Below, in pieces: positions 1 to 64,000 of a stretch of 64,000 bases of DNA. Position 1 is the stretch's first letter. Each line of letters opens with the position of its first letter. The notes beneath the pieces are model-generated. The model saw nothing but the letters and a program-made list of their open reading frames with translations, did not search any database and was not told where the DNA came from. This DNA comes from Rebecca billardiae RCC1528 (lineage: Eukaryota > Protista > Haptophyta), in assembly GCA_965240325.2 (NCBI GenBank), contig OZ251251.1:868001-932000 (forward strand). Direction: 5' to 3'. Made by a program: the position numbers and the translations under genes.

Positions 1-746
1 GTGCGCGCGGAGGATCTCGCGGGCGTGGGCGGCGCGTGGCGCGCGCACCCCGGCGCCTCCGCGACCGCGTGCGCGTGCTTCGCCTTCTTCCGAGGGCCGC
101 TCAGCGCGGCGGCGAGCGAGCCCGGCGGCGGCGGCGAGCGCGTTGCGCTGCTCAAGCTGGAGTGCGGGAGCTACGAGGCGCTCGGCGAGGTGCTCGCCCT
201 CGAGCTGTGCGCGGCCATCGGCGCGCACACCCCGCCCGCCCTCCTGCTCGAGCGAGGCAGCGCCGAGTGGGTGGCGTTGGCGCGCGCGCTGCGCGGCGCG
301 GCGCGCACGCCGCGCGCGGCGCCGCACGGCGGCCGCGCGGCGGTGGGCGGCGGCGGCGGCGGCGGCGGCGGTGGCGTGGGCGGCGATGCGGGCGCGGCGC
401 CGCCCGGGCTGGAGGGCTCGGACGCGTGCGTGCTGCTCGGCGTGCCCCGCGCCGAGCCGCTCGACTCCGCCGCCTCCATTGCCCTCTGCAAGGCCGCCGC
501 CGATCCCGCGGCGTTTGCTGCGCGCGCGCTCGGCGGCGCGGCGGCCGCGCTGGTCGCCGATGCTGCGCTGGGCACGGGGCTGCTGCTGCTCGGCGGCGGC
601 GGCGCGGCGGACGGCGCCGCGCACGCGCTCGTGCTCACGCCCGACGGCGACGTGCTGCTGCCGCTGCTGCCTGTGCCGCGCGCGCCGCACGCGCCGCCGC
701 CGCCGCCGCCGCCGCCGCCGGGCGCGGGCGGCGGCGGCGGCGCGGC

Positions 747-778
<32 letters not shown>

Positions 779-2997
779 CGGCGCAGCAGCTGCAGCGGAG
801 GCGGCAGGAGGTGCTCGCCGCGCTGCTCGGGCCGGACCACGGCGCGGCCGCCGTCGCCGCGATGGACGCGGCCGCCGCCGAGCCGGGCGGCACCGCGGCC
901 GCCGCCGCCGAGCGCCGCGCGCCGCCCGCCTCGCCGCCCGCCGCCGCCGCCGCCGCCGCGCCCGCCGCCGCCTCTGACGGCGCGGCGTGGGCGTGGGACG
1001 AGGCGCAGCTGGGCCGCGCGCACGACCTGCTCGACGGGCTCGGGCTGGCGTGGCTGCTCGACGTGCGCGCCACGCGCTCGCTCGACGAGCGCCTCGCCGG
1101 CCCGGCGCCCAGCGCGCACGCGGCGCGCGGCGGCGGCGGCGCGCACTCGGCGCGGCGCGCGCGCGGCGCGGGCGGCGGCGCGCGCGGCGGCGGCGGCGGC
1201 GGCGCGGAGGGCGTGAGCGCGGCGGCGGCGCGCCGGCTGAGCAGCGACGCGGGCGGCCGCGTGCGCGCCTCCCTCGCCGCCTTCCTCGCCGCCGCCGCGC
1301 GCGCCGTCGCCGCCGCCGCCGCCGCGCGCCGCGCGCTGCTGCCGCTGCGCGCCGCGCTGGCCCTCGCCTTTGACCAGACGCGCGCCGAGCTCAAGCCGGG
1401 GCAGCAGGGCGCGGCGGGCGCGGCGGGCGGCGGCGGCGCGCTCGGCGGCGCGAAGGCGGCGGCGCTCGACGCGGCGCGCGCGCGCGTCTCCGCGCTGCTC
1501 GCCGGCGCGGCGGGCGGCGCCGCCGCGGGCGCGACGCGCGAGGGGGCCGCCGCGCGCGCCGCCTCGGCCGCCGCCGCCGCCGCCGCCGGCGCGGCGGCCG
1601 CGGGCGGCGCGGCGCCGCCCTCAGGGCTCGTGGGCGCGGCGCGCCGGCCTGGCTCGGCGGGCGGCTCGCGCCGCGGCTCGCTCGGCGCCGAGCTCGACGC
1701 GGACGAGCGCTGGGCGCTCGCCGAGCTCTCGCGCGCCGTGCGCTCGCGCGTCGCCACCGCCGACGCCGCGGTGGCGCGCGCCGCGCAGCACGCCGGCCTT
1801 GGCGCGCTGCCGAGGCTCGGGCGCGGCGGCGCGGGTGCGGCGGGTGCGGCGGCGCCCGTGCTGCCGTGGGGCGAGGTGCTGCGCGGCTGGGCGGAGCTGC
1901 GCGTGCGGCTCGACACGGCGGGCGCCGCGCTCGCGGGGCTCACGCCGCCGCCGCCGGGCGGCGGCGGCGGCACGGCGCGCGGCGGCGCGGCGCGCGCCGC
2001 GGCGGAGGGCGCGCCGCGCGCGCCGGCGCCCGCGGCGCGCCCGCTCGCGCGCACGCCCACGCCGCCGCGCGGCCACGCGGCGCAGCCGCACGTGCCGCAC
2101 GCGCGCCGCGGCACGCCGCCGCCGCGCCAGCCCGCACCTGCGCCGGCGCCGACGCCCACGCCGCCGCCCGCCGCACCGCCGCACCGCGCGGCGGCGGCTG
2201 CGCCGGCCGTGCCGCCGCCCGAGCCCGCGCGAGCCCGCCCGGCCCCCGTCGCCGTGGGCGGCGGCGGCGGCGGCGCCGAGCGCGCGGCGCGCGGCAGCGG
2301 TGGCGGCAGCGGCACCTCCGCCGCCTCCTCCGCCACCGGCTCCGCCGCCGCCTCGCCGCGGCCGGGCGGCGGCAGCGCGCGCTCGGCCGGCGGCGCGGCC
2401 CGCTCGACGTCCGCGACGCCGCAGTCCTCGCCCTCGCGGCTGGCCCTGCCCGAGGGCGCATCGCCTGTGCCGCGCAGCTGGGTGACAAGCAGCCCCACGC
2501 GCGCGCGCGGGGGCGCGGCCGACGCCGCCGCTGGCAGCGCCGCACGCGCGCCGGCGCCACCCACCGCGTCCTCCGCCTCGCCCGCCTCCGCGCTGGCGGC
2601 GGCGGCGGCGCGCACGGAGGCGGCGCGCGTCGTGGCGCGCGGCGCGGTGGCGGCCGCGTTCGATGCGCTCGGCCTCGGCAGCGCGCACGCCGGGGCCGCC
2701 GAGCGGCCCGCGGGCGTGGGGGCCTCCGACGCGCGCGGGCGTGACGCCCAGCCGGCGGCGGGCGCGGCCTCGGCCGGCGCTGCGCCCTGGGCAGCCGGCG
2801 GCGCGTCAGCGACCACCGCGCCGATGCGCGACGCGGAGGCGGAGGCGGAGGCGGGCGGCGGCGCGTCGGAAGCGAGGCGGACGGCGGCGCGCGAGGCGGC
2901 GAGGGTGCTGCTCCGCTCCGCGAGCGAGGAGGCGATGCTGCGGATGATGGGAGCGCGCGCCGGGGCGCACTCGCAGCCGGCGGTCGCGTCAAGCTGA
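1..2997 (+). CDS. 5'-truncated low-complexity protein with a divergent actin-fragmin kinase/PHS1-like N-terminal segment
   Basis: Frame is open from the window edge to TGA at 2995-2997. 'CFAFFRGP...VALLKLECGSYEALGEVLALELCAAIGAHTPPALLLERGSAEW' recalls the N-lobe of actin-fragmin kinase/PHS1-type atypical kinases. The rest is Ala/Gly/Pro-rich. Confidence 0.5.
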
Positions 2998-5900
2998 TCG
3001 AGGCTTAGCGCTGTAGTGACTGCTGTGTCATGTCGGGTGCGCCGTCAGCATGACGCAGCTAGCAGTTATACTCAGTAGGTGGGTCCCTCCCAACTGGGGC
3101 GATATTCTGGCGCACTCAGAATGACGTCCCATAGATTTTGTCTCTCACCCAGAATCGACGCTATAATAAATGCGTCGACGCTATATATATAAATGATGCG
3201 TCCCATCGGGGCGGAGCAAAAGTTTCGACGACCTCAAAACCTACTCCGCGTGCCATCGCGCGGCCGAGCGCGCGCGCGCCGCGCCAGTAGTGTCTAGTAG
3301 AGATTTTGCGAAGCGTTACTTCATGGTTATGGTGGCTAGATGGCGACATGCGATCGCAATTACTTATTGACAACCGTTGACACCCGACCGAACCATTTTA
3401 TGAAGCAAAGAGTGGGGCTCTATGCTGTGCGCGGATACCTCCAACAAACTACAGCAAGATCGAACAGATTACCCACTTTGTATATAGCCAATTACCCGTA
3501 TATATAACGACGGTTACCCACTTTATATTGACCATGGATGTGATGGCTCACTATATATTCAAATTGGTTCCGATATGTGGGTGCCACGTTTGTTGGGTCA
3601 TCGAATAGGCGCCGAGCGACGCGGACACAGGCAACCCGGGCCGCAACCGGACTGCCTGCGAGTGGCAGTGTTTGTGGCGGGCTGCGTGCCGAGGCACACA
3701 CCATCGCCCGCCACCGAGCATGCCACCGTCGTCACACGGGAGCCCTCCGCCGTCGAGGCTGGACTATCAGCCAACGCCACCGCCGGAGCTTGCCGCGTTC
3801 GGCGGCTTCCGTGCTCGTACTCCGCGTGTCACCGGTCGTCGTATGCCCACCCGCGTGAGGCCGCCACCAGTCCATGACTACCGCAGCTGCAGCCCATGCC
3901 GCCGACGATGCCTCCTACCATCTTCTCGCCAGGCAGCAATACGATAGGTTCACCGACGCTGCTGCTAGGCTGAGAGCACTCAGCCAGTTGGCCGGCGAGA
4001 CGTCAGATGGTTGAGCTGCTGGCCTAGCCATCACGTTGCGGCTTCCGCTCGCTCAAGTACACCCAACGTGACGACGAGAACGTGCCGGGCAATCATCAGA
4101 CATGCGTCTGAGGGGTCTACTACGCCTAGCCGTAGAGTTGCTGAGTACGAGTCTTCGCAGACCACAAGCGGAACGAGTGGGACCACCCAATGGCAGGAGC
4201 AACAGCGTGGGGTGGCACCCGCGCCTGTCAACGCGACCGCGTTCTGTCAAGAATGGACCCATATCCTGCGACCACCCTCGAGCACCGCATACTATGCCCA
4301 CACTCGGCATAGGGAAGGATCGCTGAGCGCCTGCTGCCGCTGTCAAAGGCCCTGCTGATCTTCCTGGCGCTGGATCGTGCACACGGATGGCAAGTCGGCG
4401 TGCTCGCCGCACATCGCGGCGGCTTCTCAGCATCCCAAGTCCTCAGTGCACCCATCCTAGGCCTGCTGGTCGATGATTGGTACCAACCCCCACCAAACAC
4501 GCCCTCTCGGAAGTCGCCAATCGCTCACATGGCTCCCCGAGAGCCCGGGGCTGGCTGTCGTGCGTTCTCACGAGCAGCTTGCGCACAGCCCAAATGTCAC
4601 CTTCACGGTGCGTTGAGCTGCTCAAGATGGCGGGAGCGTCAAGAGCATGCCCGTGCACGACACTGGCCCATGCCTCCCGTCGCCTGACCCGCATGTGGCA
4701 AAAACTGACCCTGCTCGAAGGCACGGGTCGAACACCCGCCGATCGATTCAAGTTGTCTGTACGCGTCTAGCCGGGCGAGAGTCGAACATGCGGGCACGTG
4801 CCAGGCGGGGGATGTGTGACCACGGATCCCATCCGTGAGCACGCGCAAAGCGCTGGAGCGCGCGATAGGTGTTGGCTGTGGTCTACCCGACACACGGCGG
4901 CTCGGTCGCGCTGGAGAGGCGCTCCGACATCGTCGGGAGCGTTCAGATCGGACCTCGGCCGGCGGCCCGGCGATTTTCCCGAGCCGCGCCCCGCGCGAAA
5001 GAAATCAGGCCGCCAGAAAACCCGGTAAATGTTTAAAAGACCGCTGGAAAATCGCCAGGGACCCACCTATTTAGCGCATGTCGTTGCGATTCCGCACTAT
5101 ACCTGTTTGTTGACGCTTTTCGTCGCGTAGTACTTTACGCCCATCCGCTCCCACGCGCGCAGCGATGATTGCCTGCGTAGTAAGTCTCTCCGTGCTTTCG
5201 CAATAATCATCATCGTCGGACGGGTGCACTCTGAGAAAGCCACCGTGCCGGCCGCCGCGTGCGCTCGGCACATGCGAGAGTATGACGAACGAGCTCAGCG
5301 CGCTGCTGCAGGAGGCGATGGCCGCGCGCGACACTGCGAATGGCGCTCAGCCGGTGTGGCTCGACGACTGACGTCGCCGGCACGCGCCCCGGCTCACACG
5401 ACACACAGTGCGCGGCGAAAGTCAGCTCGACCCGGCGCCCGATCACGATGCCATCGGCATCGTCGACGTCGCGAGGTACTGCGCCGATCTGGCGGAGATC
5501 CAGCGGCACGTGGCGGCGATCAAATAGCTGCACGCGCATCAGATGGCGTGCACGAACGGTCTCATCGGCTCATGGGTATACCCGGGCAACGGCACACGGC
5601 ACACACTGAGTAGTGATGAGTGCACACGCGCGAGATCAGCTCGTACCGTACCATTCACCATACGCCACCCGCTCCGCCGCGTGCTGCTGTCCAGCAGGGC
5701 GTGCGGAGGGCAACGCGCGCTGGCTGGGCAACGGCGCTGCCCGTCTCGGCGGCATCGCGAGTGCTTCGGGGCGTCGCTTCCGCCTCATCAGCCAGGACTA
5801 GGAGTGTGTGCGGGATCGGATCCCTCATCCCCTGTAAGCGGCGGGCAGCAAGAGAAGGCGGCTCACTGGCCGGCGCAGCGCAGTCAGCATGAACCGCGGA

Positions 5901-6395
5901 TGAGGCCACGGCCGCCTCGTGCTGAACGCGTTCAGCGGCGCAGTGACGATGGCAGTATCGGCGGTAGGCCGGCTGCCGCGTTGCGACGCCGCGACTTTGG
6001 CGCACCGCCCGCCGCCGGGGCGACGGGCTCAGGGCTGCCGCGCAGTGAACCGGCCTGCCGCGGAGAGTGCAGCCCTGTGGCGCGCTCGGCGCGGCAGCCG
6101 GCCCGGTGGAGGCCTCGCGGAGAGCTGGGATGGGTGCGAGGCAGCGCAGCCGGCCTCGGTGCGTAGCCGCGCCCTGCGCTGGATGGCGTGCGGTGCCTGC
6201 CGCTCGGGCTGGCAGGGCGCCATTGTTTGTGATTCTCCCGCTCGCCAGTGGGCAAGTCGGCCGATCCGGCCCGGGATGCACAGGAGCTTGCAGCCGGAGC
6301 GCCGCCGCCAGCAGCGCTTCGTCGGCGCCGCCGCCGCCCAAACGCAGCGGCGCGCGCCCGGCCCGCTCGGCGCGCGCGCGGCGCGCGGGGCCGCG

Positions 6396-8626
6396 ATGCA
6401 GCGGCTGATGGACGCGGCGTCGCGCGAGGAGATGATCCCCGGCGGCGTCCTCCCGCGCCCGCCCCTCGCCGCCTGCCTCCTCCTCTGCCTCCTCGCGCCG
6501 CTCGGCGCGGCCCTCGCGCTGCTGCTCGCGCGCGCGCCGGTCGGGCTCGCGCGCGCGCCGCCGTGCCCGTTCCGGGACGCGGGCGGGTGCGCGGCGCTGG
6601 TGGCGCACATGCGGCCGAAGGACGAGTCGCTCGCCTGGCTCGCGATGTCCGACTGGGGCGGCTCGCCCGTCGCCGAGTGGGACTTTGCGACGCCGGCCGA
6701 GAGCGGCGTGGCCGCGCAGATGGCGGCCGCCGTGCGCTCGGCGGGCGCGCGCTTCGCGCTCGCGCTGGGGAACAACTTCTACGACGACGGGGTGCGCTCG
6801 GAGCACGACCCGCGCTTCCGCGCCACCTTCGAGCAGGTCTTCCACCAGCCCGCCCTCGTCGCGAGGCGCGACTTCTTCCGCGTCGCGCTGGGCAACGTGG
6901 ACTACCACACGGGGCGCGGCGCCAACACGAGTGCGCAGATGGCGTACGCGGCGCGCCGGCGGAACTGGTACTTCCCGCGGCCGTACTACAGCTTCGTCGA
7001 GCGCGTCCCCGGCCGCGCCGCCGGCCGCGTCCAGTTCGTCGTGCTCGACACCACCGCGCTCGTCGGCTGCGCGGCGGAGCCGGGCTCGGGCGCGGCGCGC
7101 ACGGGCGGCGACGGCGCGCGCCCGCCGAGCGCGTTCAGCGGCGCGGCGGCGGCGGCGGGGGCGAACGGCTCGGGCGTCGGGCTGGGCGCGGGCGCGGGGT
7201 GGTACGCGCCCACGCGCGAGGCGGACATCTGCCCGCAGGGGCCGCGCGCGCACGCGGCGGGCGAGGCCGACAGGCCGCCGCCGCCGCCGCCGCGCGGCCG
7301 GCGCGGCCGCGGCGGCCGGCGCGGCGCGCCCGCCGCCGCCGCCGCCGCCGCCGCGCGGCCGACGCCCGCGCCCACGCCGGCGCCGCGTGCGGCCGAGCTC
7401 GGCGACGCGCCCCCCGCGCAGTACGCCGGCCCGTGGGACGCGCAGGCCGCGGAGGCGCAGTGGGCGTGGCTGGAGGCCACACTGGCAGACTCGACTGCTG
7501 ACTTTCTGGTCGTCGCTGGCCACCACCCGGTGCGGGGCGGGGGCGGGGGCGGGGCGTGGGGCGTGGGCCGGGGCACTCCACCCGGTGAGGGCACGGTGGG
7601 GGACGGCTGCGCGGGGCTGGGCGCGCGGGGGGCAGGCGCGTGCGCTGGCGCGGGCAGGGCGGCCTGCGCGCGCGAGCCCGCCGGGCCGCGGTGTGCGGCG
7701 CGCGGCCAGCCCCGCGCAGCAGCAGCAGCAGCAGCAGCACGCCACCGGCTGAGCCGCCCCCCGCCATGCCCCCCCGCCCTCCACCCCCCCCCCCGCAGGT
7801 GTTCAGCACGTGCTGGCACGGCCCCACGCCGCTGCTCGTCTCCAGACTCGCCCCGCTGCTGGCCGCGCACCGCGTGAGCGTCTACCTGGCGGGGCACGAG
7901 CTGTGCGCCGAGCACGTCGCCATGCCGAGCGCGCGCGGGCAGGGGGGCGGGCAGGCCGGGCAGGGCGTGCAGTACCACGTGCTGGGCGGCGCGCACGGGA
8001 TCGAGCTGGGCCGGCGGCACTGGGCCTCCGTGCCGCGCGAGGCGGTGGCGTGGAGCATGGCCAGCCTCGGCGCGGGCGGCAGCGCGCGCGTGCTCGACCT
8101 CAGGCTGGGCGCGTTTGCGCTGCTGAGCGCGTGGGTGGAGGAGGGGGGCGGCGCGGACGGCGCGGACGAGCCGCGCGCGGACTCGGAGGCGGAGCCCGCC
8201 GCGCCGCCCGCCGCGCGGCGCGGGGGCCTGCTCGTGAGCCACGTCTCGAGCGACGGCGGGCTGCTGTACACCGCGCCGCCCGTGCCGCCGCGCGAGCTGA
8301 GCGCGGCGGCGAGGGCGAGGCGGCGGCGCGAGGAGGGGCTGCGCGCCGCCGCGCCGGGCTCGGCGCACGCGCAGCTGCTCGGCGCCGCCGCGCCCGGCGC
8401 CGACGGCGGCCTGGTCGCGCCGCGCACGGGCGAGGTCGACGAGAGCGAGCTGGGCGGCGGCGAGGAGGCGGAGGAGGCGGTGGAGGTGCCGGCGGCGCTG
8501 CCGGGGCTGAGCCGGGGCGCGGCGCTGTCCGCGTGGTCCGGGGCGCTCGTGGCCGAGCGCGCGGCCGCCGCCACCGGCGCGCGGGGGGCGAGACGCCGCG
8601 CGCGGCGTCACCGCCGCCGCCGCTGA
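6396..8626 (+). CDS. Purple/tartrate-resistant acid phosphatase (ACP5-like) metallophosphoesterase; 2 exons (6396-7529, 7799-8626)
   Basis: Motifs SDWGG, LGNNFYDDGV, LGNVDY, WYFPRPYYSF, FVVLDT, QWAWLEATL, VVAGHHP|VFS and YLAGHEL. GT..AG intron 7530-7798 joins HHP to VFS in frame. N-terminal hydrophobic anchor. Start uncertain (6396, 6408 or 6432). Confidence 0.85.
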
Positions 8627-8893
8627 GCGAGTCGTCCGTCGGAGAGGCGACACACTGTGTGTGAGGCCCACGCGTGTATGTGGTCATTCACAGTGTGTAC
8701 ATAGTAGTACTACTATGGCGAAGATAACCACCGGAATGATAGCATCATTGAACACTCGCAGCGCGTCCCAACGAACTGGCGGGTTTGATGGCGGTGGAAT
8801 TCCGATCGAATTTCTGATTTCCCTCATCACCCTTGGCCGAGCGGACTCCCTGGCACGGACGCGCGCATCAGGGCTCAGGCGCCTCTTCTCAGC

Positions 8894-9886
8894 ATGTCCG
8901 TGACCGCCGCCGCGCGCCGATTCTCCGCGTCCGCGCTGCTCGCCGCGCGCCCGCGCGTGCCGCCGCCGCGCGCGACGCTCGCACGACGAGTGGTCGGCGG
9001 CGCGCGCACACCCGCCTGGCGCGGCCTCTCCTCCGCGCCCACGCCGCCGCCGCCGCCGCCGTCCGACGGTGGCGGCGGCGGCGGCGGCAGCGCTGGTGGC
9101 GAGCGCGGCGGTGGCGGCGGCTCGGCCGGGCCGACGCGGCGCACGCCGATCAGCTGGCTCTCGCTCGGGCTGACGGCGGCGTCCGCCGCGGGCCTGTACG
9201 CCTACTACCGCGCGACGCTCGAGTCCAAGCTGCACAGCGTCAAGACGACCGGCACCGCCGCGCTCGGCGGTCCGTTCTCGCTGACTGAGCCGAGCGGCGC
9301 GCGCGTGACGGAGGAGGCGCTGAAGGGGCGGTGGTCGATCCTGTACTTCGGGTTCACCAAGTGCCCCGACATCTGCCCCGACGAGCTCGAGAAGCTCACC
9401 GCCGTCGTCCACGCCATCGACGCGTCCGGCCGACTGTCGCCCCCGCTGCTGCCCCTCTTTGTGACCATCGACCCGCTGCGGGACACGGCGGAGCGGCTGG
9501 GGGCGTACTTCAAGGCAGGGGCGCACCCGTACCACCCGAGGATGGTCGCGCTGACGGGGAGCCCGCAGGACATCGAGGCCGTCGCGCGCGCCTACCGCAT
9601 CTACTACTCCAAGCCCACGCCCGCCGAGGCGCAGTCGGGCGACTACTTATTGGACCACTCTATAATCATGTACCTGCTCGACCCCAACGGGCAGTTCGTG
9701 GCCTTCTACGGGAAGAACTTCTCGGCGCAGGAGGTGAGCGCGAAGGCGCTGGCGGAGATCGGCAAGTGGCAGGCCGAGCACACGCCCACGCCCGCCCAGC
9801 GCGCGCTGCGCGCCGTCGACGGCGCGCTCGCGCAGCTCGGCTCGCTGCTGCTCGGCGGCGGCGGCGCGCGCGCGGGCGAGCGCTGA
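8894..9886 (+). CDS. SCO1: SCO1/SenC cytochrome c oxidase copper chaperone, mitochondrial
   Basis: Arg/Ser-rich transit peptide, single TM segment, GGPFSL, YFGFTKCPDICPDEL (CxxxC), and DYLLDHSIIMYLLDPNGQF with the conserved His. Confidence 0.95.
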   Translation: MSVTAAARRFSASALLAARPRVPPPRATLARRVVGGARTPAWRGLSSAPTPPPPPPSDGGGGGGGSAGGERGGGGGSAGPTRRTPISWLSLGLTAASAAGLYAYYRATLESKLHSVKTTGTAALGGPFSLTEPSGARVTEEALKGRWSILYFGFTKCPDICPDELEKLTAVVHAIDASGRLSPPLLPLFVTIDPLRDTAERLGAYFKAGAHPYHPRMVALTGSPQDIEAVARAYRIYYSKPTPAEAQSGDYLLDHSIIMYLLDPNGQFVAFYGKNFSAQEVSAKALAEIGKWQAEHTPTPAQRALRAVDGALAQLGSLLLGGGGARAGER

Positions 9887-10110
9887 GCGCCTGGGCGCCG
9901 CCCCCGACGCCGCGGCTCCCGCCCGGCCCTGCTGGGAGCCCGGGGCAAGGGTGGCTTCTTCGCGCGCGGCTCCAAAGGGGGAGGAGGGTGGCGGGCCGAG
10001 CTGATCGGACCGCCGCCCTGCTGTCCCGCTGACTCGCTCTATCAGAAGACTCTCAGTGTCTCTGAGCGGGCGGCTCACTCAGACTCTGAGCCTGCGGCGG
10101 CGCTCCGGGC

Positions 10111-10203
10111 CGCGGCGGCATCCGTGCCGCGTAGTCGCTGCCGCGTGTCCCAGGCCGAGGCGGTGCTCCATCCCGGCCCCGCTCCCGTATTACGGGGGGG
10201 CAG
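10111..10203 (+). repeat. Dispersed repeat fragment matching 40997-41078
   Basis: Shares 'cccaggccgaggcggtgctccatcccggccccgctcccgta' and flanking similarity with the copy near 41030-41068. Confidence 0.8.
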
Positions 10204-11420
10204 CGGCGGCCCGGTCGGCCCGGGGCCGGTGCGGCGGCACAGCGCCCACCGCGCCCTCCGGCGGGCCCGTAGTCGGACCCGCGCGTGGCCCCGCGACGGC
10301 GGCTAAGAAGGCCGAGCGGCGCGGACGGCGGCATTCACTGCGCCTACAGTATGTATCCGGTCTAGCTATGACTCTATCGGCCGCGAGACAGTGACGAGCT
10401 TTCGTCGTGAGTCTGTCGGACTCTGCTGCCTCGATGATCGTCATCGCCGGACGCGACGACTCGTCACTCGACGATCCGGCCGGACCGGGCGGACGTCCGA
10501 CATATTAATAGGCCTGTTTTATTTCTACCAGATTCCATTTACTATGTCACGGCGACAAACCCGTGCTCGCCAGTGGGAATCGGTGTCACGCCCCGTTGGG
10601 TGTACCTCTCACGGCCGATGGCGGCCCCCACGTGCGCAAGGAATGCGATTCGTGCACTCCTCGGTGACCGGTGAGTGCACGAATCCAGTTGCGGCGCTCG
10701 TCCGCCTCGTCGTTGTCGCACACGAGGTACACCCAACACCATGGGTCGGATCCCAGAACTCTCCGCGCGCTCGCGCCTGCGCGGCACTGGCAGGCTTGTT
10801 CTCATCATCTTGGCCAAGACTGCAGCCTGAAAGATGCGCGAGGACGCGTGTGCACGCCTTTCCGCGCGTCATGGGTGCGCGTGGCACGCACCTTGTAATA
10901 TTATACGCCGAGGAGGCCTGAGCATCCGGCCTACTAACCTTCCGCGATCACGTTCAAATGCAGGCGGCAAGCTGCAAGCAAGCGCACGCCGAACGGAAGC
11001 ATCTCAAGCTCGACAAGGTAGTGGCGGCGGAGCGTTTAGAGCTGGTGGCGATTGCAGTCCATCTGGCTGTGAACTGGTCGCTAACTGACACGGGTGCGAC
11101 GCAGCAGCCAAGGCAGAGTGCTTGCAGCTTGCAGAGGGCCTCCAGCTGCAGCGGTTTGCCGCCGCTCGCCGCCGCTGCATCGTGCACACTGCCGTGCACC
11201 GCGAGTGACCCCTGTGTCAAGGCGAAGCACCACGGCAAGGCGAATCAGCATGTCTGACAACATCCTTCGCCACAGCGCAGCGCCTCAACACGAGAATGCG
11301 CGAATGACGTGCCATCACTTCTCCGGACTAGCTCCGGGGCCCGCACCAGCGGGCAAGCCGCCATTGTACCGCGTCTTGGCGAATGTCGCCTTTGGGCTCT
11401 CGTAGAAATAAAACAGGCCA

Positions 11421-11480
11421 ATATAATATAATATAATATTATTATATTATATTATTATATAATTATTAATTATATGATAT
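11421..11480. repeat. AT-rich low-complexity tract
   Basis: About 60 bp of almost pure A/T (atatataatataatataatattatattata...) in a very GC-rich background. Confidence 0.85.
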
Positions 11481-11820
11481 GCAGCGCGTGATCGTCTAAT
11501 TCTAGCTGCTAAGTGCGGCCCGACGACGGTGTCGGTGGCTACTGAGACTGCGACGCGCATCACGGTGTGCGTGTGTCGCGCGCGTCTCCTAGTCAGTAGT
11601 CCGTCATCAGCGGCAGTGCGGCGTCAGCAGTGATCGGCCCATCGGGCCCGACAAGGGCGACGGCCAACACGCTCCGACGGTGCCCGGCGCCGCCCGCCCG
11701 CCCGGCCGGCGCGCGCGTCCGCGCGCGGCCGCTCGGACCACCCGCCACGCCCGCGTCCCCCAGCCGCCACGCTCGACGCAGCCGTCCAGGCGCGGCGAGC
11801 TCACACGCGCAGCGCGCGGC

Positions 11821-12522
11821 TCAGCCCACAGAGTGATGGCGCGCGCCGTGGCCCGCGCTGCCGCGCGCCGCGGGGCGCGCGCCGCGCGCCTCCGCGCTGA
11901 GCGCGCGCTCGCGCTCCGCCTCGGCGCGCGGCGGCGGCGCGGGCCAGGGCAGGAGCCCCGCTGCCGCCGCGCCCTCGACGCCGCCCGCCTGCGCCGCCTC
12001 CGCCCCCCCTGCCGTGCGCCGCGGCAGCAGCCCCGTCGCCAGCCGGTACAGGTGGCCCGTGTTGGTGCGGTTGCGCGCGGACGCGGCCACGAACGGCAGG
12101 CCGAGATCGCGGGAGATCGCCTCGGCGGTGGGCATGGAGCATGGCGCGACGTCGGTCTTGTTGCACACGAGGACGCACGGCACGGACGCGGCGCGCGCGA
12201 GCGCGCTCGCCGCCGCGTCCGCCGCGCAGCGCGCCGCGCACTCCGCCGCACTCGGCGTTGCGCGCGCCTCGGCCGCGGCGGCGCGCGCCGCGGCCGCCGC
12301 GCCCAGCAGCTGCCGCGCCGCCGCCGCGTAGCCGGCCGCATATGCGAGGAGCGCGTGCGCGGGCTGCAGCGTGTCAGCGACGATCACGACGAGGCGGACC
12401 TCGGCGAGCGCGTCGAGCGACGGCGGCCGCGCGTGCGCCGGCCGCGCCGCCGCGGACGCGTGCGCGGCGGGTGCGCACGGCGCGCACGGGCTGTCCGGTG
12501 CGGTGGCGGGCTGCGTCGCCGC

Positions 12523-12554
<32 letters not shown>

Positions 12555-13186
12555 TGGACGGGCGCGCGTCGTCGGCCGAGGCGGCGCGGGCGCGCGCCGC
12601 CGTGTCGGGCGAGGGCGGCGGCGAGGCGTGCGTGACGGAGGAGGAGGAGGAGGGCGGTGTCTCGTCGCACCAGTCCGGCCCGCCGAGCGCGCGGCCGGTG
12701 CGCGCCGCGGCGGCGACGGCGGCGGGCGCGGCGGCGGCGGCGGCCGAGCCGCCGAGCCCGGCGGCGGGCGCGCGCGCCGGCGAGGCAGCGCCGCTGTCGG
12801 CGCCGAGCGCGGCGGCGGCAGGCGGCGGCAGCGGCAGCGGCGGCGGCAGCGCGCCCTCCGCGCCCCCGTCCGCGCCCCCCACCGAGCGCCCGCTGCCGAC
12901 GGGCGGCAGCGGCGGGCTCGGCGCTCGCGAGCCGCGCGAGCCACCCGCGGCCGCGGTGCGCAGCCCAAGCTGCAGCAGCGAGGCCAGCGCACCGGCGATG
13001 GAGCTGGCGCTGCCTGTGCTGCTGGCGCGGGCGGCGGCGCCGCCCTCGCCGCCGTCCGCGCCGTCTGGCGCGCGCTCCGCCCACCAACGCGCCGCGCCGC
13101 GCGGCACCGCAGCGGAGCCCGAGCCGCGCCTGCTGCCGCCGCCGCCACCGCCACCGCCGCCGCCCGCGCCGCCGCCAGCCGCGCCG

Positions 13187-13217
<31 letters not shown>

Positions 13218-13391
13218 CCAGCTCGAGTGCAGTGGCGGCGCAGAGTCCGGGCGTGCTCAGGACGTGCTGCGGCGAGAGCTCGAGCGCGGCGCCGAGCGCG
13301 GCGGCCGCGCCCACGCCGCCACACCAGCACGCGCCCGCCTCAGCCTCGGCGGCATCCGCGCCCGCATCGGCCGCCGCCCCTTCGGCCGAGC

Positions 13392-13422
<31 letters not shown>

Positions 13423-14682
13423 GCGTCGCGAGCACTCGCAGCCCTCTGCGTCCGCAAGCTGGCAGAGGCGGTGGCGCAGCCACGACTTGCCGACCTGCGA
13501 GTCGCCGACGAAGAGCACCGTGGCGGCCGGCCCGGCGCGCGGCGCGCGCTCCTCCGCCTCCGCGCCGCCCTCCGCGTGCGCGGGCGCGCCGCCGTGCGCG
13601 CCGCGCGGCACAAGCGGGCTGCCTCTGCCTCGCGTGGCCGCGCCGCACGGCTGCCGCCAGTCGCCATCGTGCGTGTGTCGGCGCGCGGAGAGCGCGGCGG
13701 CGGCGGCGGCGGCGTCGTGCTGCTGCCCGGGCTTCTCCTCGGAGAAGGAGCGCGGCAGCGCCGGCGGCGACTCGCCGTGCGCGTCCGCCGAGGCCGCGGT
13801 GGCGGAACCAGCGCCGCCGCCGGCAGTCTGGCCGCCGCCGCCGCTGCCGCCGCCGCCGCTCCCCGCGGCGGCCACGAGCCCGAGGGAGGCGGCGGCGAAG
13901 CGCAGGGCCTTGAGCGTCACGGCCTCGCCCGCGCCGCCCCCTGCGGTGCACGCCGCCTCGGCGGGCGGCTGCGCCTCCGCCGCGCCGCGCGCGCCCTCCT
14001 CCTCCGCCTCGGCAGCGGCGGCGCCGCGGCCGTTTGCTGTCGCGGCGAGCAGCAGCGAAGTGTGCAGCCGCGCGGCGGCGTCGTCCAGCACCTCGGCGGG
14101 GTGCGCGTCGGCGCGGCACGCGGCCCTGCGCGAGGCGTGCCGCCCGCCGTGCGAGGAGCCGTCCGCCGCCGCGTGCGAGCCGCCGCCGCCGCCGCTGCCG
14201 TCGTCGAGCGCCGCGCGCGCGGCGGCGCGCGGCGCGCCCACGGTGCCGCCCGACGCGGCGCCGAGCAGCGCGGCGCGGGCGAGGGCGGAGACGAGCTGCT
14301 TGAGCGCGGCGCGGTCGCCCGTGAGCACCAGCCCGACCACCGCGATCGTGCGCCGCACGGGCGTCGCCACCGACGCGAGGATGGCGGTGAGCGCGAGGCA
14401 GAGCGCTGCGACAAACGCCTGCGCGCGCGAGCGCTGCCGGCGCGGCGCGGCGCGGTGGAGGCCGCGGCCGCTGCTCTCGGCGGAGGAGGGCGGCGGCGTG
14501 GGCGGCGTGCTGTGCGGACGCGCCACCGCGTCCGCCAGCTCGTCCGCGGGCGGGCCGTCCGCCGTGTCGGCGATCGGCTGCGCGTCGCGATCGTCCGACT
14601 CGGCGCGCCGCGGCGGCGACGGCGCGCGGGGCGAGGCGGGGAGGAGGTCGGGGCCGGCCAGGGTGGCGGCCAACCCGTCCAT
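11821..14682 (-). CDS. Atypical Ras/Rab-like small-GTPase-domain protein with N-terminal hydrophobic segment and large low-complexity inserts
   Basis: G1 TVLFVGDSQVGKS (~13485-13520), G4 VLVCNKTD (~12151-12175), G5 LPFVAASAR. Likely start at ATG 14682 (MDGLAA). Confidence 0.7.
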
Positions 14683-15468
14683 GCGGCCGTGCTCCCGCCG
14701 CGCGGCCGGGGCGGCTGCGCGAGCAGGCGCGCTGCGCGAGAGAGTCGAGGCGGCGCGTGCGCCGCGGCTGGCCCGGCGCGCGTTCACCGCGCGGCCTATC
14801 ACAGCAGCTACTGCAGGGGTGCCGCCTCCCGAGCCAGGCCGGCTGAGATCTAGATCAGCGGGACGGCTTGATGGTGAGCTGCAGCCAACCGTGCGCGCGG
14901 CTCGGTTTGGTGCGAAATGCACCGAGTCGGCCCAGGCAGCAGGAGACAATTCGTCAGCTGTTGGTGACGCGGCCCACCACGCGACACGCATGACTAGGCG
15001 CCAATTCGGTGCTTTCGTATTCGGACGAAACACAAACGGCGACGCGGTCGAGGGCGCGCCTTTCAGATTCCGTAATCGGGCATAAATGCTGCGGGATCGC
15101 GCGGTGATGAATGATATTATTGGGCCGATGACGGGCCTTCATAATGCTTGCATGAGCTAAAAATGACCGGGTTGAGGAATCGCCAGAATCCCGCAAGACG
15201 GAGGCTTACGCCAAAATGATTGACCGCGGTCGTTCGTCAATCGAGCCCACATTTGGAATCATTCGCTCACGAACCTCTCGGCATCTGCCGAACGAGTTGC
15301 GATTTTCTGCCCGCTAATTAGCGAGCTTCGCGCGCCAGGCTGCGAGTCTCCGAAAATTACCGCCCCGCAAAGTGGGCCCGATGATAACGAACGCGTGCTG
15401 AACCGCCAGGACTGAGAGTGCTGAGTGCTGAGACCTGAGTGAGAGTGAGAGCGATGGCGGCCAGAGCC

Positions 15469-17910
15469 TCACGGCCGGGCCAACGCAGGCGGGCCACCGT
15501 GCTCGCGCTGGTAGTCGACGGCGTCGTCGTACAGCCGCTCCATGCGCTGCAGCTCGAGGCTCCACGAGAGCTTCTGCGCGTGCGCGCGACCGTTCCGCCC
15601 GAGCCGCCGCCGCTCGGCTGCCGGGCGCGCGGCCGCGTCACAGGCGGGGCACGGCAGCGGCAGGCCGAGTTTGCGCGTGACAGCATCGGGCGGTGAGCAG
15701 GCGGGCAGGGCGGCGGGGCGCGCGCTCGGCGCTGCGCTGCGCGCGCACGCGCGCGCGCAGCCCGCCCGCCCGCGCCCCTCGCGCGCAGCGCACCTCGGCT
15801 GCCGAGCAGCGCGCGCGTGTTGGCCGCGAGCTGCGCAGTGTCAGCCGCGGGCGCGAGCAGCCCCTGCCGCCCGTGGCTGAGTACCTGCGTGATGCCCGTG
15901 GCGTTGAAGGCGGCGACGGGGAGGCCGGAGGCCATCGCCTCGAGCACCGTCCCGCCGAAGCCCTCTGCGCACACGCGCACGCGAGCGCGCCCGGCGCGCG
16001 CCGCGCGGCCTCAGCGCGCGCGCCGCGACGCGCGCGCATGCGCACGCGCACGCGCATGCGGCATGCGGCATGCGGCGGCAGCGCTCGGCAGCGCTCGGCG
16101 CCGCCCGTCGGGCGAGCGGCCGCGGCGCTGCGCTGCACGCACCGGTGGTGGAGGCGGAGAGGAAGACGTCGGCGGAGGCGTACGCGCGCGCCAGCGCCTC
16201 GCCGCTCAGCGCGCCGGTGAAGTGCGCCCTGCGCCCGCGGCGGCGGCGCGGCGGCGCGGCGGCGCGGCGGCGCGGCGGCGCGGCGGCGCGGCGGCGCGCT
16301 CAGCGGCGGCGCGGCGCGCGCGCGCGCGCCGCCGCGGCCGCCGCGCGCGGCGCGCACCATGGCAGCCGCCGCTGCAGCGCTCGGCGCGCCTCGCCGTCGC
16401 CCACGATGATCAGCGCGTGCGGCACGTCGCGCACCGCGCGCGCCACCGTCGCAAAGTCGGCTGCCATGGCGCGCGGCGCGCGGCGCCGGCGGTGGCGCGC
16501 GCGGCGCGCGGCGCAGCGGGCGGCGCGCGCGCGTCAGCCGCGGCGGCAGCGGGGCGGGCGCGCGCGCTGGGCGAGGGCGGCGCGCGGCCGCGCACCGAGC
16601 CCCTTCTCCCAGCGCAGCCGCGAGACGAGCAGCAGCACGGGGAGCTCCGCCTCGCCCGCCGCCGCCGCCGCCGTCGCAGCCGCCGCCGGCGCCGCCGCCG
16701 CCGCCGTGCGCGCGCCCGCCAGCGCGCGCTCCAGCGCCGCGGCCGCGCTCGCGCCGTCGGCGCGCGCGGCGGCGCGCGCGCGGCGGCTCGCGGCCCACGG
16801 CGGCGCGAGCGCGCGGAGCCACGCGCGCGCGCGCGCGTCCCCGTCGAGCTCGAGCGCCGCGCGCCTCGCCTCCGCCGCGCGCGCCATCGCCGCGCGCACG
16901 CCGCCGTCGCGCTTGGCGGGGCTGAAGCGCGCGGTGTCCACGCCGCGCCCCCACAGCCGCACGCTCGGCACGCCGTGCGCGCGCAGCTCGGCGGCGACCG
17001 CCTCGGAGGGCGGGTAGGTGCCGGCGCAGCGCGCGTGGAACTTGCGCAGGCGGTGCCAGTACGCGCCCTCCAGCCAGCCCAGCCCGTAGTACTGCAGGTA
17101 CCGGTGGTACCGCGTGTGGAACGAGCAGACCGCCGGCACGGCGCGCGCGCTCGCCCACGCCAGCGCCGCGTGGCCGAGGGGGTCGGGCGTGGCGATGTGC
17201 ACGACGGTGGGGCGGAGCGCGTCGAGCTCGGCGGCGACGCGCGCCGGGAGCCACGGCGTGGTGAGCTCGTAGTCCCCGAACACCGGGCAGCGCACCGACG
17301 GCGCGCGCACCAGCCGCCCCGCGTGCGCGAGCACCGCGCGCCCAGGGCGCGTAGGCGCAAGCACACTCACATCGTGGCCGGCGCGCTCGAGGTGGGTCAC
17401 GAGGCGGTTAAGGGTGAGGGAGACGCCGTCGAGGGAGTAGTCGTACGAGGCGGTGAAGAGCGCGACGCGGTGCGCGTACCGCGCCGCGGGCGCGCCCTCC
17501 TCCGGCGCCATCGCCAGCGGGCACACCGCGACGGCCAGGCAGAGGCAGGCAAACGCCAGCGGTCCAAAACGTGCCGTCGCCGAGCGCGGCGGCTGCGGCG
17601 CGGCGGCGTCGAAGGGCCGGGCGGGGGTGCGCAGCACGGCGGGCGCGGTGGACGCGCGCCTGGGCGGCCCCACGTGCGACAAGGGCGACGGCCGCGGCGG
17701 CGTCAGCGGCGTCCGCCCGCGCGCGCCGCCGCTCAGCCGACCGGCCGACGCGCCGCCCTTGCCGCCGCCGCCGCCGCTGCCGCGCTCGCCGGCGGCGACG
17801 GCGTCGGCGGTGCGCGGGGTCTTGCGCGTGGCGAGCGCGGTCCGTGCGTGCGGCGCCGCGCCCGCCGACGCCGACCCCGCGTCCGCCACCTGCCCGCGAC
17901 CCGGCGCCAT
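15469..17910 (-). CDS. GT4 family glycosyltransferase (SQD2 / alpha-mannosyltransferase-like); 5 exons
   Basis: RVALFTASYDYSLDGVS, VVHIATPDPLG, SFHTRY, WGRGVDTARFSP, VSRLRWEKGL, IIVGDG, AYASADVF, STTEGFGGTVLEAMASGLP (EX7E). Introns 16461-16595, 16229-16357, 15965-16142 and 15618-15793 are all GT..AG and preserve frame. Stop at 15469-15471; start uncertain. Confidence 0.9.
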
Positions 17911-18817
17911 CAGCGCGCCAAGCCAAGCCCCGGGCCGCGCGGGTGTGCGCAGTACCGCGGCGCGATGGGCGCGAATCTCGGGGCTCGTCAAAGGCGCCAA
18001 GCACTCTTCAGGCTGCTGCGGCAGTGTGTGGCCGGTGCTGGCGCTAATTACTACGCATCTCGATCAGCGAGCAGCGGCGTTCGCGTCCGGACGGAAAAGG
18101 CGAGTCATCCGAATGATGGAAATCGAGACGCGGAATGATGCGCGACGAAGGCTGGGCCGATAATCCAGCGCATTCGCGCATTTTCATCAGAATTCGCCCA
18201 CCTTCGTCAACTTGACGTCGTCTATTTACGTACGCGTTGATGATTCCTGGCCTCCTGGGCTTCGCCCGTGGCGGCTGGCGCCGAGCCGTTCCCCGTTGCG
18301 TGTCACTTTTCAAGCGTGAGCTCGGCTGAGTGTGCGTCTCTTATTCGTAGTACTGACTGTACTGTGTACAGCGCGTGCCCACCGTGTTACAAATGCCAAA
18401 CTGGCGCGCATTATGCCGTATGCGCGATCTATCTATATCGGCCCTACAGTGCGTCGGCACGACAACGCGGCCGCATGATGCGCCGTGTGATGGTGCCAAG
18501 TCATCCGCGTCCACGCAGCTCCACGCTGCGGATCCAGTGGAGCGAATTAGACAGCCGAGCGGGCGGCGTCAGGCCGCGGGGCCGAGTGCCACGCCGACTC
18601 CGCCTGTCGAGTGACGGCACGCCTCGCGGCGTGCGCACACCAGTCACCACTCTCCGGGTGCGGCGGCAGCCACACGCTGGGCGCCGCCGGCCCAAGCCGT
18701 TCGCCCACAGCGGCCGCCGACCGCCCGCCCGGCGCGCGCCTGCGCGTTCCGCGCCGCCTCTCGGCCGCCCGCCCCGCCCTCAGCCCAGCGCTGCTGTAGC
18801 AGCCTGGAGTGGGTGTG

Positions 18818-18900
18818 GTCTCAGTGTGGCTCACTTCTTGGGTGTAGGGTTAGCGTTAGGGTGGGTTAGGGCAGTCTCAGCGTGGCTCACTTCTTGGGTG
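18818..18900. repeat. 27-bp direct duplication flanking TTAGGG-like filler
   Basis: gtctcag(t/c)gtggctcacttcttgggtg occurs at 18818-18844 and 18874-18900, with tagggttagcgttagggtgggttagggca between them. Confidence 0.85.
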
Positions 18901-19564
18901 GTCGCGGCAGCTTGGCGCCGAGCGCGCGCTCGATCTTGGCGATGACCTGCCCGTTCGGGATCGCCTTGCCGTTCTCGTACTCCATGATAATCTTCTTATC
19001 CTGCGGCGCCACGCGGTGCGCAGCGAGGGCGAGGGGCAGGGCCACCGACCGGTGAGGCGCGGCGCGGGGCGCGCGGCAGCGCGCGGCAGCGCCTGGGCCC
19101 GCGCGCGCGCCGCATGCGCGCACGATGTTGAGCGCTTTTGCGAGCTGGTCCTGCGTCATCTTCTTGGCGGTACGCGCCTGCATGATCGACTTGGATAGGT
19201 TGAGGTCGACGCGGTTGTGCTTGAGCTCCTCCGTCTCCGCGTCCAGCTTGGCCGCGTTGGCGCCCGCGCCGCCCACCACCGCCTTGTTCTTGCCGCCGTC
19301 GTACTTCTTGGTGGACTCGATGACGCCACCGTCTCGCAAGGCCTTGTTGAACTCCTGCTTCTGCGCGCCGCCCGACGATGGCGGCTTGTTCGGCCGCTTG
19401 CTGAACGTCACGGGGTTCCAGTCCTGCGGCGCGGCGCGGCGCGCGGCGGCGCAGCCGAGAGCGCTCGCGCGCTCGCTCAGCCCCGCGGCAGCGCGCGAGG
19501 GCGCGGGCACCGCGCGGCGCGCGCGCCGAGCGGAGGCACGCGCCGGGCGCACCTGCTCCGCCAT
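18887..19564 (-). CDS. MBF1: Multiprotein bridging factor 1 (MBF1/EDF1); 3 exons
   Basis: MAEQ|DWNPVTF...AAKLDAETEELKH...IMQARTAKKMTQDQLAKALNI|DKKIIMEYENGKAIPNGQVIAKIERALGAKL. Introns 19424-19552 and 19001-19123. Confidence 0.95.
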   Translation of the reverse strand: MAEQVRPARASARRARRAVPAPSRAAAGLSERASALGCAAARRAAPQDWNPVTFSKRPNKPPSSGGAQKQEFNKALRDGGVIESTKKYDGGKNKAVVGGAGANAAKLDAETEELKHNRVDLNLSKSIMQARTAKKMTQDQLAKALNIVRACGARAGPGAAARCRAPRAAPHRSVALPLALAAHRVAPQDKKIIMEYENGKAIPNGQVIAKIERALGAKLPRPPKK

Positions 19565-19890
19565 TGTGCGCGGCACCGGGTGCTGCGCGCCGGTGGCCTG
19601 TGCTCGAGCGCGCGCGCGGGTCCTCTCAGCTCCGCTTGCGGCGGAGGAGGATGATGGCGGCTGCCACTGGTGCACCAGTTGCGACTGCTGAGCGGTGACA
19701 AGACGAGGCCGCGCGCCAATGTCTGGACAAGGTCTGGAGGCGACGACCCGGTCCTGGCGAGCGCGCACGAGTCACGACCGGACCTGACAATCATGCTGAA
19801 GAACGGCCTCGTTTTCTGATTTTCCCGCCTTCTTTTTCCGAAGCGCGATCTTTTGCTGCGCTGATCTTTTCGTGCGGCCGTGCATCAGCC
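19565..19890. promoter_or_regulatory. Probable bidirectional promoter between divergent MBF1 and ClpP
   Basis: About 330 bp between head-to-head starts with a locally AT-richer core (~19800-19870). Confidence 0.45.
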
Positions 19891-21861
19891 ATGCATCCGC
19901 GCGCGATGCGCACGGCCGCGCTCCGCGGCGCGCGGCGTGCGCGTGCGAGCACCTCGTGGACGGCGCCGCGCGCGGCCTGGTTCGGCGCCCCGCCGGCACA
20001 CCCTCTCGCCGCCCCACTCCATCCATCGCTCGAACCCCGCGGTGGCGGCGGCCATGCTGATCTCGGCGGCAGCGGCAGGCCGACCGCTTCGCTCAACATT
20101 CCGTATGTGATCGAGTCCACCGCCAAGGGCGAGCGCGGGTACGACATCTTCAGGTGCGCCGCATGCCGCCCCGCCGCTGTCGCGCGCGCGCCCTCGCGCC
20201 GCGTGCCCCGCGCCCTCTCCAGCCGCGGCCCTCGCACGCGCGCGTGCATCCGCCGAGTGACGTGTCCCTCTGGCGCGCGCCGCGCCGCCGCCCCTCCCGG
20301 GCGTGCAGCCGGCTGCTGCTCGAGCGGATTGTGACGGTGAACGGCGCGATCGACGACACGACCTCCGCGCTGGTGGTCGCGCAGCTGCTCTACCTCGAGG
20401 CGCAGTCGCAGGAGGCGCCCATCCACGTGTACATCAACTCCCCGGGCGGAGTGGTGACCGCGGGGCTGGCCATCTACGACACGATGCAGTACGTACGCGC
20501 TGGCTGTGCGTGTGTGTGTGTGAGTGTGTGCGGGCGCGACATGGTGCAGGATGTGAGCGCACGGGCAAGGGCGGAAGGACGGGGATTGTCCCAGCGCGGC
20601 AGCGTGCTGCCCCGCGCGGGCAGTGGGGCCGCGCCCCGCCCAACCGGCACTCCCGCCAAGGGAGATGCTATCTCCCTGAGATGCTATCTCCCTGAGATGC
20701 TATCTCCCTGAGATGCTATCTCCCTTGCTCCCGCGCGGCACGCCCGCCCGCACGGCACCGCCACCCGCCCGCACGCTCGCCGGGTGGGCGGGGCGCTGCG
20801 TCTCGGCGCGCCCCGCTCACTGCCAGCGTGCGGTGCCTGCGTGTGCCGGTGCGCGGTGCGGTGCGGTGCGGTGCGCCGTGTGTGCGCAGGTGCAGCCGCC
20901 TGTGGCCACAATCTGCCTGGGGCAGGCGTGCAGCATGGCGTCGCTGCTGCTGGCGGGCGGGGCGGCCGGCATGCGCCGCGCGCTGCCCAACGCACGGGTG
21001 CGCGCACGCCGCCCAGCGCGCGCCCTCAGCCGCGCCGCTCGGCCGCCACCGAGCGCGGCGCGCCCTCGGCCGCGCACGCGCCCACCGCGTTCGCCTGGCT
21101 GCGCCCACGCCGGCTGGGCACACGCACACACGCACACACGCGCGCACGCGCACACGCACCCCCCCCGCCGCCGTGCACGGTGCGCGCGCGCAGGTGATGG
21201 TGCACCAGCCGCACGGAGGCGTGCAGGGCCAGGCGTCCGACATCGCACTGCACACGCGCGAGCTGCTCGGCCTCAAGGAGCGGCTGTATGCCGTGCGCGC
21301 ACCAAGCACCGCGCGCCACGCACCGCGCGGCGCGTGTGTACCCGTGTGTACCCGTGTGTACCCGTGTGTACCCGTGTGTACCCGCGTGTGGAATGCCCGC
21401 GTGTAGAGTGCCCGTGCATGCGCGTGCGCGCGGGCGGGCAGGCACGGCGCACGGCGCAGCCGGGGGCGGCTGCGCAGGCTGCGCAGGCCCGGTGCGCGCC
21501 GCAGCAGCAGTGCGCGCCCCCCTCCCTCACCCTGCCCCCCGCCGCCGCCCCTGCGTCCGTGCGCGGCCGCTGCGCCCACGCGCGGCCGCAGCTCTTCTCG
21601 GTGCACACGGGCCGCTCGGTCGCGGAGATCGAGGGCGCGATGGACCGCGACAACTTCATGAGCGCGGAGGAGGCGGTGGCGTTCGGGCTGGTGGACGAGG
21701 TCGCGCACCGGCACCCGCCCGCAGCCGGGCCCGCAGCCAGGCCCACGCCGGGCGCGCCGCGCGGGGCGGGCGGGAAGGGCGGCGGCGGCGCGGAGGAGGG
21801 CGCGGGCGGAGCCGCGGGGCAGCCGGGCGGTGTGCCCAAGGGCACGCAGCCGGCCGGCTGA
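19891..21861 (+). CDS. clpP: ATP-dependent Clp protease proteolytic subunit (mitochondrial-type); 5 exons
   Basis: [15 protein letters not shown]|[24 protein letters not shown] (catalytic Ser), VMVHQP (His), [11 protein letters not shown] (Asp). Introns 20154-20308, 20493-20889, 20998-21193 and 21293-21591. Confidence 0.95.
20657..20727. mobile_element. 71-bp mini inverted-repeat element in ClpP intron 2 with 7-bp TSD
   Basis: Termini CAAGGGAGAT...ATCTCCCTTG. Interior is four copies of the 16-mer GAGATGCTATCTCCCT. Flanked by CTCCCGC at 20650-20656 and 20728-20734. Confidence 0.75.
21334..21384 (+). repeat. 10-bp tandem repeat (GTGTGTACCC) x~5 in ClpP intron 4
   Basis: Directly visible in the sequence. 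Confidence 0.85.
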
Positions 21862-23976
21862 GCGGCTGGCGGCCGTGACGTCGCCGTGGCATCCGCCGGT
21901 TGCTGCTCCCCGCTGCTGCTCCCCGCTGCTGCTTGCGAGCTGCGTCAGCTGCTGCTGAGCGCGTGCTGTCGCTGCTCGCAGCTGAGCGGGCGGGCGGCTG
22001 GCGGGCGGCTCCGTCCCTCCGCCTGCCGTGCGGCGGCCTGCCGTGCGGCGGCTGCGCCGTGGAAGCGGGCGGGCGCAGATGCTCGCGTCCTCACATGTGC
22101 TGCCGCCGCGGCGCCGTCTGCTGGCAGTGCGTCGGCGCGCGATCCGCGGTATGAGCTCGCGTCGATCGACGGCGCCGATCTGGCGCGGCATTCGCAGCGC
22201 ATGTGTTAGTAGCGCAGTAGCACGTGCGCGCGGCGTGGCAGGCGCCCCAGGGCCATGATGTATCATCGTCATAGACATCAGCGGGCTGCTACTACAGTAT
22301 ATCGTAGCGCAGTCGACACGATCTCTCGTCGTACTGTCGCGTCGTATTCGTCATCAAATGAGACGCGTACTGATGATACTCTGTATGTATGATGACTGTA
22401 TGAGTCACGATGACTGTCGACTGTCGCAATCAATGAAGCATCAATTCGTCATTCGGACATTCGCTCATGCCCACTGGGGACACGGCACCCAGGGTCGGAG
22501 AAAATCGGCGCGCTTTTTATTTCCGCCTTGCATTTATTCAGCCGCGCGCTGCGCGGCGGACGCGCGCGTCTCGGGCGAGCGGGCGACGGCGCCGCGCTCC
22601 CGTGCGTGTGGACGATCCCGCGAGCGCAGAGCCGGCGAGCTAGGCTGGGCAGTCGTGCTGAAGTGCCATTCGCCGCTTCGCGCCGCGCATCGCATTCGGC
22701 TGTACTTGCCTCGGGCCAGCACTTGTCTGTGCACACCGCCACACGGCCAGCCCGTCGCCCGCGTGCGCCATGCGAGGCGAGACACACACGGAGCATGCGC
22801 TTCCGCGCGGCGAGGCCTACGCTGTACCCACTGCGCTACCTTGCGCCGCCGCGCATGAGCGCGGGTCCGAACAGCTGCGTTCAGGTGTGCTGATTGCATC
22901 ATTCATACGAGCCGATTGGTCGAACAAGCGCTCTGGCCCGACGATGACGTTGCAGCGCACGCCATGCTGATATGCGGTGACGCGGAGCATGTGCGCTCGC
23001 GCGGAGTGGCCACACGCGTGACCGCTGTCCAGCTCTGCCCCGGCATTGAACTCCCTGACTCGTGCTCCGACGTCAATCTTGGCCCGAGCTAGTACGTGCA
23101 TGTATGCGTGCTGATGCAGAATATACCTGAACGAGGCCCATGATGGCCTGCCTGCGTGTATGTGCCTCCTCGGATGACACGGCGCGTGTATGAATGTGTG
23201 TATACTACCTTGTCAAGCAGTAGCTCACGTCTGGACGTTCGTGTCGAACTTGACGGTGCGCATCGCGCACACACGGTCAGCCTTGATAGACGCACCCGTG
23301 CAGCCGGAAGGCAGCATCAGCCTGCCTAAGACGTGAGCATCCAGCCCCGACGCCGCTTCCGGTGCCTGAATGGCGCGCGCTCCTTTCACGCGGGAATGTG
23401 CTCACTACATCACTATCCAGAAGGGCGCATGTCCGTGCTTTGCATGCTCACATGACCCTCGCCGTAGGTCGATGCCAACCGCTGCGTGATGCTCGATCAT
23501 GCCTTTTGACGGCTGTGTGACCCGTGCAGATGCGTATGCCAGGCAGCGTACTGTGACGAGCGATGACGCGTGCATAAACTACCTGGACATTGCCCAGTGC
23601 AACCAAGTGCCGGACGCCGACGCCGCTGCTCGCGGCACGCGTGCAGTCAGCCGAGGAATGCACACAACTTCCTTGTTGGTGCGGCGCACGCGATGGCCTG
23701 GCCCTGAGGCGCGGCGGATGCAGTGATTCCGAACGGCGAGCGGTGGAACGACGCAAATGGCTGCTCTTCAGCCGCGCTCAACCACGCGCACCGCCTTCGC
23801 GGGCACGCAACCACCGCAGGAGGGCGCGCAGTCGGCGCCCATCTCGCCCCTCCAGCGCCGCCCAGCGCGCTGTCAGCGCAGCCGCCAGCGGCAGAGGTTG
23901 GTGGTGCTCTGACGGCATCACCAACATATTCGGAAAAGAAAATCCCCACCCGAAATTCCTGCGCCCAGTGGTCACG

Positions 23977-25152
23977 ATGGCGGCGGCGAGATGGCCGCCG
24001 TGCGGGCGGTGGGCTTTGCTGGCCGTGGCGCTGCTGGCGTCGGTACGGCACGCGAGGACGACGGGGCCTGGCGCCACGCCGCCATTCTGGCCGGCGCGGC
24101 CCGACGTCGAGGCCGCGCTCCGCCCGTGGGCCACGCGCCCGCCGAACGGCACGGCGGCCGAGCCCTCCCGGAAGGACGCGGCGGCCGGCTCGACGGCCAT
24201 GCGGAGCGGGGTGCCTTTCCTCTTCCGCTCGGCGAGCACCGGCCAGCGCACGGTGCTCTGCTTGAACCAGAAGGTGAGCTCGACCGCGCTGAAGCTCCTC
24301 CTCGCCCGCGCCAATCCTGAGCGGGCCTCGGAGACGGCGGCAGCGCACGCTTCACACGTGCACCGGGCGGCGGCGGAGCCGATCGAGGCTCTGCGCGCCG
24401 CGCTGGCGGATGCGGCCGTGCCGCGCTTCGTCGTGGTGCGCAACCCGTACTCGCGGCTGCTCTCGGCGTACCTCGACAAGGTGGCGACGGGCCTCTTCCA
24501 CGCGGGCAGCAAGCTCCCCAGCACGTTCGTCCCCGGCTCGGGGTTTGGCGGACTGGTGCGTTCGATTGTGTCCGCGCGCGGCACCAACCCGCACTTCACG
24601 CTGCTGAGCAGGCGGTGCGGGGTGGCGCCGTCGGCGGCGCGGGGCGTGCGGTACGACTACGTGCTGCAGATCGAGCAGATGGCGCTGTGGTACGCGCCCT
24701 TCGTGCACGCGCTCGGCCTCGCCGACGCGGCGTCCGCCGACTGGCGCTCGGCGGAGGCGTGGCCGAGCGCGCTGCGCGCCATGGCGGCCTCCGCGCAGCG
24801 GCACGGGGGCGGGTGCTTCTACACGCCGCCGGGCACGGCGTGCGAGGACGCGCTGCGCATCGCGGGGCCGCGCGCCCGAACCGAGCCCGCCGCGGCCGCC
24901 GCGGGCCCGCCGAACCGCACAACGGCGGCGGGCATGCGCACGTCGGTGCGGGGGGCGGACGCGCAGCTGGGCGACTTCTACAGCGCAGAGCTGGCGGGCC
25001 TCGTGACGGAGTGGGCGGCGGCCGACCTGCGCATGTTCGGCTACCCGGCGTGGGACGGGGTGTCCGACCCGGCGGCGTACATCCAGGGACTCCGGGCGGG
25101 GTTCGAGGGGGGCGGGGGGCCGCCCAGCGGCGCCGCCGTGAGCTGGCGCTAG
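23977..25152 (+). CDS. Carbohydrate sulfotransferase (Sulfotransfer_2 / CHST-like), secretory pathway
   Basis: Signal/anchor WALLAVALLA, 5'-PSB-like LCLNQKVSSTALK, 3'-PB FVVVRNPYSRLLSAYLDK, NPHF, YDYVLQIE, DLRMFGY. Confidence 0.85.
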   Translation: MAAARWPPCGRWALLAVALLASVRHARTTGPGATPPFWPARPDVEAALRPWATRPPNGTAAEPSRKDAAAGSTAMRSGVPFLFRSASTGQRTVLCLNQKVSSTALKLLLARANPERASETAAAHASHVHRAAAEPIEALRAALADAAVPRFVVVRNPYSRLLSAYLDKVATGLFHAGSKLPSTFVPGSGFGGLVRSIVSARGTNPHFTLLSRRCGVAPSAARGVRYDYVLQIEQMALWYAPFVHALGLADAASADWRSAEAWPSALRAMAASAQRHGGGCFYTPPGTACEDALRIAGPRARTEPAAAAAGPPNRTTAAGMRTSVRGADAQLGDFYSAELAGLVTEWAAADLRMFGYPAWDGVSDPAAYIQGLRAGFEGGGGPPSGAAVSWR

Positions 25153-25314
25153 CCTGCGGCAGATCCGCGCATCACCAGACAGTCGTAGACACCACTACTG
25201 TAAGTCAGTGTCGTCAGTTTGATAGTGAGTCAGGAGCACGGCCGTTGGACCAGACTCTCGGGCGCGGCGCGCAGCGTGCGCTTTGGCAGCGGGACCGCGA
25301 CCCACACACACTGG

Positions 25315-27231
25315 ATGGCGGACGACGGCGCGCCGCCGCGCGCCTTCCCCGGGTGCGCACGCGCGGCGAGCGCGACGGCCACCGAGCGGGCCTCTTCCGC
25401 GCGCGTCGTCGTGACCCGCCCTCGCGCGCCCGGCGCGCCTCGTCGCCGCGCGCAGGCCCGCGGGCGCTCTGCTGCTGACGCCGTCCGCCTCCGACGCGAC
25501 GCACAGCACGCCGCGCGCGCGCCCGGCGCTCGCGCCGTTCCGGCCGTCGATCGCGTGGCTGGCGCTGGCGGAGGAGGACGACGACGCCCCAAATGGCGTG
25601 CCCCAGCCGGCCGGGCGCCGCGTCACCATCGCCGACGTGCTGCAGGTGCGAGCGGCGCGCAGCGGCGTGCGGCGCGCCGCGCAGCGCAGCGCGCGCCGCG
25701 ACGGCTCAGCGCGGCGCTCACTCCGCGCGCGGCACCGCGCCCGGCGCGCGCGCGGGCGCGCGCACAGGGCCTGTACGACAAGCCGACCCGGTGCAAGACC
25801 GCGTGCCTCCGCGCGCAGCTCCGCAGCGTGCTGAGCGCCGAGGGCGAGGTGCACGCGCTGCTGGAGGACCCCACGGGCGCGCTGGAGGCGACGGTGCACA
25901 GGGCGGTGCCCGAGCGCTGGCCCGGCACGCTGGCGGCCGGGGCGGTGCTCGTGCTCAAGCCGGTGTGCGTGGTCAACCTCTCGCGCCACAAGCACCACCT
26001 CGCCGTCACCGCCGACACGCTCGTCGACATCGTGCCCGCAGACGGCGACGCGTTGCGCGAGCGCAGGCGGCTGCGGCCACGCACGCACGCGCACGCGGCC
26101 CAGCGCTCGCAGCCCGAGTCGGAGCCGGGCGGCAGTCCGCTCGAGCGCGGCGGCAGTCCGGGGTGGCGCAGCCCGGCGCAGCCGCCGTGGCGCGCGCGCG
26201 GCACGCCGAGCGAGGCGCGCGCGCAGCCCGGCGCGCGCGGCGCCGGCCCTCTGCGGCCCGCCCCCTCCGCCCCCTCCGCCCCCTCCGCCCCCCCCACCGC
26301 TCCCCCCAAGCGCTCCACCCCGGACTCGGCCAGCCGCGCGGACGAGGCGGAGGCGGAGGCGGAGCCGTGGCGCCCTCGGCAGGCGGCGCGTGCCGAGCAC
26401 GCGGGCGCGGCGGGATGGCGGCGCGAGCCCGCGGCGGGCCCAGCGTGCTGGGGCGCGCGCGCGGCCCCGCCGCCCGGCTGCGGCCTGTGTGACTCTGTGT
26501 GTGCGCTGTCCTGCCCTGACGCGGAGCCGTGGGCCGTTGAGCCCACGCACGCGCAGCGCGCGCAGCACGCGCCGCCACAGCACCCGCCCGTCACGCCGAC
26601 GGCGCGGCACGCGGCGGCGGGGCTGCGGCCGGGCGGCGCTGCGGCCCGCGCCGCCGCCGCCGCGCCGCCGGATGGCTCCGGCTGGCGCGCGGCCGCCACG
26701 CAGCCGGCGCCGCCGCCCACCGCAGCAGCGGGCATGAGTGGCACGACGCCACCGGGCGCGCGCCCGCCGCTGCCACGCTCCCCGCGCTCGCTGCAGCGCC
26801 ACCTCGCGCTGCACGGCGTCGGCGGCGTGCGCGCTGCGCCCGGCCCGCCGCCGGCCGCGGGCGCCGCGCCACCGGCGGGGCGCTGGTGCGCGCCGGCGGC
26901 GCAGGGGCGGCCCCCGCAGCTGGGTGGCGCGCAGCAGCGAGGGCGAGCGCCGCCGGAGGCGCCGGCCGTGCGCACACAGCCGCGCGGCGCGCGCGACGCG
27001 CCGCTGCCGTGGAGCCCCGCGGCGGGCTGCGATCTCTCGCAGGCTGCGCGCGGCGGCAGCAGCGTCTGCAGCGCGCCGCCGCCAAGCCTCGCGCCGACGG
27101 CCGGCGCCGCGCACGGCCTACTCGGCGGCGGCGCACCTCCGGACGACGGCGGCGCCGCCAGCGCGTTTGGTGGCGGCGCGTTTGACGAAGGCAGCGCTGA
27201 CGTGGACGCCATCTTCTCCGCGGGCTGGTGA
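25315..27231 (+). CDS. HROB: HROB/MCM8IP (C17orf53, DUF4539)-like OB-fold homologous-recombination factor; 3 exons
   Basis: Splicing out introns 25353-25455 and 25646-25767 creates the family motif FPG|PAGAL and joins VTIADVLQ|GLY. OB-fold core LLEDPTGALEATVHR...LAAGAVLVLKPVCVV...HHLAVTADTLVDI. Acidic-hydrophobic C-terminus DVDAIF. Confidence 0.8.
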   Translation: MADDGAPPRAFPGCARAASATATERASSARVVVTRPRAPGAPRRRAQARGRSAADAVRLRRDAQHAARAPGARAVPAVDRVAGAGGGGRRRPKWRAPAGRAPRHHRRRAAGASGAQRRAARRAAQRAPRRLSAALTPRAAPRPARARARAQGLYDKPTRCKTACLRAQLRSVLSAEGEVHALLEDPTGALEATVHRAVPERWPGTLAAGAVLVLKPVCVVNLSRHKHHLAVTADTLVDIVPADGDALRERRRLRPRTHAHAAQRSQPESEPGGSPLERGGSPGWRSPAQPPWRARGTPSEARAQPGARGAGPLRPAPSAPSAPSAPPTAPPKRSTPDSASRADEAEAEAEPWRPRQAARAEHAGAAGWRREPAAGPACWGARAAPPPGCGLCDSVCALSCPDAEPWAVEPTHAQRAQHAPPQHPPVTPTARHAAAGLRPGGAAARAAAAAPPDGSGWRAAATQPAPPPTAAAGMSGTTPPGARPPLPRSPRSLQRHLALHGVGGVRAAPGPPPAAGAAPPAGRWCAPAAQGRPPQLGGAQQRGRAPPEAPAVRTQPRGARDAPLPWSPAAGCDLSQAARGGSSVCSAPPPSLAPTAGAAHGLLGGGAPPDDGGAASAFGGGAFDEGSADVDAIFSAGW

Positions 27232-27979
27232 CGACGGCCGTGGCACCGCGCACGCCTTCGTGCGCGGCTCGGCGCCGGGCGCGGCGATCGGCGGCGGCGA
27301 TGGGCGCGCGCAGCTGCTGCTAGTGCTGGGTCCGCTGTCACGTCGTCACTCGCCCCGGCGTGAGTCCGGCCGACGAGATCGGCCTTCGGCGGGCCGCATA
27401 TCGTCGCGACGACTGTCATCGATCTGCTGGCCGCGGGCCCGCGGCGAATAACTGCGCGGCGGTGTCGTCCATCACTCATGTCAGTGACACTCCGGCAGTG
27501 CCGTCCGGGCCGGCAGTCATCGTCCGGACGTCGTCCGATCACCGATGTGACCGTACCGATTCCGCCTCACAGTCACACTAGTCGCATTCGGCGTGTGCGA
27601 CTAACGAGAGCCACCGAGGCTGATTACTGCCATTACTGGATGTCAGCGGTATTGTCAGTGGCTATACTACGGAGTACGGGCGACGACGCCGTGCCTCCCC
27701 TCAGTCCCCTCTCAGTCTCGCCCGTGCTCGCCGAGTCGCCCTCGCCGGCCCGGCGGTCCCGGCGAGTCATCGGTCAGTGGAGCCACCGCCTCACCCGTCA
27801 CCGGGTGTCGGGTGAGGCCTGAGCCCGGCTGAGGAGTGAGGGTCCGCGCGGCCCGCCCGGCGGCCGCGACCGAGGCCGCCGCCGCCCGGGGCCGGGGGGC
27901 ACGGCCGCTGTCGGCCTGTCAGTGACAGTGTCCGGGGCCGGCGGCCGACGGCGGGCAGATGCCGGCCGCGGGCCCGCGA

Positions 27980-28082
27980 CCGAGCGCCTTCCGGAGCACT
28001 TGGATGAGGGTGAGGTCGTAGTCGATGTCGCCGCCCGCCGACCTAGCGGCGAGCAGCTCCGGCAAGCGGCAGCCGCGGCTGT
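27980..28082 (-). repeat. Dispersed repeat, inverted copy of 40893-40995
   Basis: 103 bp apparently identical to the reverse complement of 40893-40995. Abuts an AT-rich tract at 28083-28160. Confidence 0.9.
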
Positions 28083-28728
28083 ATTATTAATAATAAAATT
28101 ATTTAAAAAGCAGGACGATATTTTTGAAAATAATATTATAATTAATTTGGGTTTTAATGTGGAGTGCTGGCATCGCCGGCTCTCATCGGCCGCACGGGCT
28201 TGCGCGGCCGCAGCGGGTTTCGTCGGTGATGATTCTGCCATGCGATGGTGTACACGGACACGGGTGTGTTGTCGCCGTGCGCGGTGAGTGGCCCGATCGC
28301 CGGCACACAGCTCGGAGCGTCGGCTCGTCCCGCGTTCGCGGCGGCGGCTGGCAGGCCGGCCAGTTGCTGCGCACTACTACGGGGAGGACGAGTTTGCGGT
28401 CATCGATGCAGGCGACGGCGGTCTCGCGACCGCGTCGAGCACTGCGTTGCACCCGGGTCCGTCGTGTCGCCCACGGTCAGGGGCGCGCGCGGCGATTGTC
28501 GCGCGCGCGGCGGCGACGGCGGCGGGCCGAGGTGTCGACGGCGGCAGCGTCCGCGGCGGGGGGCCGAGGCGCGCGGCGGCGAGGGGGCGTCGTGGAGAGA
28601 GCGAGAGAAGGACGCGCCCCTCGCGCCGCGGCGTCGGGCGCGCCCGCGGCCGAGCGCTCGGCCGCAGGCGCGCTCCGCTCCGGCGTGCGCGAGCGGCTGG
28701 TGCGCACGCGCACTGTGCGCCGAGCGCC

Positions 28729-29040
28729 CTAGTCGACGATGCCGGGCGCGCCAAAGCCGCGCTGCCGGGAGAGGGAGGGCGGCTCCGGCACGGGCGTGCT
28801 GTCGCCGCCGAGGTTGAGGGCGCCGAGCGAGCGGTACACGGGCTCCTCGTCCTCAATCTCGTACGAGATGTCGCGCGGGATCCCGCCCGAGAAGCCCGCG
28901 CGACCGGCGCCCTCCTCCTCGTCGAGGAGCGCCTCGTCGTCGAGCGGCGCGCTCGCCGCGCGGAAGACGGGCCGGTCGCCGTCAAAGTAGGCGAGCACCA
29001 TCACGCTCTCCTCCGCCTCGATCGAGTCCGAGGGTTGCAT
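28729..29040 (-). CDS. Small acidic hypothetical protein (~103 aa)
   Basis: GC3-biased, non-low-complexity frame MQPSDSIEAEE...PVFRAA...EEPVYRSLG...PPSLSRQRGF..VD*. Confidence 0.55.
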   Translation of the reverse strand: MQPSDSIEAEESVMVLAYFDGDRPVFRAASAPLDDEALLDEEEGAGRAGFSGGIPRDISYEIEDEEPVYRSLGALNLGGDSTPVPEPPSLSRQRGFGAPGIVD

Positions 29041-30180
29041 GACGGCGCGTGCGCGTACGCGGGCCGAGCCTGCGGGGCGGACGCGCACGCCACGGTGAGA
29101 GGGGGCAGACGCGCCGGTCAGCCCCCGCGCGCCGCGGCGCAGACGCCCCCGCGCCCCCACTCCGGCCGAACGCCCCTCCCTCCCCCCGGCCGCCCCGAGA
29201 GCAGTCTGAAACGGGCGCTGGCGCGCGCGAGCGGCACGTGCGCGGCAGGGCAGGTACCAACGCACCACCCCGACGCGCCCGCGCCGGCTCGCGCGGCCCA
29301 CGGCGCGCGTGCTGGCCCCCAATTGCTGGGGAGGCGCAGCAGCCGCCCGGCCCCGGGCCCCGCGGCCGGCACCCGCGGTGCGGCGGTGCCGGCCGCTCTG
29401 GCCGCCCAGGCCGGCGCGCGGCCGGGGCGGAGAGGGTGCAGATCCGCGCGCGACCCCGCGATCCGCGCGCGCGCGCTGGGGCGCGCCGCGCGCCGCCGCT
29501 CGCACGCGCGCACGTTGAGCGGTGGCGAGGGCCGCTGGCTGGAGGCTTGCTGCTGCAAAGGGGTGCTCGTCGGTGTGGTCTGAGCGCGGGGCTCGCGAAG
29601 TCAGGGACGCACCAAAGCAGTCGAGAAGATTCGACCGTTTGGCGCAGCCAATCAGCGCGGCGGATCTAGCGCCGCTCACGTAGTGACCGAGCGCAAATGA
29701 GCGCGTCCCTAGGCGCTGTTGCGAAAGCTCCTGCCTTTCGCAACATTCCGGAGTACCCGAGCTCGAACTCGCGCCTATGATCTCATGTGCCGCGTATTCG
29801 CAATTGCGCGCCGTGTCCGAGCCCTTTCCTGCAACTGCCGGGTGTGTTTCCAACGTTTGGGCGCCCCAAGGGAAGGCGAAGAATCGAACGGTTTGTATAT
29901 TCGGGCCGCACTCATCCCGCGCTTCTCCCTAGTAAGTTACCTTATTGGCAGCATCGCCGGATTCCGATAGCTTCCGATCACAATCATATGACGGCATCTT
30001 GAACTTCCGCTGGGCAATGTGTCGTTTCGAGCCTAATGAACCATCAACGAGACTGACGCCATCAGGCCCGGCGGCGTCACCGTCGGCCACTCGTGGGAAC
30101 TGGCACCAACGCCCCCGCCGGACTTCGCGCCGGACAGGAAACGGCGTCCGGACGCGAACAGCTTTCTGCGGCCGGCCGCG

Positions 30181-31146
30181 ATGCTCACGCCGCTCGACAA
30201 GCGCTACCTCGCGGGGATGGTCGGCCGCTCGCCGCCCAGCTCACCGCCCGAGACCAAGCCGTTCAGTGGCGCGGGGCACTCGCCGCGCTTGCAACCCGCC
30301 GACTCGCCCGCACCCGTCCCGCGCCCGCGCTCGCCCGTCTGGACGGGCGCCGTGCCGCCGTCGCCGCCGCCGCGCGGCGCGCCCGTGGTCGGCCGCGCGC
30401 TCGCCGACCTGCCGCATCCGTCGTGGCCGCCCGCCCTCGACTTCCGCTTCCTCGGGTACGGGCGCGCGGGCGCCTTCGCGCACACCGCCGACGACGAGCT
30501 GTACGACCCCGCCGAAGCGTTTCGCTTCGACGGGCTGGACGACCACGAGTACGATGCGCCCGGGCCGCCGGTGGGCGGCGGCGGCTTTGCGTTCGGCACG
30601 GACGCGCGGACGGGGCGCTCGCGCAACCGGCGGCGGCTCCCGACGTCGAGCGCGGGCCTCGACGGCGGCGACGGCGCCATCCACCCCGACGTCGACCCGT
30701 ACGCCCCCGACGACGGGCCGGGCCCAGGCGAGTACAGCCCGCCCCGCTGGCCTGACCCGCGCGCGCACCGCGTCGGCTCGGCGGCGGTGCTGGGGTGCGC
30801 GCCGGAGGAGGGCGCGCGCCGGCCGAGCAGCGCGCGGCCCGCCTCGCCGGGCCCCGCGGCGTACCGCCTCGCGCGCGAGTTCTCGCCGCGCGAGCCCGCG
30901 CCCGGCCACGTGCCCGCGCGCGCGCGGTACAGCCCGGGCGCGGGCGGCGTGCGCTGGGGCACGAGCGAGCTCGCGCGCGGCCGCCCCGCGTTCCGCCAGC
31001 CGAGCAGGCGGCAGGCCGAGCTCGACGCGCACATGAAGAACGCGCGCGCGCGGCACGACGGCGCCTTCCGCGGGCTGCGCCCGCGCGTGCGCCCGTCGTG
31101 GATGCACGGGCGGCACGAGCTGGGCGCGGTCTCGGCCACGTGGTGA
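30181..31146 (+). CDS. Pro/Gly-rich protein with PGP-Y (SHIPPO/ODF3/STPGR-like) repeats, possible flagellar protein
   Basis: PGPGEYSP, SPGPAAY and DAPGP..GGFAFG motifs in a single ORF with host codon bias. Confidence 0.55.
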   Translation: MLTPLDKRYLAGMVGRSPPSSPPETKPFSGAGHSPRLQPADSPAPVPRPRSPVWTGAVPPSPPPRGAPVVGRALADLPHPSWPPALDFRFLGYGRAGAFAHTADDELYDPAEAFRFDGLDDHEYDAPGPPVGGGGFAFGTDARTGRSRNRRRLPTSSAGLDGGDGAIHPDVDPYAPDDGPGPGEYSPPRWPDPRAHRVGSAAVLGCAPEEGARRPSSARPASPGPAAYRLAREFSPREPAPGHVPARARYSPGAGGVRWGTSELARGRPAFRQPSRRQAELDAHMKNARARHDGAFRGLRPRVRPSWMHGRHELGAVSATW

Positions 31147-31403
31147 GGCTCCGTGCGCTGCCTCCGCGTGCAGGGCCGACCGGCACTCGTCCTTACTCTG
31201 AGGTCAGCAGCCGAGTAGCCGACTGCCAGCACGGACGTTGACGGCTGCCAGAGTGTCAGGCGGCAGGCCGAAGAGTTCCTGCTGCAGCATTTTGCGGATC
31301 GGAATTCCAATGAAGCCGTGATGGCCGTCGGCCGGACTGCCGGCGGACGCTCGGGCGTTGGGCGTTGGGCGTTGGCAGACGTGGCCGCGCGGATCTGGAT
31401 TTG

Positions 31404-32585
31404 ATGATGGCTTCCGCCGCCGCAAGCAGCCGCCGTCCGCCACCACTCATGCCCACGCCACCAGCCTCGCGGCCGAGGGCGCGCGCGGTGCTGCTGCTGC
31501 TCGGGCTGGCGGGCGCCGAGCTGGCCCGTGCGTCCGGGCCATGGCTCACCCAGCCCTCCCGCCCGCTGGCCACGCCCGGCGCGCGCGGCGCGCGGCCGAT
31601 CGGCACGGCCGCGCAGCTCGCGCGCGCCGCCGCGCGCGCCGAGGCCGAAGAGGGCGGCGACGGCGAGGACGACCCCGAGGCGGAGTACGTGCAGCGCGTG
31701 CTCGACGTGCAGCGGGCGCTGCGATTCGCCGAGGAGGCGCGCGCCCGCCTCGCCGAGCGCGCCGCGACCGGCGTGCGCGCCGGCGGCGCCGGCGCCGGCC
31801 CGGGCGCGCGCGCGCGCCGGCCGCCGGGCGCGCGCTCGCAGCTCTCGTACACGGACGCGGGCACGCTGGTGCTCGAGGTGCCGCCGACCGGCGGCGGCCC
31901 AGGCGCGCCGGGCGTCCTCTTCGGCGGCGCGTTCAGCCTCGCGTGGTTCTCCGCCATCGGCTCGTTCACCGCGGCCGCGCTCGCGAGCGCCAGCCCAGTG
32001 GGCGTGCTCTTCTCAGCGCCCTTCTGGCTGGCGGGGGCGGGCGTGGTGAAGAGCGCGGTGCTGGAGCCGTCGCTGCGCACGCGGCTGAGCGTGGGCACGT
32101 ACGCGTGGAGCGTGGCGAGCGAGCTCCCGCTCCGCGCGGGCGTGCGCGTGCGCGGCGCCGAGGGCGCCACCGCCGACATCGAGGCGGTGGCGGTCGTGCC
32201 GCCCGCCACCGAGTACGGCGCGCGCGGCGGCGGCGGCGCGGCGTACGCGGGCCGCGGCGGCGGCGCGCGCGCGTCGGTGGGCGTGGGCGTGGGGCTCGTG
32301 GGGCCGGGCGTGTGGGTCGAGCAGCAGGACGGGTACGCGCCCGACGCCGAGCCCGCCGCCGCCCTCGTCCTCGTCGTCCGCCAGGGCGGCGGCGGGTCGG
32401 GCGGCGGGTCGGGCGGCGTCGGCGCCGGCCGCGTGGAGGAGGTGGCGCTGGGGCAGGGGCTGAGCCGGGCGGAGCTCCAGTGGCTGGCGGAGGAGCTGGG
32501 CGAGCACGTGCGCCGCGCGCAGCAGAGCGCCGGGCTGGCGGAGGACGACGACGCCGGGCTGGGCGAGGACGACGACGCGGTGTGA
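31404..32585 (+). CDS. Signal-peptide (possibly plastid-targeted) membrane protein resembling the C-terminal membrane region of cyanobacterial Ser/Thr kinases
   Basis: Hydrophobic leader AVLLLLGLAGAELARA, LVLEVPP, two TM segments (FSLAWFSAIGSFT; LFSAPFWLAG), terminal GLSRAELQWLAEEL. Confidence 0.6.
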   Translation: MMASAAASSRRPPPLMPTPPASRPRARAVLLLLGLAGAELARASGPWLTQPSRPLATPGARGARPIGTAAQLARAAARAEAEEGGDGEDDPEAEYVQRVLDVQRALRFAEEARARLAERAATGVRAGGAGAGPGARARRPPGARSQLSYTDAGTLVLEVPPTGGGPGAPGVLFGGAFSLAWFSAIGSFTAAALASASPVGVLFSAPFWLAGAGVVKSAVLEPSLRTRLSVGTYAWSVASELPLRAGVRVRGAEGATADIEAVAVVPPATEYGARGGGGAAYAGRGGGARASVGVGVGLVGPGVWVEQQDGYAPDAEPAAALVLVVRQGGGGSGGGSGGVGAGRVEEVALGQGLSRAELQWLAEELGEHVRRAQQSAGLAEDDDAGLGEDDDAV

Positions 32586-33442
32586 CGGCGCGGCGCGCGG
32601 GCTGCGCGGCGTGCGTGGTGACGCGGAGGGCCTCGTGGCCGCGTGGCAATGACACAATCGGCGCGGGGTACCGGGTAGGCTGCGCGCGCCTCTCAAGTCT
32701 CGCCTCTCGAGGCGCCGCGGCCCGTCGTCGCCACACGCGGGCCACCTCTCACTCTCTCAGACCGTCTGCCACTCTCACATCTGCATCTGACGACGACAAC
32801 GAAGTATCGTCGCGTAGCAATCAAGACTCGGAAACGCGTACTGCTAGAGCTTCAAACAGATTAACAGTACCGTCGTAGCAATCAAGACACGGCTTACTGC
32901 TAGTGGTTTCGGGATACGTTATGAGAGCTCATCGATGGATGGGTGGTGATTGGGTTCGGGGCGGAACAATCACTTTAAGCTCCAACCGCGCTCGATGGCA
33001 TTGCTGTTGTATCGTTTGAAACGGTACATGGTACAGATACAACCTCTGAGATCGCGCCGAGCTCAGTTTTGTGTTGGAAGCCATCGAACGCACGGTTAAA
33101 GCCACGGGGGTGATGGGCTGACTTCTGAATATTGTACTACATCATTTGGTGGTTGTCATGGCCGCGTCAGACACGGCAAGCCCGCGGCCATACGTGAGCG
33201 ACGATGAATGATGGGAATGATTCGAAGACAATACTGTACAGCGCAATCCCAGCGTCGAGATCATAGCTCAAATGGCCAGGACTCGAATGCCCATGAAAGC
33301 CAACGACGTCAAGAAGTCACTCGAACGTGATTGCTATGCGAATGCGGGTGTCGTTTTGCATGCTCGAAGTTGGCAACGGATCGGTCCCCCACGAGCGAAG
33401 GCGCGCACATCAACCCACCCAACCTCCGCACGCCCGACGACC

Positions 33443-36145
33443 ATGTTCGGGCTGGTGCACGTCGTACTCAAAGACCTCGTCGAGCGCGCGCGCGGCGCGG
33501 GCGCGTGGCGCGCCGTGCTGCGGCGCGCCGGCGTCACGGACGACGCGCCGCTCCTCCAGCTCGCGCAGCACGCCGACGAGCTCACCCTCGGCCTCGTGCG
33601 CGCGGCCGCCGCCGAGCTCGAGCTCGACGACGACGACGCGCTGCGCGCGCTCGGCGCGGCGTTCGCGCGCTACGTCGCGGTGGGGTCGACGCACCGTCGT
33701 CTCCGCGCGATGGGCGACACGTTCGTCGACTTCCTCGACCACGTGAACGCGCTGCACAGCGCGCTGGAGACCGTGTACCGCCACTCGAGCCTGCCCTGCT
33801 TTGCGCTGCGCGCCGCCTCCACCGCCGACGCGCCGGCCGACACCGACCATCGCGCCGAGCACGGGGGGGCGCAGGCCGTCGAGCTGGCGTACTCGTCGAC
33901 GCGAGGCGCTCGGCTCGCGCCCATGGTCGAGGGCGTCCTCGTCGAGATCGCCGCCGTGCTCCACGCGCAGCGCGTCGAGATGCGCCGCATGAGCGCCGCC
34001 GACGCGCGCGCAGCCTTCCCCGGCGCGGACGCCGCGTGGCACGTCACGGTGGCGCCGCCCGAGCGCGCGCCTGCGGGCGTGGTGGGCGGCGCGCCGTCGA
34101 ACGCGCCGCAGCCGCGCTCGGCGGCACACGCGCGCGCCGCCGCCTCGTGGCACAGCGTGTTCGCGCGAGGCCAAGCGACCGTCGCGCCGGAGCCGTCGCA
34201 CGCGCGCACTGCGGAGGCGGCGGCGGCGGCGGACGCGGAGGCGGAGGCGACGCCGGCGGCGCGCGAGGGCTGGCTCTCCGCCCTCGCGCGCAGCGTGCGC
34301 ACGCGCGTCGTCCTCGGCTCGCTCTCGCGCACGGCGCTCGCGCCACGCCACCGCGCCTCGCTCAGCGGCCGCGGGTGCGCCGCCTCCGCCCCGCCGCCCG
34401 CGCTGGGGCTGGCGGACCGGCTGATGCGCGCCACGCCCGCGCCGCTGCTGTGCGCCGACTGGGAGGAGGGGCCGGCGCTGGCGCGCGCGCGCGATTTCTG
34501 GGCGGCGTCGAGCAGCCGCGCCTCGGACTACGCGCTCTCGCAGCCGGCGGAGCACGCCGACTTTTTTGTCTCGCACGCATGGGCGCCGCCCGACGGCTTT
34601 GCGGAGGCGGAGGGCGCGCGCTGCTCGTACGCAGCGCTCAAGGCGACCGCGCTGCGCGCCGCGCTGCGCGAGGCGTGCGGCGAGGCGCGCTGGCGGGACG
34701 CGACGCTGTTCGTGGACAAGGCCTCGATCCCGCAGGAGCCCGCGCTCAAGCAGTACTGCATCGAGCACCTCCCGGACTTCACGCTGCGGTGCGAGCGCAT
34801 GCTCGTGCTGCTCTCGTGGCACTACTTCAGCCGGCTGTGGTGCGTGGTGGAGTGGGTGACCTTCCTCGTCTCGCACGGGCCGGAGGCGCTGCGCGTGTGC
34901 GTCGCGCCGTTCATGCGCTCGGCGAGCACCACGCGCCGCTTCGTCGAGAGCGTCGAGCACTTCACCGTCGCCTCGGCGCAGTGCACACACGCCGCCGACC
35001 GCGACGTGCTCACCGCGCTCGTGTCCGCGCGCTACACCTCGGTGGCCGCCTTTGAGCGGTACGCGCGCGCGACCGCGCTCGCGCTGATCGCGCTCGACCT
35101 GTGCCGCCCGGCCTCGCGCGCCGAGAGCGCGCGCGCCGAGCTCTTCGAGCCGTGGCTCGCGCTGGCCGCCCGGCTGGGCGAGGAGCACCTCGTGGCGGCG
35201 CTCGCGGAGGGCCACGCCCGCCTGCTCGGCTGGCGCCGCGCCGCGCTGGCCGGCGCCATCGCCGCCGCGTCGCCCTCCTCTGCCGACGGCATCGGCGTGG
35301 CGCCCGAGTGGCAGCCGCGGTTCGACTCGCTCGTGCAGGAGTGGTACTGCCGCGCGCTCTTCCCGGCGCTGTGCGCGATCAAGAAGGCGTGCGTGCGGCC
35401 CGAGCTGCAGACGGTGGCGGCGCTGCGCGCGCGCGGCACGGGCGGGCAATGCCCTGAGCTCGCGCTGTGCAGCCCGGCGGCGCACGCGCCCGTGTTCAGT
35501 CTCACGCGCCCGAGCGGCGCATCGCCCGAGGAGGAGGCGCCAGACGACGCGCTCTCGGCGGCGGGCACGAGCCTGTGCGCGAGCAGCCCCGGGTGTGGAC
35601 GCCAACCCGCGCCCGGCAGCGGCTTGGTCGGCCAGCGCTCGCCCCTGGGCGAGCTCGAGCGCGCCACTCGGCGCGAGGCGCTCGTGGAGGTGAGCGCCAT
35701 CCTCTCCGCGGCCGACGCCAGCTCGCCGCACGCGCAGCGACGAGTCGGCTCGGACCCGTGCCCGCGCACGCAGTGGTGGCAAAGCCTGGACGCCGGGTCG
35801 AGCGCGTCTGCCATGCCCAGCGGTGCGACGAGCCGCCGCCGCGTGCGCTGCGCCAGCTGGGAGCAGCGCGCCGCCGTCGCCAAGCAGGTGGGCTCGGCGC
35901 TCGCCACCGCCGTCATGCCCTCGCGCGGCGAGCCGCGCGGCGGGCCGCGGCGCCGCGCGCGCGGCGGCAGCAGCGGGGTCTTCTTCAGCTCCGCCTCCTC
36001 GCCGACGAGCGTGCCGGCGGACTCGCCACTGGGCGGGGCGGGCGGTTATTCGCCACCGTCGCTCGGCGCGCACGCCGGGGGCCCGCCGTGGCTGCTGGTC
36101 GACTGTGAGGCGTCCGATGAGCCAGATGACGACTGCCACTGCTAG
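33443..36145 (+). CDS. H-NOX (HNOB heme NO/O2-binding) domain fused to a TIR-like domain
   Basis: N-terminus MFGLVHVVLKDLVE..GAWRAVL, MGDTFVDFLDHVNALH (proximal His), LPCF, YSSTR (YxSxR, 33890-33904). Downstream DFFVSHAW, LFVDKASIPQ, MLVLLSWHYFSRLWCVVEW. Uninterrupted ORF. Confidence 0.85.
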   Translation: MFGLVHVVLKDLVERARGAGAWRAVLRRAGVTDDAPLLQLAQHADELTLGLVRAAAAELELDDDDALRALGAAFARYVAVGSTHRRLRAMGDTFVDFLDHVNALHSALETVYRHSSLPCFALRAASTADAPADTDHRAEHGGAQAVELAYSSTRGARLAPMVEGVLVEIAAVLHAQRVEMRRMSAADARAAFPGADAAWHVTVAPPERAPAGVVGGAPSNAPQPRSAAHARAAASWHSVFARGQATVAPEPSHARTAEAAAAADAEAEATPAAREGWLSALARSVRTRVVLGSLSRTALAPRHRASLSGRGCAASAPPPALGLADRLMRATPAPLLCADWEEGPALARARDFWAASSSRASDYALSQPAEHADFFVSHAWAPPDGFAEAEGARCSYAALKATALRAALREACGEARWRDATLFVDKASIPQEPALKQYCIEHLPDFTLRCERMLVLLSWHYFSRLWCVVEWVTFLVSHGPEALRVCVAPFMRSASTTRRFVESVEHFTVASAQCTHAADRDVLTALVSARYTSVAAFERYARATALALIALDLCRPASRAESARAELFEPWLALAARLGEEHLVAALAEGHARLLGWRRAALAGAIAAASPSSADGIGVAPEWQPRFDSLVQEWYCRALFPALCAIKKACVRPELQTVAALRARGTGGQCPELALCSPAAHAPVFSLTRPSGASPEEEAPDDALSAAGTSLCASSPGCGRQPAPGSGLVGQRSPLGELERATRREALVEVSAILSAADASSPHAQRRVGSDPCPRTQWWQSLDAGSSASAMPSGATSRRRVRCASWEQRAAVAKQVGSALATAVMPSRGEPRGGPRRRARGGSSGVFFSSASSPTSVPADSPLGGAGGYSPPSLGAHAGGPPWLLVDCEASDEPDDDCHC

Positions 36146-36211
36146 TGAAGTACGCGCGCCCCACCTGGCCCTGCTTTCGTAGCGCAGTGAATAACCTATC
36201 GTCGAATGAGA

Positions 36212-36238
36212 AATATATATATATATATGTATATATAT
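36212..36238. repeat. (TA)n microsatellite
   Basis: Directly visible; lies at the left boundary of duplicated block A. Confidence 0.8.
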
Positions 36239-36980
36239 GACCGCGTTCCGCGGTCTTTTTCCGTAGAACGAACGTAGTTCGGGGCCCGCGGCGCACCCTC
36301 CGTCGGCTGCTGTCTCAGTCTGACATGTGTAACAGTTCGCCTGAGCTGCCACCGCCAACTCAGTCACTGCCGCCCACCGGGCCGGCGGGCCGAGGACTGT
36401 CGCCGCGGGTCCGCGGGCCGCCGCGGGGACTAGCGGCCGGCGCGCGCGCGCAGGCAGGGCGAGAGGCGCTGGCGCGGCGCGAGCCGGCGCGTGCGCGCGA
36501 GCGGGCGCACCTGCTTGAGGTACTCGCCCTGCGCCATGCGCTCGACGACGGGCCGCTGGTCGCTCGTGCCGGCAGAGCGAGAGCGCGCGCCACTGCTGGC
36601 CCCGGCCTGCCGGCTGCGCAGCCTCGCACCGAGACCGACCGAGCGGAGCTCGGGGCGGTGGAACGAGGCGAGCGGCGCGTCGCGCCTGCCGCCGCGCGTG
36701 CGCGCCTGCTCCACCGCGCCGCCGTGCTCGCCCGCCGCCTCCTCCGCCGCGTCGGCCTCGAAGACGGCGGCTGCCAGCGGCAGGCTGAGCCGCGCGCCGG
36801 CTCACTCACACTGTGAGTCACACCCGCGGTCGCCTCGACAGCCAACTATCCACAGCTGCTCGAGCTGCTGGAGGGCGCCGCGACGATGGCGGCGCGGGCG
36901 CCCAGCGCGTCCGTTGCCGCGTCGCTCAGCTCGTCGAGCTCGGCGCCGCACTTCGCCAGCTTGGCGCCTAGCGCCTCCGC
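36235..36980. repeat. Segmental duplication copy A (partner 38504-39280)
   Basis: Colinear similarity from 'atatgaccgcgttccgcggtc' to 'agcgcctccgc', with indels. Confidence 0.9.
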
Positions 36981-37780
36981 GTGTCACGTGCTCGTGCACG
37001 TCAGCCTGCTGATACGCCGCCGCCCATCGGCACTTCTGGCATCTGCGCGCGCAGCTGCTGCAGCTCGACGGCGGAGTCGTCGCGGCTGGCGGCGAGGGTG
37101 CGCACCGCGTCGATTGCCGAGGCCTGCAGCCCGGTGATCGCCGCGTCGACGCGCGCGGCGATTTCCCCACGCAGCCTCCTCGCGCCACGTGGCCGCCGCT
37201 CGCGTGGCAGGCAGCTGGGCGCCGCTGCGCGACCCGGAACCGGCGCGCGTTTCACTGATGCTCCTGCTCGTCCTCACGCTGCTGCACCTCCGCGCCGCCG
37301 TCGACCGAGTTGAGGAGGAGCTCGCGCTCGGCGTCGAGGCGCGAGCTCGCGTGCTCGAGCTCGCCCTTCAGCCGCGCGAGCTCCGGGCGCATCCGGCTCA
37401 TCAGCTCTGCCGCGCTGCCCGCTCGCTCGCAGCGGCGCGCTCTGCTCCGGGCCGCCGTCGACTGAGTTGAGGAGGAGCTCGGGCTCGGCGTCGAGGCGCG
37501 AGCTCGCGTGCTCGAGCTCGCCCTTCAGCCGCGCGAGCTCCGGGCGCATCCGGCTCATCAGCTGTGCCGCGCCGCTCGCTCGGCGGCGGCGGGCGGCGCG
37601 CTCTGCTCCGGTCGGCGAGCGACGAGCTCGCGTGCTCCGGACTCGGCTCGCCCTTGCGCGCTGCTCCTCGAGTGACGAACGCGCCCGCGGGCAGGTTGTT
37701 GCCCGTCGCCCCCGCCGCGATCTCGCCGCCCCCGCCGCGATCTCGTCGCGCATGTGTCCGTGGCGCGCGCCTGCGAGGTG
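36360..37780 (-). pseudogene. Frameshifted coiled-coil gene relic
   Basis: Coding-like pieces in different frames (MRPELARLKGELEHASSRLDAE; AVELQQLRAQM; VFEADAAEEAAGEHGG; RPVVERMAQGEYLKQV), interrupted by stops and a 157-bp duplication. Confidence 0.5.
37294..37610. repeat. Tandem duplication, period 157 bp
   Basis: gccgccgtcgac(c/t)gagttgaggaggagctc... begins at 37294 and 37451. Confidence 0.9.
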
Positions 37781-37840
37781 ACAGGCGGGCCGCGAGCTCA
37801 GCCTCGGGGAGAGCGGAGCGAGGAGAGGGCGAGACGCGCG

Positions 37841-37984
37841 GCCTGCGAGGCGACAGGCGCGCTCGGGGAGAGCATTTTACCATTCACATTTACAAGTGAT
37901 CAAGTTTCCCGTGCGCCTGCGAGGCGACAGGCGCGCTCGGGGAGAGCATTTTACCATTCACATTTACAAGTGATCAAGTTTCCC
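37841..37984. repeat. Tandem duplication of 70 bp, period 74
   Basis: gcctgcgaggcgacagg...gatcaagtttccc at 37841-37910 and 37915-37984. Confidence 0.9.
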
Positions 37985-38160
37985 GAGCCCTTGCCTTGCC
38001 GTTTTTATCGGTTGGCGGTTGGTGGCAATCTCATACTTAAAATCGCGCTCGTAACGAACCGTTACGTTAATGTCACGTCCAGCTGACGTCCAGATCGCAC
38101 TTTACTTAAGGGAATGAGCTGGACGCGCTTATTTTCGGCCTAATAGACCTCTCTATGCGA

Positions 38161-38305
38161 TCTCAAAAACTCGAAACTCGGTCTCCGCCAGCCCTAAAAA
38201 TCGCCCCCCGTCCCTTTTTTCTTGATCAAAGATCTTTTTGAAACGTGGTTCGGGCCCGCTGGTGCGGGCTCCACGCTGCGCGCTCCGCCCTGCACCGCGG
38301 GCCAT
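38161..38305. repeat. Diverged direct repeat B (partner ~40522-40672)
   Basis: Shared cagccct.aaaatcg..ccccgtcc..ttt.ttgatcaaa.gatct...gggctccacgct.cgcgctccgccctgcaccgcgggccat. Confidence 0.85.
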
Positions 38306-38503
38306 AATACTATGCTGCCGCCGACACTCCCTCCGTATCTGAGAACATCATCGTCGTCAATCGTCATCATTGACATGGTCAGCATATTTTCATACAGCTA
38401 GTGGGGTCAGAGCTCCGACCGTTATACACTCCCGGGTGCGCCACAATCTCGTCCCAAAATCTCTTATATATACATACCACGTCGTTAATATATAGCGCAT
38501 GAA

Positions 38504-39760
38504 ATATGACCGCGTTCCGCGGTCCTTCCGTAGAACCAACGCAGTTAGGGGCCCGCGGTGCACCCTCCGTCGGCTGCTGTCTCAGTCGGACATGTGTAAC
38601 AGTTCGTTTGCCTCGGAGCTGCCACCGCCACAACTCAGTTACCGCCCACCGGGCCGGCGGGCCGAGGACTGTCGCCGGCGGGCCGCCGCGCGGGGAAGCG
38701 GCCGCCGCGGGGCGGCGCGCGCGCGCAGGCAGGGCGATAGGCGCCGCGCGGCGCGGGCCAGCGCGTGCGCGCGTGCGGGCGCACAGTCTGCTTGACGTGC
38801 TCGCGCGGCGCCATGCGCTCGACGATGGGCCGCTGGTCGCTCACTCAGCCGGCGCACCTCGTGCCGGCAGACGGAGCGAGAGCGCGCGCCGCGCAGTGCT
38901 GCCCCGGCCTGCGCTGCCGGCAGCCGCACACCGAGACCGAGCGGAGCTCGGGGTGGAACGAGGCGAGCGGCGCGTCGCGCCTGCCGCCGCGCGTGCGCGC
39001 CTGCTCCACCGCGCCGCCGTGCTCGCCCGCCGCCTCCTCCGCCGCGTCGGCCTCGAAGACGGCTGCGGCGGCCCGAGCCAGCGGCACGGGCTGAGCCCGT
39101 GCGCGCTGGCGCCCGGCGCCGATCGCCTCGACGGCCGTCTACTCCACAGCTGGCTGCTCGAGCTGCTGCACGGGGCGTCGCGACGAGGGCGCCACGCGCG
39201 CCCAGCGCGTCCGTCTCCGCGTCGCGCAGCGCGTCGAGCTCGGCGCCGCGCTTCGCCAGCTCGGCGCCCAGCGCCTCCGCACTCGCAGTTGGCATGCGCG
39301 AGCGTGCTCAAGCTGCTCGCGTGTGCCGCGTGTGCACTGGGCGCGGCGGCGGGTGCGCTGTGCGCCGCCGACACGTCCGCAGCGCGCGCCGCGCTCGGCG
39401 CCGCGCTCGGCGCGCTGCACGCCGCGGGCGCGGGCGGGCGCGCGGCGGCGTGGGCACGAGGGCTGTCCGTGCTGTGCGCGGAGCTCGGCGCCGCCGGCGC
39501 GGGCGCGTGCCACGCGGCGCTGCTCGAGCTGCCGGCGGGTGCGCAGCTGCGCGCGCTCGGAGGGCTGCTCGGCACCGCGCTGAGCGCCGCGCGCCCGCCC
39601 GCCGGCGCCACGCCGGCCGGCGCGCTCTGGCGCCGTCGTGCTGTTCCGCGAGCACCTGCGCGGCGCCGCGCTGGCGGAGGCGCTGGCGCACGGCGGCGGC
39701 GCGGACGACGAGGAGGATGAGGAGACGATGAAGATGAGCAGGGCGAGGGCGGCGGACCGT
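38504..39760 (-). pseudogene. Second copy (A') of the coiled-coil gene relic, frameshifted
   Basis: 38504-39280 is homologous to 36235-36980. Fragments ALALLIFIV (TM-like), EALGAELAKRGAELDALRDAE, VFEADAAEEAAGEHGG and SDQRPIVERMA lie in different frames. Confidence 0.5.
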
Positions 39761-40521
39761 GGGCCGGCACGCCACACGTCTACCGATGATGCTCGGGCGC
39801 CGAACGAAGGCCAGCGCCAGACGCATATGCCTGCGGGTTGAGGGCCAAAGCTCCTTTCGCCCGCTCGAAAGTGAAGGTTGTCTCGTTTGCTGTGTGCTGA
39901 TTGGTGGTCGTCTTTCTATGGGTCGTAACCAAGCCGCTGCGTTTTTGTCAATAGCAAAGTTGGCATGGGCGAAGAGCAAACATCATAGTAAATGCGTGAG
40001 TGATTCTCGGTTTTCGAGTCTCTCCGCTCGCTGCGCGCTGATTGGTCGTTGTGCAGCTAACCCAAGGTTTTTAGTACACAGGTTGGTAGGAGTTGTGTTG
40101 TGTCGATATGGAATCGTGGACATGGAATGCTGAGCGTTTGACCAATCAACGTCTCGGAAAAAAGGACGAAACATGACTCACACGTGTGAGTACTCCCGAT
40201 CTCCGGGAGATATGGCCATTTCCGCCCACTGGGGTCATTCAGGTGTAAAGTTGAGTAATTTGGCAGCGCGCAATAAAGGTTCGTCGTTAGTAAAGTTGAG
40301 TACTTGACGAAGACTTTTTGCCAGGAGCCCAGGACCTCCAGCGCACGCGCTGGGTCCTCGTCCTATTCGGCAATATGCTATGAAGATTTACAACAAATCG
40401 CAGATTCGTTCACCCAGATATACTGACAAATGCACGTCCGTCCATCGACATATGCGAAATGGCCCGGGCGCGGCTATTTCGTCAATCGCGTCTTGCTAAT
40501 GCAGAGCAATGGGCGAATGTA

Positions 40522-40672
40522 CCCCTCGAAAAAGCGAAAACTCACCCTCCAACAGCCCTCAAAATCGTCCCCCGTCCCCTTTTCTTTGATCAAAAGATCT
40601 GCTTTTTGACAACGTAGTGAGGGCCCCCGGCGGGGCTCCACGCTACGCGCTCCGCCCTGCACCGCGGGCCAT
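40522..40672. repeat. Diverged direct repeat B'
   Basis: Matches 38161-38305. Confidence 0.85.
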
Positions 40673-40750
40673 CACACGGCCGCCGGGTATTTACTTGGAC
40701 GCACTCGTTATAGTACATAGGCGTTAAGGCTTATAATATATATATATATA

Positions 40751-41308
<558 letters not shown>

Positions 41309-42054
41309 ATTCCAGTAGGGTGTAGAATCCGCCTGTAGTGCCAATTTCAGACTGCCAAAATGATGTACACAGTCGTGATCTAATTCCTGAGTGCCAGTGG
41401 CGACGACGACAGCCACTACTCCAGGGGCGCGCGCGGATCGGGGCCTGCGTCTCGGTGCCCGGGAGTGATGCCGCTGGGAGTCATGGGAGTGCAATTGAGG
41501 AGTGAGACGGCTTGCGGCAGCATGCCCAGCCTGACAGCATGCCCTGAGCACGGCGGTCAGTTTGGAGAGCGTGAGTTATCACGTGCCAGCATTCGCGAGA
41601 GCAGACCGCGGAGCACGTTTCCGGAGCAGCCGAGCTGTACTATATAAGTGAAAGTCAGCGCGCTATCATCGATCATATCTATAGCTAGCGCGCATGCCGC
41701 GCACCCGAAACGGTTAACGGATGAGTAGCTGACGACCCGCGGGCACTTATTCCGCGCCTCCCGCATATCGGCCTCAGCAGAGTCGCAGTAGCCGGCCGCG
41801 CGGCACTGTCAGTCCGCAGAGTCCGGCTTCTGGAGTCGCTTTGCGACCGTCGGAGCTGCTCTCGAGGCGAAGGAGGAGGAAGGCGTTGATCAGCGCCGCT
41901 GAAGACTAGGACTAGGCTCTCTCGCGAGGTCCGCCGCGCGGTCTACGCCGCTGATCACGGCCTCTTGAGCACGGTCGGCCAGCGCGCGCGTCGGCAGCCA
42001 TCGTGACGCCTGCTCTCATTCAACTTTCGGCCCGTGTTAGCGCACTGTGATTGA

Positions 42055-44132
42055 TCAGTCGTTGCTGTCGTACTCGTCGGCCGCCGCCGCCTGATTGAAC
42101 TTGGAGTCGAGCGTCTTGGGCGACGTCACCTTCGAGCCGTGAGGACGGTGTTCGTTCTTCGTCTCCATCTCCGTGCCCCGTGCGCTCTTCTCCGTACTGG
42201 GGCCGCTGCGCACGGCGTTCTTCTGCTCTGGAGTCTCTGGTGCCGGTGCCTGCGGCGCGCGGCGCAGCACAACACGCAGAAAGGGCGGGCGGTGTCGTCG
42301 CGGCTCAGTCAGCGGCGCGCACCACAGAGGAGCCCGCTCGCTGCCGTTTGATTCCGCGCGGTCTTGTCCCCTTACGGGAACGCACAGCCTCGTGCGTTCG
42401 CACGGCGCGGCGCGCGGTGGCAGGAGACAAAGCTTACCTCGTGCTGCTGTGCGGCAGAGTGCGTCTCGCCGTCGCGGCGCGTCTCGTCACGCTCCTGCGC
42501 CGCGCTCGGCGCCGCGGCCTCGGCGCGCCCCTGCTCGAGCTCCGATTCGGCTGGCGCCTGGGTGCGCCGCGCCCCGTCCAGCGCGGCCGGCGGCTGCTCG
42601 GCGTGCGCAGCGTGCGCGGCGGCCTCGTCAGCGACGCCGCCGCGCGCCCCCTCCAGCTCGGCGGTGGCGCCGCGCCGCCCGTCCGCCTCCTGCAGCGCCT
42701 CGGGCTCGGCGGCGGCGCGCGGCGCGGCCTGGCGCGCCGCTTCACGTTCGGCGAGCAGGTCGGCGTCTTGACGGTCGAGCTCGGCGCGCAGCGTGTCTCG
42801 GCCCACGCGTGCCTCGGTCGCGTCCGCGGCAGCCGCGTCCTCCGCGGCACGAGCAGCGCGCTCCGCGACACGAGCAGCGCGCGCGTGCGCGCGGGCGTCG
42901 TCGCGCTGCTCGAGCGCATGCCGCAGCTGCTCGCGCGCGCCACGCAGCTGCTCGCGCGTCACGTGAAGCTCCTGCACCACGCTCGGCACCGCGGCCTCGG
43001 CGCGCGCCTGCTCGAGCTCGATCGCCGAAGCGCGCTGCGTCTCGTCCAGCGCGGCCTGCAGCCGCTCGGCGTGCGCGGCGTGCGCGGCGGCCTCGTCAGC
43101 GGCGGCGGCGCGCGCCCCCTCCAGCTCGGCGAGGGCCGCGCGCCGCCCGTCCGCCTCCTGCTGCGCCGCGTTCCGCTGCGCCTCGAGCTCGGCGGCGGCG
43201 CGCGCCGCGGCCTCGCGCGCCTCGTTGCGCGCGGCGAGCAGGTCGGCGTCTTGACGCTCGAGCTCGGCGCGCAGCGTGTCTCGGCACACGTGTGCCTCGG
43301 TCGCGTCCACGGCAGCGGCCGCGCGGTCACCAGAGGCACCCGACTCGCCAATGGCGCGCGCCTCGGCTGCGCTCACCGAGTTGAGCTCGTCGTGAGCCTT
43401 TTGCCGCTGCGCGCGAAGCTGAACACACAGCCACTCAATCGCTGCCCACAGCCCGCGCAGCAGGGCCAGCAGGGACCACCACAGCCCGTGCAGCAGCGCC
43501 AGCAGGGACCACCACAGCCCGTGCAGCAGCTCTGCGCAGGCCAGCAGGGAGCACCACAGCCCGCGCAGCAGCTTGTCCCCAAGTATGAGCCACTCATCCG
43601 CGAGCGTGCGCTGATGCCACGCCGACTCCTCGGCCTCGGTGACGGCGGGAGGCAGGTGCACCATCTGGTTGGACGCGGCGCGCGCCTCGGCTTGCGTGTC
43701 TGCGGGCTGCTCGTGCAGATCCTCAGACGCGGCGGCGATGCCTGAGCCCGCCGGTGGTGCCTGCTGATCTTGCCGATCCGCTGGGAGCGCAGCTGAAGAG
43801 TGCGCGCCCTCATGCGGCGGACGCGGCTGCGCCGCTGGAGACGGCGCGGCTTGCTGCTCGCGGCGCTTGATGCCTTCGATGACGGTCCTGATCCACTTCA
43901 TCCTGGGTGTGCCATCGCCTACGGCGTCGTCATAGCCCAGGTCTTTAGCTGCCTTCTTGAAGTGCTCGAGGTTCCGGGCTTGGATGGCCTTGACCCAGGC
44001 ATCCTTTTTTCTCGTCTTGTGCAAGTCCGAGACGCCCACGAGCTCCGCGACTTTCTTGAGCACCGGGTCGAGTCGTTCGCCTTTGAGGAGGCGGCATTCC
44101 TTCTCCGCCCGTTCCGCCGCCGTCGTCGTCAT
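42055..44132 (-). CDS. Hypothetical protein: basic helical N-terminus, Trp-rich 11-aa hydrophobic repeats, duplicated coiled coil; 2 exons
   Basis: ORF from ATG 44132. GTAAGC..CAG intron 42250-42437 joins QQHE|APAPETP...DSND*. Repeats LL(R/H)GLW(W/C)SLLA. RDTLRAEL(E/D)RQDADLLA occurs twice. Confidence 0.65.
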
Positions 44133-45301
44133 GGCGTGCCGGGAAGGGCGTCCCGCACCAAGGGTGGTCCCCGCACAGCGTCTTCGCGAAGTACAGGTTC
44201 ATCAGCGAAATCAGCGTACCCATACCCCCATAGAAGGTAGATACCTTGTCAAGTAGGGAAGGTATTCAATTAACCGCTTGATAAACCCACCAAACGGTTG
44301 GGTTGCAGTAGTTTGTACCAAGGTTGCCTGGTTGCACAGTACCAACTGTCAAGGGAAGGTAACGGATGTGTTTCATGGCGGAGAGGCCCTGCTTCATCAT
44401 CATAGCGATTTGGCGCGAGATCATAGCAAACACCGCCCGCCGCCCTCGCGCGCTGTCTCGCGCTCGGCGCGGTCCGTGGCGCCGCTGACGGGCCGTCGCG
44501 AGCGCTCGCGCAGCTGCGCTTGGGTGGACCGAACCCGCGCGCGCCGCTGAACCGCGCGCGTGCGCCCTCCTCAGCCGCCGCGGGCCGCCGGACTGACTGC
44601 GGCGCCCTGCTTGGCTGGAGCGTCGCAAACGCGGTCGCGTGGCGAGCCGATACCGATGCTCTCAGCGCGGCGCGTGGCCGCGTGCGCGACTGCGCGTGCG
44701 AGGTAGTTCATGGCCTATGCATGCCCACCGACAAGCGCCGCGCTCGGCTCGCGACCCGAACCGGCGCGCAAAGCTGACCGCTGCTCAGATGCTGGGCTGA
44801 TGCCTCGTCACTCGCCGCCGCGTCGTGCCACGCGCGCGAGGCGCAGACGACTAGACGAGGGCGCGTGTGCGCTCCGCAGCTGCAGCGCATGTGTTGCTTC
44901 GCCCTCTCCGCCCGCGGTGCTGCCGCCGCGACAGCTCGGCCTCCGCGGCCGCACCGTACCCGACTGGCCGGGTCGGGGAGCCCTCAGCCATGGCCTACGT
45001 CAGGCGGCCAGCGGCGCGTGAGCGCGGCGGACCGATCGGAGCTCGTCTCGCTCTAGCAGCTAGCAGTGAGTAGCAGGCGCAAGCGCTTCGCCTAGTCAGC
45101 CGCTTGGCCAGCCTAGAGCGCGCGCTCGACGATAGGCTGGCCAAGCAGCAGACTATGACGCGATATATAGATCGATGCTATGTGCTGTCGTCGATCGGCG
45201 TATACGCGGCATTGCTGACAGCATCGTGCGTCGTCAGTCGATCGAACTACACTTCACAGCAGCATGGTCCTTCTGAGTTCTGATGAGACCTCCGCTTCGG
45301 C

Positions 45302-46924
45302 TTATGCTTCGGCAGTTACAGCAGAGCCGACCCTTATTTGCTGCTTGATGGGCGTGTAGGGTTCGGGCGGCTCGCACAGCTCGACGCGCGCGCACCCGCC
45401 GCCGCCCTCCGGGCCAGCGTCGGTCGGCAGCCACACGCGCGCGCACACGCCGAACGGCTCGTCGGCGCTGCCGGAGCGCGCGAGCAGCGTGACGTGCTCA
45501 ACCAGCCACTCGGCGTCGGGGCCGGCGGCGGCTGCGGGCGCGGCGGCGGCCGCCGGCTCCCCGCTGCGGTGCGGGCGCGCGGGCTGCGCCCACGCCGCCT
45601 CGAGCCGCGCGCGCGTGGCCTGCGCGTCGGCGGCGGCGGCCTTGCCCAGCGTGAGGTGCGGCGTGAACGGCCGGCCGCCCGGCTCGGCGCACTGCGGCGC
45701 GGCGCGCAGCACGGCCGCGTGCAGCCTCTGCAGCGGATCAGCCTCCGCCGCCGCCTCCGCCGCCGCCTCGCACGTTCCAGCCGGCTGCGGCCGCAGCCAC
45801 AGGGTGGCGCTCCCGCCGCCCCGCCGGCCGCGGCCGCCTCCCTTGTGCGCAAACTGCCCGAGCTCGCGCAGCGCGAGGCGGAACGGGCGCACGCGCGCCT
45901 CGTCGAGCGCGCGCGCGACGGCAGCGGCCGCTTGCTCGAGCTCAGAGGGCGGCGGCGCCGCGGCAGCGCCCTCGGCCGCGCCCGCGCCCGGCGCGACGCC
46001 GTGTGCGCGCTCGCGGGGCAGGAGCGGCACGAAGGGGTAGAGCACGTTGACGTGCGGCGGCCAGCGCGCGTACGCCGGGTCGTGTGCCGCGCGCAGGTGC
46101 TGGATGCGACCCCACAGCGCGCGCGGAGGCAGCAGCGCGAGCGCACTCGTCACCGCGCGCGGAAGAGATGCGAGCGGCGCCGCAGCGGCGGAGGCGGCGG
46201 CAGTCGCGGCGGCGGGCGCGGGCGGCTCGGGCGGCGCATGCACGGCCTCCTCGACCACCGCCCGCCCCTCGCCCGCCGCCGCCCCCCACGGCCCCTCGAC
46301 CTCGCGCCCCGTGCGTGCGTCCACCACCCGGCTGAAGCAGCGGCAGGGCAGCAGCCCGGCCTCGCCCAGCCCGGCCGTGAGGAGGACGCCGTTGGAGGCG
46401 CGGAAGAAGCGGAGGCCGAGGGCGTGCGCGGCGGCGAGGTCGACCCAGACGTGCACCTGCGCCGACGCGCGCATCCCCGAGATCACGCCGCCCTCGCCCG
46501 GCAGCTTGTCTGCGAGGTGCACGTGCGTGCGCGCCATGCGCAGCAGCCCGCCTGCTGCGCGGATGCCGCCGAGCGCGCTGTGGTACGTGCCGTGCACGCC
46601 GAGCGTGCCGGGGGGCGGGCTGATCGGCGTGTAGATCGCGGACTCGTCGAGCCCGCCCACCGTGTGCCCCTGGTTCGCGCGGATCAGCAGCCCGCCGCCG
46701 CCCTCCGCGTGTGCGAGCGAGAAGCGCTGCTTGTCGTTGGCCTCGACCACCGCGCGCACCGCCGCCTCCGAGACGCCGCGCAGGCCGGGCGTGGCGAGGA
46801 CGGCGGCGAGCGGGACGTAGCCGTCGGGCCGGAGCAGCGGGCGCAGGCCCGCCTCGTCGATGCGGTGGCGCAGCAGCCGCGAGAGCTTCTTCGAGAGCGC
46901 CACGTCGTGGCCGCCGCCGCTCAT
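45302..46924 (-). CDS. TPT1: RNA 2'-phosphotransferase (Tpt1/KptA) fused to a C-terminal 2H phosphoesterase (LigT/2'-5' RNA ligase-like)
   Basis: LSKKLSRLLRH, DGYV, NDKQRF, IRANQGH, HGT, RMARTHVHLA, ISGMR, SNGVLLT; then HDPAYARWPPHVNVLYPF and FTPHLTLGK. Start at ATG 46924. Confidence 0.9.
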   Translation of the reverse strand: MSGGGHDVALSKKLSRLLRHRIDEAGLRPLLRPDGYVPLAAVLATPGLRGVSEAAVRAVVEANDKQRFSLAHAEGGGGLLIRANQGHTVGGLDESAIYTPISPPPGTLGVHGTYHSALGGIRAAGGLLRMARTHVHLADKLPGEGGVISGMRASAQVHVWVDLAAAHALGLRFFRASNGVLLTAGLGEAGLLPCRCFSRVVDARTGREVEGPWGAAAGEGRAVVEEAVHAPPEPPAPAAATAAASAAAAPLASLPRAVTSALALLPPRALWGRIQHLRAAHDPAYARWPPHVNVLYPFVPLLPRERAHGVAPGAGAAEGAAAAPPPSELEQAAAAVARALDEARVRPFRLALRELGQFAHKGGGRGRRGGGSATLWLRPQPAGTCEAAAEAAAEADPLQRLHAAVLRAAPQCAEPGGRPFTPHLTLGKAAAADAQATRARLEAAWAQPARPHRSGEPAAAAAPAAAAGPDAEWLVEHVTLLARSGSADEPFGVCARVWLPTDAGPEGGGGCARVELCEPPEPYTPIKQQIRVGSAVTAEA

Positions 46925-47221
46925 TGTCGTGGCTGGCGCGACCGGTCCCGCCCGGGCCGGCCCCGCGAGCCTTGCCCTTTTCCGCGGTGGAGAGTCCGGC
47001 CCCTCTATTTTCAATTTCGATGAGTCCGGCTGCAGGCCGCCGCGCCGGCGGGCGCCGCCCCCTCCGCCTGGCTGCTTCGCACGCCGGCAGGGGGCCGCGC
47101 GACGGCCGCGCGGCCGCACCCCGCGGTTCCGACCCGGACCTCGCGGCGTCGCCGCGCCCGCCCGGAGCTCGCCCGCCAGCAGAGCGTGGTCACCTTCCGC
47201 CGGGCCCCAGCCCACGGGCTG

Positions 47222-47842
47222 ATGCCCCCACGGGGGCGGCCGCCAGGGCGGCTGCGCAAGCGGTGGAGGGCGCAGCTGGCGGCGGAGGGCTTGGAGGAGC
47301 CTCCCTTCGACTCGCTCCTCGCCGTGGAGCAGCGGCTCGACGGCCTCCCCGCCATACGGCAGGCGCGCGAGGACCTCGTCGCGCTCGGCGAGCGTGTCCC
47401 GGCGCTGCCCGACGTCTTCAGCACGCGGAGTGCGCTCACCAAGGCGCTGCGCTCCAAGGACGGGCACAACGCCGTGATGCGCCGCTACCGCAACGCCCTC
47501 AGCCGGACACTCGCGCGCGCGCGGGCCCGCGCCGCGGCGGACGAGGCGCGCCGCGCAGAGGAGCAGGCGCTCGCGCAGCAGCTGCTCGTGCTCAGCAGCG
47601 CGGTCGTGCGCGTGCGCGAGGCCGAGCCGGAGGCGCTGGGCACGCTGCGCGCCGCACCGCCGCCGCCGCCAGGCTTCGCCGCCGAGCCCGGCGGCGGCGG
47701 CGGCGGGGACGCAGCGGCGTCCGAGGGCGCGCGTTCGACGGCGGTGCCTTCATCCGCTGAGGGCCAGCCGCCCCGGCCTGGCGATGCGGCAACGGCGTCG
47801 TGCGCCGCCCCGGCCGCCGCCGCGCCGCCGATGCCAATTTGA
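47222..47842 (+). CDS. Hypothetical helical protein, divergent from TPT1
   Basis: ATG 47222, host codon bias, non-repetitive core (EPPFDSLLAVEQRLDG...HNAVMRRYRNAL). Confidence 0.6.
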   Translation: MPPRGRPPGRLRKRWRAQLAAEGLEEPPFDSLLAVEQRLDGLPAIRQAREDLVALGERVPALPDVFSTRSALTKALRSKDGHNAVMRRYRNALSRTLARARARAAADEARRAEEQALAQQLLVLSSAVVRVREAEPEALGTLRAAPPPPPGFAAEPGGGGGGDAAASEGARSTAVPSSAEGQPPRPGDAATASCAAPAAAAPPMPI

Positions 47843-48471
47843 TGATGTAGTATGCCCTGTATGGCGGACGAGTACGACAGCAGCCAGCGGCAGCAGCATT
47901 TGATCGCGTGGCGCGCAGCGCGCATCAGCAGCGCGACGATCGTCAATACTGCTGCTACTATATATACGACTGCGCTAGCTCGTCACGACATATCGTCGTC
48001 ATAAGCCCTACCGTGCTCGGCCGGCGCGCTCGGACGCCGCAACTACGCAGCCTGGCCAGCCGCAGCCGCCGCCGATTGTGCCTCATCGGCCGCCCGAGTA
48101 ACGGAGTTCAACTGTGTAGTCGTCTGTTAATTAAACGACGCGGACGGACTCGTGATCGTCCGTCGTCGCCGTCGGATGATGACGCGACGACGATGCTGAT
48201 GATCGCGGCGGTCGATCACCTGCTGCTCCGTACCCGCGCCCGGTGGTAAATGGCGCGGCAGGCCGCCAGTGCCGCTGCTCGCGGGGAGCACAGCGCGGAC
48301 TCGATCGTCGGCCGAGCGCCCGACGCCGCAGGCGGGGCGCAGTGGCTGACGCCGTAGTACCATGCCTGCTGACGGAAAGCGCTGCCCCTGCGCGGTGGCG
48401 GCGGGCTGTGTGCCGTCGGCCGTCTGCTGCAGCCGTGCTCGGCCGTGCTCAGGCCGTGTCCCGGCCGTGCC

Positions 48472-49809
48472 TCAGGCGTACACGTACGTGTGCAGGAGGT
48501 GCACGTACGGGAAGCCCATGTCCTCCACCACGCGCTCGCACTCGCCGACGCCGAGCACGCGCGCGGGCGCGCGCGCGGCCGCGGCCGCCTCCGCCGCGCG
48601 CTCGGCGGCGAGCGCGGCCGCGGCGTCGGCCGCGCCAGCGCTGAGCGGCTCAGCGAGCAGCGCGGGCGCGCGGCACGCGGCGTCGAGGCGGAAGGCCGAC
48701 TCGGGGACCGCGTCGGCGCCGAGCGCGTGCGCGTGCACGTCGTACGTCATCAGCGCCACGCGCTCCATGTGCGGCAGCCACGGCAGCAGCGCCTGCAGCG
48801 AGCCGCTCGGGCGCGGAGGAGCGTCGGGCGGCGCGCCCGTGCCGCCGCCGTCGGCGGTGGGCGCGCGCAGGGCGTACGTGGTCACGCGCAGCGGCAGCAC
48901 GCCGCGCGCGCCCTCGCGCCTCTCCGGCAGCCACAGCTCGACGAGCTCGTCCGGCAGCTCGTCCTCCGCGAGCTCCGCCGCCTCCGCCCCCGCCTCCGCC
49001 TCCGCCCCCGCCTCCGCCGCGTCTGGCCGATCGCCGTGCGCGCGCGCCGCGCGGCCGGGCGCACCGCCGCGCAGCTCGAGCCAGAGCTGCGCGCGCACGC
49101 CGTGCACCTCCGCCGCGTGCTCGGCGCCGGCGTACAGCAGCGTGCGCGGCAGCCGCGGCGGCGGCATCGCCTCCCGCAGCTTCGACTTCTCACAGGCCAG
49201 CCGCACAGCCGGCCCGTGCGCGCCCGGACTTGCAGAGTCCGGACTTGCAGAGTCCGGACTTGCAGAGTCCGGGGCGGAGCGCGCCGCGCGGCCGTCGGGG
49301 CTGACGGCGACGTTGTCGGTGGCGCCGTCCGCGTCGCCGAGCTCGGGCGCGGGCGTGACCATCAGCTCGAGCCCCACGTCGTACCGCCGCACGAACACCT
49401 TGGCGCCCACCACCGCCTCGACCGCGTCCCCGCCCGCGCCCGTCCGGAGCGTGGAGCCGTCAGCCGCGCTGACGGGCGCGACGAGCGCGGGCAGGTCGAT
49501 GCGGCAGCGGCGGTGGGTGTAGTCGTAGTGCACGCGCATCGAGCGCACGCGCGGCGGGTACGCTGCGGGGCGAGCGCGGAGGGGGGCGGGGCGCGCCGCT
49601 CAGCCGGGGCGGCGGCGGTCGTGCTCGGCGCGCCGGCGCGGCGGGCGGCGCGCGGTGGTGCGCGCACGGTTGGAGCTGTTGAGCTGGTGCGCGGTGGTAA
49701 CGATGGTGGCGACGAACTGGCGCTCGAGGGCGGGCGGCTCAAGCGTCTCGCGCGCGGCGCAGCCCGCGAGCGCCAGCGCGCCGAGCGCGGCTCGCCAGGC
49801 CGGCGCCAT
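48472..49809 (-). CDS. Secreted protein, possibly ependymin-related (LolA-like fold); 2 exons
   Basis: Signal peptide MAPAWRAALGALALAGCAA. Intron 49563-49667 joins NSSN-P|YPPRV. VHYDYTHRRCRID, FVRRYD, several Cys. 15-bp repeat x3 (SPDSA) at ~49224-49270. Confidence 0.65.
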
Positions 49810-50010
49810 GGCTGCACACCTCCGACGCCGTGCGGCGTGCCAGCCCGTCCGGGCGTGAGCGCTGCGCGCAGGACCCTTGCTTGACCCCCCGGTTTCGGCG
49901 TTTCCCGAACCCCCCTTGTTCCCACCAGCAATCTCTTGCTTTCGGGGACTTTCTGAGCTCTTCGGTTACTGACTAGCTAGGAGTAGGGAGCCCGGGTACC
50001 ACGCGTGCGC

Positions 50011-51116
50011 CAAGGGAGGTCCGGGCCGGGAGCTCCCAGCGAGCGGCCAGCGCGACATCACCTCAAGGTTTTTTCCTGAGCGCCGGGCGGCAGCGGCGGC
50101 GAGGGCGGTGCTCCGCTGGCGGGGCGCGCACGGGGCACGGCGCTGCGGGCGCGGATGTGCCCGCAGAGCCGGCGCGTGCGGACGGGCTGTTGCGGGAGAG
50201 CATCTGGCGCCCTCCTGCGCCGCGCGCATTGCGCCACGCCTCTTTCGCCTTGACTCAGGGCAGCGCGCACATGCGCGCCGCGTCAAGGCCAGCCTTGCCG
50301 CGCCGCAGCCGACCGCGCGCGCGCCGTGCGCGGCGTGGTCGGGAAGGAACGGGCGTGGCTGCCGGGCGAGATGGCGACATCACGTGCGCACGCCATGCCG
50401 CCCCGCCACGCCTTGACGAGCGTGTCGCCGGTCCGTTTGCACGCCTCTTCGAGTTGTCTCAAATGGTCTGCACGGCCTCGCGGTCGCGACCCTTGTCGGG
50501 ACGATCATTGAGACACAGAACAGTGCCAGACGGGCACGCGGACTACTCTTACATGAATGTCCATCACCACGTGGCCATGTAGAAGTGCTGGGTGCGACGC
50601 TTTCCTCGCGCTGATGCACTTTCATCATCTTTTTCGAGCTCAGGTCTGGCTTCAGGCACGGCAAGAAATCAGCACTCGTCAACAGCTGTGCGGATCCGTT
50701 ATCGCGCCCTTTCGCGGCGCCGCGGGACGACATGGCGTGCGCACGTGATGTCGCCATCTCGCCCGGCAGCCGCGCCCGTTCCTTCCCGACCACGCCGCGC
50801 ACGGCGCGCGTGCGGTCGGCTGCGGCGCGGCAAGGCTGGCCTTGACGCAGCGCGCATGTGCGCGCTGCCCTGAGTCAAGGCGAAAGAGGCGTGGCGCAAT
50901 GCGCGCGGCGCAGGAGGGCGCCAGATGCTCTCCCGCAACAGCCCGTCCGCACGCGCCGGCTCTGCGGACACATCCGCGCCCGCAGCGCCGTGCCCCGTGC
51001 GCGCCCCGCCAGCGGAGCACCGCCCTCGCCGCCGCTGCCGCCCGGCGCTCAGGAAAAACCTTGAGGTGATGTCGCGCTGGCCGCTCGCTGGGAGCTCCCG
51101 GCCCGGACCTCCCTTG
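50011..51116. mobile_element. Non-autonomous foldback/MITE-like DNA transposon: ~387-bp TIRs, 333-bp spacer, 7-bp TSD
   Basis: 50011-50397 is a near-perfect reverse complement of 50731-51116. Termini CAAGGGAGG...CCTCCCTTG. CGTGCGC at 50004-50010 and 51117-51123. Confidence 0.9.
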
Positions 51117-51199
51117 CGTGCGCCCAAGTCCCTTGGCCCAAGCAAGCGCCCGCGAAACAGACGCGCCTTGCGCGCAGTGGCGCCCGCCACTCGGCAGCG

Positions 51200-60496
<9,297 letters not shown>

Positions 60497-60802
60497 CGAC
60501 TGTGGGCCAACGGCGCGTTACAATACTTTACAATACGGTACCCGCATCGGTCGTACCTGTATTATTCATCGGGTGTCATCGCAGCGGGTACGCAAGTGGC
60601 CGAGATCGCCACCTCGCTTCGTGGCGGAAGCGGCTAATTTGCATCAGATTCGCTCGCGATATTACGTCGATCGCGCCTTCCCGACGGCGAAACGGGGTCC
60701 CCCCCGTCCCGGACGCGCGGCGCAGCCGGTGCTGCGCACGAGGAGAAAAAAGAAGGGCTGCAAACAAGGCGACGACGCGGCCTTCTGCGCCCGCGTCGCG
60801 GG

Positions 60803-60893
60803 ATATCCACGCCCACGCGCTTGCCAAGTGAGAAGAAAAGAAGGCCCGACACTCCTTCGGCACCCTCCTGGGAGAATATCCACGCCCACGCGC
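60803..60893 (+). promoter_or_regulatory. Duplicated 18-bp motif ATATCCACGCCCACGCGC upstream of the ZIP transporter
   Basis: Exact copies at 60803-60820 and 60876-60893, about 100-190 bp before the ATG. Confidence 0.45.
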
Positions 60894-60990
60894 GCCCCCC
60901 GAGCGTCAAAATCGTGGGCACGCGGCGCGGTCACCGCCCTGCGCGAGTGCCAAGTTCTCGCAGCAGCGGCTCGGCGCCACCACCATCACC

Positions 60991-61500
60991 ATGTTCGCGC
61001 GCCGCCTCTCGCCCACCGCGCTCGCCGCCGCCGCGCTGTGCGTGCTCCTCGCGCTCCACGTCGCGGCGGCCGAGGAGGAGGACCACCACGACGAGCACGA
61101 GCACCACGCCGCCGAGGAGGAGCACCACGACGAGCACCACGACGAGGGCGGCCACGACGCGTGGGCGCCCGCGCTCGGCGCGGCGGCGGTCGTGTCGCTC
61201 ACCAACCTGATCGGCCTGCTCGTGCTCGCGGCGACGTCGGTGCGCGTGGCGAACCTGCAGACCAAGCTCGCCGCGATGCTCTCCTCCGCCTTCGCCGCCG
61301 GCGTCCTCGTCTGCGCCGCGCTGCTGCTCATCCTGCCCGAGGCGCTCAAGCTGGCGGACGAGGACGCGCACGGCGAGGCGCACGGCGAGGAGCACGAGGA
61401 GGGCGAGAACGCGTGGCAGGTGGGGCTGTGCGCGATGGCCGGCATGTTCGTCCTCATGGTCGTCGACGTCGCCATCCGCCACATGGGCCCGGCCGACGCG

Positions 61501-61539
<39 letters not shown>

Positions 61540-62127
61540 GAGGCCGCTGCCGGCGACGAGGCGTCGGGCGCGCCGCCGACGAAGATGCAGCCGCCGCAGC
61601 CGGCGGACGCGCAGGTCGCCGTGCCGCACAACACCCCCGCCATCGCCGCGGCCGTCCTCTTCGGCGACGCCTTCCACAACCTCGCCGACGGCATCTTCAT
61701 CGGCTCTGCGTTCCTCTCGTGCCCGTCGATTGGGTGGACGGTCGTGCTCGGCACGGTGGCGCACGAGCTGCCGCAGGAGCTCTCGGACTACCTCGTGCTC
61801 ACGCAGCGCGCGCGGCTGTCCGCGCGGAGCGCGCTGGCGCTCAACTTCCTCTCCAGCCTCTCCGTCTTCCTCGGCGTCGTCCTCGTCCTCGCCCTCGACG
61901 TCTCGCAGCGCGTGGTGGGGCTGCTGCTGGGCGTGGGCGCGGGCGTGTACTTGTACATTGCGCTCGCGGAGTGCCTGCCCGCCGCGTTCAGGGGGGCGGC
62001 GCCCACGCGCGAGCGGCTGCTCGCCACCGGGCTCTTCGCGCTCGGCGCGACGCTCATTGGCCTCGTGCTGCTCTCGCACGTGCACTGCGACGCGCACGGC
62101 GCGCACGACGAGCACGCCGACCACTGA
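60991..62127 (+). CDS. ZIP (SLC39, LIV-1-like) zinc/metal transporter
   Basis: Signal peptide, His/Glu-rich N-terminus, multiple TMs, TM4 GDAFHNLADG, TM5 AHELPQELSD, His-rich C-terminus. Confidence 0.93.
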
Positions 62128-62509
62128 GGCCGCCGCGCCCGCCAGTCGCGGCCCATGCGGGCCATGGCGGCCCGGACGGGCCGCTGCGGCTCGGCCGTGC
62201 CGCCGCCGCGCGGCGCCGTGCGCGGCGCGCGCCCGACGCCCGCCCTAGGTAGTATCGACCGACCGAGCTGCATGGGTCCCACGCGCGTGCCGTGTCGGCA
62301 CGCGGCGGGTCCTGGCAGCGCGCCGGCCTTGTCTTTCTCCTCGAGTCGGATTCTGACAGTGCATGAATGACATTAGCTGATATGCGAGTAGCAGTACAAG
62401 TACCATTGTATCATCATACGGTAGGGTGAAACGGCATCATCGGTACCCGCACTACTGTTCTTGTACTACTACAGTATTTTGTACAGTAGTAACGACGATT
62501 CATCCGTGC

Positions 62510-63697
62510 ATGACGATGGCCGCCGCCCGCCGCCCCCCTCCGCGCGCCTCAGCATGGCTGCCGCTGCTGCTGCTCGGCGCGGGGCTCGCGCCGCTCGCGC
62601 GCGCCGACGCCGAGCTACCGCCGTTCGTCGCGCCGGACGCACGGCACGCCATGTCGGCCGCGGCGCGCGCGCAGCTCGCGCGCGCGTACGCGGCCGCGCG
62701 CCGCTGCCCGTGCCCGGGCGAGTGCGCGCGGTGCGAGAGCGTGCACGCGGCGATCGCGCGCGCGTCGCAGGCCGACGGCAACCAGTCGTGCTTCCTCCAC
62801 GTCCGCGGCTGGTGGCGCACCCACCTCCTCGCCGTCGCCGCCGCCGTCTCCGCGCACGGGCTGCACACGCCCGCGCTCGTTGCGGGTGGCGCGCACGCGT
62901 ACGAGTTTGGCGTCTTCTCGGGGCGCACGATGCGCTTCGTCGACCGGCAGCTGCGCCCGGCGGCGTGGTGGGGGTTCGACTCGTTCCGAGGGCTGCCGCC
63001 CTCCGACGAGCCGTGGCAGGCCGGCGCGCTCGTCGACGACCAGCGCGCCTCGCTGCGCGCGTCGCTCGGCGGCTCGCGCGTGGGCTTTGTGGCCGGCTGG
63101 TACAACGAGTCGCTGCCGCCGCCCGCGCACGTGCTCGCGCGGATGCGGCCCGCGCTGTGGGTGGACGTGGACTGCGACCTGTACATGTCGAGCGTGCAGG
63201 CGCTCGACTTCATGTTCGCCCACGGCCTGATCGTGCCCGGCTCGCTCGTCGGGTACGACGACTGGTGGCAGGAGCCGTGCCGCGGCGTCGGCAGCCCGCT
63301 CGGCTCGGGCGAGGGGCGCGCGCACGTCGAGATGGCGCGCAAGTGGCGCGTGCGCTTCGAGTGCGTCGCCGGGCCGTGCGCGCCGCCGAGCGCGGGCGCG
63401 TGGCCCGCGCCGCGCGCCTTCCCGCCCGGCGCGGCGCACGGCGCCATGTCGCGCGCGCAGGCTCAGTGCTCGGTGCACTCCTCGTGGGGGCCGATCTTCC
63501 TCGTGCGCGAGCTCGGCCCGGCCGTCACGCCCGAGCACGGCTTCCGCTGGGACGCGGCGCTGCGGACCAAGGAGGCGTGGGCGCCCATCTGCGCGCTCAA
63601 GTCGGCCAACCAGATGCGCGCGGCGGCCGCCGAGCGGGCCGCGCGCGCGCGGCAGGCGGCGCGGCCGCGGCCGCGCGCGCTGGCTGGCCGCGAGTGA
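62510..63697 (+). CDS. TylF/MycF/NovP-like SAM-dependent O-methyltransferase with signal/anchor
   Basis: YEFGVFSGRT, WGFDSFRGLP, FVAGWYNESL, WVDVDCDLYMS, LIVPGSLVGYDDW; N-terminal WLPLLLLGAGLA. Confidence 0.85.
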   Translation: MTMAAARRPPPRASAWLPLLLLGAGLAPLARADAELPPFVAPDARHAMSAAARAQLARAYAAARRCPCPGECARCESVHAAIARASQADGNQSCFLHVRGWWRTHLLAVAAAVSAHGLHTPALVAGGAHAYEFGVFSGRTMRFVDRQLRPAAWWGFDSFRGLPPSDEPWQAGALVDDQRASLRASLGGSRVGFVAGWYNESLPPPAHVLARMRPALWVDVDCDLYMSSVQALDFMFAHGLIVPGSLVGYDDWWQEPCRGVGSPLGSGEGRAHVEMARKWRVRFECVAGPCAPPSAGAWPAPRAFPPGAAHGAMSRAQAQCSVHSSWGPIFLVRELGPAVTPEHGFRWDAALRTKEAWAPICALKSANQMRAAAAERAARARQAARPRPRALAGRE

Positions 63698-64000
63698 CGA
63701 CGACGGCGCCATCATCGTCACGCGGCGGCCCTTGGCGCCTTGCGCTGCAGCAAGCCGCGTATGCCTCATCATGAGGCATGATGGCCCTGACGCGCGGCCG
63801 TCACTCAGTCAGCCGGCCGGGCCGGCCGAGTGTCAGTCGTGACACTCCGGTTCTCTGCAGTCGCAGACCCGGTGCCATGATTCGTGAAGCAGTAGTCGAA
63901 CGCCAACCGTATATATATACAGACGATGATGCTGATGAGTCGGGCACAGACGGCGGCACAGCCACAGTCCGGCGACGACGTGACTCATATATCGTCGTGA

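Follow-up and report, generated by a model that had tools for sequence, protein, structure and literature searches.

Described Systems Closest to the Algal Protein

The H-NOX (heme nitric oxide/oxygen-binding) domains best matched to the protein described here belong to the beta1 subunit of soluble guanylate cyclase (sGC) and to Nostoc sp. PCC 7120 (Alr2278). In sGC, the sensor is joined to HNOBA/PAS, coiled-coil, and cyclase modules; the stand-alone H-NOX proteins of bacteria have kinases or c-di-GMP enzymes as partners that are encoded nearby. For the second domain of the algal protein, the best profile and structure matches are the TIR domains of plant TNL and TIR-only proteins (RPP1, RUN1, RPPT-TIR, and SNC1) and of SARM1, in which a regulatory ligand-binding domain lies N-terminal to the TIR. 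The TIR domains of MyD88, TRIF, and MAL signal by assembly, and many TIR domains that bear the glutamate are scaffolds, not enzymes. A further point of reference is the fungal HET domain (PF06985), a modular death/effector domain that is carried on varied sensors and is a remote relative of TIR (PMC10197012, PMC12881547); expressed alone, a fungal HET leads to cell death, and HET's biochemical activity is given as not determined in a review from 2025 (PMC12881547).

Among haptophytes, Gephyrocapsa (Emiliania) huxleyi has TIR genes with a conserved putative catalytic Glu that are implicated in defence or cell death, and TIR genes are induced in virus-resistant G. huxleyi; TIR domains are thereby becoming candidates for antiviral roles in algae (PMC12489294). 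The NBS and LRR domains usual beside a TIR are absent from the authors' account of these genes, the N-terminal regions of some products are extracellular or transmembrane, and no H-NOX is mentioned among them (PMC12489294). In bloom-forming haptophytes, NO is a recognised trigger and marker both of infection and of collapse resembling programmed cell death: it is a hallmark of the early stage of viral infection in one study of a haptophyte (PMC6461841), and bacterial NO brings about a cell-death-like collapse in another (PMC10356946); neither study names an algal NO receptor.

The 64-kb stretch of Rebecca billardiae DNA analysed here (the window) holds one gene, with no paralogue elsewhere in these 64 kb, whose product joins an N-terminal H-NOX domain to what we call a TIR/HET-like domain. 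Where sGC has HNOBA/PAS, coiled-coil, and cyclase, the algal protein has a TIR/HET-like output, and, unlike the stand-alone bacterial H-NOX proteins and their nearby partners, it carries sensor and effector in one chain. The NB-ARC/LRR and ARM/SAM partners of plant TIRs and SARM1 are absent, whereas the placing of a ligand-binding domain ahead of the TIR is shared with SARM1. We know of no heme gas sensor reported as a regulator of a TIR domain and of no HET domain described with an H-NOX; to our knowledge, no eukaryotic H-NOX before it would have had an output other than guanylate cyclase. The reading that we prefer, at a probability of roughly 55%, is that a gas-sensing H-NOX gates a TIR/HET-like effector, likely NAD+-cleaving, within one cytosolic chain.

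One Continuous Reading Frame

The locus is laid out on the plus strand as follows:

33272..36145 (+): enclosing open reading frame (ORF)

33443..36145 (+): complete coding sequence, 900 aa and a TAG stop (36143-36145), in one continuous frame, apparently without introns

35438..36142 (+): low-complexity C-terminal tail of this copy only, aa 666-900, with a GC3 of 0.91-0.95, that is, coding

In the gene frame, GC3 stays at 0.91-0.99 from 33422 through the stop, compared with 0.75 upstream, which argues that the entire 900-aa frame is coding and that 33443 is a likelier start than the ATG at 33272. We set the upstream ATG aside for this reason and because all relatives begin at the H-NOX Met, with M-x-G at residue 1 in each of the 34 relatives that bear an H-NOX. 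Beyond the stop lies AT-rich DNA, and the flanks of the gene are poorer in GC than the coding sequence. Relatives align collinearly with the protein over aa 1 to ~650, past which they stop or diverge; the tail that follows in this copy (aa 666-900) has no Pfam match.

Two neighbouring genes run together, or a chance ORF in 75%-GC DNA, could in principle mimic such a fusion, since long spurious ORFs arise in very GC-rich DNA and a 1131-aa antisense ORF (33410-36805, minus strand), which we take to be a by-product of GC-rich coding DNA, overlaps the locus. We hold such an artefact to be extremely improbable: GC3 shows no dip across the junction of the two domains, and dozens of relatives, complete transcriptome ORFs included, have the same collinear layout and conserved linker elements. 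We judge the fusion to be real and selected. The preliminary description of this DNA had seen a single intronless gene, and the unbroken frame and GC3 agree with it; the coordinates that it gave are all correct, with MFGLVH at 33443.

The N-Terminal Domain Is an H-NOX

The sensor part of the protein comprises the following features:

33443..34057 (+): H-NOX domain, aa 1-205, supported by Pfam HNOB, PDB matches, and the model

33755..33757 (+): His105 (NALH), candidate proximal heme ligand, equivalent to His105 of Nostoc H-NOX

33794..33796 (+): Pro118 (LPCF), the conserved H-NOX proline, equivalent to Pro118 of Nostoc H-NOX

33803..33871 (+): lineage-specific insertion, aa 121-143 (23 aa), with an alignment occupancy of 0.37 and a gap in Nostoc H-NOX

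33890..33904 (+): YSSTR, aa 150-154, the Y-x-S-x-R heme-propionate motif, equivalent to YQSTR of Nostoc H-NOX

33923..33925 (+): Met161, an apolar distal-pocket position aligned with Met144 of Nostoc H-NOX

The first 205 residues are a bona fide H-NOX domain, as the preliminary description had proposed. The match to Pfam HNOB (PF07700), at 72.8 bits (cut-off 25.5) and E 3.9e-20, is far beyond chance, and by sequence the PDB entries that match best are those of Nostoc H-NOX (E 4.7e-11) and sGC beta1 (E 3e-8). The predicted structure superposes on Nostoc H-NOX (2o09) with a TM of 0.89 and an rmsd of 2.8 A at 24% identity, and on human sGC beta1 at 2.4 A; the 50 best PDB structure matches consist entirely of H-NOX domains and sGC subunits. 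At residues 136-138, inside the insertion, confidence falls below a pLDDT of 50.

The residues expected to hold the heme are those of the Nostoc protein and sGC beta1. His105 and Pro118 are kept in 34 of 34 relatives, in which M1, G3, H6, and R154 are likewise invariant, and Y150, S152, and R154 align with Y134, S136, and R138 of Nostoc H-NOX, with Tyr in 33 relatives, Ser or Thr in 32, and Arg in all 34. The domain probably binds heme. Position 161 is L, F, V, I, or M in every one of the 34 relatives and Tyr in none; in H-NOX proteins that bind O2, the distal Tyr sits at the site of Nostoc Met144. The predicted distal pocket is, as in sGC beta1 and Alr2278, apolar and of the NO/CO type.

It follows from this apolar pocket, devoid of the Tyr that O2-binding H-NOX proteins use, that NO is the most likely ligand. 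Among H-NOX proteins there are O2 sensors, selectivity cannot be fixed from sequence alone, and the 23-aa insertion is peculiar to this lineage, so that a domain that senses O2, CO, or the redox or oxidation state of the heme, or that serves as a purely structural heme-binding module, has to be weighed as well. We regard this as quite improbable, given the consistently apolar position and the fact that, among solved structures, Nostoc H-NOX and sGC beta1, both of the NO/CO type, come closer than the Thermoanaerobacter protein, which binds O2.

The Linker and the Arrangement of the Domains

The remainder of the conserved protein consists of a linker and the second domain with its extensions:

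34175..34399 (+): poorly conserved linker, aa 245-319 (75 aa), predicted to be disordered (pLDDT < 50)

34400..34537 (+): conserved extension on the N-terminal side of the second domain, aa 320-365, with LMR..V and FW motifs and a pLDDT of 85-97

34538..35032 (+): TIR/HET-like core, aa 366-530, supported by the profile, the model, structure searches, and Pfam matches of relatives

34562, 34709, and 34802 (+): core motifs FFVSHAW, FVDKASIPQ, and LVLLSWHYFSRLWCVVE, respectively, with YFSRLWCVVEW also present in the core

34850..34852 (+): Glu470, the putative catalytic residue, close to where helix C begins, aligned with the Glu of the plant TIR motif WCLDEL

35033..35437 (+): conserved helical extension after the core, aa 531-665, which includes a D.WF..V.P.L helix

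At E<=1, Pfam finds neither HNOBA (PF07701) nor guanylate cyclase (PF00211) in the protein; the preliminary description had likewise seen no HNOBA/PAS or cyclase motifs. Two elements of the region between the domains are conserved, aa 227-242 and aa 320-365, and W353 in the latter is invariant in the family. With a pTM of 0.83, reached in spite of the 75 disordered residues of the linker, the full-length model points to a confident intramolecular arrangement, and this pTM by itself suggests that the modelled H-NOX and TIR/HET-like domains may be in contact.

The Second Domain Lies between TIR and HET

The preliminary description had called the second domain TIR-like, and this stands for the fold. 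The model of the isolated domain (pLDDT 96, pTM 0.92) has four clear strands, A to D, alternating with helices A to E in TIR order, the fifth strand being reduced to a single bridge residue; helices 534-665 are predicted at a pLDDT of ~90 or higher, and conservation reaches ~aa 650. In Foldseek against the PDB, TIRs come first and the top 44 matches are all TIR; in VIA-align, the 50 top rows are all TIR, with a Z of 8.7 to RPPT-TIR and of 7.9-8.1 to SARM1 over 132-140 residues; and in an unbiased wide structure search, nine TIRs ranked first. For the leading TIR matches of the Foldseek-seeded and the unbiased searches, Z is 8.1-8.7. A structural Z of ~8 with a TM of 0.4-0.5 is in the range that the structure-search tool grades as "middling"; at these moderate values, the modelled domain has a flavodoxin-like TIR fold. 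Nucleoside 2-deoxyribosyltransferase, SLOG, and SEFIR folds were rejected, as they score lower than the TIRs (Z <= 6.7, 6-10% identity) and give no alignment of the motifs.

Sequence profiles agree in part. A profile of 57 family sequences has TIR domains as its 17 best PDB matches, each with a marginal E-value (0.0018-0.07). By contrast, the protein itself misses the Pfam TIR cut-offs (PF01582 and PF13676), with TIR_2, whose cut-off is 28 bits, at 13.7 bits (E 0.089) for the whole protein and 16.4 bits (E 0.013) for the isolated domain, and on this point the preliminary description is refined. Of the 57 relatives, TIR_2 is matched by 47 (best E 9.9e-7), HET by 44 (best E 4.3e-5), and TIR by 34 (best E 9.5e-6); since TIR_2 and HET are matched about equally, "TIR/HET-like domain" is the best name. 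By these profiles, the domain is not a canonical Pfam TIR; its place is between TIR and HET, the death domain of fungi.

The HET matches raise the alternative that the domain is a HET-type death domain with a chemistry unlike that of the NADases (fungal HET-like, nuclease, or 2',3'-cNMP synthetase), still gated by the H-NOX. Most relatives match the first two motif blocks of HET at levels from sub-threshold to significant (relative P0063 has 21.3 bits against a cut-off of 22.5), their N-terminal motifs fitting profile positions 4-84, and related clusters carry the automatic name "Heterokaryon incompatibility domain-containing". The second domain, aa ~350-590, is also of the size given for HET, ~240 aa (PMC12881547), and, like HET, it occurs on varied sensors. 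The protein at hand, however, has no match to Pfam HET (PF06985) at E<=1, either whole or as the domain alone, and the family is algal, not fungal. We consider a different chemistry rather unlikely; as HET is itself a distant relative of TIR (PMC10197012), this alternative overlaps with the preferred reading of a gated TIR/HET-like effector and does not exclude it.

Glu470 and the Question of Activity

That the effector cleaves NAD+ would depend on Glu470, which the preliminary description had singled out and which, by alignment, does correspond to the catalytic Glu of plant TIR NADases. It aligns with the WCLDEL Glu in 7xoz (chain name: ADP-ribosyl cyclase/cADPR hydrolase) and in 5teb (the RPP1 TIR), and with the WCHYE Glu of the TLR10 TIR; around it, the family motif RLWCvyE falls on the SSWCLDE of 7xoz and 5teb. 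Glu470 is invariant in the 57-sequence domain alignment and present in 32 of 34 full-length relatives. The W-C-x-x-E segment and the order of strands and helices are thus those of the plant TIRs, whereas identity to plant TIRs and SARM1 is only 13-18%, and the algal domain differs from them in a long helix-A insertion and in its C-terminal helical extension of ~100 aa. From this alignment, we infer that NAD+ may be cleaved by way of Glu470.

A non-enzymatic domain would serve instead as an NO-regulated scaffold, its homotypic or heterotypic assembly controlled by the ligand and recruiting other algal TIR/HET-like proteins. The TIRs of MyD88, IL-18Rbeta, TRIF, and TIRAP score nearly like the NADase TIRs (Z 7.8-8.2), and the family is large, with many domain-only proteins as possible partners. 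Nonetheless, Glu470, W466, and C467 vary little or not at all among more than 50 divergent sequences, a pattern that suggests an active site and not only an interface, and the plant NADase TIRs are the best matches in both sequence and structure. A pure scaffold is therefore unlikely, albeit the contender that we take most seriously.

A Large Family in Marine Phytoplankton

An exhaustive phmmer search returned 901 relatives; word-indexed searches with the domain region and with the A1 profile came back blank and are uninformative, likely because Ala/Arg-rich words swamped the candidates. An N-terminal H-NOX is present on 47 of the best 150 cluster representatives (50% identity), which places the fusion in at least 47 clusters, and all 42 of 42 H-NOX-linked domains fall within one subtree. 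Both domains are encoded in one ORF in MMETSP and Trinity transcripts, some of them complete. The fusion is thus a large phytoplankton family, common in marine phytoplankton and already in sequence databases, and the H-NOX-TIR/HET-like architecture is a real sensor-effector variant. The preliminary description knew of no characterised H-NOX-TIR architecture, and in the literature we likewise found no description of an H-NOX-TIR/HET fusion, so that we call it undescribed; such sequences are already deposited in number, and this gene is no one-off.

Elsewhere, the TIR/HET-like domain is joined to an EF-hand, to an ion channel with an EF-hand, or to a C-type lectin, and we count its presence on such varied sensor modules in favour of an effector role. 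In a sample of 14 relatives, 13 are annotated by Pfam with PF07700 alone and one with nothing, so that Pfam-based TIR screens would miss them; the G. huxleyi TIRs were found with Pfam TIR models (PMC12489294), whereas the H-NOX family falls below those models. Scans of viral and prokaryotic sequences with the family motifs, limited to those patterns, gave no relatives, a hint that the family may be restricted to eukaryotes.

A Model for Gas-Gated Effector Activation

On the preferred reading, a gas-gated TIR/HET-like effector, we expect the protein to work as a cytosolic single-chain sensor-effector in which:

(i) The N-terminal H-NOX would hold heme through His105 and the Y-x-S-x-R motif and would sense a diatomic gas, most likely NO.

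(ii) Binding of the ligand would alter the conformation of the H-NOX, and the conserved elements at aa 227-242 and 320-365 may relay this change to the TIR/HET-like domain, altering its packing or self-association. Both the selectivity for NO and the direction of gating are part of the proposal.

(iii) The TIR/HET-like domain would act as the effector, most likely cleaving NAD+ or a related nucleotide with Glu470, and cleavage would either deplete NAD+ or yield an ADPR-derived signal.

(iv) This output would feed into stress, defence, or cell-death responses.

In its most specific form, which we put forward tentatively and would not yet bet on, the proposal is that NO on the H-NOX heme directly switches on NAD+ cleavage or an ADPR-derived signal, which would make this the first gas-gated TIR/HET enzyme and the NO receptor so far missing from accounts of how marine phytoplankton, haptophytes among them, die in response to NO and respond to viruses through it. 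If true, it could supply the link that is missing from NO to cell death in algae: one polypeptide with a heme-based NO sensor and a TIR/HET effector would turn separate observations into a single testable pathway, offer a simple ligand-controllable system for studies of TIR/HET activation, and carry eukaryotic H-NOX signalling beyond cGMP.

The R. billardiae copy departs from the family consensus at two nearly invariant positions that adjoin strand B, with Phe in place of W423 and Ser in place of C428, and these two substitutions could weaken the activity of this particular copy.

Gene Model and Flanking Sequence

The GC content of the window ranges from 56 to 87% in 2-kb bins and, because the length of an ORF in such GC-rich DNA is no proof of a gene, we examined codon-position composition. 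The plus-strand ORF spans 33272..36145. Between 33422 and the stop its frame has a GC3 of 0.91-0.99 and the order GC3 > GC1 > GC2, whereas GC3 is down to 0.75 in the extension of the frame at the 5' end; the upstream flank is also poorer in GC. The start codon at 33443 has the context acgaccATGt, and an M-x-G start at residue 1 is found in 34/34 full-length, H-NOX-bearing relatives. The GC3 profile, the flanks, and this shared start therefore define the gene as 33443-36145, with no sign of an intron inside it.

Features of the locus:
33443-36145, + strand: H-NOX-TIR/HET-like gene, 900 aa, TAG stop at 36143
33410-36805, - strand: antisense ORF of 1131 aa spanning the whole gene
35438-36142, + strand: tail of the gene product (aa 666-900, 235 aa)
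36213-36240, + strand: imperfect (TA)n microsatellite
31365-32585, + strand: upstream ORF of 406 aa

That the gene is an artefact of its model is hardly credible. The longer antisense ORF is taken to be no gene but a by-product of stop-poor coding DNA of roughly 75% GC; the GC3 signal and all homology sit in the plus frame.

The tail is of low complexity, rich in Ala, Ser, Gly, and Pro, with an acidic D-D-D-C-H-C end; it has no counterpart in the relatives, yet its GC3 is of the coding type. Directly 3' of the stop, the AT-rich stretch with the (TA)n tract contrasts sharply with the GC-rich coding sequence and probably belongs to the 3' UTR or to intergenic DNA. The Ala/Gly-rich upstream ORF, overlapped by several spurious-looking GC-rich ORFs, may be a neighbouring gene, and its hydrophobic stretches could be membrane segments.

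The H-NOX Half

The preliminary description proposed an H-NOX-TIR fusion as a candidate NO-gated TIR signalling or NADase system, and every motif it quotes was confirmed in place: MFGLVH at 33443, His105 at 33755, YSSTR at 33890-33904, FFVSHAW at 34562, FVDKASIPQ at 34709, and W-C-V-V-E with Glu470 at 34850-34852. Its complete H-NOX domain at the start of the ORF is borne out by HNOB at 72.8 bits (cut-off 25.5, E 3.9e-20), and neither HNOBA nor a cyclase domain appears in the Pfam scan even at E<=1, as it had noted. By sequence, the closest solved structures are the H-NOX of Nostoc sp. PCC 7120 (E 4.7e-11) and sGC beta1 (E 3e-8), with His105, Pro118, and Y150/S152/R154 aligning on Nostoc H105, P118, and Y134/S136/R138. 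M1, G3, H6, W22, D45, G71, H105, P118, and R154 are invariant in the 34-member alignment, and Y150 is retained in 33/34. A model of aa 1-670 predicted with AlphaFold (mean pLDDT 83, pTM 0.83) fits 2o09 with a TM of 0.89 and an rmsd of 2.8 A, and human sGC beta1 with 2.4 A; the best 50 PDB matches are all H-NOX domains or sGC subunits. A lineage-specific insertion of 23 aa occupies aa 121-143.

The position aligned with Nostoc Met144, which we take to be the site of the distal Tyr140 that enables O2 binding in Thermoanaerobacter H-NOX, is L, F, V, I, or M in 34/34 members and Tyr in none. This apolar residue argues for an NO/CO-type sensor. The domain is predicted to bind heme and to be selective for NO; a ligand other than NO is improbable.

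The TIR/HET-Like Half

Taken singly, the gene product points only weakly to a TIR domain (TIR_2, E 0.089 for the whole protein and 0.013 for the domain alone; NCBIfam FxsC_Nterm, 'TIR-like', E 0.0012). An exhaustive phmmer search of 1.84 billion cluster representatives with aa 350-590 returned 901 proteins at E<=1e-3, of which 143 also pass E<=1e-10. Four blocks of motifs stand out in an alignment of 57 domain sequences (A1), namely F-V-S-H-x-W, W-x-D-K-x-C-I-P-Q, Y-F-x-R-L-W-C-V-Y-E-W, and C...D-R, with W466, C467, and E470 invariant. Searched against all PDB sequences, the A1 profile gives marginal E-values (0.0018-0.07) that are yet entirely one-sided: the best 17 matches are all TIR domains, including the plant TIRs RPPT and RPP1, TLR10, SIGIRR, and the IL-1R family, with Cat1, Roq1, SNC1, and full-length RPP1 also among them. 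In the plant TIR entries 7xoz and 5teb, the family W-C-x-x-E falls on S-S-W-C-L-D-E, and the two Glu residues coincide.

Pfam families matched by the 57 A1 members, each scanned separately (no other family matches more than two)
Family, members matched, best E
TIR_2, 47/57, 9.9e-7
HET, 44/57, 4.3e-5
TIR, 34/57, 9.5e-6

In the examples inspected, HET matches span the first two motif blocks, while TIR matches span helix B, strand C, and helix C. The A1-based model is very confident (pLDDT 96.1, pTM 0.92). In it, strands A-D alternate with helices A-E in TIR order; of the fifth strand a single bridge residue is assigned, and three more helices come after. Its best 44 Foldseek matches in the PDB are TIR domains without exception, with a probability of 0.57-0.99, E-values from 5e-3, and a target-normalised TM of 0.34-0.49, and its Swiss-Prot model matches are plant TNLs and BdTIR. 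VIA-align scores RPPT-TIR at Z 8.7 (132 residues, 4.1 A), MyD88 at 8.1-8.2, and SARM1 at 7.9-8.1, with TIR domains in all of the best 50 rows; a wide search independent of Foldseek ranks nine TIRs first (Z 8.1-6.7), above nucleoside 2-deoxyribosyltransferases, ThsB, and SEFIR. By the caveat that comes with the tool, Z values of this size are moderate. Because the matches are unanimous, cover the whole core, and agree with the sequence at the level of motifs, the predicted assignment to the TIR superfamily is sound.

Among AFDB fold clusters, close relatives (TM 0.83) and many more besides are named automatically as 'TIR domain-containing' in some cases and as 'Heterokaryon incompatibility domain-containing' in others; an entry of 498 aa is called 'Gcy-36 protein', presumably for its H-NOX. 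In published reviews, HET is presented as a death-inducing domain of ~220-240 aa and a remote TIR relative of undetermined activity (PMC10197012, PMC12881547). The preliminary description's TIR-like domain thus holds for the fold and the Glu but falls short of the Pfam TIR score and, since relatives match HET as well, it is best called TIR/HET-like.

At aa 423-431 (34709-34735) this copy reads F-V-D-K-A-S-I-P-Q, where 32-33/34 relatives have W first and C sixth. The substitutions, Phe for Trp423 and Ser for Cys428, both beside strand B, are paralogue-specific departures at two nearly invariant positions.

The Fusion as a Family

A local HMM of the H-NOX half detects the domain in 47 of the best 150 representatives, nearly always with its start at residue 1 and N-terminal to the TIR/HET-like domain. 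Several relatives carry both domains on one mRNA, as transcriptome ORFs show: MMETSP transcripts P0003, P0004, and P0061, and EukProt Trinity ORFs, one marked 'complete'. Bridging elements are conserved between the domains (W199, H237, an L-M-R..V segment, and F352-W353), and the pTM of 0.83 for aa 1-670, in spite of a 75-residue disordered linker, suggests that the H-NOX is packed onto the effector half. By its Atlas clusters the family is mainly one of Haptophyta, where an HNOB cluster has 89 members, proteins of 774 aa, and Haptolina ericina is the named source of one relative; further AFDB matches probably come, to judge by their accession series, from Symbiodinium, Emiliania, Chrysochromulina, and Perkinsus. 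Motif-limited scans found no relatives in IMG/VR viral contigs or in prokaryotes (one genome per species).

In a quick, unrooted maximum-likelihood tree of 103 domain sequences, 42/42 H-NOX-linked domains fall within one 65-row subtree (SH-aLRT 93), a pattern compatible with, though only suggestive of, a single fusion that then radiated. Far from being an accident, the fusion marks a family under selection. It has been overlooked because the precomputed Pfam annotation of the sampled relatives displays only PF07700 (13/14; nothing in 1/14). We found no paper in the full-text literature joining H-NOX or HNOB with TIR, none among the best matches listed joining H-NOX with heterokaryon incompatibility and NADase, and no such protein in the algal H-NOX papers among the matches listed, in agreement with the preliminary description. 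Its observation is confirmed and its interpretation partly supported: the architecture holds, the family is widespread, and the function is predicted.

A Putative NO-Gated Effector

With two folds, their key residues, and a selected fusion in hand, the most likely reading is an NO-sensing H-NOX gating an NAD+-cleaving TIR/HET-like domain, with catalysis and the sign of regulation both predicted:

(i) The heme-bound H-NOX would sense NO.

(ii) Its conformational change would travel via the conserved linker to the TIR/HET-like domain.

(iii) There, self-association or access to the active site would be altered.

(iv) The domain would then use Glu470 to cleave NAD+ or a related nucleotide.

SARM1 is likewise a ligand-gated TIR system, whereas the sensor proposed here is a gas sensor. 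The departures of this copy at Trp423 and Cys428 call for caution, as does the fact that Glu-bearing TIRs can be pure scaffolds. An NO-regulated scaffold is possible, if unlikely; other HET-type chemistry is rather doubtful. NO-gated NAD+ cleavage remains our preferred reading.

In Emiliania huxleyi, early lytic infection is marked by NO production (PMC6461841), and in Gephyrocapsa huxleyi bacterial NO sets off a cascade resembling programmed cell death and the collapse of the population, according to a study whose text mentions no H-NOX, heme, guanylate, 'NO sensor', or receptor (PMC10356946). Virus-resistant G. huxleyi induces TIR genes, reported by the authors to be without NBS or LRR domains, the usual companions of TIR (PMC12489294). 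The novelty lies in the combination of an H-NOX sensor with a TIR-superfamily effector, each of a kind already known, and the interest is high because the long-standing question of NO perception in phytoplankton death and defence becomes directly testable.

Other Partners of the Domain

The TIR/HET-like domain is also joined to EF-hands, to a voltage-gated-type ion channel with EF-hands, and to C-type lectins, with weak FIST and Tudor matches, the pattern of an effector module with interchangeable sensors. The relatives P0037 (1130 aa), P0063, and P0059, in which it is joined to Ion_trans and EF-hands or to EF-hands alone, suggest that Ca2+-gated versions exist alongside the H-NOX fusion; this type forms a clade of its own in the quick tree, with good support, immediately outside the H-NOX subtree and in an unresolved fork.
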